Source: Bdellovibrionota bacterium (GTDB lineage: Bacteria > Bdellovibrionota_C > UBA2361 > JAAYZI01). Taken from it: a stretch of DNA of 64,000 bases. The translations under genes were made by a program, and so were the position numbers. The notes beneath the pieces were generated by a model. That model saw only the letters and a list, made by a program, of their open reading frames with translations. It made no database searches and was not told where the DNA came from. Where the stretch lies: NCBI GenBank assembly GCA_050950765.1, contig JBMNIF010000003.1, positions 64,001 through 128,000 on the forward strand, written 5' to 3'. Shown here piece by piece: positions 1 through 64,000 of the stretch; the first letter of the stretch is position 1; the number at the start of each line of letters is the position of its first letter.

Positions 1-237
1 TTTACTTTTGCAAAGCAGGATCCAAAACACGGCATCGCTAATTCTGGTCAACTCATTTTAGATCTCTCCGTTAACGGTAAAGAGTATAAGATTAAAACCT
101 CCGTCGATAGCATTAGTAACAGCAAATCATTGCAAGAGAAAAAACTTCGTCGCTTAGTAGAAGCTATCAGGGGTTCCACCAAAACACCCCCGTGTGGATT
201 AAAAGAATTTTATGGCTTGGGAAGTAGTACTAATTAA
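1..237 (+). CDS. 3' end of a hypothetical protein (partial, runs off window)
   Basis: Frame +1 is open from base 1 (FTFAKQDPKHGIANSGQ...YGLGSSTN) to TAA at 235-237, just upstream of the next + gene. Confidence 0.55.
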   Translation, partial: FTFAKQDPKHGIANSGQLILDLSVNGKEYKIKTSVDSISNSKSLQEKKLRRLVEAIRGSTKTPPCGLKEFYGLGSSTN

Positions 238-266
238 GTTAAACTTAGGTCAATCGGAGGTTTATT

Positions 267-1118
267 ATGCGACATAATATATTCACATCACTATTGATTT
301 TTGTTTTATTAACAACTTCTTCCTGCGCCACAAAAACGGGGCTAAACGCTAGATTAGCAGGACGTGGTCCCCTAGCGCTCAGTAATACAAATCCATACAT
401 CGCAAGTAATCTCTTATTAGCTGAAAAGTCCCAATCTAGTAACGTCGTTAGTGGATTCTTGCAATATCGTGGACTACCACTAGCGATAGAGGTTAAGCAA
501 AATACGTTTTCCTTTAATAAAGAGAGCTCCACGATATTATATTATCCGCGAGAAAGAGAAGCTTTTACTATCGAAGAACTAAACGGAGAGATCGTTGTAA
601 CAGGCCCGACAGAGATAGAACCGGTTCTCCTTACTGAGATAGAGCTTAAGACAAGAAATTTTTTCGGCTCTCCTGCTATGCTAGAGGGCACTCTCTCCTC
701 TTCTCCTCGTAACAATCTTAATGTCAATACTAGTCTCCCCCCTACCTCCATACAACAAAATATTCCGGAGAGACGTGCTGAAATTGTTAAAACACTCCCG
801 ACACCACAAGAAGAAGAGTCCCTTGCAAATCTTAAGGGGCTTAGCTTAATTAAAAAATTACAATCTAGAAAAAATATCCCTCCCGCTGAAATTACTCCAA
901 AAGGAGATCTGGTTCATAACGTAGTTTATGAAGGTGAAACCTTATCCATGATTGTAAGGTGGTACACTCACGATTTAGGAAATATCGGACGTGTTACCCG
1001 TTTAAATAAGTTGGCAAGACCAGATCATTTACGAATTGGGGACTCCATCATTATCCCTAAGTATCTGATAAAATCGAAACTAAGCTTAACACAAGAAGCA
1101 GTTGAGCATCTTAGATAG
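267..1118 (+). CDS. LysM peptidoglycan-binding domain lipoprotein
   Basis: Signal peptide with lipobox-like LLTTSSC; C-terminal LysM-like HNVVYEGETLSMIVRWY...NKLARPDHLRIGDSIIIP. Confidence 0.75.
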   Translation: MRHNIFTSLLIFVLLTTSSCATKTGLNARLAGRGPLALSNTNPYIASNLLLAEKSQSSNVVSGFLQYRGLPLAIEVKQNTFSFNKESSTILYYPREREAFTIEELNGEIVVTGPTEIEPVLLTEIELKTRNFFGSPAMLEGTLSSSPRNNLNVNTSLPPTSIQQNIPERRAEIVKTLPTPQEEESLANLKGLSLIKKLQSRKNIPPAEITPKGDLVHNVVYEGETLSMIVRWYTHDLGNIGRVTRLNKLARPDHLRIGDSIIIPKYLIKSKLSLTQEAVEHLR

Positions 1119-1163
1119 GTTCCGTTTTTTATGCCGCATACCCTCTTCTTAGACGTTCCATAT

Positions 1164-1206
1164 AAAAATAGCGCAGCCTATTATTAAAAACACAACAGCT
1201 GCGCTA
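1164..1206 (-). terminator. Probable intrinsic terminator downstream of ilvC
   Basis: Stem TAGCGCAGC (1169-1177) / GCTGCGCTA (1198-1206) followed by a T-run on the minus strand. Confidence 0.5.
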
Positions 1207-1250
1207 AATGGAAAGATGCCGCTCTCAATGCGACACCTTAATCACAATAA

Positions 1251-2297
1251 TTACTGTCTCTCTGGACGTAATTTTCTAACCTGTTGACCAGTACGCCAAA
1301 CTTCCAGATTTCCAAGCTCTTCCAACTCTTTTGAGAGTTTCTCACGATAATCAGGTTTACTATTGGCAGCAATTGTAATCCTCGCCTCATTCCCACTACG
1401 CACACTCTCGTATAGTTCTTCAAAGACGGGAGCAACAGCATCTCTAAAACGGTTTTTCCAATCTAAAGCACCACGTTGCGCAGTTGTTGAGCAGTTGGCA
1501 TACATCCAATCCATACCGTTCTCACCAACCAACGGAAGTAGACTTTGAGTGAACTCTTCAACAGTTTCGTTAAAAGCTTCACTGGCAGAGTGTCCGTTCT
1601 TACGGAGTAAATTATACTGCGCTTCAATAATACCTGCTACGGCACCCATCAAAACACCCCGTTCGCCAGTTAAATCACTGTAAACCTCGTGCTGCATATC
1701 TGTCTTAAAAAGATAGCCAGATCCGATCCCAACACCTATCGCAAAAACTCTTTCTTGAGCTTTACCTGTGGCATCTTGGTAGATAGCAAAACTGGAGTTG
1801 ATACCCCTACCAGCTACAAAGAGTGTTCTAACAGTACGACCTGAACCTTTCGGAGCAACTAAACCAACATCTATATCAGCAGGTGGAATAACACCCGTTT
1901 GATCTTTATATGTGATAGCAAAGCCGTGCGCAAAGATTAAAGCCTTTCCTGCCGTCAAACCTGCCTTTACAGTCGGCCACTGATCAATCTGACCAGCATC
2001 AGAAAGGAGATTGATAATAATAGTCCCCTTTTTAACGGCTTCCGCTACTGGAAATAAGGTCTCACCAGGTTTCCAGCCATCGTTAATGGCTTGTTGCCAC
2101 GATTTTCCACCTTCTCTCTGACCTACAATTACATTAAAGCCGTTATCTCTTAAATTTAAAGACTGCGCAGGTCCCTGTACTCCGTAACCAATAACAGCAA
2201 TAACATCATCTTTTAGAACGGAACGTGCTTTATCTAAAGAAAATTCTTTGCGAGTGACAACTTCCTCTTCCATGTCACCAAAAGTCATTTTAGCCAT
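1251..2297 (-). CDS. ilvC: Ketol-acid reductoisomerase
   Basis: IAVIGYGVQGPAQSLNLRD NADP-binding motif, VAPKGSG, SDLTGERGVLMGA, NCSTTAQRGALDW; start set at MAKMTF (2297). Confidence 0.97.
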   Translation of the reverse strand: MAKMTFGDMEEEVVTRKEFSLDKARSVLKDDVIAVIGYGVQGPAQSLNLRDNGFNVIVGQREGGKSWQQAINDGWKPGETLFPVAEAVKKGTIIINLLSDAGQIDQWPTVKAGLTAGKALIFAHGFAITYKDQTGVIPPADIDVGLVAPKGSGRTVRTLFVAGRGINSSFAIYQDATGKAQERVFAIGVGIGSGYLFKTDMQHEVYSDLTGERGVLMGAVAGIIEAQYNLLRKNGHSASEAFNETVEEFTQSLLPLVGENGMDWMYANCSTTAQRGALDWKNRFRDAVAPVFEELYESVRSGNEARITIAANSKPDYREKLSKELEELGNLEVWRTGQQVRKLRPERQ

Positions 2298-2467
2298 AAT
2301 ATCTCCTCTCACTTACTGAGGGTTTACTATTCTTAAGGCAGTAAGCCCAACACAATAATTAAGTAACCTCCATGCCCCTCATAGTCATGAACATTACCCT
2401 TAAAAACACACAGAATCGTACTTTGAAAAGTACGTTTTAGCAAGTAAGGAGCAGATCCTTAAATAAA

Positions 2468-2657
2468 CCCTTTTTACCTCACCAATTCTTGGCGCATTCA
2501 CATCACACAAGAACCTTTTTCCTCACCAATTCTTAGTGCATTCACAAAATATAAAGGCTCTTTTTCCTCACCAATTCTTGGCTCATTCACAAAATACCAA
2601 GCCCCTTTTTCCTCACTACTTTTTACCGCATCCACATCACACAAGCCCCTTTTACCT
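2468..2657. repeat. ~45-bp tandem repeat array, left part (4 units plus start of 5th)
   Basis: Units resemble CCTTTTTCCTCACCAATTCTT(A/G)G(T/C)(G/T)CATTCACAAAATA..AAG.. Confidence 0.95.
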
Positions 2658-4485
2658 CCTGAATTCCCGCGAAATTATACCATACAAACGTGTTTTTAAA
2701 GGTAGCTTTCGAGCGGTATAATCTTACTTTTTCTTAAAAATACTTTTTAGAAAGTCATCTTCTTCAATATTGAAAATTTTCAAAATATCCTTTTGTTTTT
2801 TTGTTAACGGAACCATTAATTTACTGCCATTTTTAGTTTCTATAACTTTAATTTTTTGAAGCTCTTTAATGACATCAGGTATATTAAACTTTTTTTGCCT
2901 TGTATCATTTTTAAGTAAATTAAGAATATAACTTCTAAGTATAAGAGCTAAAAATCCAACAAAAAGTTTTCCTTCTGTGGTTTGAAGATTATGTGTTTTA
3001 AGTCTTCTAAAATCAATTTCATTTTTTAGCTGGAAAAATTGTTTTTCAATTACATCTTTTTGACGATAACGAAAAAGTGCTTCACTCGGATTTGAATCAC
3101 AACCAATACCAATCAAAATTAAGAAGCCACAATTTCTCAAGTATTCATCTATAGCTTCTGATTTTTTTTCATAAGTGAAACCATCTTCATTTATTTTAAT
3201 ATCAAAATATTTCCTATATTTTTTACGATCCAGCAAAGAGTATTTTAATTTTTTCAGTTCTTCTAACTCTTCTTCCATTCTAGAAATTTTCTCGTAAAAT
3301 TGAACTATCTCATATGGCGCCTTTCCCATATTGTAATAAACATAAATCTTTACAGGTTGTCCCATAACAGTATCTATTACAGAACAACCAAAAGTAGAGG
3401 TTCCTTTTATATAATTAGCATCTTGCTTAATAAGTGCAGTGTGATTTTCTAATATTCTTTTAGCGTCATTCCAATATAGTGGCAAAGGACAAAGTAGTCC
3501 AAACTTTTGCCCTTCTTCATTTGCTACTTCCGCTAAATTATCTTGCGTCACAAAACCTTGATCCGTAACAAGGTTAATACGATTATTAAGACTAATAAAT
3601 GGAAAGTCTCTTAAAAGAAAACTAAAATATGTCTTATCTGTAATGCTGCCATTATAAACTTGATAGAATAAAGGAAGCTTCGTTGTAGAGCCGTAGCACA
3701 TACCTATATTTATTTGCGGCAATTTATCCATATCCCTATTATAGCCAAACTCCAATATGCTTATTTTTTTACTATAAGAAGATATGGAAGTTACGTCATA
3801 ATACCAACATTCTTGAGCTAAATATCGCTTCGTCCATTTCTTAAAAAAATTAAGTCTTTTCTCGTAGTCAATACGTTCAAAAAGACGACTTATTTTTTGA
3901 CTTGTTAATTCAGAAATTTCATATGGTAAGACACTATCATCTATCCAACTTGAAGCATGTGATACTACATTTCCATTTGCTAGAATATAAAACGCTAAAG
4001 TTAAAATCTCGTATGTGTCATTTCCAAAAATTGAAAGCAATGTCTTGTCTAACCTTAAATCTTTTACAATCTTATTTAAAACATAAGTAAGACCAAAAGA
4101 TTTATTGCTAATAACATATCTATTAGAATCATCTGGAAACAAATCATAGTAATTTCTATTAGGAATTAATTTCTTACCGCTTTCATCTAGCTTCCCTATA
4201 CCTATTTCATCAAACGTAGGCTCTCCATTTTCACGACGAAAGTTCATCCTGTAATAGATATAAGTAGTCCCATTTTTGTTTTTCTTACGAGCAATTTGCC
4301 TATCTGGTAAGTCAACTTTTTTAGTTATTTTTTTCATAAAAAACCTCCCTAATATGTATAGGGCAATCATACCATACAAACAGGAAATGTCAATATAGAA
4401 AAATATATAACTAACTAAAATATCAATAAAAAATACGGTGGCTTATTTCTGGAATGGAGAAAAGATAAAAATTGCGGAATTTAGG
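2658..4485 (-). mobile_element. IS1634-family insertion sequence (1828 bp)
   Basis: Imperfect TIRs CCTGAATTCCCGC (from 2658) and GCGGAATTTAGG (to 4485; reverse complement CCTAAATTCCGC); 6-bp direct repeat TTACCT at 2652-2657 and 4486-4491; single transposase; markedly AT-rich. Confidence 0.9.
2724..4337 (-). CDS. IS1634-family DDE transposase
   Basis: YYDVTSISSYS, FGYNRD..LPQINIG, LVTDQGF, YRQKDVIEKQFFQLKN, EGKLFVGFLALIL; start MKKITKK after GGGAGG. Confidence 0.9.
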   Translation of the reverse strand: MKKITKKVDLPDRQIARKKNKNGTTYIYYRMNFRRENGEPTFDEIGIGKLDESGKKLIPNRNYYDLFPDDSNRYVISNKSFGLTYVLNKIVKDLRLDKTLLSIFGNDTYEILTLAFYILANGNVVSHASSWIDDSVLPYEISELTSQKISRLFERIDYEKRLNFFKKWTKRYLAQECWYYDVTSISSYSKKISILEFGYNRDMDKLPQINIGMCYGSTTKLPLFYQVYNGSITDKTYFSFLLRDFPFISLNNRINLVTDQGFVTQDNLAEVANEEGQKFGLLCPLPLYWNDAKRILENHTALIKQDANYIKGTSTFGCSVIDTVMGQPVKIYVYYNMGKAPYEIVQFYEKISRMEEELEELKKLKYSLLDRKKYRKYFDIKINEDGFTYEKKSEAIDEYLRNCGFLILIGIGCDSNPSEALFRYRQKDVIEKQFFQLKNEIDFRRLKTHNLQTTEGKLFVGFLALILRSYILNLLKNDTRQKKFNIPDVIKELQKIKVIETKNGSKLMVPLTKKQKDILKIFNIEEDDFLKSIFKKK

Positions 4486-4615
4486 TTACCTCACCAATTC
4501 TTAGTGCATTCACAAAATATAAAGGCTCTTTTTCCTCACCAATTCTTGGCTCATTCACAAAATACCAAGAACCTTTTTCCTCACCAATTCTTAGTGCATT
4601 CGCAAAATATACCAG
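4486..4615. repeat. ~45-bp tandem repeat array, right part (rest of 5th unit plus 2 units)
   Basis: Same CCTCACCAATTCTT...CATTCACAAAATA units resume immediately after the IS right end. Confidence 0.95.
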
Positions 4616-4747
4616 TAAAGATAGTATTAAAGTGCTAAAAAGATAGTGTTTAATCTCTTAAGGAAAATAGAAAAAACCTTCTTAGCGATCCCCCCCTTAG
4701 CGTACTATAAAGATGCTCCCTATATAATTTATTAACCACAGGTAAAA

Positions 4748-5242
4748 TTACTTTCTAATAGCAATTCGTCCTGATTGAATAAACTCCGTCACCCCATACT
4801 GCTCCATAATACAGTAAAAAGAACGGATCTCACTTGAAGAGCCGGTCACCTCTAAAACCATCGATTCCTGCTCTACGTATACAACGTGCGCCCCGTACCG
4901 CTTGGCGTGTTTTTCAACTTTAAAACGTTCAGCGCTCGACTCGGTCTTGACTCGGATAAATGAGATCTCTTTATAGATCAACTCTTCATCAAGGGAAGCA
5001 TAGGCATCTTTTACCTCAACGATTCTCAAGATCTGTTTTATAATAGTCTGAATCAGGTCTTCATCAACAATTACAACAATGGTAAATCTTGAAATTCCAC
5101 GTTGCTCGGTTTCTGAAACAGTTAGACTCTCTATATTTAATTTGCGTTTTGTGAATGTTGTAACTAAGCGGTGTAATACACCAGGACTATTCTCTGTAAA
5201 CGCTGAAATAGTGTATGTTTTCTGATCTTTCATAGCTTTCAC
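4748..5242 (-). CDS. ilvN: Acetolactate synthase small (regulatory) subunit
   Basis: ACT domain ENSPGVLHRL...RKLNIESLTVS; C-terminal EFIQSGRIAI; directly downstream of ilvB. Confidence 0.93.
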   Translation of the reverse strand: MKAMKDQKTYTISAFTENSPGVLHRLVTTFTKRKLNIESLTVSETEQRGISRFTIVVIVDEDLIQTIIKQILRIVEVKDAYASLDEELIYKEISFIRVKTESSAERFKVEKHAKRYGAHVVYVEQESMVLEVTGSSSEIRSFYCIMEQYGVTEFIQSGRIAIRK

Positions 5243-5244
5243 CC

Positions 5245-6957
5245 CTACTCCAATCTGATATCAGTAACACCGGCTCCGGCGGGAATCATCGGGAAAACCG
5301 AATCTTCATTAGCGACTACAACATCGAGTAGATAGGGGGCGTTAGAGTTTAACATCCTATCTAAAGCCTGATCCAAATCTTGGCGTTGATCTATACGCTC
5401 CGCTTTTAAACCGAAACCCTCTGCAATTTTCACAAAGTCAGGATTAACGAGGTTTACAGCCGAATAACGTTTTTCATAAAAGAGATCCTGCCACTGCCTA
5501 ACCATACCGAGAAAGCTATTATTCAAAAGGAGAATTTTTATAGGTAATTTCTCCTGAGCGATCGTTGCTAGCTCTTGAATCGTCATCTGAATGCCGCCAT
5601 CTCCAACGATAACAACAACACTCCTTTCAGGAGCCCCGATCTTAGCACCTACCGCCGCTGGTAAGGCAAACCCCATCGTCCCTAACCCCCCCGAGCTGAT
5701 AAAGCTGTTGTTCTTTGTAAAACAATAATAGTGCGTAGCACACATCTGATGCTGCCCAACGTCCGCTACAATTAAAGCTTCACCATTAGTTTTTTCTGAA
5801 AGTCTGTTAATAACCTCCATCATGCGCATCTCATCGCAATGCGGATGAATAGCTTCAGCCGTGACCTTCTCATATTCAACTTGGTCTAATTTTTTAAACT
5901 CCTCCAACCACTCTTTATGTTCCCTTTTTTGCACAAACGGGAGTAACCCTTCTAAGGCATCTCCAGCGTCTGCTACAATCGGGATAGAAGCTTTAACGAT
6001 CTTATCAATCTCTGCTGGATCGATATCAATATGCACCACCTTAGCTTTAGGAAGGTATCCGGAGAGGTTCATCGTAACTCGATCATCAAAACGCATTCCG
6101 ACAGCAATCACTAAATCAGATTTATTGCACAACATATTCACGGAATAATTCCCGTGCATCCCTAACATTCCAACATTTAACGGGTGATCGTATGCCAAAG
6201 AGGAGAGTCCGTGAAAGGTAAAAGCTACGGGAATTCCCGTTTTTTCAACGAATTTTTTCAAAATATCTTCAGCTTTGGAGATGCGCACCCCCTGCCCTGC
6301 AAAAAGCATAGGTTTTTTCGCAGTATTTACCAAAGCAGCCACCTCTTTTAAGACCTCATCCTGCAGATCAGATTTAAGTTGCGTGTTAACAATTTTTACA
6401 AGGTGACACTCCGCCTTAGCTACCTGTGCATCCTTAGTAATATCAACTAAAACTGGTCCAGGACGACCTGAGGTCGCAATATGAAAAGCCTTAGCAATCG
6501 TTGACGGTATCTCTGAAGGACGTGAGACTTGAAAATTCCATTTTGTGATCGGAATCGTAGCACTGATAATATCAGTTTCCTGAAAAGCATCACTCCCGAG
6601 TAGCGAACTCCCTACCTGCCCCGTAATACACACGATAGGAACTGAATCCATCATGGCATCAGCGATCCCTGTAATTAAATTCGCTGCACCAGGACCGGAA
6701 GTGGCAAAGCAAACGCCAACCTTGCCTGCAGCACGAGCGTACCCTTCAGCAGCATGCGCAGCCCCTTGCTCATGTCGAACTAGGATATGACGTAGTTTGT
6801 CACTGTAATCGTACAAGGCATCGTAAATAGGGATAACACTACCACCAGGATAACCGAAAATAGTATCGACACCTTCTGCAATTAGTGCCTGCATCAGAGC
6901 ATGAGAACCTGAAAGTTCACCCAAGCTTTCTCCTATCTGTTTTTCTATCAATGTCAT
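5245..6957 (-). CDS. ilvB: Acetolactate synthase large subunit
   Basis: FGYPGG, VRHEQGAAHAAEGYAR, TSGPGA, TPP-binding GDGGIQMT...NNSFLGMVRQWQ. Confidence 0.97.
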   Translation of the reverse strand: MTLIEKQIGESLGELSGSHALMQALIAEGVDTIFGYPGGSVIPIYDALYDYSDKLRHILVRHEQGAAHAAEGYARAAGKVGVCFATSGPGAANLITGIADAMMDSVPIVCITGQVGSSLLGSDAFQETDIISATIPITKWNFQVSRPSEIPSTIAKAFHIATSGRPGPVLVDITKDAQVAKAECHLVKIVNTQLKSDLQDEVLKEVAALVNTAKKPMLFAGQGVRISKAEDILKKFVEKTGIPVAFTFHGLSSLAYDHPLNVGMLGMHGNYSVNMLCNKSDLVIAVGMRFDDRVTMNLSGYLPKAKVVHIDIDPAEIDKIVKASIPIVADAGDALEGLLPFVQKREHKEWLEEFKKLDQVEYEKVTAEAIHPHCDEMRMMEVINRLSEKTNGEALIVADVGQHQMCATHYYCFTKNNSFISSGGLGTMGFALPAAVGAKIGAPERSVVVIVGDGGIQMTIQELATIAQEKLPIKILLLNNSFLGMVRQWQDLFYEKRYSAVNLVNPDFVKIAEGFGLKAERIDQRQDLDQALDRMLNSNAPYLLDVVVANEDSVFPMIPAGAGVTDIRLE

Positions 6958-6976
6958 TTAGTAATTACCTTAAAAA

Positions 6977-7660
6977 TTAAAAACCAAAAAAAGTTTCAAA
7001 AAGCTTTAAAATCGGATTGATTAGAAAAAAAATCACACGATCTAAAATGCCGAAATATAACAACGCTATCACAATAAATATCCCTATCCGCTCCAGTCTC
7101 ATGAAATGCTTCGCCATCTGCCACGGTAGGATCCCTGATACAATTCTACCGCCATCAAGGGGAGGTATCGGGGTAAGATTAACAATAGCTAAAACTAGAT
7201 TTATTAAAACACTATTTTTTAGTAGTAACAAGAAGAACGTAGCTGTAATTAGTAAGATCTTATCAAGTGTCGTATCAGGTTGTGCTACAAAATAGTGTAA
7301 GCAGAACATAAGCAAGGCAAAGAGTAAAAAAGAGATTATTGCTAAAATAATATTCGTAGCGGGCCCTGCTAAAGCTGTCCACATCATGCCCCGCCTCGGG
7401 TACTTAAAATAGCGTGGATCAACAGGTACAGGCTTAGCACCGCCAAAAACAATAGGGGATCCAGAAGAGATTAAAAGAGCAGGTAAAAGGATCGTCCAAA
7501 ACGGATCGATATGTTTGATCGGGTTGAGTGTCAGCCTACCAGCATCGCTAGCAGTTGGATCGCCCAAACGCTTTGCAACATAACCGTGAGCTATCTCGTG
7601 CAAGACAACCGCAAATAGTAGCGGTATAACTGTAAGTGAAATTTTTAAAAAAGTATCCAC
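6977..7660 (-). CDS. Site-2 protease family (M50) membrane metalloprotease
   Basis: HEIAHG zinc motif, GRLTLNP, ALAGPATN, NLTPIPPLDGG. Confidence 0.93.
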   Translation of the reverse strand: MDTFLKISLTVIPLLFAVVLHEIAHGYVAKRLGDPTASDAGRLTLNPIKHIDPFWTILLPALLISSGSPIVFGGAKPVPVDPRYFKYPRRGMMWTALAGPATNIILAIISFLLFALLMFCLHYFVAQPDTTLDKILLITATFFLLLLKNSVLINLVLAIVNLTPIPPLDGGRIVSGILPWQMAKHFMRLERIGIFIVIALLYFGILDRVIFFLINPILKLFETFFGF

Positions 7661-7789
7661 AGTAGTAATAAAGTAAGGTAAGAAATAGTTATAAAGAACT
7701 CCCTGAAAGAGCTTTTAGCCCTTCAGTTTAAGCATTTTTTAGAGCAAATGTGAATACGTTTCCGCCGGAAGAGGAATGTTCAGTACGGA

Positions 7790-9106
7790 TTAGTTTTTCA
7801 TCCTCGCCGGTTGACCTGTAATATCCAGCACTGATTGCCACATTTCATTATTAGTATCAACGACCTTACGTTCTTTGACCATCACTTTAATCGGAACATT
7901 AACGAAGTGATCTTTCCACTTAGAGACACAAACTCCAGTGTGTCCCGCCATTCCGGAATGAACGGCAAAAAGTCCAAGTAATAAACAATATTCGGCATCA
8001 ATGGTATCTGCTGGTGCGCTACGGATGATGTAACTCGGATCAATATATTTTAGAGTAAAGGTCATGCCTCGTTCGGTAAGGTATTGAGTGATCTTATCCT
8101 TCAAAAAGAGCCCAATGTCTTTATATTTTACATTGCCGGAAGCATCTTTATCAGTAGCAGCGTTATCTGAAGCGACCAGATCCTGTCCAGCACCTTCAGA
8201 AACGACCACCACGGCGTGGTGTCTGTTATTAAGCCTTCTCTCAAGAGCCGATAAGAAACCGCCATCACCATAAAGATCAAATGGCGATTCCGGAATTAAG
8301 CAAAAATTAGCAACGCCACTAGCACGCACAGCGTGTGTGGCAATAAATCCAGAATCTCGTCCCATCAGTTTTACCAAGCCGATGCCGTTTTCAGCTCCTT
8401 TTGCTTCAGCATGAGCAGCGTGTACGGCGTTTTTTGCCTGTTCTACCGCAGTATAAAAACCGAAGCTGGATGAGGTCCAACAGATATCGTTATCAATAGT
8501 TTTAGGGATACCGATCACTGCTATCTCTAAATTTCTCCTTAAAGCAGTTTCTGCAATTTTATCTGCCCCCCGCAAAGTACCGTCACCACCAAGTGCGAAG
8601 AGGATATTAACGCCGTATTCTAAAAGGACATCCACCATCTCTTCAGGATCTTGCGGACCTCTGGAAGACCCAAGGAACGTTCCTGCCACCTCTTGAATAC
8701 CCTCAACTACATTTTCTGTTAATTCGATAGGACGTTGCCCTCTGCGGCTTAGCCCTTTGTATCCATAACGAAACCCTAAAACCCTACGTACGCCATAATT
8801 ATTTAATGCGCTTAAGGTTATAGATCTAATCACATCATTTAATCCAGGGCATAAACCGCCGCAGGTAACAATTCCACAAGTGGTATCTTTTGGATTAAAA
8901 AATATCTGTCGTCTCGGACCAGCTTTTTCAAAAGTTGAAAGCTTTCCATTCTTAGCAAGCATCTCTTCATTGAGTTTAGAACTTGCCGTAACTAAAATTC
9001 TATCATCACCGTTAACGAAGCCACGTTCCCTTAATAGAAACGGAGAATTAAATCTTGGCTCTCCTAAAGTTTGTACAATTAGCTCCTCAGGATGTGGGAT
9101 CTCCAT
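7790..9106 (-). CDS. pfkA: 6-phosphofructokinase (long form)
   Basis: TCGGLCPGLNDVIR, GGDGTLRG, GIPKTIDND, LMGRDSGFIA, YIDPSYIIRS. Confidence 0.92.
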   Translation of the reverse strand: MEIPHPEELIVQTLGEPRFNSPFLLRERGFVNGDDRILVTASSKLNEEMLAKNGKLSTFEKAGPRRQIFFNPKDTTCGIVTCGGLCPGLNDVIRSITLSALNNYGVRRVLGFRYGYKGLSRRGQRPIELTENVVEGIQEVAGTFLGSSRGPQDPEEMVDVLLEYGVNILFALGGDGTLRGADKIAETALRRNLEIAVIGIPKTIDNDICWTSSSFGFYTAVEQAKNAVHAAHAEAKGAENGIGLVKLMGRDSGFIATHAVRASGVANFCLIPESPFDLYGDGGFLSALERRLNNRHHAVVVVSEGAGQDLVASDNAATDKDASGNVKYKDIGLFLKDKITQYLTERGMTFTLKYIDPSYIIRSAPADTIDAEYCLLLGLFAVHSGMAGHTGVCVSKWKDHFVNVPIKVMVKERKVVDTNNEMWQSVLDITGQPARMKN

Positions 9107-9392
9107 TTTGAAAAACTCCGCATAAAACGTAAAATAACTAAAAAAACACCACTTAAATCTAAAATTACAGATACACTAATCGGCATTCAGATGCCAATTT
9201 TTTGAAAGAAGATTCAAATTAATTTGAAAAGTTAATCTTATACATTTAACTTAACTTATACCAGTCTAGGATGGAATAAAAACTGTGTTTTACTATTTAT
9301 TTAAGATATAGTGCTTTCCCTCTTGATCATATTATTTTTTATAGCATTTAATTAAAACACACTTTTTACACATAAAATAATGGAACAATTCG

Positions 9393-10616
9393 ATGGTACA
9401 GATTAAATCCTTTAAAGCGCTTCGTCCTGCTCAACCTTATGCTGCCGCCGTTTCAGCACTCCCCTACGATGTTATGAATCGAGCAGAAGCTAAACAGTTA
9501 GCAGATGGCAATCCACGTAGCTTTCTTAGGATAACGCGCAGTGAGATTGAGTTGGCAGAAGATATAAACCCTTACGATCCCCAAGTGTATCAACACGCCA
9601 AAGAGAACCTTGATCTTTTTTTAAGTAACGGTACGTTATTACAAGATGAGACCCCCCAGATCTACATCTACCGTTTAATAAGAAATGGACGCTCTCAAAG
9701 TGGTGTCGTAGCACTTTCTGCTGTTGATGATTATCAAAGTGGTGTTATTAAAATCCATGAAAAAACAAGAACAGAAAAGGTACAAGATAGAACGCAACAT
9801 ATCTTAAGCACGTCAGCTCAAACTGGACCTGTCTTCTTAACATTTAGAGATACTTCAGGTGTTACAACTTTAATAGAAGAAGGGATGAGAAGTGAGCCCC
9901 TCTATGATTTTGTTGCTTCAGATGGTGTGCAACATACAATTTGGAGATCGCAAAAAACAACTGAGATTATAGCGGCTTTTTCTAAAATTCCTAATACGTA
10001 TATCGCCGACGGGCACCATCGCGCTGCCAGCTCTGCCAACTGTCGAGAGGTTTTAAAAGGAAAAAATCCGCACCACCGCGGAGATGAAGAGTATAACTTT
10101 TTTCTTTCAGTATTATTCCCTGAAGATCAGTTAGAAATTTTACCGTACAATCGAATAATCAAAACCTCTTCCCTCTCTGCAGAGGAAGCTCTTAATAAGA
10201 TAGGAGAGGTGTTGCTTGTAGATCCTAATGCCAATCCCCACCCATCTAGCAAGCGTCATATCAGTATGTACCTTGCTGGGAAGTGGTACGGCTTAAGCCT
10301 TCCTCAAGATTTTGAGATTCCGCAAGATATTGTTGAAGCTTTAGATGTAAGTATCCTCTACTCCCTAGTTCTTAATCCGATTTTTAAGATCGGTGATTTA
10401 AGGAGTGATAATAATATTGATTTTATCGGTGGTGTTCGAGGAACAGAAGAGTTGGAGCGACTTGTTAATTGCGGTGAGGCTTTTTGTGCCTTTTCGATGT
10501 ATCCTGTCACCATCTCCGATCTTTTAACGGTAGCAGATCAGGGCAAAACTATGGCACCCAAATCAACTTGGTTCGAACCGAAGCTACGCTCCGGACTTCT
10601 AGTACATCTTATCTAG
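9393..10616 (+). CDS. DUF1015 family protein
   Basis: PYDVMN, IKIHEKT, YIADGHHRAAS, C-terminal MAPKSTWFEPKLRSGL. Confidence 0.9.
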   Translation: MVQIKSFKALRPAQPYAAAVSALPYDVMNRAEAKQLADGNPRSFLRITRSEIELAEDINPYDPQVYQHAKENLDLFLSNGTLLQDETPQIYIYRLIRNGRSQSGVVALSAVDDYQSGVIKIHEKTRTEKVQDRTQHILSTSAQTGPVFLTFRDTSGVTTLIEEGMRSEPLYDFVASDGVQHTIWRSQKTTEIIAAFSKIPNTYIADGHHRAASSANCREVLKGKNPHHRGDEEYNFFLSVLFPEDQLEILPYNRIIKTSSLSAEEALNKIGEVLLVDPNANPHPSSKRHISMYLAGKWYGLSLPQDFEIPQDIVEALDVSILYSLVLNPIFKIGDLRSDNNIDFIGGVRGTEELERLVNCGEAFCAFSMYPVTISDLLTVADQGKTMAPKSTWFEPKLRSGLLVHLI

Positions 10617-10670
10617 TGCAGCTAGATTTCAAGCTCTCTAAAAAGGAAGAGATAGGGGTGGACACATTAA

Positions 10671-10712
10671 AAAAGCGGTTTCTGTTATACTGACAGAAAC
10701 CGCTACTTTTTT
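10671..10712. terminator. Bidirectional terminator-like hairpin between DUF1015 gene and pgk
   Basis: AGCGGTTTCTGT (10674-10685) / ACAGAAACCGCT (10693-10704) flanked by A- and T-runs. Confidence 0.75.
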
Positions 10713-10802
10713 CTTGGCTTCCTCTATCCGAGACACCTCTTTTAAAAAAGGTTCTAGCTAAAGGGTAGCACTCGAAAGTTAGGAAGACTAACTTAAAAGT
10801 TT

Positions 10803-12017
10803 TTACTTATCGGTCAAAGCAACAACACCTGGAAGCGCCTTTCCTTCTAAGCATTCAAGGCTAGCACCACCACCCGTTGAGATATGAGACATCTTAGGTG
10901 CTAAACCTGATTGATTTACAGCTGCTGCAGAATCGCCACCACCGATAATTGTAATAGCAGAGCTATCAGCGAGGATCTGTGCAATGGCAAACGTCCCCGT
11001 AGCAAAAGCTTTCTTTTCAAAAACTCCCATTGGACCGTTCCAAACAACGGTCTTAGCAGTAGTTAAAACGGTCTTAAACTCGGCAATAGTTTTTGGTCCG
11101 ATATCAAGCCCCATCTGATCTTCAGCGATCTTATCAACAGTTGCTTCAGCCTCTTCAACATCAAAGCTCTTAGCTACCACATGATCGATCGGCAGTAGTA
11201 ATTTAACTCCTTTCCCTGCTGCCTTTGCCAAGATCTCTTTAGCAAGATCTACCTTATCCTCTTCTACACGGCTAATACCGACGCTCTCACCCTTTGCCTT
11301 TAAAAAGGTGTACGCCATAGCACCACCGATAATTAAAGCATCGACCTTCGTTAAGAGATTGGTAATGACTTCAATCTTATCCGAAACTTTAGCACCCCCT
11401 AAAATTGCAACAAAGGGACGCTCTGGTGCTTCAAGTACCTTACCGAAATATTCGATCTCTTTTTGCATTAAAAAGCCGCAAGCGTTTTGAGAGAAATGTT
11501 TCGTTAAACCTTGCGTTGAAACGTGTGCACGGTGTGCCGTTCCAAAAGCATCATTGACATACATATCACCGAGGGCTGCAACCTCTTTGGTAAAGTTATC
11601 GATCTTTTGCTTTGTGGCATCATCTTGCTTAGCGTATTTATCAAGTAATTCCTCTTCAGGGTGAAAACGCATATTCTCAAGTAAAACCACATCCCCATCT
11701 TTCATCTCGTCAACGATCTTTTTTGTTGCAGAACCGATACAGTCGGGTGCCATTGTAACCTCTTTACCGAGCAATTCAGAGAGACGTTCCGCTGTTGGTT
11801 TTAAGGTAAACTCAGGAGCAACACCTTTAGGACGTCCAAGGTGACTCATTAAAATCAATTTACCGCCACGCTCAATGACAGATTTAATACTCGGCAAAGC
11901 AGCAACAATTCTAGTGTCATCACTTACCTTACCGTCCTTAATGGGGACATTAAAATCCACCCGCATTAAAACTTTTTTGCCACAAACATCGAGATCCGCT
12001 ACTGATAATTTATTCAT
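10803..12017 (-). CDS. pgk: Phosphoglycerate kinase
   Basis: [52 protein letters not shown]. Confidence 0.98.
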
Positions 12018-12443
12018 CTTTACCTTTTTTCTCTTTCAATAATTAAATATAACTTTAAAACAGATAGAACTGAGGTTGTCTTTTCCCCAATCTATCGTTT
12101 TTTATTAGCGCTTACCAGCCGTCAAGACACAGAAGCACCTTTACACATACAGTTTCTTTATAAAAGCGACATCTACGGCATAAACTCCTCGTCTATACAC
12201 CATCATACCGCTACACTTAATAGTTAAGTTATATTCAAAGTGTGGACAATTAACAATCACCTTTAAAGATTAAGCTACACCCCCTAAGATCTTTCAGACT
12301 CGACACTTTAAAGGTTTTTAGATATCCTTCTTAGGATCAGGTAAGCAATCTTAAAACTCTTGCGCTTGATAACTACTAAAGTTTCTATTAAATTTGTCTT
12401 AATAAATTTAATAGGTATAAAACTAAAAATAAGGAGAACACTT

Positions 12444-12980
12444 ATGGACTTTTTTGAAGTTATAGAGAAGAGACACAGTTATCGAGGTAAATTTAAAGAT
12501 ACTCCTGTTAGTAGAGATGACTTAAATAAGATCCTTCAAGCTGGCATCTCTGCCCCCTCCGGTTGTAATGCACAAACAACTACCTTTATCGCCGTAGACG
12601 ATCCGCAAGTGCTTTCAAAGATAAAGGAGGTTGCTGGAGAAAGTACTGCTATAAAAACAGCGCAAGCCGTTATCGCCGTGCTTATAGATACCACACCAAA
12701 AGCAGTATATAACGGGATGTCGTTTCAGGTAGAAGATGCCTCTGCTGCCGTTCAAAATATCTTACTTGCAATTACTGCTTTAGGATATTCTACGGTTTGG
12801 ATTGATGGCTGGTTACGGTGTAATGATAACGGTGCAAAAATCGCTGATATCTTGAAGGTTCCACAAGAAAAAACGGTAAGAGTTCTGCTTCCGATCGGAG
12901 TTGCAGCAGAAACGGTGTCGAGGGCAAAGAAGCGTCCCCTAGCAGAGCGTGTTTCTTATAATGAATATAAGGGCGCTTAA
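12444..12980 (+). CDS. Nitroreductase family protein
   Basis: IEKRHSYR, APSGCNAQ, AVQNILLAITALGYSTVWI; ATG at 12444 after AAGGAG. Confidence 0.9.
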   Translation: MDFFEVIEKRHSYRGKFKDTPVSRDDLNKILQAGISAPSGCNAQTTTFIAVDDPQVLSKIKEVAGESTAIKTAQAVIAVLIDTTPKAVYNGMSFQVEDASAAVQNILLAITALGYSTVWIDGWLRCNDNGAKIADILKVPQEKTVRVLLPIGVAAETVSRAKKRPLAERVSYNEYKGA

Positions 12981-13008
12981 ATATCTGTAAGAGAGCCTAA
13001 TAAGAATT

Positions 13009-13066
13009 AAAAAATGAAAGGCACGGAAGTCTTTCAATTGAGAGTTTAAAAAACCTTCCGTGCTTG
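13009..13066 (-). terminator. Terminator hairpin of array unit 1 (copies at ~13799-13855 and ~14472-14530)
   Basis: Minus strand (G)GCACGGAAG...CTTCCGTGCCTTTCATTTTTT; stem extends with G-U pairs only on the minus strand. Confidence 0.8.
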
Positions 13067-13117
13067 TAATTGCCGAAACCGTTTAGGTTCCGAGAGTAAC
13101 CGCGCGACGTTTACGCA

Positions 13118-13561
13118 TTAGAGCCTTACGAGTGGCAAGACCTCCTCTGGGAAGATTTTGAGGATAGCCTCAATGAAGCTAAGCAGTTCCTGATAACTTG
13201 GTCTCGATTTTGAGTCAGAGTTAGGCAAAGACACACCCTTGATGTGTTTTTTACTCCACACCGCGTCGGGTTCAATGCACTCCTCAATCAGATCCTGATA
13301 AGGCTTCTTCATGGCGTTAATCAAAAACAGCATGAAGTCAGGTTTGTCCCCGTACTCTTTGAGTAACTCCGCTATCGCAGTTGTAAGGTCTTTGTTCATG
13401 AAACATTTACGCAGATCCTCTGCGAGACCATCCGGCAACTCTTCACCAGCTAAAAAGCAACTATGGGCATTCCCAAGACCGTGCTCATTAAGCCATTCGA
13501 AGCAGGCGGGGTTAACAAACACCTCAAGCGGCACCCAAAAGCCTGTTTGAGCAGCACTCAT
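13118..13561 (-). CDS. Hypothetical protein, array unit 1 (147 aa from MSAAQ)
   Basis: AAGGAG RBS before ATG 13561; shares ELP, F..(F/Y)L and (I/C)FP..V motifs with the other two units. Confidence 0.7.
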   Translation of the reverse strand: MSAAQTGFWVPLEVFVNPACFEWLNEHGLGNAHSCFLAGEELPDGLAEDLRKCFMNKDLTTAIAELLKEYGDKPDFMLFLINAMKKPYQDLIEECIEPDAVWSKKHIKGVSLPNSDSKSRPSYQELLSFIEAILKIFPEEVLPLVRL

Positions 13562-13743
13562 CTGGCAATCTCCTTTTCCAACTAAAGCCATCAGACACCA
13601 AAACCTCTCTAAAAAAACAGAGACACAACCGTTATGTCTTGTGAAAGACTTCCTGCCTGAATAAAAAACATTAAAAAATGTTAATTACTCAGGCAAAAAT
13701 TAAATCTTCTACTGTATCAATTGTTAATTAAAGCGATCACCGG

Positions 13744-13772
13744 ATCTTACTGTTTTAAAAAACCTAAAGCAA
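13744..13772 (-). promoter_or_regulatory. Sigma70-type promoter, array unit 1
   Basis: TTGCTT-N17-TAAGAT on the minus strand. Confidence 0.65.
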
Positions 13773-13906
13773 TTTTAAAGGATCTTTAATAAGAATAAAA
13801 AAAATGAAAGGCACGAAAGTCTTTCAATTGAGAGTTTAAAAACCTCCGTGCCTTGTAATTGCCGAAACCGTTTAGGTTTCGAGAGTGACCGCGCGACGTT
13901 TACGCA

Positions 13907-14239
13907 TTAGAGCTTTACGAGTGGCAAGACCTCGTACGGAAAGATCGCGCGAAAAGTGCATTCAACGTTTAAATCGTACTAGCGCTCTTCGATGACGCGA
14001 GACAAAAACTGCGGAAAGTCACGTTCAGTCGCCTCGGGGAATCTTATGCAGAAAATTTCTGCATAGCAAGCGACTAAAACTTTTAGCTCGGCTTGGAGTT
14101 TTTCGTTTGAGAAACAACCACGCAGTCTTGCTACTAAGTCATCCGGCAACTCTTTGCCATTTGAAAAGTGCTCAAAAGCCAGCCGAAGGTCACTTTCGTG
14201 GAGCCTAAAGCAACCACAAGGATCATTTTTCTTTTCCAT
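13907..14239 (-). pseudogene. Array unit 2 ORF interrupted by in-frame TAG (13979-13981)
   Basis: MEKKNDP...VIEER* continues in frame as YDLNVECTFRAIFPYEVLPLVKL*, homologous to the unit 1 C-terminus IFPEEVLPLVRL*. Confidence 0.7.
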
Positions 14240-14417
14240 TGGGCAAACTCCCCATATGAAGTTATCAGGCACAAAAACCTCTCTAAAAAAACAGAGACAC
14301 AACCGTTATGTCTTGTGAAAGACTTCCTGCCTGAATAAAAAACATTAAAAAATGTTAATTACTCAGGCAAAAATTAAATCTTCTACTGTATCAATTGTTA
14401 ATTAAAGCGATCACCGG

Positions 14418-14446
14418 ATTTTACTGTTTAAAAAAACCTAAAGCAA
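14418..14446 (-). promoter_or_regulatory. Sigma70-type promoter, array unit 2
   Basis: TTGCTT-N17-TAAAAT on the minus strand. Confidence 0.7.
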
Positions 14447-14555
14447 TTTTAAAGGAGCTTTAATAAAGATTAAAAAATGAAAGGCACGGAAGTCTTTCAA
14501 TTGAGAGTTTAAAAAACCTTCCGTGCCTTGTAATTGCAGAGAGTGGTTGCGTATC

Positions 14556-14978
14556 TTAGTCGCACAATCTCATCTTTTTCCAGACATTCTCTGGGAAACA
14601 TCTTGCGATGATACCAAGAATATCACGCAGTTCTTCAAGCTGAGCATCTTCAAGCGGCGATAGAACCCTCCCGCATTCAACCAGTGTTGAAGGATCCCTT
14701 ATAAGGAGATCGATCTCCTCAATCGGTTCCTTATAAAGCGTCAGTATCGCCGTAATCAGATAGCGTGAAAATTCGTCTGCGGTCGTTTCGGATGAGTCTT
14801 TACAGAATTGCTTAATGAGGCTACTTACCTCATCAGCGTTACTGTTTCTTGCCAAAGAATTAATCAGCTCTCGAGTGGTAGCTTCCGGTAATTCTTTATT
14901 CCTTTTACAGCACTTAAAAGCTTCGCGTAGAATCCTATCTAGATCGTCTTCCATAGAAGCTCTCATAGAAGCTTTCAT
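14556..14978 (-). CDS. Hypothetical protein, array unit 3 (140 aa from MKASM; alternative in-frame GTG start at 15014)
   Basis: AAGGAG RBS before ATG 14978; KELPE, FSRYL and CFPENV align with units 1 and 2. Confidence 0.7.
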   Translation of the reverse strand: MKASMRASMEDDLDRILREAFKCCKRNKELPEATTRELINSLARNSNADEVSSLIKQFCKDSSETTADEFSRYLITAILTLYKEPIEEIDLLIRDPSTLVECGRVLSPLEDAQLEELRDILGIIARCFPENVWKKMRLCD

Positions 14979-15158
14979 AGAAGTACTCCTTTTCCAGCTG
15001 AAGTTATCAGACACCAAAACCTCTCTAAAAAAACAGAGACATAACCGTTATGTCTTGTGAAAGACTTCCTGCCTGAATAAAAAACATTAAAAATGTTAAT
15101 TACTCAGGCAAAAATTAAATCTTCTACTGTATCAATTGTTAATTAAAGCGATCACCGG

Positions 15159-15187
15159 ATTTTACTGTTTAAAAAAACCTAAAGCAA
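15159..15187 (-). promoter_or_regulatory. Sigma70-type promoter, array unit 3
   Basis: TTGCTT-N17-TAAAAT on the minus strand. Confidence 0.7.
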
Positions 15188-15277
15188 TTTTAAAGGATCT
15201 TTAATAAGAATTAAAAGGCACTCGAGGCTCCTTAAGATCTAGTCTTTATTTTTTAAAAAGATAATTAGTTCAATTGG

Positions 15278-16057
15278 TTAATTCTGATTTAGAAGCCAGA
15301 TCTGTAACATCCCCTTTATCGTAATATCAGGGTCGTAGATTATTTTTTCATCAATATCTTGATTTAGACGTTCCGTAATAACACCCCCCAAGCCTCCCGT
15401 TGATATGATATAAGGTATCTCACCGATCTCTCTTTTAAAACGTTCAATCAAGCCTGCAATCAAGCATTCATAACCTATCATAGTACCCGCCTGCATGGCA
15501 GAAACTGTGTTACGACCGATCACACTATCCGGAAAGACCCTCTCAATTCGTGGCAATTTGGCAGTTTTGCTAACTAAAGCATCTAACGCTATCTCTAAAC
15601 CTGGGGCTATCACACCTCCGATATAACTTCCAGCGCTATCAATGTAATCGATAGTTGTGGCGGTTCCAAAATCTACCACCAAAGCAGGAAGCCCATAAAA
15701 ACACTTAGCGGCAACAGCGTTCGCTATCCTATCAGATCCAACAGCCGCTGGATCGTTCTGCTTAATTAAAACTCCTGTCTTTACCCCTGGACCAACTATT
15801 AGCGGCTCGATGGCGAATTCATCAGCAATTAAAGTGCTAAATAATGTAGTTAATGGTGGAACTACGCTGGCAATAACAGCACCAGCACACTTAAAATCAC
15901 CGTTAAAACGTTTCTGCAAAAGAGAAACGAGGGTCACATTGTATTCATCACGAGTTCTGCGCAGATCAGTACAAAGCCGACATTCACAGATCAATTTATC
16001 CCCTTTAAAACAACCAACGATTATATTTGTATTTCCGATATCAACAGTTAATAACAT
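15278..16057 (-). CDS. coaX: Type III pantothenate kinase
   Basis: LTVDIGNTN, ASVVP, VGSDRIANA, VVDFGTATT, GGVIAPG, STGG. Confidence 0.96.
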   Translation of the reverse strand: MLLTVDIGNTNIIVGCFKGDKLICECRLCTDLRRTRDEYNVTLVSLLQKRFNGDFKCAGAVIASVVPPLTTLFSTLIADEFAIEPLIVGPGVKTGVLIKQNDPAAVGSDRIANAVAAKCFYGLPALVVDFGTATTIDYIDSAGSYIGGVIAPGLEIALDALVSKTAKLPRIERVFPDSVIGRNTVSAMQAGTMIGYECLIAGLIERFKREIGEIPYIISTGGLGGVITERLNQDIDEKIIYDPDITIKGMLQIWLLNQN

Positions 16058-16160
16058 CGTTTTTATCCCCTAGTTTTAGCAGGTCTCTTGATCTGAATAT
16101 CAAAACTTATAAAAGCCATTAAAAAATCTAAATCACTTTTAATCTTGTATTTAATTAAAA

Positions 16161-16937
16161 CTAAAACCGTTCCGAAAGTAAATCTCCAGACAAAACTTTT
16201 GTTAACTTACCACCTGTTTTAAGTAGTAATGCCCCCGTCTGATCGACCCCTTCAAAGATTCCGTTAAGAAAGCCGTGTGGTGTTCTTACCCTAATCTCTT
16301 TTTTTAGACAAAAAGCATTTGCAAGCCATTTATCCCTAAATTCTCCAAATCCGACCTCACAAAACTTATGCCATGAATTAGCTAACTCTAGTGAGAGGTT
16401 AGCTGCAACCTCCTCTAATTTAAAATCAAACACACCGAGATCTTCTAAAGAGATAGCTTCCGGTACAGGCGCTGTTTTTAAATCCAACCCTATCCCTACC
16501 ATAATGGCATAGCCGTTCTTTACCCGTTTTGTTTCAATCAGAACACCTGCCAACTTCTTGCCACTCTTTGTCATAACATCATTTGGCCACTTTAATCCGA
16601 TGCCATCAATCCCAAGCACTGCCATAATGCAGTTTCCAACTACAAGTGAAAATCCCCCACAATTTTTCGGCAACTTTTCACACCTAATCACAAGGGTCAG
16701 ATAAAGATTGCCGTCGCCAGAGTTCCACTCTCGACCACTACGACCACGTCCTGCAGTTTGTGTGTCTGCAATAACAACCCCGATCGTATCGTTCTCCAGA
16801 TCTTCTGCTAGGAGCGAAGCTTCATCCATAGTTGAAGCAACACAATCAAACCAGTAGACCCTCCACTTATTAAGTTCGCTACAAGAGTTATCGTTCAATT
16901 TGTTGCGTAAAAGATCTTCTTTTATTGATATTCTCAC
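16161..16937 (-). CDS. birA: Biotin--[acetyl-CoA-carboxylase] ligase (no HTH domain)
   Basis: STMDEA, QTAGRGRSGREW, LKWPNDV, KKLAGVLIE. Confidence 0.93.
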   Translation of the reverse strand: MRISIKEDLLRNKLNDNSCSELNKWRVYWFDCVASTMDEASLLAEDLENDTIGVVIADTQTAGRGRSGREWNSGDGNLYLTLVIRCEKLPKNCGGFSLVVGNCIMAVLGIDGIGLKWPNDVMTKSGKKLAGVLIETKRVKNGYAIMVGIGLDLKTAPVPEAISLEDLGVFDFKLEEVAANLSLELANSWHKFCEVGFGEFRDKWLANAFCLKKEIRVRTPHGFLNGIFEGVDQTGALLLKTGGKLTKVLSGDLLSERF

Positions 16938-17007
16938 GACTCTAATTATACCTATCTAAAATATATTCAGTTTATCCCTTTTATTTTGTAAATTATGCCA
17001 CCTAAGA

Positions 17008-19242
17008 TCACTTTACAAGAAAAGGCACCTCCCTACTAAAGATACTACCGTCATAACCTGCTATATCAACAACAGCTTGTAAAACATGTTGCCCTTTTTG
17101 CACCTGCCAAAAAAACCTTCCGTTTCTCTTTTTTGAAACACCAACCTCTACACCGTTTAATAACCAGTGTACACTTAAAACACCTTCAAGGGGTGTAATT
17201 TCAAAGATTAAAGCTTCCTCACTATCGGGGATCCTCGGATCCATAGCCACTTTCATATTAGGTAATGGATAAACGATCTCGACCTCGTCCAACGCCGTAG
17301 CCGTTACTGATTTTTTACGATGGTTAGCATGACACTGTTTTGTAGGGATCGTATCTTTTACAAATAATTCAGTAACTTTCGGGCAATTCTGATCTGGTAA
17401 AAGTCCCGTTACGGCACAGACTTTAACGTGATCAAGTGAAGGGTCAATTTGCAACTTTCCAAAATGAGCGATCTTTCCCAACTCTCCAAAAGCAGATCTT
17501 ACAACAGAAACAGGACCAACAGCTCCTGAGAGATCACGCATCGGTTGTCTCGTCAAATTTCCCATCCAGACTCCAACTACAAAACGGTTATTATACCCCA
17601 GCGCCCAAGCATCACGGAAATCGTTAGAGGTGCCCGTTTTTACAGCGACAGGAAACTGAAATTGCAACAAACCATAACGCCCGAACTCTAATCTGCGCGC
17701 TTCAGGATCTGAAAGGATATCGTTAATTATTGAAGTGACCTCACTTGAAAAAACTTGTCGTTTTTTAAGGTTCTGTTTTTTAGGGTCTTCTAGATATGAT
17801 AGATCACTATAAAGCCCCATACGTGCTAACACACCGTACGCCCTAACCAATTCAAAGAGGGTCACCTCCCCATTTCCTAGAGCTAGACCATCTCCATAAA
17901 ACTCAGCACGTTCTTGTAAACTAGCAAAACCTAATTTTCTTAATCTGTTTAAAAGATCCTCCACTCCAACAAAATGAGTTGTTCTAACTACGGGAGTATT
18001 TAATGAATTACCTAACGCTTGGCGCAACCTAATTGGACCGTAATAAACCCTACTGAAGTTCTGATATTGATGCACACCACCATTTATCGCTTCGCTAATA
18101 GGGGCATCATCAATAATAGTTGCAGCGGTCCAACCTTTTTCCAGTGCGAGTGCGTAAACAAACGGTTTTAAGGTAGAACCAGGTTGGCGTAACGTCGTAA
18201 TAGCATCGATCTGACTCCCCTCTTCACTTCCAAATACTCCGCTATTAGCCCAGACTAAGATCTGATTACTTACAATATCAGCGACTAAAATCGCACCATC
18301 GTGCACATCATGCTCTTGTAGCCTCTTAATCTGTTCATCAAGCACTCTTTTCAAACGAGTTTGTAAGTTACTATCTAAAGTTGTTCTTAATTTACCGTCA
18401 CGGATATTTTTTAATGCAGTGCTATTTTGCGTTATCTTTTGCACAAGATGCGAAGCATCAACTCCTAAGCTTGCCTCTCTTAAAAGAAGTTTTTCTGACT
18501 TAAGTAGATCGAGATCTTCCGGTGTTAAGAGCCCTGCCTCCTCCATTTTTAATGCCGTCAGAACAGTTACGGAGTTAAGTTTTTTTAAATTACGTTTCGG
18601 ATCCCACGCACTAGGTGCTCTCACTAATACTGCTAAAGCCAAGATCTCTTTTTTACTTAATGTCGTGAGGCTACGATCAAAGTAATATTTAGCACTTTGT
18701 GCTACACCCCGTAACCTTCTGCCGTAAGGCACCTGATTGAGATAGAAATTTAAGATATCACCTTTACTGAACTTCCTTTCAAGTTGATAGGCTTCGATCC
18801 CTTCCAGCCATTTTGAGCATAAAGTTCTAGGACGTGGATGCAAAAGACGTACAACCTGTTCAGAGATAGTGCTAGCTCCACGAACTATCCTACCAGCAGA
18901 AAGGCTTTGCCACAGGGCGTTAAAACGTGCTAGCCAATCAACTCCGTGGTGTTGGAAAAAACGTTTATCTTCAGAAAAAACGAAAGTATCTCTTAAGAAT
19001 TGAGGCATCTCATGTAGAGGTACCTGTGCAGTAACGTTCCAGCGGCTCTGATATGTTCTAGACAACTCCTTTCCATTACGATCTAGTATCTGAACCTTAT
19101 CAAGGGGATCTGAAGGAACTTCCAAAGAATCAGGAAGTGGTTGTAGATTAAAAAAGGTAAAGATGAACAAAACACTAAGGAGTGTTACGCCAAGAGTAAG
19201 AGAAAAGATAAGAAAATTCTTTTTTGTTAGAGAAGCAAGCAC
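17008..19242 (-). CDS. pbpC: Penicillin-binding protein 1C
   Basis: SEDKRFFQHHGVD and GASTISEQ transglycosylase motifs; RQPGSTLKPF, SLN and KTGTS transpeptidase motifs; C-terminal beta domain. Confidence 0.88.
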   Translation of the reverse strand: MLASLTKKNFLIFSLTLGVTLLSVLFIFTFFNLQPLPDSLEVPSDPLDKVQILDRNGKELSRTYQSRWNVTAQVPLHEMPQFLRDTFVFSEDKRFFQHHGVDWLARFNALWQSLSAGRIVRGASTISEQVVRLLHPRPRTLCSKWLEGIEAYQLERKFSKGDILNFYLNQVPYGRRLRGVAQSAKYYFDRSLTTLSKKEILALAVLVRAPSAWDPKRNLKKLNSVTVLTALKMEEAGLLTPEDLDLLKSEKLLLREASLGVDASHLVQKITQNSTALKNIRDGKLRTTLDSNLQTRLKRVLDEQIKRLQEHDVHDGAILVADIVSNQILVWANSGVFGSEEGSQIDAITTLRQPGSTLKPFVYALALEKGWTAATIIDDAPISEAINGGVHQYQNFSRVYYGPIRLRQALGNSLNTPVVRTTHFVGVEDLLNRLRKLGFASLQERAEFYGDGLALGNGEVTLFELVRAYGVLARMGLYSDLSYLEDPKKQNLKKRQVFSSEVTSIINDILSDPEARRLEFGRYGLLQFQFPVAVKTGTSNDFRDAWALGYNNRFVVGVWMGNLTRQPMRDLSGAVGPVSVVRSAFGELGKIAHFGKLQIDPSLDHVKVCAVTGLLPDQNCPKVTELFVKDTIPTKQCHANHRKKSVTATALDEVEIVYPLPNMKVAMDPRIPDSEEALIFEITPLEGVLSVHWLLNGVEVGVSKKRNGRFFWQVQKGQHVLQAVVDIAGYDGSIFSREVPFLVK

Positions 19243-19272
19243 ACTTCCTCGCCACCGTAATTAGGGATTATA

Positions 19273-20133
19273 TTAACTATCTTCAAGAGTCTGATCTACC
19301 TCTAGCCGCAACGCAATATCAACCCAAGTCGCAGCTGTGACCATAGCACTCGTTGAAACACACTTTACACCCAACTTTACTAATTTTTGCATCTTATCAG
19401 AATTAACCCGTCCCGAAACCTCAACTTGAAGTGTTGGTGCATTTTTTTCTAACCAGTTCAAAGCATCTCTTAGCGCCACCTCTTCCATATTATCTAGCAT
19501 AACGATTTCAGCGCCACCCTTAACAGCCTCCAACAACTCTTTCATGTTGCGAACTTCTACTTCAACGGGCATATAGATCGGTTTTTTCTCCATTACACGC
19601 TTTAAGATCTTATTAAGATCTCCAGCATTAACATCAATGTGGTTGTTTTTGATCAGAATCATATCAGAGAGGCTTTCACGGTGGCTACGCATTCCGCCAA
19701 TGCGTGCTGCATATTTCTCCAAAATCCTCCAAGCAGGGGTCGTTTTTCTCGTGTCAAGTACAGTCAAACCTTCAGCAGCCTCAACTAATTCTCTTGCCTT
19801 TGTTGCTACACCAGAAAGGTGTTGTAAAAAATTAAGGATAATCCTTTCAGCACTTAAAATATACTGCGCGCACCCCTGTAAGCGCCCAAAAACGGTTCCC
19901 TCTTTAAGATAATCACCATCTGCGAAATCAGATTCAAAGAGCACAGGCCAGCCCAACTCTTCAAAGATCAGATCAACCATAACGGTACCACAAAGAACAC
20001 AATCTTCTTTGACATACAGATATCCCGTCGCATCGATCTCAGGAGGTACTGTCAATTCACTTGTAATATCCCCACTTCCGAGATCCTCCTCTATCGCCAA
20101 TTGAATTAAACGCCTGATCTGGTTTTGCATCAC
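19273..20133 (-). CDS. nadC: Quinolinate phosphoribosyltransferase (nicotinate-nucleotide diphosphorylase)
   Basis: EEDLGSGDITS, AERIILNFLQHLSGVAT, LDTRKTTP, EVEV, VMLDNM. Confidence 0.95.
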   Translation of the reverse strand: MMQNQIRRLIQLAIEEDLGSGDITSELTVPPEIDATGYLYVKEDCVLCGTVMVDLIFEELGWPVLFESDFADGDYLKEGTVFGRLQGCAQYILSAERIILNFLQHLSGVATKARELVEAAEGLTVLDTRKTTPAWRILEKYAARIGGMRSHRESLSDMILIKNNHIDVNAGDLNKILKRVMEKKPIYMPVEVEVRNMKELLEAVKGGAEIVMLDNMEEVALRDALNWLEKNAPTLQVEVSGRVNSDKMQKLVKLGVKCVSTSAMVTAATWVDIALRLEVDQTLEDS

Positions 20134-20205
20134 ACTCTCTCAGAAAATAAAAACACTCATTATGAAGGTATCAATAGTAATAAACCCACCTTATAAAGGA
20201 GCCGT

Positions 20206-23200
20206 TTATTGAAAAGTTAATACCAACCTCCCAAAAAGTTGCTCGACCTCATCACTTAACTCCTCTGAGGGGATAACTTTAATAAAACCACCTTCACCAT
20301 CTCCTAACTTTAGAGAAACCTCCTCATTTGTGCGAAATTGTACCTTCGCACAGATCGGACACGTTCCCTCATGCTTTTTTAAGATCTTTTTAAGGAGCTC
20401 TAAACGATCATCGAACTCGTCATCGGCTTTAAAAGACAACACTCCCTGCGTGGCTTTACGATCTCTGATATCAATCAAAGACTCCAGTTTTTCAACCACT
20501 AAAGTGCAACGACCTTCCCCCACATCGACCCTACCGGTGGCAACGATCGGATCATCAGCAACTAAGATATGTGAGTACTCGGCATAAACAGAGGGCCAAA
20601 CTATCGTTTCAACAGTCCCAAGCCAGTCTTCCAAGATAAAAGAGGCATAACGATCACCCTTCTTAGTGTTTTTTAAACGTAACGCTGTTACGACACCACC
20701 TACACTAACACTTTTTTGAGCTCCACCCTCTCTTAATTTTTCCGTTGTACACACCCCCAACCCTGCCAGAGCTAGTTTATATTTTTCTAAAGGATGACCC
20801 GAAATATAGAAACCGAGCGCCTCACGTTCAAAAGCTAATTTCTGATTGATCGGCCACTCCGGAGTATTTGTACGACGGCGTTGAATAGAAGTGAATTCGG
20901 CGCTACCAAAAAGTTCAATCTGCAAAGAGTCTTTATTTTTTTGTAGAGATTGCCCTGCCTTTAAAATATCATCAAGTGAATCAAACATCTCATGTCTTGA
21001 AACTTCACTAAAATCAAAAGCTCCACATTTAATAAAATTTTCTAAAACCCTTTTATTGATACTACGGAGATCAACTCTCGTAACAAAGTCCTCTAAATCT
21101 TTAAATGATCCATTAGCTTGACGTTCATCAACAACAGCTTGAGCAGCTTTATCTCCCACACCTTTAATCGCTGAAAGCCCGTAACGAATTTTACCGTCGG
21201 AAACAGAAAAATCAGAAGCACTGAGATTAACATCCGGCGGAAGAACATCAATCTTTCTGTTACGACACTCTGTTAAATTCTTCAGAGTTTTATCACTATC
21301 CTCCATTTCATGGGAAAGAAGCGCAGCCATAAACTCCACAGGATAGTGTGTTTTTAGATACGCTGTCTGATATGTCACCATAGCGTATGCGGCAGAGTGG
21401 CTACGGTTAAAGCCGTAACGGGCGAAGGTCTCCATCTGATCGAATATCTCTGTCGCTATCTCTCGTTTTGTACCGTTTTTTAAGGCTCCTTCAACAAAAT
21501 GCCCACGTTGTTTCGCCATCTCCTCGACCTTTTTCTTACCCATAGCACGTCGTAAGATATCAGCTTCTCCAAGTGAGTATCCTGCTAAAGATTGTACCAA
21601 CTGCATAATCTGCTCTTGATACAAGATAATTCCATAGGTATCTGCAAGTATCGGTTCCATTGATTCATGCAGATAATTGACCTCTTCCCTGCCCTGTTTA
21701 CGTTCAATGTAGCGATCAACCATCCCAGCATCTAACGGTCCAGGGCGGTACAGAGCTAAGATAGCGACTAGGTCATCAAAACAGCTCGGCTTTAAGCGCA
21801 TCGTCATCTCAGTAATACCGGAGCTCTCTAACTGAAAAACACCGATAGTTTCTCCTGAACACAACATCTCATAAGTTAGAGCATCATCAACTGGCAAATT
21901 ATCGATATCAATATCTTTCCCGTGAGTTTCCTTAATATGAGCTAAAGCAGCATAAATAACTGTTAAGGTCTTTAAGCCAAGAAAATCAAACTTTACTAAG
22001 CCCACCTTTTCAACATACTTAGCGGCGAATTGAGTTACGTCATTGCCATCTTTATCAACAAGTAGTGGTAAGGTTTCACTTAGAGGTTTTTCTCCGATCA
22101 CAACACCAGCGGCGTGTGTTGAAGTATGGCGGGTTAGCCCTTCTAATTTTAAAGCCAGATCTATCAGTTGTTTCCCCTCTCCTGCGGCATAATCAGCTAA
22201 CTTCTTCTCCATCTTGATAGCTTCTTCTAAGGGGCAATCTGCACCTTGACGGGGAGCAAGCACCAACTGTGCCACCCGATCTGTTTCTCCATAAGGGATC
22301 CCTAAAACACGCCCAACGTCTTTGATAACTCCCTTAGCTTTTAAGGTACCAAAGGTGCCGATCTGAGAAACACGATCTTTTCCGTAACGATTAGAGACGT
22401 ATTCGATGACACGACTACGTCCTTTAATACAGAAGTCCACGTCTATATCGGGAAGTGAAACACGTTCAGGATTTAAGAAACGTTCAAAGAGGAGTTTATG
22501 ACGAATCGGATCTATTGACGTTATACGCATAGCAAACGCCACTAAAGAACCGGCTGCACTACCACGCCCTGGTCCTACGGGTACGCCGTGATCTTTAGAC
22601 CAGTTGATAAAATCTGCCACTACCAAAAAATAACCGGCAAATCCCATAGTATCAATCAGACCTATCTCTCGTTCTAAGCGCTCTTCATAAACTTTGTGAT
22701 CTACAACAATGCCCTGTTCCTGCATCGTTTTTAATCTCGTCTCCAACCCAGCACGAGCTTTATCTGACATCGATTCAATCAAAGTCTTTCCAGGCTTTAA
22801 ATCATACTTAGGCATGAAGTATTTAGAGAAATCAAAGTGCAACTCACACTTCTCTGCGATGGCGACTGTATTTGAAATGGCACTTTCAACACTTTCTAGA
22901 GGGTAATCAGTACCAAAAGCTTCACGCATCTCATCAGCAGATCTTAAATAAAGCTCACAACCTTCATGCCTCATCCTGTCTGGATCTGTGATAAGTTTTC
23001 CGGTAGCGATACACATCAACACTTCTTGAGCAAAAGCATCTTCTTTTTTCAGATAGTGACAATCGTTTGTAGCAACTAGCTCCACCCCAAACTCTTTTGA
23101 GAGTGCAATGCAAGCTTTATTAATCTTTTTTTGCTCAGGGATCTGATGTGGTTGGATCTCAAGAAAAAAATCTTCTCCGAAAGTTTCTAAATAAAAATTA

Positions 23201-23685
23201 AGAGCTTTGTGTAACCCTTTTTCATCGTCAAGCTTGATATGGTGTGCCAATTCACCAGATAAACAGCCACTTAAAACGATTAGCCCTTCGCGATATTTTT
23301 GCAACAACTCATGATCAATACGGGGTTTAAAATAAAACCCCTCTTTATAGGCTAAAGTCGCTAGACGACATAAATTATGATAGCCGTCATTATTTTTTGC
23401 TAACACTGTTAAGTGATGTGTGGGGGCTCCGCCCTGTAATTTAGTCTTACGTTCGTGACGAGAAAGAGGATTAAGATAAAATTCGCAACCTAAAATAGAT
23501 TTAATTCCAACCGTTTGAGCTATATCGTAGAACTCCAGCACTCCGTGCATATTACCGTGATCGGTAATGGCGATAGCAGGTTGCCCCAGCTTTTTAGCCT
23601 CTTCTAAAACTTCCGGAATCTTATTGGCTCCATCCAGTAAACTATACTGTGTATGCAGATGCAGGTGTACAAATTGTGAACTCAC
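20206..23685 (-). CDS. dnaE: DNA polymerase III alpha subunit
   Basis: FVHLHLHTQYSLLDGA PHP domain, GRGSAAGS, PDIDVDF, KFDFLGL, YGFNRSHSAAY; likely GTG start at 23685. Confidence 0.98.
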   Translation of the reverse strand: MSSQFVHLHLHTQYSLLDGANKIPEVLEEAKKLGQPAIAITDHGNMHGVLEFYDIAQTVGIKSILGCEFYLNPLSRHERKTKLQGGAPTHHLTVLAKNNDGYHNLCRLATLAYKEGFYFKPRIDHELLQKYREGLIVLSGCLSGELAHHIKLDDEKGLHKALNFYLETFGEDFFLEIQPHQIPEQKKINKACIALSKEFGVELVATNDCHYLKKEDAFAQEVLMCIATGKLITDPDRMRHEGCELYLRSADEMREAFGTDYPLESVESAISNTVAIAEKCELHFDFSKYFMPKYDLKPGKTLIESMSDKARAGLETRLKTMQEQGIVVDHKVYEERLEREIGLIDTMGFAGYFLVVADFINWSKDHGVPVGPGRGSAAGSLVAFAMRITSIDPIRHKLLFERFLNPERVSLPDIDVDFCIKGRSRVIEYVSNRYGKDRVSQIGTFGTLKAKGVIKDVGRVLGIPYGETDRVAQLVLAPRQGADCPLEEAIKMEKKLADYAAGEGKQLIDLALKLEGLTRHTSTHAAGVVIGEKPLSETLPLLVDKDGNDVTQFAAKYVEKVGLVKFDFLGLKTLTVIYAALAHIKETHGKDIDIDNLPVDDALTYEMLCSGETIGVFQLESSGITEMTMRLKPSCFDDLVAILALYRPGPLDAGMVDRYIERKQGREEVNYLHESMEPILADTYGIILYQEQIMQLVQSLAGYSLGEADILRRAMGKKKVEEMAKQRGHFVEGALKNGTKREIATEIFDQMETFARYGFNRSHSAAYAMVTYQTAYLKTHYPVEFMAALLSHEMEDSDKTLKNLTECRNRKIDVLPPDVNLSASDFSVSDGKIRYGLSAIKGVGDKAAQAVVDERQANGSFKDLEDFVTRVDLRSINKRVLENFIKCGAFDFSEVSRHEMFDSLDDILKAGQSLQKNKDSLQIELFGSAEFTSIQRRRTNTPEWPINQKLAFEREALGFYISGHPLEKYKLALAGLGVCTTEKLREGGAQKSVSVGGVVTALRLKNTKKGDRYASFILEDWLGTVETIVWPSVYAEYSHILVADDPIVATGRVDVGEGRCTLVVEKLESLIDIRDRKATQGVLSFKADDEFDDRLELLKKILKKHEGTCPICAKVQFRTNEEVSLKLGDGEGGFIKVIPSEELSDEVEQLFGRLVLTFQ

Positions 23686-23882
23686 AAATACTCTCCCCCA
23701 AAAACGATCAGATGATTGCACATCTTCTCACAGGCGACCTTCTCTCTCAATCCCCTTCAAAAAATCAATAAAACTAAGTTATTATAATAGAGGTAATTAT
23801 TGAATTGATTTAAGGCTTTGAAGAGCTTCAATCTTTATTAAGTATGTACTATAAAGCTTAAGAAGATCTATCATAAAAAAAT

Positions 23883-24179
23883 ATGGGACGAAAATTTCAA
23901 AGACGCATTGAAACATTTACCTGCTTACATTGTGGAAGTGAGGTTCACGGTAACGGTTACACTAATCACTGCCCTAACTGTCTCTTTAGTCGACATGTAG
24001 ATATTTTTCCAGGAGATAGAGCCGAAACGTGTGGCGGGCTGATGCAGCCGGTGCGTGCCACCCTTCTTCACGGAGAGTTAATTATTGAGCACCGTTGTAT
24101 CAAGTGCGGTTACACTCGTAAAAATAAAGTTGCAGAAGATGATAATAAAGAGATCTTATATCCGCTTTTAAATTCCTAA
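23883..24179 (+). CDS. RNHCP domain-containing zinc-binding protein
   Basis: FTCLHCG, TNHCPNCLFSRHVD..PGDRA..CGGLM, HRCIKCG. Confidence 0.88.
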   Translation: MGRKFQRRIETFTCLHCGSEVHGNGYTNHCPNCLFSRHVDIFPGDRAETCGGLMQPVRATLLHGELIIEHRCIKCGYTRKNKVAEDDNKEILYPLLNS

Positions 24180-24209
24180 TCTTCCCTAAGCAAGGTTGTA
24201 AAAGAGAGC

Positions 24210-24983
24210 TTATTCTCTAGCAGCAACACTTTTTAATCCGAGAAAACCAGGAGCGCTCATCATCACTTTTGAGTTTCTATTTCCAACTTGCGCTAAGGCG
24301 TTGGCGCTGGAAAAGCTTAAGAGATGAAATTTAATGTGTGGCCACATCTTTTTAAAATATAAAACAGAATCTGAATAATATGAGAGATCGAAAACTCTAA
24401 AACCGTATTTTTCAACGAGATCTGGGATGGCACTTTTTCGATACGGTGTCTTATCCATAGTAGTCGGAATAGCCACAGCACCAACAGCATCGATCTTTGA
24501 GAGCACCTCTTCAAAGGGACGCTCCAGTAAATAATTAGCGTTACCGGCAGCGCTTTCAGGAACTCCTAAATCTCTTAAAAACTCCTCAACTTCTTTACTT
24601 CTAAAACTATCTGGGAAAAGACACAACAAAAGCACATCATTACACCCTGCCATAACACATCTGATAACGACTCCAGGGATAACTGTTACAGGAGTAGTTT
24701 TGGCGGCTTCTCTAACACGGTCGATATAACAACCGGTAAAATAGTCCGTCACTGCAATCACATCGAGCCCCTTAACCTTTGCTAGGCGCACCAAAGCTGG
24801 TGCAGTATCGATCCCTTCAAGCGCCATATACCCGAGTGAGGATGGACTATGGATACGTAGATCCATAACATACCCTTTCTTAGTGCCTTCATGTTCGATC
24901 TTGGCAGACAACTTACTCTTATTCGTATTACTCCCACTCTTTTCGATTTTTATCTGTTCTCTTAATGCACTTTTTTTTGTCAT
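24210..24983 (-). CDS. PHP-fold protein with degenerate metal ligands
   Basis: DLRIHSP, GLDVIAVTDY, VIPGVVI follow the PHP domain layout. Confidence 0.7.
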   Translation of the reverse strand: MTKKSALREQIKIEKSGSNTNKSKLSAKIEHEGTKKGYVMDLRIHSPSSLGYMALEGIDTAPALVRLAKVKGLDVIAVTDYFTGCYIDRVREAAKTTPVTVIPGVVIRCVMAGCNDVLLLCLFPDSFRSKEVEEFLRDLGVPESAAGNANYLLERPFEEVLSKIDAVGAVAIPTTMDKTPYRKSAIPDLVEKYGFRVFDLSYYSDSVLYFKKMWPHIKFHLLSFSSANALAQVGNRNSKVMMSAPGFLGLKSVAARE

Positions 24984-25012
24984 CTCCCCCTTCTCCTTTA
25001 TTATATGAATTT

Positions 25013-25534
25013 TTAACGCATAAATTTTGCTCCAGAGATCGGTCTGTTCGAAACGATCCCCTCTCTTTGCTTTTGTGATCTTTCAGCGTCCTGCGCTGCT
25101 TCTTCGTCGCTAATTCTGTTTTGTGTTGAACGGCTTTCAGAAAGCATCGTTTTGATTGTAGCTAATTGCGATTCAATCCTATCTATATCTGATCCATTGG
25201 GAACTTTCTGAAGAGCATCCTGAATGCCATCTAATTTGACGATGATACTATTAAGTCTTGTTTGGAGGAGATCAAACTTACCTTCAAAGACTCTAAAATC
25301 GGTAACGGTAACCAGCCCTAACATCCTTCCAATTGTAGTGGCACTAATCTCAGCACCAAGTCTACCATCATTATCAGAAAGCACCTTGTTGGTGTTTTTA
25401 TCCAGCTCTTGTGTTGATTCATCTAATTTATTACGAGCTGCCGCAAACTTCTCCAACTTATGATTTAAATCTTCAGACTCATCAATCTTTTTATTTTCAC
25501 CACTTCCGCTATCTTCAGTCACGCCATCCCCCAT
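25013..25534 (-). CDS. Hypothetical coiled-coil protein
   Basis: 173-aa ORF with heptad-like charged segments, co-oriented with the PHP gene. Confidence 0.65.
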   Translation of the reverse strand: MGDGVTEDSGSGENKKIDESEDLNHKLEKFAAARNKLDESTQELDKNTNKVLSDNDGRLGAEISATTIGRMLGLVTVTDFRVFEGKFDLLQTRLNSIIVKLDGIQDALQKVPNGSDIDRIESQLATIKTMLSESRSTQNRISDEEAAQDAERSQKQREGIVSNRPISGAKFMR

Positions 25535-25704
25535 CTGTATAAATTTTTACTGCCGTCTTGATGTACGATGAGGTTGTGTTTAAAGAAGATTCGGAAAAAT
25601 TAAGTGGAGGATTACTTAGGCTTTGAAGATAAAACAGGGGAAAATCCAAATATCTAAAAGATCGCTCTTTAACTCTTTTCTAGTGGGTGTTAGGTTATCA
25701 AGGT

Positions 25705-26829
25705 ATGAGTAAACCTTTTCCTGATATTATTGTTATTGGTGGCGGAGTTATCGGGCTTGCTTCTGCATGGAAGTTAGCACAACGTGGGGTCAGAGTTAAG
25801 CTTTTAGAGCGGAACTTCTGCGGCTGTGGTGCTTCAAATGCTTCAATGGGAGTGTTAGCGCCCCCGACACCACTTTCGCACAACCCTTTACAACTTATTC
25901 ACCGTAAAAGCCTAAGCATCTTCTCAGATTTTGTTGAAGATCTAGAAAACTGTTCTGGGATTAAGGTCAACTTCACTCGGTGCGGTTCTTTAGAAATCAT
26001 TCCCAGCGGAACTCAATATGAAAGAGCAAGAAGGGAAACACTTTTTACAAAAGAGAACACAACCGTAGAAAACTTGCCGAGTGTTCAAGTCCTATCCCCA
26101 AAAGAGGTCTTAGATCTGGAGCCGAGTGTCAATGTTTTAGAATATGGCGCTTTATATACCCCATCTGCAGCGAAGGTTGATGTCGAACCTTTTATTCAAG
26201 CTCTAAAAGCGGCGTGTCTTAATAGCGGAGTTGAGATAATTGAGGGGAAAGCAGTTGAAAAAATTATAGTAGCTAATGGCAGTGTTAACGGAGTGATAGT
26301 TTCAGGAAGTACCCTACCGTGTGCTAAAATATTAGCTGCCGCGGGAGTTTGGATGCCAGACTTAGGATCTCCTGTTAATACCTATACAACTATAACACCT
26401 GTTAGAGGTCAGGGAATTTTAATAAAATTTGCGGGGCTGCGCCGTATTATCAAGTGGCAAAAAGGGTATTTAGTACCGTATCCAAATAATACCGTCGCAC
26501 TAGGTGGTACTACCGAGAAAAAAGCTGGTTTTGATGAGAGCTGCACAGTTGATGGCATCGCAAGCATTTTAGAAAGAGCAAAAACTGTTTTCCCTGCCAT
26601 TACTCCTGCAACTTTTATTAAGCATTGGGCGGGACTACGCCCTGCCCCCGCGGATAGACGTCCTTTTATGGGACGAATACCGAACATAAACGGACTATCT
26701 GTTTCAGGTGGTCATTACAAGATCGGTTTTAGCTTAGTTCCATATTCATCAGAGGTTATAAGCCGCGCTATCTTAGCAGAGGAAGATCCTGCTGAACTTC
26801 TGCCATTTTCGCCACGGGAGGTGCATTGA
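25705..26829 (+). CDS. FAD-dependent oxidoreductase, glycine oxidase (ThiO/DAO family)
   Basis: IIVIGGGVIG, GASNASMG, PVRGQ, WAGLRP, GHYKIGF. Confidence 0.85.
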   Translation: MSKPFPDIIVIGGGVIGLASAWKLAQRGVRVKLLERNFCGCGASNASMGVLAPPTPLSHNPLQLIHRKSLSIFSDFVEDLENCSGIKVNFTRCGSLEIIPSGTQYERARRETLFTKENTTVENLPSVQVLSPKEVLDLEPSVNVLEYGALYTPSAAKVDVEPFIQALKAACLNSGVEIIEGKAVEKIIVANGSVNGVIVSGSTLPCAKILAAAGVWMPDLGSPVNTYTTITPVRGQGILIKFAGLRRIIKWQKGYLVPYPNNTVALGGTTEKKAGFDESCTVDGIASILERAKTVFPAITPATFIKHWAGLRPAPADRRPFMGRIPNINGLSVSGGHYKIGFSLVPYSSEVISRAILAEEDPAELLPFSPREVH

Positions 26830-26830
26830 G

Positions 26831-27376
26831 GTGGGAGAAAGTGTTCCAGCTAAACAGTGCTTATTTATTTTAGTTGCTTTTAGTCGCTATCAAGAGGCTT
26901 TAGAGTGGGGAGTGAATCAACTTACTTCTAAATTTGGCGCACCCCTACTTCAAAGTGGTGTATTACCTTTTAATGAGACGACTTATTACACCCCTGAGAT
27001 GGGGAGTGATTTACTGATACAACTTACTGCCTTTAATCTGATTGATCCGAGCACACTCTCTGCAATCAAAAATCACACTAACGAACTTGAGGTTATTTAT
27101 AAAGAAAACGTAACAGTGCCGGAGGAACGTCCTCTTAATTTAGATCCAGGTTATCTAAACGCAAATAAGTTTGTTTTGGCGACAACTAAAGATGCTAACC
27201 ACAGGCTTTATTTAGGAGATGGTATTTATGCAGAGAGCACCTTGTATTTTCAAAGTGCTGCTTGGCAAAACTGGTCATGGACATATAGAAACTATCAGCG
27301 GCAAGACCATAAAGATTTTTTATTAACTTGCAGAAAAGCTTTCTTAAAGGAGATCGCCTCCCCAAGCACCTTGTAA
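26831..27376 (+). CDS. DUF4416 family protein
   Basis: TTYYTPEMG, RPLNLDPGYL, VLATTKD..HRLYLGDGIYAE. Confidence 0.88.
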   Translation: MGESVPAKQCLFILVAFSRYQEALEWGVNQLTSKFGAPLLQSGVLPFNETTYYTPEMGSDLLIQLTAFNLIDPSTLSAIKNHTNELEVIYKENVTVPEERPLNLDPGYLNANKFVLATTKDANHRLYLGDGIYAESTLYFQSAAWQNWSWTYRNYQRQDHKDFLLTCRKAFLKEIASPSTL

Positions 27377-27480
27377 GGATAATCAATAAAAATAGGTGAG
27401 ACTAATTTGACCTTTTAAAACCTTACTTTTCAATTCATACAACTTAGAGTATTAGAGAGATATCAATTTATAATAAACAG

Positions 27481-27738
27481 GTGATTCCTATGGAGACAAG
27501 AGTAGCTATTATCGGCATAATCGTTAAAGATGGAAGTTCTGTGGAAGCTCTGAATCAACTTCTGCATGAATACAGAGACCATATCATCGGCAGAATGGGG
27601 CTACCCTATAAGGCGAAGGGTATCAATCTGATTAGCGTTGCTATTGATGCTCCGCAAGACACTATCAATAGCCTCTCTGGAAAGATCGGAAAGCTTGCAG
27701 GGGTTAGTTCAAGAACATCGTACGCCGATCCTGACTGA
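27481..27738 (+). CDS. TM1266-family iron-only hydrogenase system putative regulator
   Basis: TRVAIIGIIV, LLHEY..HIIGRMGLPY, LSGKIGKLAGVS; directly upstream of hydE. Confidence 0.9.
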   Translation: MIPMETRVAIIGIIVKDGSSVEALNQLLHEYRDHIIGRMGLPYKAKGINLISVAIDAPQDTINSLSGKIGKLAGVSSRTSYADPD

Positions 27739-27762
27739 TATAGTGTAAGAGTTTTTCGCTCC

Positions 27763-28806
27763 ATGATCGGTACTTTAGAAAAAGAGCGTATTCTCAGCCG
27801 TGCTGACTTTAAAGAGTTACTTAGTAGCATCACTCAAAAAGATCGTGAGCTTCTTTTTGAACGTGCTAGAGGTGTACGTCACGCCGTTTACGGCAGAGAT
27901 GTTTTTGTGCGTGGCTTAATCGAGTTTAGTAATTACTGTAAAAATGATTGCTACTATTGCGGGATTAGGCGTAGCAACACCAAAGCTTCCCGTTATAGAC
28001 TTACGACAGAAGAGATCTTGGAGTCGTGTCAGATAGCTTATGAAAATGGCTTTCGTACCTTTGTTTTACAAAGTGGTGAGGACGCTTATTTTACCGATAA
28101 AAAAATCGTTGATTTAGTAAAAGAGATCAGGTCTCTCTTCCCTAGTTGTGCCATTACCCTCTCCATAGGGGAACGTGATAAGAAAGCTTATCAAGATTTT
28201 TTTGATGCAGGTGCTGAACGTTATCTATTAAGGGAAGAGAGCGCTAATCCTGTGCATTATGCCACGTTACACCCTTCTGGACAAAGTTTAGCCTCGAGGA
28301 AACGTGCTTTATTTAATTTAAAAGAGATCGGTTATCAGGTCGGTTGTGGTTTTATGGTTGGGTCTCCTTATCAAACGCTCGACCATATTATTGATGATTT
28401 AATTTTTATCCACGATCTAGATCCTCAGATGGTTGGGATAGGTCCGTTTATCCCACATCAAGATACCCCCTTTGCAAAGGCAGATACGGGAAGTGTTGAT
28501 CTAACTTTAACTCTGTTAGCTATTATCCGTTTAATGATCCCGACTGTTTTACTTCCGACCACAACAGCTCTCGCTACACTCCAAGTAGATGGCAGGATAC
28601 GCGGAATCTTAGCAGGTGCAAACGTTGTTATGCCGAACATAACCCCCCTCTCAGTTCGTAAAAAATACCTGATCTACGATAACAAAGCCTGCACAGACCT
28701 TGAAGCTGCTGAAGGATTTAACGAGATGAAAAAACAACTTGCAGATGTCGGATATCAGGTAGTTATCTCAAGGGGAGATTGCGCTTCTTTCCGTAAAGGC
28801 ATATAA
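27763..28806 (+). CDS. hydE: [FeFe]-hydrogenase H-cluster radical SAM maturase HydE
   Basis: RGLIEFSNYCKNDCYYCG, FVLQSGED, MVGIGPFIPH, GANVVMPN. Confidence 0.93.
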   Translation: MIGTLEKERILSRADFKELLSSITQKDRELLFERARGVRHAVYGRDVFVRGLIEFSNYCKNDCYYCGIRRSNTKASRYRLTTEEILESCQIAYENGFRTFVLQSGEDAYFTDKKIVDLVKEIRSLFPSCAITLSIGERDKKAYQDFFDAGAERYLLREESANPVHYATLHPSGQSLASRKRALFNLKEIGYQVGCGFMVGSPYQTLDHIIDDLIFIHDLDPQMVGIGPFIPHQDTPFAKADTGSVDLTLTLLAIIRLMIPTVLLPTTTALATLQVDGRIRGILAGANVVMPNITPLSVRKKYLIYDNKACTDLEAAEGFNEMKKQLADVGYQVVISRGDCASFRKGI

Positions 28807-28974
28807 TATTTAGTGTGATATACCGTTTAAAACGCTAGTCACACTGTAACCTAATGAGGAAGATTTTTTAATCGGAGCCACCACTTATATCTATTATTTA
28901 ATTTAGCTATTTAATCTTGGTTAATTCAATGGGGCGACTTCTGATTTCTCTGACTCAAAAGACAAGGAGTTATT

Positions 28975-30393
28975 ATGTACAATCCACATTCACTAAAAGC
29001 AGATGAGTTCATCTGCGATACCGAAGTTCTTGAAACCTTAAATTACGCAGAACAAAATAAAAACAATCTTAAATTAGTATCAGATCTACTAGAAAAAGCG
29101 CGGCTAAAAAAAGGGCTAACCCATAGAGAAGCTACTCTCTTACTTTGTTGTGAAGATAAGGAAAAAGTAGAGGAGATCTACACTCTTGCTAATGAAATTA
29201 AACAGGCTTTTTATGGCAATAGGATTGTAATCTTTGCCCCTCTCTACCTTTCAAATTATTGCATCAATGGGTGTGTTTATTGTCCGTATCATTTAAAAAA
29301 TAAACATATTCCGAGAAAAAAGCTTTCTCAAGAGGAGATTAAAAGAGAAGTTATCGCATTACAGGATATGGGTCATAAACGGCTTGCCATTGAAGCTGGA
29401 GAAGATCCTATCAACAATCCGATTGAGTATATCCTTGAATCTATCAATACAATTTACAGTATAAAACATAAAAACGGTGCGATCAGACGTGTTAATGTTA
29501 ATATCGCTGCCACAACAGTCGAAAATTATACAAAATTAAAAGAGGCTGGGATCGGTACCTATATCCTCTTTCAGGAAACGTATAACAAAAAACGTTACGA
29601 AGAGTACCATCCGACGGGACCAAAACACGACTACGCTTATCATACAGAAGCTATGGATCGAGCTATGCAAGGCGGCATTGATGATGTTGGTCTGGGCGTT
29701 CTCTTTGGACTTGAACAGTACAAATATGAGTTTGCGGCTCTTTTGATGCACGCTGAACACCTTGAAGCAGTTCATGGAGTTGGTCCCCATACTATTAGTG
29801 TGCCGAGAATAAAACGTGCTGACGATATTGATCCCTCTGTTTTTGATAATGGAATAAGTGATGATATCTTTGCTAAGATCTGTGCCTGTATTCGAATTGC
29901 CGTGCCCTACACCGGCATGATTATCTCGACTAGAGAAAGTAAAGAAGTTCGAGAGAAGGTTATCCATCTTGGTGTTTCTCAGATTAGTGGTGCTTCAAGA
30001 ACTAGTGTCGGAGGTTATGCGGAAGTGGAGCCAGAAGATGCCTCTTCAGCGCAATTTAATATCAGTGACACTAGAACCTTAGATGAGGTCATTAAATGGT
30101 TAATAGAGATCGGCTATATTCCTAGCTTCTGCACAGCGTGTTATCGAGAAGGGAGGACAGGTGATAGGTTTATGAGTCTCTGCAAAAGCGGGCAGATCCA
30201 AAATTGTTGTCATCCAAATGCCCTATTAACTCTTAAGGAATACGCCGAAGATTATGCTGCTCCAGATACGAAGGTGTTGGCTGATTCTTTGATAAAAAAG
30301 GAGTTGCAAAAAATCCCGAATGATAAGATCCGTGAAATTGCAACAAGCAATATTCATCAGATTGAAAACAATAAACGAGATTTCAGATTTTAG
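28975..30393 (+). CDS. hydG: [FeFe]-hydrogenase H-cluster radical SAM maturase HydG
   Basis: FAPLYLSNYCINGCVYCPY, GPHTISVPR, C-terminal PSFCTACYREGRTGDRFM...C, ends RDFRF. Confidence 0.96.
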   Translation: MYNPHSLKADEFICDTEVLETLNYAEQNKNNLKLVSDLLEKARLKKGLTHREATLLLCCEDKEKVEEIYTLANEIKQAFYGNRIVIFAPLYLSNYCINGCVYCPYHLKNKHIPRKKLSQEEIKREVIALQDMGHKRLAIEAGEDPINNPIEYILESINTIYSIKHKNGAIRRVNVNIAATTVENYTKLKEAGIGTYILFQETYNKKRYEEYHPTGPKHDYAYHTEAMDRAMQGGIDDVGLGVLFGLEQYKYEFAALLMHAEHLEAVHGVGPHTISVPRIKRADDIDPSVFDNGISDDIFAKICACIRIAVPYTGMIISTRESKEVREKVIHLGVSQISGASRTSVGGYAEVEPEDASSAQFNISDTRTLDEVIKWLIEIGYIPSFCTACYREGRTGDRFMSLCKSGQIQNCCHPNALLTLKEYAEDYAAPDTKVLADSLIKKELQKIPNDKIREIATSNIHQIENNKRDFRF

Positions 30394-30399
30394 TTTATT

Positions 30400-31584
30400 A
30401 TGTCACAAGATCTAAACTCTACCCCACGCTCTAATCGCCTCCATATCGCTTTTTATGGTAGGCGTAATAGCGGAAAATCGTCTCTTCTTAATTCTCTCGT
30501 TGGGCAAGAGGTCTCAATAGTCTCTCCCGTTGCCGGTACAACCACAGACCCAGTTCAAAAATCTATTGAGATTAACGGTCTCGGTCCTTGCGTTTTTATA
30601 GATACCGCTGGGTTTGATGACATAGATTCATTAGGTGATCTACGGGTAAAAAAAACAAAGGAGGTTCTGGAAAAAACGGATATCGCCCTTCTCCTCTTTT
30701 CTGAAACAGATATAGAAAAAGAGTTGCTATGGTGGAGAACCTTTAAAGAAAAAAATATTCCGTGCCTAGCAGTTATTAGTAAAGGGGATCTGATTCCAGA
30801 TCTTCCTAAGTTAGTTACCCTTTTAAAGGAAAAGTTATCCGTAGATCCTGTTGTAACTAGTGCAACAAAGAAAACAGGGCTAGAAGAATTAAAGGAAGAG
30901 TTACTTAAAGCACTTCCCGATGAGTATGAAAAAACGAGTATTGTTGGATCGCTAGCAGCTGAAAAAGATCTTGTGTTGTGCGTTATGCCTCAAAATATTC
31001 AAGCCCCTAAAGGGAGGCTGATCTTAGCACAGGTACAAACTATTAGGGATCTACTAGATAAAAAGTGTATTGTAGTTTGCGTTACAACTGATCTTTTAAA
31101 AGATGCTCTTAATTCGCTTAAAGAACCACCACACTTAATTATTACAGACTCTCAAGCTTTTAAAGAGGTCTCTCTCTTAAAACCTAAAGAGAGTATATTA
31201 ACTTCTTTTTCGATCCTCTTTGCTGCCTACAAGGGGGATATCGAATATTACAAAGCAGGTGTAGCGGTTTTAGATTCTCTTACTCAACAAGATAGAGTTT
31301 TAATTGCTGAATGTTGCACGCATGCACCACTCTCAGAAGATATCGGACGAGAAAAGATTCCAGCACTATTAAGAAAAAAAATAGGTGCTGATCTGGCGAT
31401 TGATATTGTTAGTGGTAATGACTATCCGCAAGACCTGACACAATATGCTCTAATTATCCAATGTGGCGGCTGTATGTTTACGCGTAGACATATCCTTGCT
31501 CGGATTGATCGTGCTAAGGATCAACGTGTTCCCATGACAAACTACGGCTTAGCCCTTGCGCATCTGTTAGGCTTACAAAACTAG
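30400..31584 (+). CDS. hydF: [FeFe]-hydrogenase H-cluster maturation GTPase HydF
   Basis: GRRNSGKSS P-loop, GTTTDPV, DTAG, APKGRLIL, ECCTH, CGGCM, TNYG. Confidence 0.96.
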   Translation: MSQDLNSTPRSNRLHIAFYGRRNSGKSSLLNSLVGQEVSIVSPVAGTTTDPVQKSIEINGLGPCVFIDTAGFDDIDSLGDLRVKKTKEVLEKTDIALLLFSETDIEKELLWWRTFKEKNIPCLAVISKGDLIPDLPKLVTLLKEKLSVDPVVTSATKKTGLEELKEELLKALPDEYEKTSIVGSLAAEKDLVLCVMPQNIQAPKGRLILAQVQTIRDLLDKKCIVVCVTTDLLKDALNSLKEPPHLIITDSQAFKEVSLLKPKESILTSFSILFAAYKGDIEYYKAGVAVLDSLTQQDRVLIAECCTHAPLSEDIGREKIPALLRKKIGADLAIDIVSGNDYPQDLTQYALIIQCGGCMFTRRHILARIDRAKDQRVPMTNYGLALAHLLGLQN

Positions 31585-33764
31585 ACTGATACGATAACCG
31601 TATTAAGTTGTGTTACTTGTAATTTCTCGTTTTTCGATAAAACTTGAGAGGCTTTTAATACTTCGGTATCTCCACTTTGGAGGGCGGTATTTAAGATATT
31701 TTCTGCTGTTTCAGGGTTACCGCTCAAGTGTAAGATTATACCAAAGTTCCAAGCAGTTTTTGGATTATCAGGCTCTGCCTCAAAGGCTGCTTGAATCGCC
31801 AAGGTGGCGCTTTGTAAATCAATAAAGGAAGTTTCCGGCTCCCACGGTAGCCTTAACTTAAGGGCTCGCTTGGCAAAATCAGTGAACACTTTGGCTTTAT
31901 CTGCCGCTGATTGTATCTTCCAACCACCTTTTTCATAAAGAGCTAAGATGTTTTGCGGTGTTAAGTATCTATTTTTAACTTCAGCCTGTTCTCTAACGGA
32001 GGTATCGTCTTGAGTAGAGATTGACGTTGGTCTATTTGAAAAGCTTCCGAGCACTTGATTGATATGGAGCGCTTTTAATCCAGCAAGTGCAAAACGCATA
32101 CAGAAGTCCCAATCACCAGCTGCTTTTAATGAAGTGCTAAACTCCCCCATTTTATCGTGCACACTTTTACGCCAAAGAGGTTGACAACCGAACTGATAAG
32201 CTAAAAGAGCTTCTGCTGGAAAGTATTCCGGATAGTAGTAACGTCTAGAGCCTTTATTTGCTAGGAAAGGCTCATTCGGAATTGTACTTTCATAAACATC
32301 AGCATAAACCAGATCTATTTCAGGATTAGACTCTAGAGAGTTAAGCATAATCTCTAACGCTTCAGGGTGGTGTCTATCATCAGAGTTAGCATTAGTAAGG
32401 AACTCTCCTTGTGCTAAAGCTATCCCTCTATTCCAAGCTTGATAAAGAGTTTCACGGTGATCAGTTCTAAGATAAACTATATTAGGGAACTGTGCTTGAT
32501 ACCGTTCAACAACCTCTTTTTCATTTTGCGGAGAGTTACTATCTATAACAACGATCTCCATCTTACCTTTTTTAAAGAGAGATTGCGCCGTTAGATCTTT
32601 AAAGAGCTCTTCTACGTATTCCATAGAGTTATAAAGAGAGACTAAAGCGGAGACTTTTATCTGTGATCTCTTTTCGAGGACGGGAGTATTTTTAGAAGAG
32701 AGGGCTAGATCTGCATATTTTAAAACTTCAAGGGCTACCTTTGACCAAGGGCGTTCTCTACCGAGAACTTCAGCCTGTTTTGATATCTCAATGCGTCGTT
32801 TCTCATCTAACAACATCTTTGTGATGGCATCTTTAAGCGCAGCACTGGAGATATCTGTCACTAAATCACCCAACTGTGGTACTAAGTATTCAGAGACTCC
32901 ACCTTGATTAAAGGCGACAACAGGACAACCGCTAGCTTGTGCATCCACAACCGCAAGTCCAGCAGATTCGAAGCTGATCGATGGAAAAACCAACAATCCA
33001 GCTTTTCTTAAGTGTTGTGCAAGAAGTGGTTGAGGAACCTTTCCGTGAAATTTTAAACCTGACAACCCCCGCTCCAGATCTCTCTTTTGCGCTATAAAAT
33101 CGGGCCAATAGTTTTCATCACCAAAAATAGAGAGTTTTAGATTCGGAAAGTCTTTTTTTAATTCGCTAAAAACCTGTACTAAGACGTGTATTCCTTTCGG
33201 AGGCTCTATTCTACCGATAAAAATTAACTGATTCCAATCACGCCCCTCAGGGCCTGCATAAGTGAAAACATCGGGATTAAATCCGTTACGCACAACGACA
33301 ATTTTTTTCGGATCAACGTTACGCCCTAATAAAATCATATTTCGTTGCGCATCAGAGACACACGTCATAAAGTCTATCAGCTGCATAACGGTAGCTGGTT
33401 CTAAACCACTGGCATACGCTGATGGGGCGTGATTGATGATAATGCGTGAGAGGCAGTTTTTATGCTCCCGCAACAACAGTAACGGATGTACCAATGTTGC
33501 ACAGAAGCAGTGATATGCGGGGAGATCTCGGAGCCTTTTTTCGATTTGATGCAGGGCGTAGTCTACACCAAAGTTCCAGAACTCGATCCCGTTCTTCTCG
33601 GTTTCACCTTCCGGTAAGTTTGCACAAGCGATAACTCGATGTCCTAACTTTACAAACTCGTGTGCTAAAGCCATCGTGGCACTTTCGCCACCACCGGCGT
33701 TGATCCCGTGTGGATAGACCTTCCAATCATTGAAGAATATTACAATAACAGGTTTGGTGTTCAT
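31581..33764 (-). CDS. Two-domain glycosyltransferase (GT4 + GT2) with C-terminal TPR-like tail
   Basis: GGGES, FIGRIEPPKG, ESAGLAVVDAQASGCPVV (GT4); VSALVSLYN, VIDSNS, AWNRGI, NANSDD (GT2). Confidence 0.88.
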   Translation of the reverse strand: MNTKPVIVIFFNDWKVYPHGINAGGGESATMALAHEFVKLGHRVIACANLPEGETEKNGIEFWNFGVDYALHQIEKRLRDLPAYHCFCATLVHPLLLLREHKNCLSRIIINHAPSAYASGLEPATVMQLIDFMTCVSDAQRNMILLGRNVDPKKIVVVRNGFNPDVFTYAGPEGRDWNQLIFIGRIEPPKGIHVLVQVFSELKKDFPNLKLSIFGDENYWPDFIAQKRDLERGLSGLKFHGKVPQPLLAQHLRKAGLLVFPSISFESAGLAVVDAQASGCPVVAFNQGGVSEYLVPQLGDLVTDISSAALKDAITKMLLDEKRRIEISKQAEVLGRERPWSKVALEVLKYADLALSSKNTPVLEKRSQIKVSALVSLYNSMEYVEELFKDLTAQSLFKKGKMEIVVIDSNSPQNEKEVVERYQAQFPNIVYLRTDHRETLYQAWNRGIALAQGEFLTNANSDDRHHPEALEIMLNSLESNPEIDLVYADVYESTIPNEPFLANKGSRRYYYPEYFPAEALLAYQFGCQPLWRKSVHDKMGEFSTSLKAAGDWDFCMRFALAGLKALHINQVLGSFSNRPTSISTQDDTSVREQAEVKNRYLTPQNILALYEKGGWKIQSAADKAKVFTDFAKRALKLRLPWEPETSFIDLQSATLAIQAAFEAEPDNPKTAWNFGIILHLSGNPETAENILNTALQSGDTEVLKASQVLSKNEKLQVTQLNTVIVSV

Positions 33765-33891
33765 AGAAATTTTAATTAAAAAGCGTTAGAATCTTAAGCG
33801 GTTATTAGGATGTAAGATAGTTTGCCACAGATTCAAGTAATAGATTTTACTTAAGATAGTCTATTTATAACGGTGTTGAGTGGTAAAAATA

Positions 33892-34296
33892 TCATACATC
33901 AAAATAGTAGGACTCAATACCCAACTGCTCCAGAACGTAATTCATAACCCGCATATCATCCCACAATCCGGAAGCATAATCTTCATCACTAATCGGATCA
34001 TTTGCTACGGCAAAATACCTCACAGCCCCCGTAATCAGAGCCCGTTTACGTCGTGAAAAGCTCTTATATTTATCTAGCAACATATCACTACAATCAGCTA
34101 ACTTGAAGGCGCCTTCTTTATTGAACTTCGGATCGTTAGCTTCCCTCTGCAAAGCTAGATCACGAGAGTCCTGCACTGCCTTTTTTAGTTTACTTACGCC
34201 TGCCTCATCCAGATCTTCGCACAACATTTTGAATGTACTCGCTATGGTGGGAGGGAATTTAGGTAGGGGATGTTTTTTTCTTGAAAATATAAACAT
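33892..34296 (-). CDS. DUF1232/YkvA-like protein
   Basis: GAVRYFAVANDPISD...GLWDDMRV pattern. Confidence 0.65.
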   Translation of the reverse strand: MFIFSRKKHPLPKFPPTIASTFKMLCEDLDEAGVSKLKKAVQDSRDLALQREANDPKFNKEGAFKLADCSDMLLDKYKSFSRRKRALITGAVRYFAVANDPISDEDYASGLWDDMRVMNYVLEQLGIESYYFDV

Positions 34297-34502
34297 AACT
34301 TCATTTTAACGTTATGAGAGACGTCAAGCAATCCCCTATGAAAGCCCCCAAAATCTATACTCTTTAACTTGTACTGTTTAGGTGAGAAAAGTATCCTTAT
34401 TAGTTAAAGATTGTTATTTTTTCTAAAAAAGCAGCTTCTTTTTTAGGGGTTAAGTGTTATTTATTGAAGATAAAACGATGATTCTGCAAAATCGGAGAAA
34501 AA

Positions 34503-36161
34503 GTGAGCATGGATAATAGTGTTGAAAAAGCCACGCCTTCTTTATTACGTGGCACAGGCATAGTAGCGGCATTAACACTCCTTAGCCGTGCACTTGGCTT
34601 TATTGAACAACTCTTTGTCGCAAAATTCTTCGGTGCAGGTGGCTTAACAGATGCTTTTTTTATCGCCTTTCGTATCCCTAATCTATTACGCAGTTTTGTA
34701 GCAGAGGGAGCGTTAACGTCAGCCTTTGTTCCAGTTTTTACTTCAGAATTGGCTAAGAGTCATAAGGACGCTCAGAAGCTATTACGTGCCGTCACGACAC
34801 TCCTTTGTTTAATCACTCTGACCCTCTCACTTTTAGGGATTATATATGCGCCGGAGATAGTTTCTTTGATCGCTCCAGGCTTCGGTCTTAATAGTCCGCG
34901 TGGAGAGCTCTGCATACTCCTTACAAGGATCATGTTTCCTTATATTATGTTTGTCAGTTTAGTAGCTATGCTAAACGGTGCCTTAAACTCTGTGAATATC
35001 TACGGTGCTGCGCCGCTAGCGCAGGTTACAATGAACATAGTTCTGATTTTTGGCGTGATTATCGCTGGGCAATTCCTTCCGGAAACAGGCTTAATTATTC
35101 TTGCTGCTGCAGTTATTGTTGGAGGCTTTGCTCAACTCCTGATCCAAATTCCATCTCTAAAAAAAGCTAATTTTAAACCCTTTCCTTCGAAAAAATTTAT
35201 CACTCCGCAGACGCGTCAGATCTTACTTTTAATGACACCCGCTATTTTTGGTTCTGCTGTCTATCAGATCGGCGTATTATTAAACTCTGTTCTGGCATCA
35301 CTCTTAAAGGAAGGTAGTGTTTCTTGGTTATTCTATGCTGACCGTTTAGCACAATTACCGATCGGTGTTTTTACTGTGGCATTAGCTTCTGTGCTTCTTC
35401 CAACCCTTTCCAAGTTTGCCGCCAAGAACGACCCGCAAGGATTTGCCAACTCCTTAAACGACTCTTTACGTTACACCAGTTTCTGTATGATCCCCCTCTC
35501 TTTTTTGATGTTTGCTTTTGCGCTTCCTATTACCAAGCTTGTTTTTGAACGTGGTTCTTTTACACCTCAAGATTCCGCCATGACAGCGCTAGCGGTACAA
35601 GCGACTGCCTTTGGGCTTTGGGGGATAAGTTGCCACTCTATGGCTATTCGTGGATTTCTTGCTTTAAAAGATACCGTTACACCGGTTATGATCGGTATAT
35701 TCGCCTTATTGGTTAATATTCTGGTATCACTTTCCATAATGGGATCTCCGGAACCTTCCGTACAGGGAAAGGCAGCAGATCTAGTAATCTTTATTCAAAG
35801 CTACCTAAAGGTGCCAATAAGTCTAGGTCATGCGGGGCTAGCCTTTGCCGGTGGCTTTTCAGCTAGCTGCGCTCTACTACTAACACTCTTTTTATTAAAA
35901 CGTCGCTATCAGGAGTTGTACTGGAAACCGTTTTTTGTAACTTCTTTTAAAACAGTAGTAGCGTCAGGCGCTATGTATCTTTGTGTCGTAGCGAGAGGAG
36001 ATCTTTTCAGTATAAATCTTATTGTAGACTTACTAATTGATAGTGTTATCGCTGTAATTACCTTCACTATTTTTGCAAAAATTTTAAAAATTAAAGAATT
36101 AGAGGAAACGTTTCAGATTCTTTTGCGAGTACTCTTAAAGCTTCGTAAACGCACCTCTTAA
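34503..36161 (+). CDS. murJ: Lipid II flippase MurJ (MviN)
   Basis: LSRALGF, DAFFIAFRIPNLLRSFVAEGALTSAFVP, YADRLAQLPIGVF, FERGSF. Confidence 0.96.
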   Translation: MSMDNSVEKATPSLLRGTGIVAALTLLSRALGFIEQLFVAKFFGAGGLTDAFFIAFRIPNLLRSFVAEGALTSAFVPVFTSELAKSHKDAQKLLRAVTTLLCLITLTLSLLGIIYAPEIVSLIAPGFGLNSPRGELCILLTRIMFPYIMFVSLVAMLNGALNSVNIYGAAPLAQVTMNIVLIFGVIIAGQFLPETGLIILAAAVIVGGFAQLLIQIPSLKKANFKPFPSKKFITPQTRQILLLMTPAIFGSAVYQIGVLLNSVLASLLKEGSVSWLFYADRLAQLPIGVFTVALASVLLPTLSKFAAKNDPQGFANSLNDSLRYTSFCMIPLSFLMFAFALPITKLVFERGSFTPQDSAMTALAVQATAFGLWGISCHSMAIRGFLALKDTVTPVMIGIFALLVNILVSLSIMGSPEPSVQGKAADLVIFIQSYLKVPISLGHAGLAFAGGFSASCALLLTLFLLKRRYQELYWKPFFVTSFKTVVASGAMYLCVVARGDLFSINLIVDLLIDSVIAVITFTIFAKILKIKELEETFQILLRVLLKLRKRTS

Positions 36162-36224
36162 TCTACTTGTTAGATCTTCAAGAGTCGTCTTACTACGAAG
36201 TTTTTTGAATATTAAATTATCTTT

Positions 36225-36848
36225 ATGAGAAACGTCATGAGAGACTCTAATCCTGAAACATTACAAGCTAGGTACACTCCTCCAACAGATCTTTATAGCC
36301 ATGCTTCGGAAAAAGCTTTTTTATTGTTACGCGAGGCTGAAATAGCAGCAGAAAAGATCATTAGCCACACCAGAAAAGTAGCAGCAAAACAGATCTTTAA
36401 GGCTTACAAACGGAGTAAAGCTATCGGATATAAACGTGGCAAAAAAGAAGTTTTAAATGAGCAAGCTCTACACCTAACTAAGCAACTTTCAGATCTCGCC
36501 TCATATACTTCAACCTTAAAGGAGGACTGTTTTTTAACAACCCTTTCAGTTATTAAAGAGATCTTACAAGTAGAAGTAAGCCAATCTTCAGAATCTATTA
36601 GAGCGCGTCTCTGTAATGCCCTTTCCGCTATTACAGATAAACAACACCTTAAGATCCTTGTAAACCCCAAAGATTTAGCACGATTAAAAACCTCCTCCCC
36701 CCAACTTGAAAGCTTTTTAATTTCTGATGAAAAAGTTGAACTAGGTAACGGTATTATTAAGACTCCTATCGGGAAGATAGAGCTGACTTGGGAAGAACAC
36801 TATGACCTGATCTTTCAGATACTCCTTGCAAGGATTTCAGAACAATAA
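36225..36848 (+). CDS. FliH/SctL-family type III export stator
   Basis: Helical A/G-rich N-terminus, ILVNPKD, DEKVELGNGIIKTPIGKIE; directly upstream of the export ATPase. Confidence 0.75.
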   Translation: MRNVMRDSNPETLQARYTPPTDLYSHASEKAFLLLREAEIAAEKIISHTRKVAAKQIFKAYKRSKAIGYKRGKKEVLNEQALHLTKQLSDLASYTSTLKEDCFLTTLSVIKEILQVEVSQSSESIRARLCNALSAITDKQHLKILVNPKDLARLKTSSPQLESFLISDEKVELGNGIIKTPIGKIELTWEEHYDLIFQILLARISEQ

Positions 36849-36874
36849 GCACCTTATATTGTGGTATAAAAACT

Positions 36875-38224
36875 ATGGAGATTACATACACACCACTAAA
36901 TCAGAGAGTTCCACGTTATTCAGGTGCTAAATCTTTCGGTTGCGTTACAGCGATCGGCGGCCCCTTGATAACAGCAAAGATCCCTTTCTCTGCCGTAGGA
37001 GACCTTTGTAAAATCCCTGTTCAAAACAGATCAATCTCAGCGCAGGTCGTCTCATTTAAAGACAATATAGTTAAGTTAGCACCACTAGACGACCCGCACG
37101 GCATTCATCCAGGTAGTGTCGTTATAAATAGCGGGCTGCCACTTATAATTTATCCCCCCTCTAACCTTTTAGGAAAAATCATTGATGTGATGGGTCAAGA
37201 GTTGCAGTATGGTGCCGAAACAGAACCGTGTAAAAGAGGTACTTGCAACACTTATAAAGGTGTTATTTGCATAGATCGCAAACCACCTGAACCGTTAGCG
37301 CGTCCTCAAATTCAGGAACAGATGTTTTGCGGCGTAAAGTGTATTGATGCTTTTTGTCCGATCGGTTACGGGCAACGGCTTGGTCTTTTTGCTGGTCCAG
37401 GAGTAGGAAAATCCACTCTTTTAGGGATTATCGCTGCGCAGGCACAAGTTGATGTTACTGTAATTGCATTGGTTGGTGAAAGAAGTAGAGAGGTTCCTGA
37501 TTTTATCAATGATGTATTAGGTAGTGGCGGCTTAGAAAAAAGTGTTGTCGTTGTTGCGACAAGTGATGAATGTGCAGCAAGACGCGCCTTAGCTCCACAG
37601 ACAGCCACAGCTATTGCGGAACATTTTAGAGATCAAGGTTTAAATGTTTTACTTTTAGTTGATTCACTAACTAGAACAGCGCGTGCTTTGCGTGAAGTCG
37701 GTTTAGCAGCGGGAGAGATCCCTGTTCGACAAGGTTTTCCCGCTTCTGTTTATGCAGAGCTTCCTAAAATTTTAGAACGTGCAGGAACAGCAGAAAAGGG
37801 ATCGATAACGGGAATTTATACGGTCCTAACGCAAGGTGAACAGGCGCAAGATGCTTTAAGTGAAGAGGTTAAAAGTTTGCTTGATGGACATATTGTGCTA
37901 GATCCAGCCATCGCCGAAAAAGGGATCCTTCCCGCTTTTGATATCACAACCTCCATTTCGAGGTTACAATCAAAACTTTTAACAAAACGTGAGTTAGTTG
38001 AGGTAAGGGCACTTAAGGCAGCGGCAGCTTCGTTAAAAAAGAACAAAGAGATCTTGTTATTCGGTGGCACCCCAGATCCTGAATTAAAAGCTGCCTTAAA
38101 GATCGAAGACGATCTAAATAATTTTATTATTCAATCACCATCAGATCACTATCCTCAAAATATTAAAGAGATCATCTCAAAGATCGCTCGAACTTATACG
38201 CAATCAATTAAAAGCATTCATTGA
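36875..38224 (+). CDS. FliI/SctN (YscN)-family type III export ATPase
   Basis: GQRLGLFAGPGVGKSTLL, ALVGERSREV, LLLVDSLTR, ERAG, GSITGIYTVL, LLDGHIVL. Confidence 0.93.
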   Translation: MEITYTPLNQRVPRYSGAKSFGCVTAIGGPLITAKIPFSAVGDLCKIPVQNRSISAQVVSFKDNIVKLAPLDDPHGIHPGSVVINSGLPLIIYPPSNLLGKIIDVMGQELQYGAETEPCKRGTCNTYKGVICIDRKPPEPLARPQIQEQMFCGVKCIDAFCPIGYGQRLGLFAGPGVGKSTLLGIIAAQAQVDVTVIALVGERSREVPDFINDVLGSGGLEKSVVVVATSDECAARRALAPQTATAIAEHFRDQGLNVLLLVDSLTRTARALREVGLAAGEIPVRQGFPASVYAELPKILERAGTAEKGSITGIYTVLTQGEQAQDALSEEVKSLLDGHIVLDPAIAEKGILPAFDITTSISRLQSKLLTKRELVEVRALKAAAASLKKNKEILLFGGTPDPELKAALKIEDDLNNFIIQSPSDHYPQNIKEIISKIARTYTQSIKSIH

Positions 38225-38245
38225 TCTTTTTTTATGCGAGAAAAA

Positions 38246-38279
38246 ATCACTGTATAAATAGTATTATTTACACAGTGAT
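38246..38279. terminator. Hairpin downstream of the export ATPase gene
   Basis: ATCACTGTATAAATA / TATTTACACAGTGAT, 14/15 inverted repeat. Confidence 0.5.
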
Positions 38280-38478
38280 AGCAGTTAAGGGCTTTAATTT
38301 CTTAAAATAGTTTTAATAAGTCAATAAAATCAAAGATTTTCGTATAATTATCAGAAAAGGGGTTCTAACTTATTAAAAAAATAGAAGCAAAGTGAGGGTT
38401 TTTTGTAATATTATAGAGTGGGATATTAGTAAGTTGTGATAAAATATTAGTAGCTAGTGGTTATTAAAGCGTTTTAGC

Positions 38479-39327
38479 ATGAATAAAGCGTGGATACATA
38501 AAAATTATCGCATCACGCCTTGGGAAAATGCGGGAGATGCGACAGAACTCTTTAATGACGAGGAGCGATCATCTCAAAGCAGTAGTCTTACACCTCTTCT
38601 TACTGTTCTAGTTTTCTCCTCACTTATTCTTTTATTATCGATCGTATTTTTTTCAATGAACGACTCTGAAGAGTTTATCTTTGCTATGGCTGATATGCCT
38701 ATCGTAAAAGGAGCATCTCTTGAATCTTTTGATAAAGAACGGGTGCTGGCGCGCATGTCGTCACGCACTAGGTTGGATTACAATGCTAAGGTAGATTTTA
38801 TTGCAAAAACGATTGAAAAGAGGAATCCCTCGGTTGATGCTAAAGAGATCGCTACCATGATTGTTTTTCAGAGTCATATTGCTAATTACGATCCTCTCTT
38901 TGTAACTGCCGTTATCTTTGCAGAGAGTAATTTTAAAAATAAGGCGAGATCCCGTGTCGGAGCACGTGGGCTGATGCAGCTTATGCCAGATACCGCACGG
39001 GATGTTTGTAAATTAACAAACACAAAATGGCGTGGAGAGTCAGGGCTTGATACTCCGGACTACAATATCTTTTTAGGGATAAACTACCTCAAGTTTTTAA
39101 GTTCAGAATTTTACGGCAACAACCTTGAGCACGTTCTGATCGCTTATAACTGGGGGCTAGGTAAATTTAATCGTGCTCGCTCTCGCAGTATGTTTGTTCG
39201 ATTGCCTCGTGAGACGATCCATTATAAGCACAAGGTTTTGACTCATCATAAAAGGTGGAAAGCAGAGTTTGATGTATATCTCGCTGCTTTACGAAGACCC
39301 AACAGTGAAAGTGTTATGAATGGATGA
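38479..39327 (+). CDS. Membrane-anchored lytic transglycosylase (SLT domain)
   Basis: N-terminal TM helix; AVIFAESNF, GARGLMQLMPDTA, AYNWG. Confidence 0.9.
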   Translation: MNKAWIHKNYRITPWENAGDATELFNDEERSSQSSSLTPLLTVLVFSSLILLLSIVFFSMNDSEEFIFAMADMPIVKGASLESFDKERVLARMSSRTRLDYNAKVDFIAKTIEKRNPSVDAKEIATMIVFQSHIANYDPLFVTAVIFAESNFKNKARSRVGARGLMQLMPDTARDVCKLTNTKWRGESGLDTPDYNIFLGINYLKFLSSEFYGNNLEHVLIAYNWGLGKFNRARSRSMFVRLPRETIHYKHKVLTHHKRWKAEFDVYLAALRRPNSESVMNG

Positions 39328-39414
39328 GAGCGAGGTATCTCATAAAAAACAGAGCGCGCCCTACTCGTCTTATTTAACTTCAACAATCAAACGATATTAG
39401 TTCTTTTTATAAAA

Positions 39415-40071
39415 CTACCAATCATCTCCGGAGAGATCTATGAAAAAGATACCGGCGATCAGATCGGCGATCTGATCTACACAAACTCCACCGTATGCTC
39501 CCGCCACAAAGAGATCGGCACCAACTCCGATCTCTCCGATACAAACATCACGATCTCTGGATTCAACAAAAGAAGGTCCAAATGCAATTTCATTGGAAGT
39601 TTCTAGCATGACAGGGGGACGTCTTCCAAAATTACCAACACGTACGGAAACAGGGGCAGCTCCGCGAAATGCTAACTGTCCATATTTTGTAACTCTAACA
39701 ACACCACCAAAAGAAGGGCCGACACCGACATCGAAACGAAAGATATCAATCACATCCATAATCCTATTCGGAAGCCACATTAAAATTTTATGTAAAATAG
39801 AGTGCTCTTCTTTCTCTGACGGACTTTCAATCCCATCATACGGGATATTACTATTATCAACGGGATAACCTATGTAAGAAGGCTCTTCATATTCATATTT
39901 ATATCTATATTCATCTGCGTATGTTATTGGAGTTAACACTAGAGATGAGAAGAAAAGTGTTAAGAGTAACGGAATAGAACTGCTGAATCTGGTATTGATC
40001 ATAATAATTCCACAAGTAATTAATATAGTCTGTTTTTTTATTGGAATAACAATTAACCTTACGAACCACAA
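39415..40071 (-). CDS. Hypothetical exported protein (start probably at MINTRF)
   Basis: Signal-like hydrophobic stretch and Gly-rich beta-strand-like C-terminal half. Confidence 0.6.
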   Translation of the reverse strand: MWFVRLIVIPIKKQTILITCGIIMINTRFSSSIPLLLTLFFSSLVLTPITYADEYRYKYEYEEPSYIGYPVDNSNIPYDGIESPSEKEEHSILHKILMWLPNRIMDVIDIFRFDVGVGPSFGGVVRVTKYGQLAFRGAAPVSVRVGNFGRRPPVMLETSNEIAFGPSFVESRDRDVCIGEIGVGADLFVAGAYGGVCVDQIADLIAGIFFIDLSGDDW

Positions 40072-40161
40072 CTAAAAAAAATAAACCGCGACAAGATATA
40101 CTTAAATATAAAAAAATCCGCAAAAAAACCTTAAATTAAAATATTTTTCAAGATTTTCCCC

Positions 40162-40190
40162 TTGTATGATTCGCCTGCACTGGCTAAAAT
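40162..40190 (+). promoter_or_regulatory. Putative sigma70 promoter of the DUF2934 gene
   Basis: TTGTAT-N17-TAAAAT. Confidence 0.45.
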
Positions 40191-40353
40191 CACCGAAGTG
40201 GGTGCGACGTGTTATTCTTGTAGTCAGAACATAATAATTAACGAATAAATGAATTATGTGAAAGATAATATCTGAATATGTTCTTTTAACTATTGAATTG
40301 CACTACAAAAGAGATAATTACATTTAAAAATACCGAATAGGAGTTGAGTTACA

Positions 40354-40740
40354 ATGGGATTGAAAGATTTTTTTTCAAAAAGCACTGGTAATGCTGCGCT
40401 AAAAGATTGTTCTGAAGATATGAGTGCGAAAGACAATAAACGTTCTACCCCCTCTACTACTTCAAAACGTAAAAAACTTCCAAACGCATTACGTACCGTT
40501 AATGCTGGTTCAGCCGCTGCTGCTGTGGAAAGAGAGCGTCAAGCTTCAAGACCAGCTCCCCGTTTATCAATACTGAAAACGAAAACTAAGCAGTCGTCAC
40601 AAAACCTAGAAAGGGAAATCACGCAAGAACAGATCGCATTACGTGCTTGGTCTATCTGGCAGGAGAAAGGTTGTCCGCAAGGTCAAGATTTTCAAAATTG
40701 GGTACAGGCCGAACAGGAGTTGCGTGCTGAGTTAAAGTAA
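40354..40740 (+). CDS. DUF2934 domain-containing protein
   Basis: C-terminal EQIALRAWSIWQEKGCPQGQDFQNWVQAEQEL. Confidence 0.88.
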   Translation: MGLKDFFSKSTGNAALKDCSEDMSAKDNKRSTPSTTSKRKKLPNALRTVNAGSAAAAVERERQASRPAPRLSILKTKTKQSSQNLEREITQEQIALRAWSIWQEKGCPQGQDFQNWVQAEQELRAELK

Positions 40741-40816
40741 AAGCGAATTTAAAAAATCATCCTAAAAACCTTTAGAACCTTTTAGCTGACAGGTGAGAAG
40801 CACCCACCCTTAAGAC

Positions 40817-41087
40817 GAATTTAGTGCCACCCTTCCCACCAGAACAGGAGGGGCTGATACTAAAAACCGAATCGGTTAGATCTGGACGGGGGTTAAAAAT
40901 TTGGTGCCACCCACTAGGGACAACAGGACGGGCTGTAACTAAAAACCGAATCGGTTAGGTCTTCACGGGGGTTAAAAAACTGGTGCCACCCAACAGTAAG
41001 ACGGGAACGGTTAGATCTGGACGGAGGTTAAAAATTTGGTGCCACCCACTAGGGCTGCTAATAATATTAAGATGTTAGCAAAGAGCT
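40817..41087 (+). repeat. GGTGCCACCC-cored repeat array, left (4 cores)
   Basis: Cores at 40823, 40903, 40982, 41038; shared GGGCTG..ACTAAAAACCGAATCGGTTAG.TCT..ACGG.GGTTAAAAATTT between cores. Confidence 0.93.
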
Positions 41088-41091
41088 AATT

Positions 41092-42159
41092 TTAGTTAAA
41101 AGAAGGGTGGTAACCCCATATATTGTCGTTTTGAATAATCTCTAACTGATCTTGCAAGTCGGAGATCAGTTCAAGCCAATATGGCTGAGAACCAAAATCT
41201 TTAAAGACCCTCTGAAAAGCTGGATCTTCTCTACGGTGTGCAATCCACGCCGCATAGTGAATCATACGTAAAGCCCTTAACGGTTCTATTAACGTTAAAG
41301 TTCGCCGATCAAAATCTCTTAATTCTTCATAACCTTGCAATAGGATCTTCATCTTCTCTTTAGCTTCACAATCTCGACCTTGCACAAAAAGCCAGAGATC
41401 CTGAACGGGAGGAGCGGAAACCGTATCATCAAAATCCACAAAGGAAACACCTTCGTCCCGCCACAGAAGATTTCCGAAGTGAGCATCTCCATGTACCCTT
41501 TGATAACGAGATTCTGAGAAGAGAGGTTCAATTATTGCGCAAATTCTCTCTACAAGGTTAGAAAAAACAGGTTCTAACTCTGGAATTATCACTTTCTGAT
41601 CAATAAGATAGCGCATATTCTGAATGCCGTAGGTCTGAGGAGTGATTTGCAAGCGGTGCTTAAAAGGAGTGGCTGCGCCAACTGTGTGTAGGCGTGCCAT
41701 TAAGCGCCCTATTCTGAGAAGCTGTTCTGCATTTAATTCTGAGGGTGAGCGCCCTCCGACCTTCGGAAAGAGTGCAAAAAAGATCTTCTGATCTTGTAAC
41801 TCCCTTAATGTTTGCCCTTCATACTCTAACGCAGCTACTGCTGGTATATCCGCCTCTTGGAGGTCTTTTAGGAATTTATGTTCTTCTAAGATCTGCTCCC
41901 TACTCCAACGTCCAGGTCTGTAAAATTTAATTATTAAATAACGATCATAAGCGCTTAGAGGATCTGCTTGAGTTTCTATCTCTACCTCATAGACGCGGTT
42001 TTCCATACTATGAAGCGACATGCAGCGTCCCGTACACCTGACACCGTACTCTTCAACTGCATTTAAAATTTTTTCGGGGGTAATTTCGTAAAAATATTGA
42101 GTTTCCACCCCTCCCCAGAGACCCGCTGCTGACCCTTCCCCTCCTAAGCTATCCTGCAT
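41092..42159 (-). CDS. srkA: Stress-response Ser/Thr kinase (SrkA/RdoA/YihE, APH-like)
   Basis: SMENRVY, KFYRPGRWSREQILEEH, HGDAHFGNLLW, VDFDD, VQDLW, DPAFQRVF. Confidence 0.9.
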   Translation of the reverse strand: MQDSLGGEGSAAGLWGGVETQYFYEITPEKILNAVEEYGVRCTGRCMSLHSMENRVYEVEIETQADPLSAYDRYLIIKFYRPGRWSREQILEEHKFLKDLQEADIPAVAALEYEGQTLRELQDQKIFFALFPKVGGRSPSELNAEQLLRIGRLMARLHTVGAATPFKHRLQITPQTYGIQNMRYLIDQKVIIPELEPVFSNLVERICAIIEPLFSESRYQRVHGDAHFGNLLWRDEGVSFVDFDDTVSAPPVQDLWLFVQGRDCEAKEKMKILLQGYEELRDFDRRTLTLIEPLRALRMIHYAAWIAHRREDPAFQRVFKDFGSQPYWLELISDLQDQLEIIQNDNIWGYHPSFN

Positions 42160-42230
42160 AGCGCTACCTTTGTTGTGTAAAACTTCCCCCTAAATAGTAT
42201 CTAAGTTTAAGCGCTCTTTGCAAGTAGAAG

Positions 42231-42658
42231 AAAATTTGGTGCCACCCACTAGAACAGGCAGGAGGGGCTGATACTAAAAAACGAATCGGTTAGGTCTTCA
42301 CGGGGGTTAGAAATTTGGTACCACCCACTAGAACAGGACGGGCTGATACTAAAAACGAATCGGTTAGGTCTGGACGGAGGTTAAAAATTTGGTGCCACCC
42401 TTCAGGGACGGTTGGACGGGCTGCAACTGCAGAACGAATGGGGTAAAATTTGGTGCCACCCTTCAGTGCTAAAAGACTCTAAAATTACGATAGTTAATAA
42501 TATCAATATATTAGCAAAAGCTTAGAATTTGGCAGTTTTGGTGCCACCCACCAGTAAGACGGGATCTGGAGGCTAGGTTTTGGTGCCACCCTTCAGGGAC
42601 GGCTGAACGGGCTGCAACGGCAAAACAGATCGGCTAGAACTGGACGGAGGTTAAATTT
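42231..42658 (+). repeat. GGTGCCACCC-cored repeat array, right (6 cores)
   Basis: Cores at 42238, 42317 (GGTACCACCC), 42391, 42452, 42540, 42582; same orientation and sub-modules as the left array. Confidence 0.93.
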
Positions 42659-42853
42659 TTTAGAAATTTGTAAAAATTACCGCACTTATTGAGAGGAGAG
42701 GGGCATAACGGAGTAAATAGATGTGTTTTTAGTTATTTATTTTTAAGGATTTTTTATTAAGAGCAAAATGCTCTTTCTTGAAATTAACCTTGATTAGGTC
42801 TCTTACCACACTTAGAATCGGCTATATTATTTTTACTAATTATTTAGGACGAT

Positions 42854-43768
42854 ATGAACGACCGACTAACAGCTAACAATCTAACAGATCCAACAGTAAA
42901 CAAAGGAGCGCACCTTTCACACGCTGCCGACATAACTGAGGAAAATATAGAAACTTCACTTGCCGACATTAATGGTGCTCGAAAAAGACAAAAAGCCCCA
43001 TCCCCTAAAGCACTGGATCAATCCCTTATTACTAATATCCTTGAAAAACAACTTAGAGGGAAGATTGATGATCAGAAGTTAAATAACCTTATTGATGTAA
43101 TGAACAAAAAACCTCAGGCTGCTGATGAGATTTTAGGTGCTATCTACTCTTTTAAGGATACTGAGTCTAGGATGCTCATCTTACAGACATTAAGTGAATA
43201 TGCCACACAGACTAAAAACGAATTTTTATTAAAAATCGTTGAACTAGCTTATAAACTAGAGGCGCGTGCTGCACAAGCCACAGCTGAAATTTTAAGCAAG
43301 TTCTATGATAACGAAACATTTGATCATGAAACGATTTCTAAAAACACAGAAATAAAAGATAAAATTCAACAGATATTCCTTCTAATAGATCATAAAGACT
43401 CCTTTGTTGATGTGGTTAGTAAAATTTACGAGGTCTTAGAAGAGACCTGCCGGACAATTGCTGAACATAAAGCAAAGGAAGAAGAAAAGGCTAAACAAAA
43501 AGAGGAGGAAGAGGCATTTAGAAAAGATGACTTATTAGCTCATCGCGTAGATCGTATTCAAAACAACTTCGATCCTAACGTTATTAATAACGCTGCTGTT
43601 GAAGAGGTACTACGCAGATTTATTCATGATCGTAATTTTATAATAGATGATTACGGCATTTCATATACTCAGATCTATTATGCCATAAGAAATGCACAGA
43701 AATTTTACGGAGAGAACTTACGAGAAAATAGAAATAAAAATAGTTATAACCCTACCTTAGTAGCCTAA
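42854..43768 (+). CDS. Hypothetical alpha-helical protein
   Basis: 304-aa ORF after an AGGA RBS; no recognised motif. Confidence 0.7.
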   Translation: MNDRLTANNLTDPTVNKGAHLSHAADITEENIETSLADINGARKRQKAPSPKALDQSLITNILEKQLRGKIDDQKLNNLIDVMNKKPQAADEILGAIYSFKDTESRMLILQTLSEYATQTKNEFLLKIVELAYKLEARAAQATAEILSKFYDNETFDHETISKNTEIKDKIQQIFLLIDHKDSFVDVVSKIYEVLEETCRTIAEHKAKEEEKAKQKEEEEAFRKDDLLAHRVDRIQNNFDPNVINNAAVEEVLRRFIHDRNFIIDDYGISYTQIYYAIRNAQKFYGENLRENRNKNSYNPTLVA

Positions 43769-43778
43769 AATATAAGAT

Positions 43779-44264
43779 CTATTTTTTTGTTGGAATCTTT
43801 CCACTAAGTTTAATTATTATCCGTTCCCAAAAAGGCAACTCTCTTATCTCTTTTAATGAGAGTAAACGTCCACTATCATTATCTGTTGATTCCTCATCTG
43901 AAGGTGGCAGATCTTCCATATTCCCGAAGACATTAAAGGCTCTAGGGGTTGTCGAAGGGTTTGGTCTAATCATTTCATCTACAGGTCTATCTTTTTCCCA
44001 CTTCGGAATCCCATGTAGAAGAGTTTCATTATAACGGGCACGTTCTTTCGGTTGAATTAATGTATGATAAGCTGCCGTTATCTTCTTAAAGATCTCTTCA
44101 CTCTCTTTGTCGTTCTTAGATTCAACTATATCATTATAAAAATTAGAATCCGGATGATAGATTAACGCTATCTCTCGATAAGCGATCTTAATCTGCTGTC
44201 TAGTAGCATCTTCCGGCACACCTAAAAGCTCATAATAATTTTTTTCATCAATCTGAGATCTCAT
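43779..44264 (-). CDS. DnaJ (J-domain) protein
   Basis: NYYELLGV, IKIAYR..ALIYHPD, FKKITAAYHTL. Confidence 0.9.
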   Translation of the reverse strand: MRSQIDEKNYYELLGVPEDATRQQIKIAYREIALIYHPDSNFYNDIVESKNDKESEEIFKKITAAYHTLIQPKERARYNETLLHGIPKWEKDRPVDEMIRPNPSTTPRAFNVFGNMEDLPPSDEESTDNDSGRLLSLKEIRELPFWERIIIKLSGKIPTKK

Positions 44265-44445
44265 GCCCTACATATCGGAAGTTACACTAAATTACTTAAT
44301 GGCTTTCAAGAGGATTAAGTGTTTAAAAAGAAGTTTTAAAAAGGTTATAAGAGAAAAAAGCTCCTGTTTTTTATATTTTTATGATGTTAGATCTATTATA
44401 CTTTAACCTTTTTACCTTTAGAAAGTGAGTTCGGAGATTTTTTAA

Positions 44446-44886
44446 ATGAAGGGTGTTATTCAAAGAGTAAATTACGCATCTGTAACAGTAGATGATGTTG
44501 TTGTCGGTAAAATAGGCGTTGGATTAGCCGTTTTGGTCGGTTTTGGCAAAGATGATACTGAAAAAAATCTAAAACTAATGGCTGAAAAGATCGTAAATAT
44601 GCGCATCTTCTCAAATAGTGAGGATCGTTTTGATTATTCCCTACTTGATATAAAAGGTGAAATTCTACTTATCCCTCAATTCACCCTTTTTGCAGATACC
44701 TCACACGGAAGACGCCCTGAATTCTTTTCAGCGCTTGAACCCTCAAAAGCCTCTCCCCTTTTTGATAAATTTGTTGATATCGTTAAATCACTCGGCGTTT
44801 CAAAAACAGAATGCGGCATCTTCGGTGCTACGATGAAGGTCGCTCTGGAGAATGACGGGCCCGTAACGATCAGCCTTGATATCTAA
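44446..44886 (+). CDS. dtd: D-aminoacyl-tRNA deacylase
   Basis: VIQRV..ASVTV, PQFTL, GRRP, FGATMKVALENDGPVT. Confidence 0.96.
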   Translation: MKGVIQRVNYASVTVDDVVVGKIGVGLAVLVGFGKDDTEKNLKLMAEKIVNMRIFSNSEDRFDYSLLDIKGEILLIPQFTLFADTSHGRRPEFFSALEPSKASPLFDKFVDIVKSLGVSKTECGIFGATMKVALENDGPVTISLDI

Positions 44887-44918
44887 AGTTTAGGTGGCAG
44901 CGTCACCGCTTCTTAAAA

Positions 44919-46109
44919 CTAATCGCACCACCAATCATCTTCAAGTGAATGCAAAATATGAGGCATAAAGAGTTGAGGTTCCACCAAGAAAGAATCATGC
45001 CCCTTATCTGAATGAATAGTTATATGTCGAACATCAACACCGGCTGAATGTAGCTCTTTAACAAGCGCCTGTTGTTCAGATGGCGCAAAGCAGCCATCAG
45101 AATCAACACTAAAAACCATAAAATGGTGTCCTTGACATCGGGCAAACATCTCCTTAAAGGTGTTACACCCAGCATCAGCCAAGAGATCGACACCTTGCCA
45201 AACTCCCAATATGCAGAGATACGTATTAGCATCAAAACGATCTACAAACTTACTCCCTTGATGTAACATATACGATTCAATCTTATGCGTTAGCTGATAC
45301 TGTCCGAAGTCCTCTCCCCCATTCAACTGCTCCTTTGCACGTTGCTGCATCGTTTCTAAGGAGACAAAAGTTTTATGACTGATCATGCGTGCTAAAGAGA
45401 GTCCACGACGTGGCTCACTAATTCCGTAATAATCCCCGCCCCGAAAATCTGGATCGTATTCGATAGCGCAGATCTGTTCAAAATTAAGGATCCTTTGAAA
45501 GACAGAAACTGCCATTCCGGTAGCGATCGGCAAAACTATTTTAACTCGATGCGGATAACGTGTTGCCAAACTTAACGCCATCATGCCACCAAGCGATGCA
45601 CCAACCACACCGTGCAGGCGCTCTATACCTAAAAAATCAAGAAGCTTTACCTGAGAATCCACGATATCGGCTAAAGTAATCCACGGAAACGATCCGCCAT
45701 ACGGAGCCCCTGTTTCCGGATTGATTGACAACGGCCCAGTTGAGCCATAACATCCACCAAGGTAATTAGCACAGATCACAAAATATTTATCTGTATCAAT
45801 GGCACGCTTTGGACCGACAAAGTCATTCCACCAACCAACTTTGCATTCCTCTGTCCAACGCTCCTCGACACCTTCAACACTTTTATTAGTACCGCAAAGG
45901 TGTTGACTGCCACTTAAAGCGTGAAAAACCAAGATGGCGTTATCTCGGGCTGCAGAGAGCTCTCCATAAGTTTCATAAGCGAGTGTTGCTTCAGGCAACA
46001 CACCTCCACGTCGTAACTGCAACGGCTCTCTTTCTAAAGTTGCAAGTGATATAAACTTTGTTGAAACTTCTCCGATACTATCAACTTTTCGCATTTTTAC
46101 TTTCTCCAA
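44919..46109 (-). CDS. metX: Homoserine O-acyltransferase (MetX family)
   Basis: LAYETYG, HALSGSQH, ANYLGGCYGSTGP, GASLGGM, RFDANTY, GHDSFL. Confidence 0.92.
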   Translation of the reverse strand: MEKVKMRKVDSIGEVSTKFISLATLEREPLQLRRGGVLPEATLAYETYGELSAARDNAILVFHALSGSQHLCGTNKSVEGVEERWTEECKVGWWNDFVGPKRAIDTDKYFVICANYLGGCYGSTGPLSINPETGAPYGGSFPWITLADIVDSQVKLLDFLGIERLHGVVGASLGGMMALSLATRYPHRVKIVLPIATGMAVSVFQRILNFEQICAIEYDPDFRGGDYYGISEPRRGLSLARMISHKTFVSLETMQQRAKEQLNGGEDFGQYQLTHKIESYMLHQGSKFVDRFDANTYLCILGVWQGVDLLADAGCNTFKEMFARCQGHHFMVFSVDSDGCFAPSEQQALVKELHSAGVDVRHITIHSDKGHDSFLVEPQLFMPHILHSLEDDWWCD

Positions 46110-47653
46110 TAAGCCGGAGTTAAAATTATTAAAGCTGTAAAGAACTCCAACCTACCAATAAACATCGCAAATGCCAAAACAACCTTTGAGAGCTCAGGTA
46201 GTGCAGCGTGATTACCATACGGTCCTAAGCTCCCAAAAGCAGGTCCTATATTAGATAACGCAGAAACAGCTGCCGTAGAAGCTGTCGTGAAGTCCAAGCC
46301 ATTAATAGTTAAAAGAGCGCTTACGATTCCCGCAACGACACCGTATAAAAAGATAAATGCCCAGATCATATCTGCAATATCAGGTCTAACAGCCATCTGA
46401 TTTATTCGTACCGTTAAAACAGCACTCGGATGTAAAAATGATTTAAACTCCTTAAAGATTAATTTAATCGCAGCAACTACACGAACGCACTTTATACCAC
46501 CGGCGGTACTCCCCGACATCCCTCCCATCAACATCAAGAAAAAAAGGAGTAGCTGCGGAAAATATCCCCACTCCAGATAGTTAACATTTGTAAAGCCTGT
46601 TGAAGAAACAGTTGAAGTAACTGTAAAGAAAGAAAGTCTGAAAGATTCAGATAACGTTGCGTATTCAGTTCTCCAATTGAAGAACGTTATTAGCAAGACA
46701 ACAAGTGTTACGATTGCTAGATACCACCTTAACTCTGTATCAAAAAAAACTTTCTTAGCACGCCCTGTCAGTAGGAGATAAAAAAGTCCGAAATTGATCG
46801 AAGAGACCAACATAGCAGTTGCAAGTACATATTCCGAAAGCGGATTTTTAAAAGCGGCAACCCCGATATTTTTAGTAGAAAAGCCACCTGTCGCTATCGC
46901 CGTGAAGGCATGATTTACTGCATCATAAAAACTTAGCCCTGCACAATATAACACCACAGTCACCAACACCAAGATAACAGCAAAGATAGTGCAAAACGTT
47001 CTAGCTATTCCTCCAACACGAGGCTTAACTTTATCCTTTTGAGGCCCCGTTATCTCCGCACGAAAGATATGTACTCCGTTAATACCTAAGGTAGGTAAGA
47101 TAGCGATAAAAAAAGTTATCACTCCAATTCCACCCAACAGTTGCGTCATGGAGCGCCATAAGAGGAGGTCTTTTCCAACTCCCTCAATATCATTTAAAAC
47201 AGTAGCTCCCGTCCCTGAAAAACCGGACATCGATTCAAAGAAACAATCAACATAGCTCGGGAATATGCCACTGAAATAATACGGTAAAGAACCGATCACA
47301 GCAGCCATAAGCCATGAAAAGGTTACAATTGCAAAAGCAGATCTATGGTGCAGCTTGTCAAAATCACACTCTCTAATCCCAGTAAAAAGTTGAGAAAATA
47401 AACTTACACCGAAACAACCTGCCGCTATATACATAAAGATCCAAGCAGCCGAACCACCATAAAAGAAAGCGTATAAAGCCGGAACAAGCAGCGCAAAGCC
47501 GATGCCAACAGGAATAATGCCAATAACTATCTTTATAATTTGACGAATATCCAAAGCACTACCGTAAAAAACACGCCATGATCTCTCTAAAAAACGGTAC
47601 ATCATGGAAGTGAAGAGTTGATAATAGAAGTAAAAAACAGATCCGCCACACAA
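46097..47653 (-). CDS. trkH: Trk system potassium uptake membrane protein (start uncertain, probably further downstream)
   Basis: FESMSGFSGTGAT, LLGGIG, ATGGFS, STGF, GGMSGSTAGGIK, NIGPAFG, GRLE. Confidence 0.93.
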   Translation of the reverse strand: MCGGSVFYFYYQLFTSMMYRFLERSWRVFYGSALDIRQIIKIVIGIIPVGIGFALLVPALYAFFYGGSAAWIFMYIAAGCFGVSLFSQLFTGIRECDFDKLHHRSAFAIVTFSWLMAAVIGSLPYYFSGIFPSYVDCFFESMSGFSGTGATVLNDIEGVGKDLLLWRSMTQLLGGIGVITFFIAILPTLGINGVHIFRAEITGPQKDKVKPRVGGIARTFCTIFAVILVLVTVVLYCAGLSFYDAVNHAFTAIATGGFSTKNIGVAAFKNPLSEYVLATAMLVSSINFGLFYLLLTGRAKKVFFDTELRWYLAIVTLVVLLITFFNWRTEYATLSESFRLSFFTVTSTVSSTGFTNVNYLEWGYFPQLLLFFLMLMGGMSGSTAGGIKCVRVVAAIKLIFKEFKSFLHPSAVLTVRINQMAVRPDIADMIWAFIFLYGVVAGIVSALLTINGLDFTTASTAAVSALSNIGPAFGSLGPYGNHAALPELSKVVLAFAMFIGRLEFFTALIILTPAYWRK

Positions 47654-47719
47654 GACTCGGAACTAAGTAACCACCAATAAAACTCCCCTTAACAAAGCTA
47701 TTGAGCAATAAATGGGAAT

Positions 47720-47806
47720 CGGAGAGAGGGGGATTCGAACCCCCGATGCGGTTGCCCACACACTTGATTTCGAATCAAGCTCCTTCAGCCACTCGGACAT
47801 CTCTCC
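47720..47806 (-). tRNA. tRNA-Ser(CGA)
   Basis: Minus strand GGAGAGATGTCCGAGTGGCTGAAGGAG CTTGA-TTCGAAA-TCAAG, long variable arm, GGGGGTTCGAATCCCCC TCTCTCCG; CCA not encoded. Confidence 0.96.
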
Positions 47807-47965
47807 ACAACAAAAAAATTCTCCCATATCCTAAAAGGATAAGAGAGCTTTATATACACCGTTACTTTTAGCATCTTATTAGCGATGTTGCTAGATCCGA
47901 GCCCCTTATTGAGGCATAAATTATTCATATTTCAATATAAAAAAATCGTAGTTGCACGACTCTCG

Positions 47966-48583
47966 CTACAACGTCCCTTTAGTAGAAGGTATCCCTGTTC
48001 CATCTATTTTTTTAACCGCCATCCCAATCGATTTTGCAACACCTTTAAAAATAGCCTCTATCTTATGGTGCTCATTCTCTCCACTTGCCTTAATATGTAA
48101 AGTGCAGGCGGAAGCATCAGAGAATGACTTAAAAAAGTGTGAAAACATCTCTGTGGGCATCTCTCCAATATATTCTCTTTTAAACTCAACGTTCCAAACA
48201 AAAGTCGGTCTTCCGGAAAAATCTAGCGCCACCTCTGCTAAAGATTCATCCATCGGCAGTAAAAAGCCGTAACGCGCTGTATCTTCTTTATCCCCTAAGG
48301 CTTCTTTAAAAGCCTCTCCCAACGCTAAGGCACAATCCTCAATCGTATGGTGTTTATCTACATTCAGATCTCCTGAAGCGTGCAATTTAAGATCGCATCC
48401 GGAGTGACGGGCTAACTGTTCTAGCATATGATCAAAAAAACCGATCCCCGTGCTTATCTCTGCCTGACCCGTACCATCAAGGCAAAGCTCTAGTGTAATT
48501 GAAGTTTCTTTAGTTGCACGCTTAACAACTGCGTTACGTTTAGTTTTTTTCTGTGGAACAAGTTTAAATAATTTTTTGAACAT
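47966..48583 (-). CDS. hisB: Imidazoleglycerol-phosphate dehydratase (monofunctional)
   Basis: [46 protein letters not shown]; start MFKKLF after AAGGA. Confidence 0.95.
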
Positions 48584-48587
48584 ATCC

Positions 48588-50945
48588 TTACTTCCTTGTT
48601 TTGTTATATTCCGTACAAGCATCGATGAGAACGGTATTTTCTTGCGGAGTTCCTACGGTAATTCTTAAACAATTTTCACACGAAGTAGTATCTGATCTAT
48701 CACGCACAATAACCCCTTTCTCTCTTAAAAATTGATAACACTCTTTAGCGTCATCAAACTTTACCAATAAAAAATTAGCATCAGAAGGATAAACCTTTTC
48801 TACGCACTTTAAGGTCGTCAGCTGCTTCAATAGCTTTTCTCTCTCCTTAAGTAAAACCTCTTGCATCGCCTCCTTCTTAGGAAGGGATGCTAAAGCACTT
48901 AAAGCGGCTTTAATCGTCAGTTCATTGATATTGTATGGTGGCTTTATCGTATTTAAGAGTTCTACGATCTCCTTTGAAGCAAAGAGCATCCCCAACCTAG
49001 CACCAGCCATCCCCCACGCCTTTGAAAAGGTCTGCAACACTACAAGATTCGGATGAGTATCCAATAACGTTAGCGCCGATTTCTCCTTAGAAAAATCAAT
49101 ATAAGCTTCATCCAGTACAACGATACCGTCAAAGTCAGAGAGGATCTTGTTTATAGCTCCTGGATTTAAGGTGTTTCCTGTCGGATTATTAGGAGAGCAG
49201 ATAAAGATCAACTTCGTTAGTGGTGTGACCTCCTTTAAAACCCCTTCTGTATCAATCTGAAAATTGTGATCTAAGTTTACCTTTTTTAAGTAAACGTCAT
49301 TTATAGCAGCGCAAACTTCATACATCCCGTAAGTCGGAGGCATAATGATGACATTATCAAGACTTGGATTGCAAAACGCCCTATAAAGTAGATCGATAGC
49401 TTCATCACTACCGTTCGCTAACAAGATCTGATCAGAAGCGACCCCTTTTATCTTCGCCAGTTTTTCTTTGACGGTACGTTGATACGGATCAGGGTATCTG
49501 TTAATTGTTTCTTCCGAAACAGATCCGATACTATTTTCATTAGCATCTAAAAGAATGCCGTTTCCATCAAATTCATGTCTAGCACAAACATACGGCGTAA
49601 GCTTTTTAATATTCTCTCTAACTAATCTTGACAACGAAAATGTTGCGGAGAAATTTTGTGTTAGATCTGCGAGTCTAACTGCAACAGCTTGCGCATGAGC
49701 TTCTAGCCCCTCTGCTTTAGCCATCTCCTCCGCTGCAAAACCGATACTATTAACCCCCACGCTATCTAACGTTTGAAATGTAATTTTTTTAACGAAGCTA
49801 TCAAGTGAGACACCACTATAAGCGTGCGCAGCACCACAGGTTGGAAGGGTATGATTTACTCCAGCTACGTAATCGCCAAACGACTCCGCTGCAAAATTAC
49901 CAAGAAAAACAGATCCCGCAGAGATAACCTTATCTGCCAAAGACTGTGGGTCTTTAACAGCTAAAACAAGGTGTTCAGGGGCATATAAATTAGAAAAGTG
50001 TATCGCTTCTTCTAATGTTTTTAAAACAACGATCCGGCTATGGCTTAAAGCTTCTTGCATAATCTCTCGGCGTGCAGCAACTTTTAACTGCAGATCCAAC
50101 TCACTTTGAATCTGCGGTAAAATTTTTTCAGATGTTGTGACAAGTATCACTTGGCTATCTGGACCATGCTCTGCTTGAGATAAGAGATCTGCTGCCACAT
50201 AACGGGGATTGCAGAACTCATCTGCAATAACAAGAACCTCTGTTGGACCAGCTGGCATATCGATCGCCACAGCTGCTTGAGCTGCAACCATAGTTTTAGC
50301 TGCTGTAACGTACTGATTGCCTGGACCAAAAATTTTATAGACTCTGGGAATCGATTCAGTACCAAACGCCATAGCAGCGATAGCTTGAGCCCCCCCTACT
50401 CTGAAGATCTTTTTAACTCCGGCCTGCTGCGCTGCATATAAAATTGTCGGATTAATCTGCCCCTCTTTATTAGGTGGCGTGCAAAGGATTATTTCACTAC
50501 ATCCAGCCACACTTGCTGGGATCGCTAACATTAAAACAGTCGAGAAAAGCGGAGCCCTCCCCCCTGGGATGTACAAGCCAACTTTTTCTATCGGAAGTGA
50601 TCTTCTCCAACACTGCACCCCTTTTGCCGTTTCAATGCGTCGAACAGGTTCAAAGTGGGACTGATGAAAAGTAGTAATAGTTTTACGCGCTGTTTCAATA
50701 GATTGTTTTAATTTCGTGGGAATACTTTTTAGTGCGCTATCAATCTCTCCTTGAGGTACTAATAAAGAATCAGGTTTAACGCCGTCAAACTTAAGGGAAT
50801 ACTCATATAACGCTGCATCCCCTCTAGTACGCACTTCATGCAAGACAGATCCCACTACGGCACTTAGCTCTTTAGCTTCAATGGCAGGACGAGCAATAAG
50901 ACGCTCCCACTCCTTTTTGGCAGGATATAAAAATATATTTTCCAT
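48588..50945 (-). CDS. hisD: Fused histidinol dehydrogenase / histidinol-phosphate aminotransferase (HisD-HisC)
   Basis: HisD motifs [44 protein letters not shown], then in frame HisC motifs [44 protein letters not shown]. Confidence 0.93.
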
Positions 50946-51133
50946 AATAATTCCAATAAAATAAGCGAAGATCTAAGGCGTTTATGGTAAGGCAATTATC
51001 AGGAGATGTCGATACGGAATATCTTTATTTTCTCTCTTCTCTTCCTAAGCAACTGGGATATCCCGCTTGCCTCGATAAGAGAAATTGCTTAAAACAACGA
51101 CGTTCATCCATTTTAAAGGGATATCAAAATATT

Positions 51134-51985
51134 ATGTTTCAATTAGCAATACAAAAATCTGGACGACTTAGTGAAGACTCCCTGAATTTAGTAAAAGAGT
51201 GCGGGATAGCCCTTAACAGGCACGATAATCGTCTAAAGACACAAGCGTTAAACTTTCCCATCGAGATCCTCTTCTTACGGGATGACGATATCCCAGAGTA
51301 TATCGCTGACGGTGTAGTCGATGCTGGGATTGTCGGCGAAAATATGTTGATTGAGAGCAAGAAAGAAGTTGTAGTAGTAGAAAAACTCGGCTTTTCAAAG
51401 TGTCGCTTGTGCATGGCAGTTCCAAACAGTGCAACTTATGATGGTATTAACACCTTAAACGGAAAAAGCATTGCAACCAGCTATCCTGTTTCATTGCAAA
51501 AATTCCTAGATACACACAACATTAAAGCAACTATCAAAGTTATCAGCGGCTCTACGGAGATCGCACCAAGTATAGGTTTGGCTGATGCTATTTGTGATAT
51601 CGTTAGCTCCGGCAGCACCCTTATCAGTAACGGTTTACGCGAAGTTGAAACAGTTCTTAAATCTGAAGCTGTACTAGCAAGACATAAAACTCTTTCTCCT
51701 GAAAAAAATAAGATCTTTGAAGATCTTTTATTTAGAATTCAAGCCGTGCTTCGTGCTAGGCGATTTAAATACATCCTTTTGAATGCACCTGATGCGAAGT
51801 TAAATAATATTATAGCTGCTCTTCCTGGTTTACGCGCTCCAACTGTAATGCCACTTGCAGAGAGTGGCTGGAGCTCTGTACATACTGTTATTCAGGAAGA
51901 TCAATTCTGGGAAAAGATAGGAAAGCTTAAAGATGCTGGAGCAGAAGGGATCTTGGTATTACCGATTGAGAAGCTAATTTATTAA
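51134..51985 (+). CDS. hisG: ATP phosphoribosyltransferase (long form)
   Basis: AIQKSGRL, LRDDDIP, IATSYP, GSTEIAP, DIVSSGSTL, C-terminal regulatory domain; start MFQLAIQ. Confidence 0.96.
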   Translation: MFQLAIQKSGRLSEDSLNLVKECGIALNRHDNRLKTQALNFPIEILFLRDDDIPEYIADGVVDAGIVGENMLIESKKEVVVVEKLGFSKCRLCMAVPNSATYDGINTLNGKSIATSYPVSLQKFLDTHNIKATIKVISGSTEIAPSIGLADAICDIVSSGSTLISNGLREVETVLKSEAVLARHKTLSPEKNKIFEDLLFRIQAVLRARRFKYILLNAPDAKLNNIIAALPGLRAPTVMPLAESGWSSVHTVIQEDQFWEKIGKLKDAGAEGILVLPIEKLIY

Positions 51986-51989
51986 AACC

Positions 51990-52201
51990 ATGAGAAGAGC
52001 TCTTGTTAAATATAATGCCGAGGATCTTCAATCTGCACTCCCCCGACGCTTAGGCATAACCCCCACTTGGAAAGATAGTGCAGAAGAGAGCTTTTTTTGT
52101 TCATCGTGCAATTTTTCCAAGTGTAAGAAAGTTAACCGTACCGTATTTAAAAGAGTACGATATGGGAGAAAAAAAATTTTAAAAATTTTCTAGCACTATG
52201 A
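51990..52201 (+). pseudogene. hisH: Degenerate hisH remnant
   Basis: ALVKYNAEDLQSA..RLGITP resembles the HisH N-terminus and the end resembles HisH GEKILKNFL; lies between hisG and hisA; far shorter than HisH. Confidence 0.6.
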
Positions 52202-52905
52202 TTACAGTTATACCCGCCATAGACCTAATTGAGGGACGTTGCGTCCGCTTAAGCAAAGGAGATTTCTCTAAAAAAACAGTGTACGGAGATCCATTAACTA
52301 TCGCCAAAACTTTTGCTGAAAGTGGTGCGAGATATCTACACTTAGTTGATCTAGATGGTGCTAAAGCAGGCTCTCCTCAACAGATACACCTCTTAGAGTC
52401 TATCGTAAAAGAGACACGGCTTAAGGTTGATTTTAGTGGTGGCATTCGCACCGATTCTGACATCAAAGCCGTATTTTCCGCAGGTGCCTCACAGATCACG
52501 CTAGGGAGTATTGCTCTTAAAAACCCTGAACTCTTTTATCAGTGGTTAGATGAGTATGGTGCAGAAAAAATTATTTTAGCTTCTGATTTTCGAGATGGCT
52601 TGATAGCTCTTTCAGGTTGGACTGAAGCCTCAGAGGTATCGTTACACGATTTTTTAACAACTTTTGTTAAGCGTGGTGGAATTTATACACTTTGCACAGA
52701 TATCTCTCGTGATGGAATGTTAAGTGGACCTGCTTTAAACACCTATCAAGAGATACAAAAAACCTTTCCTACCTTAAAGATCATCGCAAGTGGCGGTATT
52801 AGCTCAAGGAGTGATATCACTGCCCTAAACCAACTCGGACTTTATGGGGTTGTAGTCGGAAAAGCTTTTTTTGAAGGAAAGATCCCCCTTTCCTGTTTTA
52901 ACTGA
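52198..52905 (+). CDS. hisA: ProFAR isomerase
   Basis: IPAIDLIEGRCVRL..GD, LHLVDLDGA, GGIR, TDISRDGMLSGP, IASGG. Confidence 0.95.
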   Translation: MITVIPAIDLIEGRCVRLSKGDFSKKTVYGDPLTIAKTFAESGARYLHLVDLDGAKAGSPQQIHLLESIVKETRLKVDFSGGIRTDSDIKAVFSAGASQITLGSIALKNPELFYQWLDEYGAEKIILASDFRDGLIALSGWTEASEVSLHDFLTTFVKRGGIYTLCTDISRDGMLSGPALNTYQEIQKTFPTLKIIASGGISSRSDITALNQLGLYGVVVGKAFFEGKIPLSCFN

Positions 52906-53253
52906 ACAATAGATCGATTTTTTTCTCTAGCACTCCCTCTCAAATGGTATAACTACTGGGATTTATTGTTTTTTATTTATTTAACGGACGTTCTCCTTAT
53001 CTTCCCATCTTAGCCATCTTGTAATATCATCACTCTGTTTAAGCGAATAACTATTTTTATAAGTTGCTGCTATTTATCCTATTAAAATTATTCTCTTTTT
53101 ATGGTGAATTAATAAATAATGCCTTAGTTCATTTTTTCAGCAGCAAAACATCAAGGTACTACGATTATAGGGCACAGATATAAAAAAGGGATTTAATTCA
53201 ATTGAATTGAATCGGTAATATAAAACAATGGGGAGTATTTTAGTGAGTTTATC

Positions 53254-53658
53254 ATGATTACAAAAAAAGAAATTAAAGAAAAATATCTTAATATTTGTCA
53301 GAAAGTTAGTTCTGCTTACATTGCACCAACAAAATCACAGGCGCAATTTATGTTATTCGCCTTTGGTGTTGTCTTGTTAGCAGCAGGTTTATCTCTTGAT
53401 GCCACGGCATATGTAGGTGGTTCAGCAACAATCAACTACAATGATGTCCGTTTATCTGATGCAACAAACGCCATCTTGACCTATATCGAAGGAACCTTCG
53501 GTGCTATGGTTATGGTCGGTGCCGGTATCATGGCGATTTTAAGCTCTGCCTTTGGTCAATACCGTGCAGCTTTAGGGTTATTAGTCGTCGCAGTTGGAGC
53601 TTTCATCTTACGTTCTCTGATCGGAACGTTCTTTAACGACGTTAATATCCAGAGTTAA
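53254..53658 (+). CDS. TrbC/VirB2-like pilin precursor
   Basis: Long leader ending ATA, then ILTYIEGTFG followed by two hydrophobic helices (AILSSAFG.. / GLLVVAVGAFILRSL). Confidence 0.6.
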   Translation: MITKKEIKEKYLNICQKVSSAYIAPTKSQAQFMLFAFGVVLLAAGLSLDATAYVGGSATINYNDVRLSDATNAILTYIEGTFGAMVMVGAGIMAILSSAFGQYRAALGLLVVAVGAFILRSLIGTFFNDVNIQS

Positions 53659-53709
53659 GCTTTATATTTAGAGGTGTTTGAGAAACACCACTAATTTATA
53701 AGACAAGAT

Positions 53710-53752
53710 AGGGGAAAAGGTTCTATTATGAAACTTTTCCCCTTATTTTTTT
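53710..53752 (+). terminator. Intrinsic terminator after the pilin-like gene
   Basis: AGGGGAAAAG / CTTTTCCCCT followed by TATTTTTTT. Confidence 0.75.
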
Positions 53753-53910
53753 CATACAAAGATCTTACCCCCCTCTCAAATAAAAGATATCACTTCCTTA
53801 GGAAACACCTCTTAGGTGTATAATTTTTTTTATTCAAGGATAAGATCTATGGCTTTAACTTAGATTAGAAATGTGGACGGAGAGAGGTTCAAATAAGTTC
53901 TGTCACTACC

Positions 53911-53946
53911 AAAAAAGGCACCCCATTTAGAGGTGCCTTTTCTTTT
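53911..53946. terminator. Bidirectional terminator downstream of the RRM gene
   Basis: AAAAGGCACC / GGTGCCTTTT with flanking A/T runs. Confidence 0.75.
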
Positions 53947-53970
53947 GTCAAATTATTATGTTCAGATACT

Positions 53971-54351
53971 TTAGTATTTAGAACCACCGTGACGAGGACC
54001 ACCACGGCTTCCGCCACGATCGCCACCTCTGTCACCACCGCGGAATCCTCCGCCACGACCACCACGATCGCCGCCACCTCTAAAGCCGCCACGACCACCA
54101 CCGGCAACTTGAGGACGAGCCTCGTTAATCTTTAAGTTTTTTCCATCAAGCTCATAACCATCAAGATCCTCGATAGCTTGCATGGCCTCAGCATCATCGT
54201 TAAATTCAACGAATCCGAAACCACGAGATTCACCAGAAAACTTATCAGTAATAATCTTTACTGAAGCTACAGAACTATAGGCTGCAAAAGCGTCCCGAAG
54301 AGCTTCTTCGGAAGTCCGATAGGAGATATTCCCCACATACAATTTTTTCAT
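53971..54351 (-). CDS. RRM RNA-binding protein with RGG/Gly-rich tail
   Basis: RNP2 LYVGNI, RNP1 RGFGFVEF, INEAR, repeated GGRGGFRGG. Confidence 0.95.
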   Translation of the reverse strand: MKKLYVGNISYRTSEEALRDAFAAYSSVASVKIITDKFSGESRGFGFVEFNDDAEAMQAIEDLDGYELDGKNLKINEARPQVAGGGRGGFRGGGDRGGRGGGFRGGDRGGDRGGSRGGPRHGGSKY

Positions 54352-54809
54352 TATTATCTCTCAAAGAAAGTATTCAAAATTTATCACCTCGGGCAAATAC
54401 TAACCGATACCACTTACAATAGTATAAGAGATATCAATAAATCCCCATTCGTTGTTCGAGATTGGACTCAGACGGAATTGCAACCGAGCGATCTGACAGA
54501 CTAACGGTGATAAACAGATCCAATCTAACACCGTTCGCCACTTTATACAAGCAAAGATATTATCCCGTTTATACCTTAAATCTGGTGTAACTATCTGAAA
54601 AAGATTCAGAAATCTTAAGAAAGAGCTACTTTGTAATTCACCTCACTAAGGGTGTGAAAGGGAGTGTAAGGAAGGAAGAAAGAGGTGTTTTTAGAATGAG
54701 ATAACTAAGAAGGAGAGTGTAAAGAGGTGCAAATTCAGATACTAGATAGATGAGTATAAAACTACGATAGATAAGGGGCGAGGGAGTTTTTATTAGGTGA
54801 AGTAAAAAC

Positions 54810-56291
54810 TCAATTCAGAGACTCCTTTACCTGTTCCTCCCAAAGTGATGTTTTATCAGAGCTCCCTAATTTTAATAGCTTCACACCTTCTAAGGCGGTC
54901 AAAATAGAATCATCCATATTATTATATTTGTGTTGACCGTTTCGCCCTATGCAATACAGATTACTTATCGTGTTCAAGTAGTCTTTAATATCACCAAAAT
55001 ATTCATACACTCCAAAATATGCAGGATACGCTTTCTCCACCCTTATCATAGTTGTGTCCAGCACCTGCGTCTCATCAATAAAATCTAATTTTACAAGCTC
55101 TTTTATTGCATACTGTATAAAATCTTTATCATTCATACTCCACAGTGCATCACCCTCACTACAAAAATATTCGAGCCCTACCAACGTTGTATGTTCAGGA
55201 TCTCTTAATAAATAAGGGGACCAGTTACTAAAGATTTGTATGCGACCTAAACTAAGAGTATCGTCTTGAACATATATCCAATTATCAGGGAATGCTGCTA
55301 TTTTACTCTTACTTGGATCTTTTTTTAAGAGAACTCCAACTATAATAAAATCTCTATAAGGCAAATTATTAGAGATCTCTGTGATCTCTTTTGAGGCAGG
55401 GAGTAAAGAGATCAATTCAGAGATCGGCATAGAAGAAAATAGTGCGTCGCACTCAATTTTTGTTATTTCACCACCATTATTCTTATACGTTATATCTTTG
55501 ATACTTTCTTGGGTATCATCTAAGGTAATTGAGGCTACGCGACTATTAAGTATAACTTCACCACCATTTTTAATAACCTCAGCAGCTATTTTTTCATACA
55601 ACTGACCTAGACCGTATTTGGGATACCAAAAAGTATCTATCAGCGATGTCGTATCAGTTTTATATCTCTTATTAAAGATCTTTCTTAACGCTTCAGAACA
55701 AACTTTCATAATAGATAGAGATTTTATCCTTTGATCCCCCCAAGATGGCGAAATATATCTTGGATGTTTTCCCCAGACCTTCTCTGTATATTTTTCAAAA
55801 AATAACCTATATAAAGTTTTCCCGAAACGCTTTATATAAAAATCTTCAAGGGTATTACATTTTTTACGATAAAACATGGCTAGAAAATAACTAACTGCAC
55901 TTCTAAGTGTCCTTCCTAACCCTAAGTTAATAAATGTAATAGGCTCGATAGTAATTGGATAGGAAAAAAACTTTCCAAAAGCGAATATCCTTGAAATTCT
56001 GTTCCTTACTAACATCACATCATCTGAATTAGCATTATTATTGCTCTGTTCATTTTGCAATGGAAGAAAATAACACCAAAAGTCATTTACAACAGAGCTT
56101 TTGGAAAAAAAACGGTGTCCTCCTAAATCTATACAGTTCCCATTAAAGTTAACCGTTTTACTAATTCCTCCAACTTGAGAATCTTTTTCTATTACTGTTA
56201 CTTGATATCTTTTATCTTTTGAAAGCTCATATGCGGCAGCTAAACCAGCAGGACCACCACCAATTATCACTATCTTTTTTATTTTACCCAT
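54810..56291 (-). CDS. NAD(P)/FAD-dependent oxidoreductase (HemY / UDP-galactopyranose mutase-like)
   Basis: IIGGGPAGLAAA, VGGISKT, DLGGHRFFS, IGRNGQHKYNNMD. Confidence 0.88.
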   Translation of the reverse strand: MGKIKKIVIIGGGPAGLAAAYELSKDKRYQVTVIEKDSQVGGISKTVNFNGNCIDLGGHRFFSKSSVVNDFWCYFLPLQNEQSNNNANSDDVMLVRNRISRIFAFGKFFSYPITIEPITFINLGLGRTLRSAVSYFLAMFYRKKCNTLEDFYIKRFGKTLYRLFFEKYTEKVWGKHPRYISPSWGDQRIKSLSIMKVCSEALRKIFNKRYKTDTTSLIDTFWYPKYGLGQLYEKIAAEVIKNGGEVILNSRVASITLDDTQESIKDITYKNNGGEITKIECDALFSSMPISELISLLPASKEITEISNNLPYRDFIIVGVLLKKDPSKSKIAAFPDNWIYVQDDTLSLGRIQIFSNWSPYLLRDPEHTTLVGLEYFCSEGDALWSMNDKDFIQYAIKELVKLDFIDETQVLDTTMIRVEKAYPAYFGVYEYFGDIKDYLNTISNLYCIGRNGQHKYNNMDDSILTALEGVKLLKLGSSDKTSLWEEQVKESLN

Positions 56292-56473
56292 ATTTTAAAA
56301 TTACAAAAAACATAATATTCCTGTTGGTTCAAAAATAAATCGGAATTTATGGATTGATTATATATTTCTTAAAACAATGGCAAAAGACTCTTATTTCTAT
56401 CAGCTAGATCTCTTTCAACTATGCAATTTTCTTTAGTAAATATGCTGGATCTATCTTATCTTCTTTCTATTTA

Positions 56474-58822
56474 TTATTGAAGCTTAATTCCCACATCTCG
56501 AATTTTCTCTCGAATCTGCTTACGTAAGCGTGCCGTAGGTTCAACTTTTAAAGCATCCAATAATATTTTCAACTGTATCGAATCTGTTGGATTAAGTCGA
56601 GCGTACGCCATAGCACGAGCTAAAGGTTCCTTATGTTGCACCAACTCTTTTAAAGTCTCATTAGAACTATTCCACTCTTTATCTTTTAAATACCGCGTAA
56701 CAGCGACATTAAAAGGATCGTCAATAAACATCTTTCGTGCTAAGAGAAGTTTTAGGGAAGTGTTTAAGTCTGGCTCAAGCTCAAACCATTCTTCAAACAA
56801 CCTGTACTGCAAGTTTTTTTTCATTGCTATGGTTGAAACAAATGACACTAGCTGTTTTCTTGTTAATGGAAGGTTAGGATCTACCAAGACTGCTATCGTA
56901 TCTTGACTATTTTTAGGAAGAAAACGTTTTAATAGAAGTGCCGCAGCCGAAGCTTTTATTTCAGCATCAGGACACGTCAAAAGATCAGCATAATCTTCAA
57001 CCTTTAAAGATTCGTCCATAGGAAGATCTGACATAAAGAGCTTCATCTTTATAGGGGTAGGTTTTATTTTCCAATTAACAGGGCTGGGAGCGTTAATCCA
57101 ATCCGTCAACTTTCGCCCCACCCCGTTACCTCTGGAGATAGCCTCAAAGATCTGTTCCCCTGAAAACTTTTGATGCGGAAACGAACTTATTAAAAGGATC
57201 TGTTTTACCAAAACATTTTGATCTTTTATCGCACTAAAAAACGTAGTTAACTCTTCGGGAGAGGCCATGCCTGTTAAGATCTTGGCGGCTGCAATCGTAA
57301 CGTCATCCCCTAAAGAGGTACCCTTATCCATATCTTCAAAAATAGTTCCGATCGGAGCGACTAAAGTGAAGAGAACCTGTACAGAAATTTTATTTAGATC
57401 TTCAAGGTTATTTTTACCATCTCGAGTGGCAACTATGGCAAAAAGAACCCCTGGATGAAGCCCTTCAAGGCTCGGCACAACAGAAGAGTCCTGCATAATA
57501 TTAGAGAGCCCCAAATGAAACGCTATCGATCGATCTCTCTCATTAAGTTTAGACTCCCACCGAGAATCAAAGGCGATCTGTAATAGATCAACTTGCACCC
57601 CCGCTTTACGCCCTCCACTCATAACATCTTTTTGAATAATTAACTGCGCATTAATATCCCCGTTCACGGCAGCTTCAGCCACCTTTGCCATCACCGAAGG
57701 AATTCCTGTTTGCCACAATTCGCCATATGAAGCCCCTGAAAGGGTTTTAGGATCTAAAGAAAGATATCCATTTCTAAAAAGGATAAAGCCAGCTGCTAAA
57801 ACGGTCACAATAAGAAGCCACAGAAAACTTCCTTCTTTTTTCTTAGGAGAACTCTCTACGTCGTCTTTTTTTTCAGGGGTAGCAATACTACTACCTTGAG
57901 AAGGTTTTAGAACTTCCCCCGCACTACTATCACTCGTCCCCCCTTCAGATTTAAGAGAATCTTGCTGAACGGAGAGATTTTCGCCTAGAACTCGACCGAG
58001 ACGCAACTCATCATCAGGTGCTGCTTTTTGAAAAGCACTCTGCTTATGCGACATCTTTGGCTCTGAAGAAAACACCTTTCTAACCATCCGTATATTCGGA
58101 CGACGTGCCGGAACGGGATCAAGCATAGCTTGTAAGATCTCATATTGTTCCGGAGTTAACATCCTCCCCAACACCTCTTGAAAGATAAGCCCCAATCCAA
58201 AGATATCTGTTGCCTTAGAGATCGAAGTGTTTTGCAACAACTCAGGCGCAAAATCTTCCACACTGCTACGCGTAGCATGCACCGCAGCAAACGCAAAATC
58301 CACAACGTTTACTGTTTCAGAGTCTATAGCAATATTAGACAAGGAAAGGTGTCCGTGCACTATACCTGAATTGTGCCAAAAATTAACGGCTTTCAGTAAT
58401 TGCGAGATCAGATCTTGTGTTGAAATGCCGATAGCTGCTTTATAAAAAGCACCGAACTCGGCTAATGTCTTTTGATAAAACGGTCGAGCTTGCCAGATAC
58501 GATGACCAATAACACCTGCTGCCGTAATCGAGACGGAGTGCAAATTAGGCAAACGTTTCAAAAGATCATCAATCTCTGAAAAGAAAGTATTATCGAAGGA
58601 TCTTTCAGGATTACTAAAACGGATTACCTTTAACTCACCAGCATCAAGGATGAGGGGTCTAATATCCCAATCTGACGCTCCTACAATAGCACCTACAAAC
58701 ACTCCTGAAAGTTCAGTTAAGGCGATATACTCTTCAGCCAATTTCTTTTGCTCAGAAGAAAGCACCTCCGGTGTTATCACTAACGGTGCTTGAGCGATAT
58801 GTCGATCACCTCTAAAATCCAT
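56474..58822 (-). CDS. Membrane protein with N-terminal Ser/Thr-kinase-like (probably pseudokinase) domain and helical/HEAT-like C-terminus
   Basis: IVHGHLSLSNI, VDFAFA, FAPE, ATDIFGLG, MLDPVPARRP; central TM FLWLLIVTVLAAGFILF. Confidence 0.75.
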   Translation of the reverse strand: MDFRGDRHIAQAPLVITPEVLSSEQKKLAEEYIALTELSGVFVGAIVGASDWDIRPLILDAGELKVIRFSNPERSFDNTFFSEIDDLLKRLPNLHSVSITAAGVIGHRIWQARPFYQKTLAEFGAFYKAAIGISTQDLISQLLKAVNFWHNSGIVHGHLSLSNIAIDSETVNVVDFAFAAVHATRSSVEDFAPELLQNTSISKATDIFGLGLIFQEVLGRMLTPEQYEILQAMLDPVPARRPNIRMVRKVFSSEPKMSHKQSAFQKAAPDDELRLGRVLGENLSVQQDSLKSEGGTSDSSAGEVLKPSQGSSIATPEKKDDVESSPKKKEGSFLWLLIVTVLAAGFILFRNGYLSLDPKTLSGASYGELWQTGIPSVMAKVAEAAVNGDINAQLIIQKDVMSGGRKAGVQVDLLQIAFDSRWESKLNERDRSIAFHLGLSNIMQDSSVVPSLEGLHPGVLFAIVATRDGKNNLEDLNKISVQVLFTLVAPIGTIFEDMDKGTSLGDDVTIAAAKILTGMASPEELTTFFSAIKDQNVLVKQILLISSFPHQKFSGEQIFEAISRGNGVGRKLTDWINAPSPVNWKIKPTPIKMKLFMSDLPMDESLKVEDYADLLTCPDAEIKASAAALLLKRFLPKNSQDTIAVLVDPNLPLTRKQLVSFVSTIAMKKNLQYRLFEEWFELEPDLNTSLKLLLARKMFIDDPFNVAVTRYLKDKEWNSSNETLKELVQHKEPLARAMAYARLNPTDSIQLKILLDALKVEPTARLRKQIREKIRDVGIKLQ

Positions 58823-59210
58823 AGTATCCCGTCGCTTTTTCCACAGGGCGGCACAAGAGAAAGTATTTTTACGCCTACTTTTTAAAATTCACAGCGGTGA
58901 TCTTATCTGGAACACCATAAATAAAAAAAACGTCTCCTCTTATGTTATATCACTCTGCCTAATTCTTTCAATTAAGAGAATAAAAATAGATCTTTTTTCT
59001 TTATTAGGGGGAAAAATCAGTTTTCTCTTGATATTAAACATCCAAAGGACTCCCACAGAGAGCTCCTATATGTTAAAATCATGCGATCTTTAAAGGTGCA
59101 GCTGTTTCACTCTATTTCTACTTTTGCGGTATAAAAGACGTTTTGCTATAAACTACATCCGTTTATGTACTTAATACGATTTATGTTTTTTTATTTATTT
59201 ATACTTTTCT

Positions 59211-62200
59211 ATGTTAATAAGTGAATTACAAGGTTATTTAAAGAAGCAAGCCCCCTACTCTGTGCTGGATACGGGGGTAGAGCTTGCCGACAACGGTTTT
59301 GTTAACAATCTTCAAAAAGAAGGTCGGCTTGTTCAAGGAGTTATATCAGATAAAAATGCAGAGACTTTTGCTGCATCCTTAGAAATTATCAGCCCCGCTC
59401 AACTTAAAGCCACTTGTGCCTGCTGCAGTACTGAAGATCTGGAAGAGCAGTGGTGTGCGCACGTAGTAGCACTACTGATTGAAGCGGTAGAAGAACACCT
59501 CATCAACCCCTATTCAGATCTGGCCATTCAAGATACATATCGCATTAACACCTCCTCTCCGGTAGAGATCGCCTCCATTCTCCGTCAAGTCCCGATCAAT
59601 AAAGAACACAAGCCAACAGAAGAAGCGTTTTATCCAGATGTGACAATTTTATTAGATCTTCAGAGGGAACGCTTGGGAGTTCAAGTGCTTTTTAACGGAG
59701 ATATTCAATACCCCGCTTTTAAAAATCAGAACGGTGCTGTTTCTTCACGTGCTTTAGATCGGATCTTTATGCAGATCTTAGAGGATGAAGGGCATTGGGA
59801 TGATGAAATGAACCTGTGGTTTATCAATTCCAGTAAAGAGATGGAACTTATTCTGGGAATTGCACAGGAGTATAAAAATGTACTTACCATAGATACAAAC
59901 AAACAGGTTCAGATCGCTCAAGAAGCGTTAGATGCTCGGATTACAATTGAATGGCTTGAGTCTGCGGCAGAATTAGTTTTGTGGTGGATCTTACCGGATA
60001 ATACCTCCCAAATAAAATTAAATCCGTTACTTGGTTCCGATCCGTACTGGACCGTAATCGGCACAACTATCTACAAGCTATCACTACAAGCCACACAACT
60101 AGCAGCGATCTTTCCTTTCTCCTCTTCCCTTACGATCCCAAAAAGTCAGATGGGGCCGATCTTAGAAGTGCTACAAAGTTCAGAGGATAGGTATGGCAAT
60201 ATCGTCGTTAATAGTGAGGCACAACCTGAGTGCGAAGTAAAAGATCCTACGCCGATCCTTGATATCGCACAATGCGATTCACACGGTGAACACTTTGCTT
60301 CAGATCGTTTATTAGAGCTACGTGCTTTTCTAAAATTTGAATATCCCGATCCGCCAACTGATAGGAATGTTGTCTACATCCCTAATAGAGAACTAGAGCA
60401 GGAGTGTTGCGATCTTCTAACAAACCTCGGATTCTCTATGGACACAGAAGATAATAGCTATCTTATATCAGGTGATGCTGCTCTAGATCTTATATCGACC
60501 AAAGAATCTCCCTTTCCTAAAACGTGGCAGGTTTCAGGGCTTTCCATCATAAAGAAAACTTTACGCTTTGCAGACCTATCTCTCAGTATAGATCTTTCAG
60601 CGCACTCCGATGATAAAGATACGAAAAGAAAGAAAACAACCGGCATTAATTGGTTTGATTGTAATATCTCCCTTACTCAAAATTGTGCCACTGTTCCCTT
60701 AAGTATGATCTTCAGAAACCTGCGCGCAGTTACAGACAAATGGGTCAGGTTAGATAGCGGAGCTTATGCTAAAGTCCCTGGAGGCGGTCTAGCACAATTA
60801 AAGACCACTCTCGGTATGTTGGATCCGAACTATAAACTTAGCAAATCCATAGATACCCAGATTAGCACAGCTCAAGCGGTTAATTTCGCGCGTATTATCG
60901 ATCCATTTGTTAGCGTAAAGATGGATCAGAATTTAAAAACATTAACCACTAAATTACAAAACTTTAAAACGATTACAGCCATAGAGCCTAGCAAAAAATT
61001 TGCAGGAAAACTCCGCCCATACCAAAAGGAAGGATTAAGTTGGATGAACTTCCTAGCTGATTATGGATTGGATGGTATCTTGGCAGACGAAATGGGACTC
61101 GGTAAAACAGTTCAAACTCTTGCTCTTTTGCAAAGACTAAAATACACCACTTCTTCACATAAAAAGTTGCGCGATCCGGCGCTAATTATCGCTCCGACAT
61201 CAGTTATAACGAACTGGATGTATGAGGCTAAACGTTTTACTCCCGACTTAAAGGTTCTCTTACTACACGGCCCTGACCGTCGACATCATTTTGCAAATTT
61301 ACAAGATTACGACTTAGTTATCACCTCTTATGCACTTTTACGCTTAGATCGCTACGAGCTGGAACGTTATACTTGGAGCTACCTCATCTTAGATGAAGCT
61401 CAAAATATAAAAAATCCACAGGCTGCTACTACGAAAGCAGCTAAAGCACTTAATACTTCACGTAGATTAGCTTTAACAGGTACCCCAACGGAGAATCGTC
61501 CGATGGAGTTGTGGTCGATCATGGATTTTTTAATGCCGGGATATTTAGGAACTCACGATTTCTTTAAGAATTATATTGAAAAACCTATTATGGAACACGG
61601 GCCAGCTACTGAAATGGGGCAAGTTTTAAACTTAAAAACGAAACCTTTCCTCTTACGCCGTGTTAAATCTGAGGTGGAAAAAGATCTACCTGCTAAGATT
61701 GAATCAGTTTTACGCGTCCCGATGACGAATTCACAACGTCAACTTTATGTCAGCATCTTAAATGAGGTCAGACCTAAAGTCTTTGCAGAGGTCGAAAGAA
61801 AAGGGATCGCAGGCGCAACAGTTTCAATTTTATCAGCCCTGCTCCGCTTGCGGCAGGTCTGCAACCATCCGAATTCAATTGAAGCACTGAGCCTATCTGA
61901 AGAGTATGACTCCGGTAAGTTTAATTTACTAAAAGAGCTCGTTACAGAAGCTGTCGAAGCAAAACGTAAGATACTACTTTTTAGCCAGTTTAGAGCGATG
62001 CTAAGCATTATCTGCGATTGGTTAGATACACAATCATTTAAATACCTTTACTTAGATGGCACAACAAAAAACAGACAGGATATCGTTGATCGTTTTAATG
62101 AAGATGAAGAGCAACGTCTTTTCGTTATCAGCCTAAAGGCAGGTGGAACCGGTTTAAATCTAACAGCAGCGGATACCGTTATAATCTACGATCCGTGGTG

Positions 62201-62438
62201 GAATCCGGCAGTCGAAAGTCAGGCTGTTGATCGTGCACATAGAATAGGTCAGACCAAGAAAGTTTCGGTCTATCGACTGGTGACTGAAGATTCTGTTGAA
62301 CAAAAGATCATGGATCTAAAGAGGAAAAAGGCCCAAATAGTTGATGCCTTAATAAATAATAACGGACTGACTAGCTTAACTTTATCAAAGAAAGATCTGG
62401 AGAACTTCTTTAGTGGATTTCCAGTGGAAGAAGCATAA
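59211..62438 (+). CDS. SNF2-family helicase/ATPase with N-terminal SWIM-like zinc finger
   Basis: CACC...WCAH; LRPYQKEG, ILADEMGLGKT, LDEAQNIKN, LTGTPTEN, SLKAGGTGLNLT, DRAHRIGQ. Confidence 0.95.
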   Translation: MLISELQGYLKKQAPYSVLDTGVELADNGFVNNLQKEGRLVQGVISDKNAETFAASLEIISPAQLKATCACCSTEDLEEQWCAHVVALLIEAVEEHLINPYSDLAIQDTYRINTSSPVEIASILRQVPINKEHKPTEEAFYPDVTILLDLQRERLGVQVLFNGDIQYPAFKNQNGAVSSRALDRIFMQILEDEGHWDDEMNLWFINSSKEMELILGIAQEYKNVLTIDTNKQVQIAQEALDARITIEWLESAAELVLWWILPDNTSQIKLNPLLGSDPYWTVIGTTIYKLSLQATQLAAIFPFSSSLTIPKSQMGPILEVLQSSEDRYGNIVVNSEAQPECEVKDPTPILDIAQCDSHGEHFASDRLLELRAFLKFEYPDPPTDRNVVYIPNRELEQECCDLLTNLGFSMDTEDNSYLISGDAALDLISTKESPFPKTWQVSGLSIIKKTLRFADLSLSIDLSAHSDDKDTKRKKTTGINWFDCNISLTQNCATVPLSMIFRNLRAVTDKWVRLDSGAYAKVPGGGLAQLKTTLGMLDPNYKLSKSIDTQISTAQAVNFARIIDPFVSVKMDQNLKTLTTKLQNFKTITAIEPSKKFAGKLRPYQKEGLSWMNFLADYGLDGILADEMGLGKTVQTLALLQRLKYTTSSHKKLRDPALIIAPTSVITNWMYEAKRFTPDLKVLLLHGPDRRHHFANLQDYDLVITSYALLRLDRYELERYTWSYLILDEAQNIKNPQAATTKAAKALNTSRRLALTGTPTENRPMELWSIMDFLMPGYLGTHDFFKNYIEKPIMEHGPATEMGQVLNLKTKPFLLRRVKSEVEKDLPAKIESVLRVPMTNSQRQLYVSILNEVRPKVFAEVERKGIAGATVSILSALLRLRQVCNHPNSIEALSLSEEYDSGKFNLLKELVTEAVEAKRKILLFSQFRAMLSIICDWLDTQSFKYLYLDGTTKNRQDIVDRFNEDEEQRLFVISLKAGGTGLNLTAADTVIIYDPWWNPAVESQAVDRAHRIGQTKKVSVYRLVTEDSVEQKIMDLKRKKAQIVDALINNNGLTSLTLSKKDLENFFSGFPVEEA

Positions 62439-62466
62439 CCTCCCGTCCACTAGACTTTGCTTATAT

Positions 62467-62507
62467 ACCTGTAAGGCAAGAGACCTCCCCTGCCTTACAG
62501 GTGTTTT
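62467..62507 (+). terminator. Terminator hairpin between the SNF2 gene and minE
   Basis: ACCTGTAAGGCA / TGCCTTACAGGT 12-bp stem followed by GTTTT. Confidence 0.75.
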
Positions 62508-62512
62508 AAGAT

Positions 62513-62938
62513 TTAAACTGCTACGGAAGTTGGTTCAGATTGATCCTTATTTTCTTTATCTTTACTATCTTTACTTTCCTTAGCACCCTCTTTATTGCTA
62601 GAAGCCTTACCTTTTGCACCTTTTGAAGGAGAATGAACCCTTTCAGAACCAACACTTCCACCTGGAACATCTTGTCGCCTAACAACTATCGGAGAGTCTA
62701 TAACAAGTTTTGTAGTATTATTCTCTCGTTTGTACGTAACATCAAAACCTTGTTTATCAACGACAAAATACTTCTCAAGTACTCCCATTAACTCACTCTT
62801 AAAAGCCGACATTTCAGGAGCCGTTAATCCAGTTCGATCTTGAACAAGAACAAAACTAAGCCTACTCATCGCCTGTTTGTTGCTCTTCCCTGTCGTATCA
62901 CTTCTGCCAAATAATGCTCGTCTTATTCTGTTAAACAC
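62513..62938 (-). CDS. minE: Cell division topological specificity factor MinE (C-terminally extended)
   Basis: AMSRLSFVLVQDR, ELMGVLEKY; directly downstream of minD. Confidence 0.8.
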   Translation of the reverse strand: MFNRIRRALFGRSDTTGKSNKQAMSRLSFVLVQDRTGLTAPEMSAFKSELMGVLEKYFVVDKQGFDVTYKRENNTTKLVIDSPIVVRRQDVPGGSVGSERVHSPSKGAKGKASSNKEGAKESKDSKDKENKDQSEPTSVAV

Positions 62939-62957
62939 CCTGATACCCCCCTATGGA

Positions 62958-63785
62958 TTAAAGACCCATTCCAATACGACGTCCGATCCTGCCCCAGAAC
63001 CCCTGCGGTTGAATAAACTCATCAAGAGAAACCGATTCACCACATAGGCGATCTGCCATTCTATTAAAAGCAAACCCTGCACGTGATTTATTATTATACA
63101 CGACAGGCTCGCCGTTATTCGCCGCCACGATAATATTGTCATCTTTAGCGACAACTCCTAAAACGTCAATACCAAGAATTTCTTGAACGTTTTCAACGGA
63201 GAGCATATCCCCTTTTCTAACTAAGTCGAAATCCATCCGATTGATTACCAACTCAGGTTGAATGTCACGAACATTTAACAATCCGATCACACGATCGGCA
63301 TCTCTAATAGCAGAGATCTCCGGTGTTGTGACAATAATGGCTGAATTGGCACCAGCACAAGCATTCTTAAAACCCTGCTCAATACCGGCAGGAGAGTCAA
63401 TTAAGATAAAATTGAACTCTCTTGAATACTGCTGCAAAACTTTAATTATCTCCTCTTCATTAATCACACCCTTATCATCAGTTTGAGAGGCTGGTAATAG
63501 AAAAAGGTTGCTGGATTTTTTTGATTTTACGAGCGCTTGCGAAGGCTTACAAACCTCTTTAGCAACATCTACTAAATTAAAAACGATCCTGTTCTCTAAT
63601 CCCAAAATGACATCAAGGTTCCTTAGACCGATATCAGCGTCAATCACAAGAGTGCGCTTCCCCTTCATCGCCAACGCCGCTCCTAGGCTGGCAGTGGTTG
63701 TGGTCTTACCAACACCACCTTTACCAGAAGTAACAACAATCACCTCTCCTTCACCTTTTTTACCATTCCGCAGACTCATAGACAT
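62958..63785 (-). CDS. minD: Septum site-determining ATPase MinD
   Basis: TSGKGGVGKTT, DADIGLRNLD, DSPAGIEQGF, TTPEISAIRDADR, C-terminal amphipathic helix. Confidence 0.97.
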   Translation of the reverse strand: MSMSLRNGKKGEGEVIVVTSGKGGVGKTTTTASLGAALAMKGKRTLVIDADIGLRNLDVILGLENRIVFNLVDVAKEVCKPSQALVKSKKSSNLFLLPASQTDDKGVINEEEIIKVLQQYSREFNFILIDSPAGIEQGFKNACAGANSAIIVTTPEISAIRDADRVIGLLNVRDIQPELVINRMDFDLVRKGDMLSVENVQEILGIDVLGVVAKDDNIIVAANNGEPVVYNNKSRAGFAFNRMADRLCGESVSLDEFIQPQGFWGRIGRRIGMGL

Positions 63786-63853
63786 CCTCTTTACAGAATA
63801 AAAAAATCAATCATAAACTAAAAAACGTCTTCCAAACTCCGTCTTAAAAAAGA

Positions 63854-64000
63854 CTAAAACCTCCGCATTTTGCTTAAAGCCGTCTTGGCATGATATGGCT
63901 CAACCACTATCGTGCTACCATCAACTCTGGCAATTTCAGGGCACTTACCATTCTCCGGAGTACCTCGAGATATCACAACTCCGATACGTAACTGCGTCGG
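63854..64000 (-). CDS. minC: MinC C-terminus (partial, runs off window)
   Basis: Minus-strand translation PTQLRIGVVISRG...PEIARVDGSTIVVEPY...RRF*, directly upstream of minD. Confidence 0.8.
   Translation of the reverse strand, partial: PTQLRIGVVISRGTPENGKCPEIARVDGSTIVVEPYHAKTALSKMRRF

Follow-up and report, generated by a model that had tools for sequence, protein, structure and literature searches.

We found that three tandem units on the chromosome of an uncultured digester bacterium form an array of paralogous orphan genes, in which the non-coding frames around the genes have probably been evened by ordinary homologous recombination while the proteins they enclose have probably been diversified by selection. 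We put the probability of this reading at roughly 0.65. The array lies in a window of 64,000 nt (the whole stretch of DNA analysed) of contig JBMNIF010000003.1 and occupies C3:76998-79221 in genome coordinates; positions without a contig label are those of the window. The original prediction had described three head-to-tail units and a terminal stub between a nitroreductase gene and coaX, with no integrase, reverse transcriptase or Cas gene adjacent. This layout was borne out, the neighbours by Pfam. The surroundings of the array are chromosomal and of a housekeeping kind. Its features are the following:

12444 to 12980, plus strand: nitroreductase gene on the left side of the array, transcribed towards unit 1 (Pfam PF00881, E 1.4e-24)
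12998 to 13786, minus strand: unit 1 (sequence comparison)
13020 to 13063, minus strand: predicted terminator-like long hairpin of unit 1, then a U-rich tract at 13010-13019 (from the sequence)
13118 to 13561, minus strand: ORF 1, 147 aa (P0003), acidic, without a predicted membrane segment, orphan family
13562 to 13737, minus strand: structured leader of unit 1 (element roles predicted), with a Shine-Dalgarno GGAG 8 nt upstream of the ATG
13654 to 13695, minus strand: predicted long hairpin in the unit 1 leader
13642 to 13658, minus strand: 17-nt stretch of the unit 1 leader complementary to the terminator 3′ arm (predicted role)
13612 to 13639, minus strand: attenuator-like hairpin and U7 in the unit 1 leader (predicted role)
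13744 to 13772, minus strand: promoter-like site of unit 1, TTGCTT-N17-TAAGAT (from the sequence; under the scan threshold)
13787 to 14460, minus strand: unit 2 (sequence comparison)
13810 to 13852, minus strand: terminator-like hairpin of unit 2 (folding)
13907 to 13978, minus strand: homologous coding remnant of unit 2 past the premature TAG
13979 to 14239, minus strand: ORF 2, 86 aa (P0008), truncated paralogue, with identical letters in X5 and X7 contigs
14418 to 14446, minus strand: promoter-like site of unit 2, TTGCTT-N17-TAAAAT (from the sequence)
14461 to 15201, minus strand: unit 3 (sequence comparison)
14483 to 14527, minus strand: terminator-like hairpin of unit 3 (folding)
14556 to 14978, minus strand: ORF 3, 140 aa (P0005), an all-alpha protein of 8 helices by prediction, with alleles in other strains that are mosaic
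15159 to 15187, minus strand: promoter-like site of unit 3, TTGCTT-N17-TAAAAT (from the sequence)
15202 to 15221, no strand: boundary stub that repeats the end of the trailer directly and in shorter form; in X13 its GGCAC part is altered (15218)
15278 to 16057, minus strand: coaX, type III pantothenate kinase, right neighbour (Pfam PF03309, E 1.1e-62)

The predicted anatomy stood as far as its order on the minus strand is concerned, namely TTGCTT-N17-TAAGAT or TAAAAT, a leader of ~175 nt, GGAG-N7/8-ATG, the ORF and a long hairpin with a U-tract. Promoter and terminator, however, are plausible readings only: a consensus scan listed neither, because the -35 box has 3 of 6 consensus matches and the loop of the terminator hairpin exceeds 8 nt. 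An alternative GTG start in the frame, which is in the reading frame of units 2 and 3 and out of that of unit 1, was not adopted, nor was a 20-codon leader ORF that has no Shine-Dalgarno sequence.

Repeats of 200-300 nt break short-read assemblies, and a homopolymer in unit 3 is one letter shorter than in X9. Collapsed or chimeric repeats, a hazard that had been raised with the original prediction, are nevertheless refuted by the X5 contigs, which cross every unit junction at 99%+ identity with a depth of 57, 65 and 49 over the unit bodies against 59 over the flanks (114 over a frame piece common to two units). All three proteins are also encoded on independent JGI contigs. The array is real, its three units are single-copy in independent short-read data, and an assembly artefact is virtually out of the question.

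As predicted, the frames are near-constant between copies: the leader cores are identical at 192/197, 193/198 and 192/198 positions (97% overall) and the 73-nt trailer cores at 63/75, 66/73 and 66/75. This constancy was thought to be confined to non-coding DNA, but units 1 and 2 have 161 nt in common at 91% that reach into the last codons. Nor are the ORFs barely alignable even as protein, as had been proposed; they are alignable paralogues (blastp 33%, E 2e-9; 23%, E 4e-5; 27%, E 1e-3) whose DNA remains in codon register, and the alignments show that the ORFs of the three units descend from one ancestor. Between paralogues dS is 1.09-1.24 and dN 0.58-0.83 (62-112 aligned codons, in short and divergent alignments), with a dN/dS of 0.5-0.75. 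Their synonymous sites appear to be near saturation while the leaders differ by 2-3% between units, and this contrast in divergence, ~1.1 against 0.03, argues that the frames are being homogenised.

Unit 2 is broken and decaying, with a premature TAG at codon 87, past which the homologous frame continues to 13907, and a deletion of about 36 codons. Read-through of this TAG finds no support from stop usage and tRNAs, since TAG is an ordinary stop in the genome that ends 276 of 1037 long genes and is read by none of 46 tRNAs.

Next we compared strains; all strain data are short-read contigs, and the unit numbers they give are estimates. Of the 11 differences listed for X13 in the frame and shared 3′ tract, 10 are letters that a different unit already has in the present genome (G000). 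At 13004-13005, where unit 1 ends on the far left, X13 carries unit-3 letters, and between 13068 and 13144 all three unit-2 letters are present. Conversion need not account for all 10 letters, some of which could be ancestral. The X13 contig on the shared frame has a depth of 19.9, about twice the 10.2, 10.4 and 8.1 of single-copy pieces, which fits two units; the unit-3 contig has a depth of 15. X13 thus likely holds two units, unit 2 being missing. One X9 contig joins 13005 to 14469 and bypasses units 1 and 2, at a joint where 58 letters are compatible with both sides; part of unit 2 is present in X9 as well. Separately, X13 has no unit-2 contig and X9 no contig on ORF 1, and in both cases missing cover proves nothing.

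Differences between strains fall mostly in the genes (SNP density 27/735 in ORFs against at most 5/521 in flanks, p 0.003). Furthermore, the unit-3 alleles in databases are block mosaics, in a comparison made for P0004, P0006 and P0007 at the protein level. P0006 and P0007 have 2 differences in the first 84 residues and 21 in the last 52 (permutation p 0.0002), and P0005 and P0006 show a break near residue 35 (p 0.0014) and a 35-residue identical core. In X13, 104 letters at the 5′ end of unit 3 are replaced by 97 others.

Accounting for this pattern may require no more than the general machinery of the cell, of which RecA and MutS are present in the genome. After the coding parts diverged, the frames of 200-280 nt and a few conserved coding patches would be the only good homology left, and RecA-type crossover and conversion would therefore concentrate in them. 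Such recombination would even the frames, add or remove whole self-contained units (three, likely two, possibly one) and let gene segments of other strains drop in, and selection on RNA structure likely also helps to hold the frame. Of the cassette system originally envisaged, exchange through conserved flanks is retained, given the letters reassorted between units, the likely variable unit number and the mosaic alleles. Variable payloads in the sense of unrelated cargo are not: the six known proteins are one family, and neither frame nor protein has a second copy elsewhere in the genome.

Next we examined whether RNA structure can be another determinant of frame constancy. The leader folds with a z of -3.7 and the trailers with a z of -4.2 to -5.0 (-4.7 for the unit-2 copy); none of 200 shuffles was as good as the leader or as this unit-2 trailer. 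Variants in stems retain pairing as G-U, and the leader holds a hairpin with U7 upstream of the ribosome-binding site. In other arrays of the genome, leaders reach a z of -1.5 or lower in 14 of 17 cases, against a control median of -0.4. These observations would suit a functional RNA frame (an attenuator, a riboswitch-like leader or an antitoxin RNA) that purifying selection alone keeps constant and that regulates its partner, the ORF, which would possibly be toxic. The frame is indeed structured, in keeping with the functional flanking RNA of the original prediction. Its loops, homopolymers and promoter spacer, however, vary no more than its stems do, and purifying selection alone does not explain letters moving between units. 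Forcing the leader to pair with the 3′ end costs 12.5 kcal/mol. We found neither a tandem repeat of the antitoxin type in the leader nor a credible Rfam match in the frame, and the frame is absent from phages, plasmids and 90 other genomes of the order (partly incomplete, none of the same genus), where the best outside match is 44 nt (E 9e-6). A functional RNA acting alone is therefore improbable.

We then asked how selection acts on the proteins. The X13 coding differences in units 1 and 3 amount to 23.5 non-synonymous and 3.5 synonymous (pN/pS 1.8, pS 2.2%), and omega values of 0.2, 0.3 and 0.5 are rejected at p 7e-7, 7e-5 and 0.005. As pN/pS is not significantly greater than 1 (p 0.14 one-sided, 0.24 two-sided) and is compatible with 1, there is room for relaxed selection or a locally raised mutation rate, under which the ORFs would drift to decay, the frames would stay constant only via conversion of duplicated structured DNA, and nothing would be adaptive. 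The broken unit 2 and its likely loss in X13, unit-1 SNP gaps of 2 nt or less (5 of 16) and the 133 loci of local direct repeats in the genome are consistent with such drift. Units 1 and 3, however, remain open reading frames after a dS of about 1.1 and at a paralogue dN/dS of 0.5-0.75, unit 3 has a confident predicted fold, the 35-residue core is invariant across alleles, pS in X13 is low and MutS is present, so that we regard drift as unlikely and favour diversification of the proteins by selection.

The six proteins known so far belong to a single orphan family, predicted to be all-helical, whose three ORFs in the array are 23-33% identical. No more than these six members were found among 5.8 billion proteins, and 1.84 billion representative proteins gave three true matches; P0009-P0011 were set aside as repeat-protein noise. 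A protein profile search found the family in 0 of the 90 other genomes of the order (partly incomplete, none of the same genus). Of the payloads originally suggested (toxin, effector, immunity or defence), toxin, immunity and defence found no backing in Pfam, NCBIfam or PADLOC, where the ORFs matched no such family, remote homology being possible. The pI is 4.5-5.4 in all six proteins, a pI below 5.5 occurring also in 38% of 400 control proteins, and the GC3 of the ORFs, 0.41-0.54, exceeds the genome median of 0.35. Type III secreted effectors are exported by the type III secretion system and have a disordered polar N-terminus; here the S/T/P/N/G/Q fraction of the N-termini is 0.08-0.32 against a control median of 0.28 and is not rich. 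SctN/FliI- and SctL-like genes are present in the window.

The structure model of unit 3 is all-alpha with a pLDDT of 78.7, while a single-sequence model of unit 1 reached a pLDDT of 41 and was unusable. Foldseek gave no match at E 0.001 in PDB or BFVD, and the ESM Atlas no feature match, the best TM being 0.50 to a hypothetical protein. KaiA, the best hit of VIA-align (Z 6.8, rmsd 3.7, 83 aligned), was rejected as lying within the helical-bundle background. Contigs on all three ORFs occur in RNA runs from two studies, where DNA carry-over is possible, those on ORF 1 in runs X15 and X16. These two runs have no contig on the compared parts of nitroreductase and coaX, and missing cover proves nothing. 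Given small, acidic, soluble helical proteins with charge-swapping variation and no conserved catalytic residues, our tentative suggestion, held at somewhat less than even confidence, is that they are binders in biological conflict, for instance inhibitors resembling immunity proteins, or decoys, directed at a protein of a phage, competitor or host.

Next we examined whether a dedicated cassette system could be at work, in which genes are excised, inserted or captured, as in integrons or rAID, by a distant recombinase whose target is the structured frame or its 17-nt inverted repeat. In favour, each unit is complete in itself, a short direct repeat marks its bounds and the number of units likely varies; measured against 320 control genes, the inverted repeat common to leader and trailer scores within the top 2% in units 1 and 3; similar arrays recur at other loci of the genome, which also has six HUH Y1-like matches and three tyrosine recombinases, far from the array (C2:471421, C2:1062602 and C3:312627). 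The payloads here are, however, one family, frames differ from array to array, matches between loci never exceeding 30 nt, and mosaic breakpoints lie inside coding sequence. Furthermore, no recombinase is adjacent, Rfam offers no credible match and the 94% complete genome has no match over cut-off to the integron integrase TIGR02249. We judge such a system quite improbable.

Outside this genome, the frame and array found nothing in JGI metagenomes, viral contigs, phages or plasmids, and among 40 relatives only coaX was matched. In G001 the flanking genes lie on separate contigs, the nitroreductase in another context and the coaX contig ending inside the gene. A loose end of X5/X7 at the promoter part, considered as a fourth cassette, proved a chance match traced to a Lentimicrobium genome record (a 25-nt AT-rich stretch, 23/25 letters alike). 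Repeats of the terminator 11-mer in the genome were likewise dismissed, 9 of 15 being one multi-copy element and the count near expectation.

The array is best read, by analogy, as working like the PeSL (promoter-early stem-loop) cassettes of the T4-type phages RB49 and phi1, but on a cellular chromosome. In those phages, a repeated intergenic sigma-70-like promoter and terminator stem-loop of about 100 bp, common across the phage genome, flank unrelated ORFans, and recombination between these elements adds or removes self-contained units with no dedicated recombinase involved, mini-circles having been shown (Arbiol et al. 2010, PMC2839356). Here too frames flank database-orphan ORFs, and units appear to be deleted or replaced between close relatives (the X9 joint and X13 reassortment, at contig level). 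Promoter-like motifs and stable hairpins occur in the frames, under consensus-scan thresholds. Among the contigs listed from 8 runs there was no back-joint of the kind that a circle would leave, which says nothing either way about circles. Unlike PeSLs as there described, the frame is ~270 bp with a 175-nt structured leader and private to one chromosomal locus, it encloses paralogues with mosaic alleles while other arrays use other frames, and phage collections gave no match.

The rAID-1 arrays of Bacteroidales are described as co-directional small, fast-evolving orphan-immunity genes for acidic proteins, between which an intergenic sequence recurs. Their non-synonymous changes lie at electrostatic binding surfaces, the genes are low in GC and belong to immunity families that can be recognised, and a XerD-like recombinase sits at the 5′ end (bioRxiv 10.1101/471110; PMC12247911). 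Our array has the same co-directional layout, small fast-evolving acidic proteins with charge-swapping variation and repeated intergenic sequence, and differs from that account in its GC-richer ORFs, the absence of an adjacent recombinase and the lack of a family match.

Concerted evolution of tandem arrays, by unequal crossover and gene conversion, leaves within-strain copies sharing variants, changes unit number and has exchange sites set by homology; it usually homogenises coding parts, whereas here the non-coding frame is homogenised and the coding part escapes. Integron cassette arrays are tandem small genes of variable content with structured repeats between, and their attC sites end in RYYYAAC...GTTRRRY; our array has no IntI and, by inspection, no attC-type ends in the trailers, its genes are paralogous, and a separate promoter and terminator are predicted for every unit. 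A diversity-generating retroelement is at odds with the lack of a reverse transcriptase (0 matches to PF00078 in the genome) and of a second copy of any ORF segment, and with variation that is not adenine-specific: by hand count, an A of the coding strand takes part in 17 of the 27 coding differences but not in the other 10. Type III toxin-antitoxin systems (ToxIN/CptIN/TenpIN) carry tandem pseudoknot repeats upstream of a terminator and a ToxN/CptN/TenpN-family toxin. Here the hairpin and U7 are present, but the leader has no repeat and no Rfam match. The ORFs have no Pfam match, and the all-alpha unit 3 model has no clear fold match (best Z 6.8).

Taken together, these findings turn round the usual outcome of a duplication, in which the flanks diverge sooner than the coding sequence. 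The process is visible at strain level, in frame letters that pass from unit to unit, in the likely loss of units and in the exchange of gene halves. The array offers a natural test of flanking homology steering allele exchange without a dedicated recombinase. In the open-access literature we found this design described for no cellular chromosome, and nothing on arrays in this lineage. It is conceivable, though less likely than not, that about ten loci of the genome follow a common recombinase-free course of diversification, with private arms-race families set in long, stabilising, structured expression frames that serve as recombination sockets. If so, whole units and gene halves would be traded between strains in a genome-wide scheme, comparable in a cell to the PeSL shuffling of phages, and selection could have favoured structured messages, their coding parts among them, as a trait of this gene class. 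If the design is general in the lineage, conserved structured frames would point to the genes on which ecological pressure is greatest in an uncultured bacterium with a type III secretion-type ATPase, and arms-race genes that escape homology searches could be found through them.

Sequence comparison confirmed the array at the positions assigned to it by the original prediction:

12998-13786, minus strand: unit 1, enclosing ORF 1 (protein P0003)
13787-14460, minus strand: unit 2, enclosing ORF 2 (P0008)
14461-15201, minus strand: unit 3, enclosing ORF 3 (P0005)
15202-15221: terminal stub

The array is real. Contigs of sequencing run X5 cross every junction at 99% or more, and the unit bodies lie at flank depth (57, 65 and 49, versus 59 in the flanks; 114 for the piece common to two frames), which speaks against the collapsed or chimeric assembly of which the original prediction had warned. 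All three proteins are likewise encoded on JGI contigs, and contigs from two RNA runs of two studies (X15 and X16) fall on all three ORFs, possibly through DNA carry-over. The genome comprises 2.64 Mb in 5 contigs and is 94% complete; the window corresponds to C3:64001-128000. Anaerobic digesters and bioreactors are the source of the runs in which the stretch occurs (20 of 22 rows, 15 studies).

Each unit carries a non-coding frame, that is a promoter-like site and a leader of ~175 nt before the ORF and a trailer behind it. The leader cores of the three units share 97% identity and the trailer cores 84-90%, homopolymer gaps included, with folding z scores of -3.7 and -4.7, respectively. Within the frame lie a long hairpin and a second, attenuator-like one with U7; in addition, a stretch of 17 nt can pair with the 3′ arm of the terminator. 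Against 320 controls, this leader/terminator complementarity ranks in the top 2% for units 1 and 3 and in the top 10% for unit 2, and relative to local folding, pairing of the leader with the terminator end is disfavoured by 12.5 kcal/mol. A Rfam search of the array gave no credible match. We hypothesize that the frame acts as promoter and terminator for its ORF. At 15088, run X9 has one extra A in the unit-3 leader homopolymer, as in units 1 and 2; the shorter form in the window could reflect either strain variation or a slip in assembly.

Taking as starts the ATG behind an aligned GGAG, the ORFs of units 1, 2 and 3 encode 147, 86 and 140 aa and are homologous, with pairwise protein identities of 33%, 23% and 27% and the common motifs L..A....ELP and FPE. 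The payloads form one family, and the cassette system with variable payloads originally proposed holds only in part, the array itself being real. Unit 2 has a premature TAG, an ordinary stop codon in this genome, and a deletion of ~36 codons. Further members among 5.8 billion proteins are only P0004 (67% to unit 1, on a 3828-nt contig) P0006 (79% to unit 3, on a 748-nt contig) and P0007 (73% to unit 3, on a 647-nt contig), and no family match turned up among 90 further genomes from the order. Three profile matches added from 1.84 billion representatives were repeat proteins and were rejected. The start region of ORF 3 contains 2.7 copies of a 12-nt unit (14952-14983), which create three in-frame ATGs; the copy number varies among database alleles.

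Pfam, NCBIfam, PADLOC and PHROGs assigned no family to the ORFs, and the family alignment revealed no shared catalytic-type residue. The unit 3 protein is predicted to be all-alpha (pLDDT 78.7), with no clear match in a fold comparison of the model. The six family proteins all have an acidic pI (4.5-5.4), and none contains a hydrophobic segment. A conflict-related binding function is a tentative reading. That the proteins are secreted effectors is unlikely: the window does encode SctN/FliI- and SctL-like genes (36225-38224, a SctL/FliH-like gene and a FliI/YscN-family ATPase with TIGR01026 over cut-off), but the array proteins have no effector-like N-termini.

The array paralogues have dS of 1.09-1.24 and dN of 0.58-0.83 (local alignments, 62-112 codons); among ordinary paralogue pairs, 25 of 278 gave dS from 1.3 to saturated. 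The frames thus appear younger than the genes they enclose. Since amino-acid selection cannot separate synonymous sites, leaders differing by 2-3% must be either homogenised or under extreme constraint.

Comparison of strains, covering 8 of the 22 runs, shows reassorted frame letters. In X13, a different strain, 10 of 11 listed differences in the frame or shared 3′ tract are the letter of another unit of the analysed genome: unit-3 letters stand at 13004-13005, where unit 1 has its left end, all three unit-2 letters are present between 13068 and 13144, and both leaders have unit-2 letters (at 13595 and 15015). Some of these letters may be ancestral; the left-end switch and a 77-nt tract that is the same in paralogues whose dS is ~1 nevertheless need transfer. 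The X13 shared-frame contig has a depth of 19.9 versus 10.2, 10.4 and 8.1, a ratio that fits two units, though the unit-3 contig is at 15. One X9 contig links 13005 directly to 14469, so that a one-unit form is possible, but not proven because 58 letters are compatible with either side and X9 also contains part of unit 2.

Changes in X13 concentrate in the ORFs (27 listed SNPs over 735 nt, whereas the 521-nt flank has 1 to 5, six rows of differences being unlisted; worst-case p value = 0.003) and are in excess at the amino-acid level (23.5 non-synonymous versus 3.5 synonymous). The resulting pN/pS of 1.8 is far over usual purifying levels and not significantly above 1; selection is probably positive rather than relaxed. 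In unit 1, 7 of 12 residue changes are to K or R; in unit 3, the first 33 codons are replaced by sequence too dissimilar to align, and P0006 and P0007 have a homologous but different N-terminus there. These two proteins differ at 2 of their first 84 and 21 of their last 52 residues (p value = 0.0002), hence the alleles are mosaic, with breakpoints flanking an invariant core.

Most likely, the array originated by duplication, divergence and frame-focused exchange. Tandem duplication of an orphan gene, together with its self-contained expression frame, would have been followed by selection-driven divergence of the proteins; with declining coding homology, exchange would have focused on the frames and conserved coding patches, homogenising frames, altering unit number and splicing in allele segments from other strains. 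No reverse transcriptase and no integron integrase over cut-off were found in the genome, and its three tyrosine recombinases all lie away from the array, which argues against DGR, integron or rAID membership and leaves general recombination. RecA and MutS are encoded, and the exchange probably depends on RecA.

The design recurs in this genome. A scan found local direct repeats at 133 loci, and about nine further hand-picked loci hold small divergent ORFs within conserved non-coding frames:

C1: 346573-351781; 33555-35865
C2: 625265-628886; 1025528-1029430; 1157288-1160551; 534962-537404; 569540-571723
C3: 566834-568776; 681806-686982

Frames and protein families are private to each locus (cross-locus frame matches of at most 30 nt; no protein hit between loci by blastp), indicating a genome trait that arose separately each time rather than one mobile frame. 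Seven paralogue pairs there have dS of 0.4-1.6, leaders are mostly structured, and coding parts of 17 hand-chosen payload genes fold with a median z of -1.5 versus -0.3 for 66 of 278 control genes (p value = 2e-5). Across arrays, payload coding parts have a GC of 0.43-0.49 (genome 0.40), and 8 of 16 payload genes have S/T/P/N/G/Q-rich N-termini versus 20% of controls, the three genes of the present array differing.

Other repeats were also seen. Clusters of ~79-nt imperfect repeats built on GGTGCCACCC (40816-41052 and 42198-42671; ten copies of a 22-nt core) lie either side of a 355-aa ORF (41092-42159), two clusters of 45-nt period (2473-2681 and 4441-4649) surround a 548-aa gene, and at C1:298869-299526 a junction between two genes is present in three 223-nt tandem copies. 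ARAGORN predicts 46 tRNAs in the genome, including tRNA-Leu(aag) and without tRNA-Leu(gag), which is unusual in a bacterium.

In T4-type phages, promoter-stem-loop repeats of PeSL cassettes recombine and shuffle ORFans without a known recombinase (PMC2839356). By analogy, the array would work in the same manner, through recombination between repeated expression elements; unlike PeSL it is chromosomal, with a longer, locus-private frame enclosing paralogues, and is not a member. It resembles rAID-1 arrays (10.1101/471110; PMC12247911) in layout and fast-changing acidic proteins, but lacks the recombinase and immunity families described there. No description of such a design on a cellular chromosome was found in the open-access literature, and comparison of strains gives direct evidence at this locus of both frame conversion and allele mosaicism.

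Follow-up and report, generated by a model that had tools for sequence, protein, structure and literature searches.

Complementary message ends in a bacterial array of orphan genes and a likely second fold that competes with the terminal hairpin

Do the two ends of the messages from a small array of orphan genes pair with each other and, if so, at what stage in the life of the RNA? The array lies in the window (the whole 64,000-nucleotide stretch of Bdellovibrionota DNA that was analyzed) and comprises three head-to-tail units on the minus strand, flanked by a nitroreductase gene (ending at 12980, plus strand) on one side and a type III pantothenate kinase gene (15278–16057, minus strand) on the other. 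It is bounded by a 15-nt direct repeat at 12998–13012, with an exact copy at 15202–15216 and variants between the units. The non-coding frames of the three units (frame A) are near-identical, with 97–98% identity in the upstream regions and 92–98% in the terminal hairpins; inside these frames the ORFs diverge, with 59–65% identity over aligned DNA columns and ~24–35% protein identity to ORF 1. As in PeSL-like cassettes, a conserved promoter and terminator frame, both elements being predicted, surrounds ORFans.

All units share one order, described here for unit 1 on the minus strand. First comes a candidate sigma-70-type promoter (13744–13772; −35 at 13767–13772, 17-nt spacer, −10 at 13744–13749); these candidates, one per unit, were read by eye, were not called by the scanner and would place the start near 13740. 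A purine-rich GTAGAAGA motif (13705–13712), which likewise precedes the leader hairpin in frame family B of the same genome, is followed by leader hairpin A (13655–13694), the G-U pairs of which form on the minus strand, and by the leader segment (13642–13658), which is made up of the hairpin A base and a toehold with weak pairing and nearly duplicates the terminal hairpin's 5′ arm. Next are leader hairpin B with a run of 7 U (13611–13639), an upstream Shine–Dalgarno (SD)-like AGAGAGG with a GTG (13596–13610), the main SD (13570–13575) with its ATG, ORF 1 (13118–13561, 147 aa), a middle trailer hairpin (13073–13093) found in units 1 and 2 only, and the terminal hairpin (13021–13064). The upstream GTG frame is out of frame in unit 1 (24 codons, overlapping ORF 1) and in frame in units 2 and 3. 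With a GC-rich 9-bp base and a weak, G-U-rich top, the terminal hairpin is a predicted terminator (−19.9 kcal/mol) that the simple scanner missed because of its long loop. The trailer segment (13019–13036), complementary to the leader segment and adjoining a U-rich tail, consists of loop and 3′ arm of this hairpin, and a further loop segment (13040–13047) matches GAGAGG of the upstream SD-like site, with which it could form a second helix of 5 bp (−6.5 kcal/mol). The corresponding minus-strand features are the leader segment 14316–14332, trailer segment 13809–13826 and ORF 2 (13979–14239, 86 aa, ending in an in-frame TAG with a homologous coding remnant to ~13907) in unit 2, and the leader segment 15058–15074, trailer segment 14482–14499 and ORF 3 (14556–14978, 140 aa, an orphan paralogue) in unit 3. 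Hairpin B and its U run, copied in units 2 and 3, have the look of a putative attenuator, which could free a ~130-nt leader RNA carrying the pairing segment and possibly acting in trans.

A sequence-only reading of the array had described each leader segment as the reverse complement, with a one-base bulge, of the trailer segment of its own unit. The six segments are indeed present at the positions given above, and the duplex consists of 17 pairs plus one bulged G, with an energy of −25.8 kcal/mol in units 1 and 3 and of −22.9 kcal/mol in unit 2, which has one G-U pair. The core 12-mer occurs six times in the window (with at most one mismatch) against 0.55 expected, and none of 100 shuffles reached six; the three core copies are duplicates and therefore count as one event. 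When the trailer was shuffled, 0/400 reached the duplex score (p = 0.0025). When 2069 ORFs were scanned with Watson–Crick pairs only, the score of units 1 and 3 was 14.5; the 14 ORFs that scored higher were mostly associated with IS-like terminal repeats or palindromic or REP-like repeats, together with two units of another array, and the scan ranks the frame A array and a second array (C2:625565–628583) just under IS-like ends and palindromic repeats. The complementarity in the array is real and not a product of chance, and it is probably a selected RNA feature. Like the 12–17-nt complementarity of hbs-type messages, it joins leader and 3′ end outside the SD.

Two details of the earlier reading stand only in part. 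The C-to-U change in unit 2 does form a G-U pair with the leader, but it is accompanied by a one-base loss in the 5′ arm and the local hairpin stays fully paired, so the change is not specific evidence for the long helix. Mutual exclusion between the long helix and both local hairpins holds for the terminal hairpin; the leader hairpin conflicts through its basal 4–5 bp only.

The behavior of the array transcripts was assessed by equilibrium folding predictions on naked RNA, a model outside which pseudoknots, ribosomes and proteins lie. In full-length RNA the long helix is predicted at P < 0.0001, the local hairpins being favored by 9–14 kcal/mol, and with the ORF swapped for a spacer it lies 11–16 kcal/mol above the local fold. 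When 11–13 nt of the trailer segment are exposed, the predicted P of the long helix is 0.84–0.94 in unit 2, 0.72–0.93 in unit 3 and, under partial exposure, at most 0.24 in unit 1; at 16 nt the local hairpin is predicted to dominate in all three units. Since the helix wins at 11–13 nt and loses by 16, the leader is the preferred partner of the upper half of the arm, and the local stem that of the lower half. In these models, then, the long helix appears favored only in nascent or slightly 3′-trimmed frame A RNA, the reverse of hok.

The parallel with hok and aapA had been drawn in the sequence-only reading: a 5′–3′ helix would lock the full-length mRNA in an untranslated state, trimming of the 3′ end would activate it, and the cargo would be harmful to the cell. 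The gross anatomy is the same, in that aapA/IsoA and hok/Sok likewise form multi-copy modules with a structured leader and 5′–3′ complementarity (PMC6733600). The match of the trailer loop to the upstream SD-like element, the GTG of which opens a frame that overlaps the ORF or lengthens it, and the shortening of unit 2 by a stop speak for such a mechanism, as does the long helix being the predicted ground state in two other frame families (C and E, below). The predicted folds, however, support neither silencing nor activation: beyond the cost of the helix, the main SD is separate from the 17-bp duplex, at a distance of ~70 nt on its downstream side, and 3′ truncation by 10–100 nt brings no rise in its predicted accessibility, which with 10–40 nt removed stays nearly constant in unit 1 (0.22) and unit 2 (0.46) and is not raised in unit 3. 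The full-length fold of aapA and hok is described as stable, inert and SD-sequestering, around a short peptide and with an antisense RNA (PMC6733600); the array differs in its predicted local full-length fold, its main SD outside the helix and its soluble 140-aa cargo (compared with the same source), and the scanner called no plus-strand promoter in the leaders. A hok-like lock is, on balance, rather unlikely.

The proteins themselves bear on this question. The likely starts, ATG at 13561, 14239 and 14978, each stand 7–8 nt after a Shine–Dalgarno and give 147, 86 and 140 aa. The array proteins are acidic and predicted to be all-helical and globular (model pLDDT 79, pTM 0.76), and their maximum 19-residue Kyte–Doolittle mean of 0.9–1.4 indicates no transmembrane-like segment, unlike the short hydrophobic peptides of type I toxin systems. 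No toxin-like peptide or antitoxin was found at the array. The in-frame TAG of unit 2 (stop at codon 87) recurs with zero differences in an independent DNA contig (run X3); recoding of this stop was considered and dropped because TAG is a common stop in the genome (398 of 1511 long ORFs).

Contigs from read libraries provide some further hints. RNA-library contigs with zero differing letters cover ORF 1 in four of four runs, ORF 3 in three and ORF 2 in two; these runs were chosen for holding the array, may belong to one campaign and may contain DNA, and their contigs reveal neither strand, level nor small RNAs. The flanking housekeeping genes have almost no matching cover in the four runs, with one listed 139-nt piece of pgk, which, given how the runs were picked, is not a sign of high array expression. 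Among the ends listed, unit 1 RNA contigs stop at 13103–13104 in three of the four runs, where the DNA contig continues; this is a weak hint of a trailer-less form, as a hok-type mechanism would have it.

Could the repeats instead act in the DNA, as ends of a non-autonomous element or as sites of ORF inversion or excision? In favor of this, units 1 and 3 pair purely by Watson–Crick rules, the genome encodes three tyrosine recombinases, and the number of units apparently differs in one sample: in DNA run X13, one of four DNA runs, a single contig joins 13005 to 14469 and skips units 1 and 2, while another X13 contig continues across the unit 3 leader without a break; together these contigs point to a strain that has lost or lacks units, or else to an assembly join. 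The X13 joint, however, falls in the 58-nt direct trailer repeat and not in the inverted one. The repeated unit also continues on the far side of the leader segment for another ~140 nt, and its boundaries are marked by the different 15-nt direct repeat, so that the inverted repeats are not at the unit ends, and frame A is confined to this single locus, with no copy found elsewhere in the genome. In this 94% complete genome, the best integron integrase match reached 49.8 bits against a cut-off of 265, and no IS110 transposase or reverse transcriptase was found; moreover, frame families B and E favor G-U pairs on the transcribed strand. No ORF inversion joints were listed in the eight runs, which is uninformative as contigs drop rare variants. 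A DNA-level role, which the earlier reading had offered as its alternative, is therefore disfavored and very unlikely.

Single contigs carry the frame alleles of one unit beside the ORF of another (at 13746 and 13756 in run X9, and at 15088 in run X13) and reflect frame recombination or assembly mixing. A contig of run X7 matches only from ~14421 and has at least 255 unrelated letters before that point, representing another frame copy or an AT-rich chance match.

Turning to the rest of the genome (G000), six further frame families around orphan ORFs possess leader–trailer helices in sequences unrelated to frame A (C2:625565–628583, C1:346700–351800, C1:50910–51650, C2:1157589–1160240, C2:1226813–1227856, C3:567007–568776, C1:33555–35592 and C2:535137–537186). 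Because these six families have the same design in different letters, the two ends of the messages likely pair, as a second fold that competes with the local one. In a set selected for having both flanks repeated, ORFs less than 60% identical and no REP motif, with complementarity unused in picking, 19 genes in seven families were compared with 1778 background genes (Fisher p = 0.0025; 0.018 without frame A). The family median p was 0.011 for A (resting on units 1 and 3, as the best match of unit 2 is a neighboring-terminator artifact), 0.025 for B, 0.019 for C, 0.21 for D, 0.20 for G, 0.33 for H and 0.82 for I. Families E and F came from a list of tandem repeats, failed the filter for this set and stand outside the Fisher test; the tandem repeats at C1:52957, C2:902713, C2:1026110, C2:1172409, C3:66474 and C3:222412 also failed this filter and showed no convincing helix. 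Trailer shuffling with one member per family, which for C, D, E, F and G was the higher-scoring or first-found one, gave p values of 0.0025 (A), 0.010 (B), 0.012 (C), 0.032 (D), 0.0025 (E), 0.025 (F), 0.25 (G), 0.33 (H) and 0.89 (I), and the own trailer was the best-scoring partner for six of nine leaders.

Helices of 10–25 pairs spanning 340–1309 nt occur in all 22 units tabulated from families A–G, a table that leaves out leader B5, for which a partner was sought and none found, as well as H and I (C3:682505–686838; C1:353590 and C3:202218), in which end complementarity is absent and the ORFs carry hydrophobic segments. Family G fails the single-helix score and has, in addition, an outer helix of 11–13 pairs. 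Families B, F and G share with A a leader segment that begins in the 3′ base of a hairpin and a partner overlapping a terminal hairpin at its 3′ arm; family B even has the geometry of A, with 17 bp and a bulged G. The partner of leader F2 was sought and found 1.2 kb away, past two ORFs, both of which the F2 frame encloses. The genome also contains a very large family of 70–80-nt interspersed REP-like repeats, clustered and present on all contigs (e.g., C1:65271–65570 and C1:74672–74950).

For families C and E the ground state is predicted to contain the long helix (mean P 0.88–0.99), and the minimum-energy fold is without it in B, D, F and G (10 of the 14 units tested). Partial exposure of the 3′ arm raises its predicted P to 0.79 in G1 and 0.65 in B2, and to at most 0.12 in F1. 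Sequence changes preserve pairing in several cases: a pair that is C-G in D1–3 is U-A in D4, a double change that falls beyond the local trailer hairpin, and differences between E1 and E2 are retained as G-U, E2 having 20 Watson–Crick and 5 G-U pairs. F1 contains two A-C mismatches, and its opposite strand scores better (25.9 versus 18.5). Many leader changes are equally explained by the local hairpins.

These families allow the possibility of a mere by-product to be weighed: the leader segment could be what an old duplication of the terminator 5′ arm has left behind, decayed but preserved by frame homogenization, with no pairing to the 3′ end at any time. In favor of such a relic are the match to the 5′ arm at 10 of the first 11 leader positions, the prevalence of local folds at equilibrium in most families and the tolerated mismatches of F1. 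The toehold part, however, varies from family to family and is a better fit to the leader than to the 5′ side of its own hairpin, and the helices of D and E lie outside the local hairpins and keep their pairing through changes. We regard a by-product as unlikely.

A different function for the same pairing would be long-distance control of termination, in which the leader captures the 3′ arm before the terminator stem closes, and the state of the leader or missing translation sets read-through into the next unit. Predicted capture peaks at 11–13 exposed nt, before the GC-rich base can form, and the bulge and hairpin A interrupt the helix ~6 nt above the U tail, both in keeping with this idea. 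Each unit, however, has its own candidate promoter, the partners in D4 and E2 lie outside the terminal hairpin, and a duplex reaching the U tail might itself terminate. Control of termination is accordingly a distinctly unlikely role.

The explanation we favor, although we place it slightly short of an even chance, is an hbs-like closing of the ends in nascent or 3′-nibbled RNA that would govern processing and lifetime of the message. Each unit would be a self-contained orphan gene in a conserved non-coding frame, the leader of which complements the terminal hairpin of the same unit in loop and 3′ arm. The weakly paired leader toehold would capture the upper part of a partly exposed 3′ arm, such exposure arising during its exit from RNA polymerase or through loss of ~6 nt of the stem to a 3′ exonuclease, and the finished message would relax to the local hairpins. 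By analogy with hbs of B. subtilis, the end-paired state might mask or expose nuclease sites while leaving the ribosome-binding site unblocked; RNase III is present in the genome. Separately, recombination between frames may add, remove and homogenize units. Counting against this explanation are the local fold of full-length RNA, the weak effect of exposure in unit 1 and F1, and families H and I without a helix.

Among known systems, B. subtilis hbs mRNA is reported to have a 5′/3′-UTR helix of 14 bp (−19 kcal/mol) with a proven effect (PMC5737220). The array helix is comparable in size, and in both cases the 3′ end is matched to a stretch immediately following a leader hairpin, with the SD left free (PMC5737220). 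The hbs partner, as described there, lies just upstream of the terminator, whereas in the array the terminator supplies its own loop and arm as the partner, which, unlike in hbs, brings the folds into competition; the array design is moreover reused around many unrelated orphan ORFs, and its effect is predicted whereas that of hbs is proven (PMC5737220). In S. aureus icaR the 3′ end is likewise complementary to an SD-like leader element, but the pairing is reported to hit the gene's own SD, whereas the matched element in the array is the upstream SD-like site and the main helix lies elsewhere (PMC3868564). Anti-SD-like sequences of B. subtilis are also described as pairing with a ribosome-binding site across hundreds of nucleotides (PMC12697547). 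The PeSL cassettes of T4-type phages resemble the array in their conserved promoter–terminator frames around variable ORFans and in the gain or loss of units by recombination between frames (PMC2839356); the array frames differ in being chromosomal and longer and in having a structured leader, and the portion of the PeSL account drawn on here describes no leader–trailer pairing (PMC2839356).

Proven pairing of bacterial mRNA ends has so far concerned single genes such as hbs, icaR, hok and aapA; the present genome seems to have adopted it for seven frame families that enclose unrelated orphan genes, the terminator itself acting as competitor. If true, this would amount to a portable control module that marks a fast-evolving class of genes by RNA design alone and that is open to reporter-construct tests without culturing the host. 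More broadly, though we hold this to be doubtful, strand exchange between leader and terminator hairpins could serve this genome as an all-purpose RNA switch, built into expression frames that are used again and again for a whole class of fast-changing orphan proteins. Contrary to hok, the message ends would lock while the RNA is being made or once its 3′ end has been nibbled, and stable messages for proteins aimed at prey, phages or competitors would thereby be kept in store until required. Small, acidic, fast-changing proteins encoded in arrays may have conflict roles, for example as immunity or effector proteins.

Frame A with its flanks was not found in the 40 relatives searched, and family A consequently offers no covariation; two weak DNA matches among these relatives were rejected as AT-rich chance matches lacking the frame. 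Frame A cargo was found neither in GTDB genomes nor in viral contigs by protein profile, nor was the 24-mer in viral contigs, and a metagenome scan with a short pattern (7 of 64 parts) gave at least 116 loci, none of which, among the matches listed, extended beyond ~23 nt. In 90 genomes of the order, searches found neither frame B nor frame C, and frame D in one of them. A leader model (R1) gave 13 matches in G000, in its own families only, and none in the 90 other genomes; a model built from the B, F and G leaders scored the A leaders at only 13 bits, with E-values of 2.5–2.9, and A was absent from the genome-search list, so that, barely scoring A, it lends no support to common descent with A. 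Rfam yielded no match near the gathering score in the array, and no literature on such frames was found in a collection with few subscription papers. A D-type frame copy in a genome of another family (G008) keeps 10 pairs; this single frame (L229, G008:C2:39901–41026) is ~80% identical and surrounds a different orphan ORF.

Array proteins had no Pfam match above the cut-off and other cargo proteins none (0/18), while PHROG matched 0/20 and PADLOC 0/5 of the cargo proteins examined. Foldseek returned no match for the array protein model and the Atlas none that was usable; the best VIA match (Z 6.5, rmsd 3.2 over 104 residues) was set aside as a generic helical repeat, and no known fold was assigned. 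Three long repetitive matches in the 1.84-billion search were discarded as chance. The only outside homologues from the protein search are P0002, P0003 and P0005, with 67–79% identity. Compared with P0001 and ORF 2, P0002 and P0003 are nearly identical to each other over their first two thirds and differ at their C-termini, and both have a short stretch in common with ORF 2, patterns that may be signs of mosaic cargo genes.
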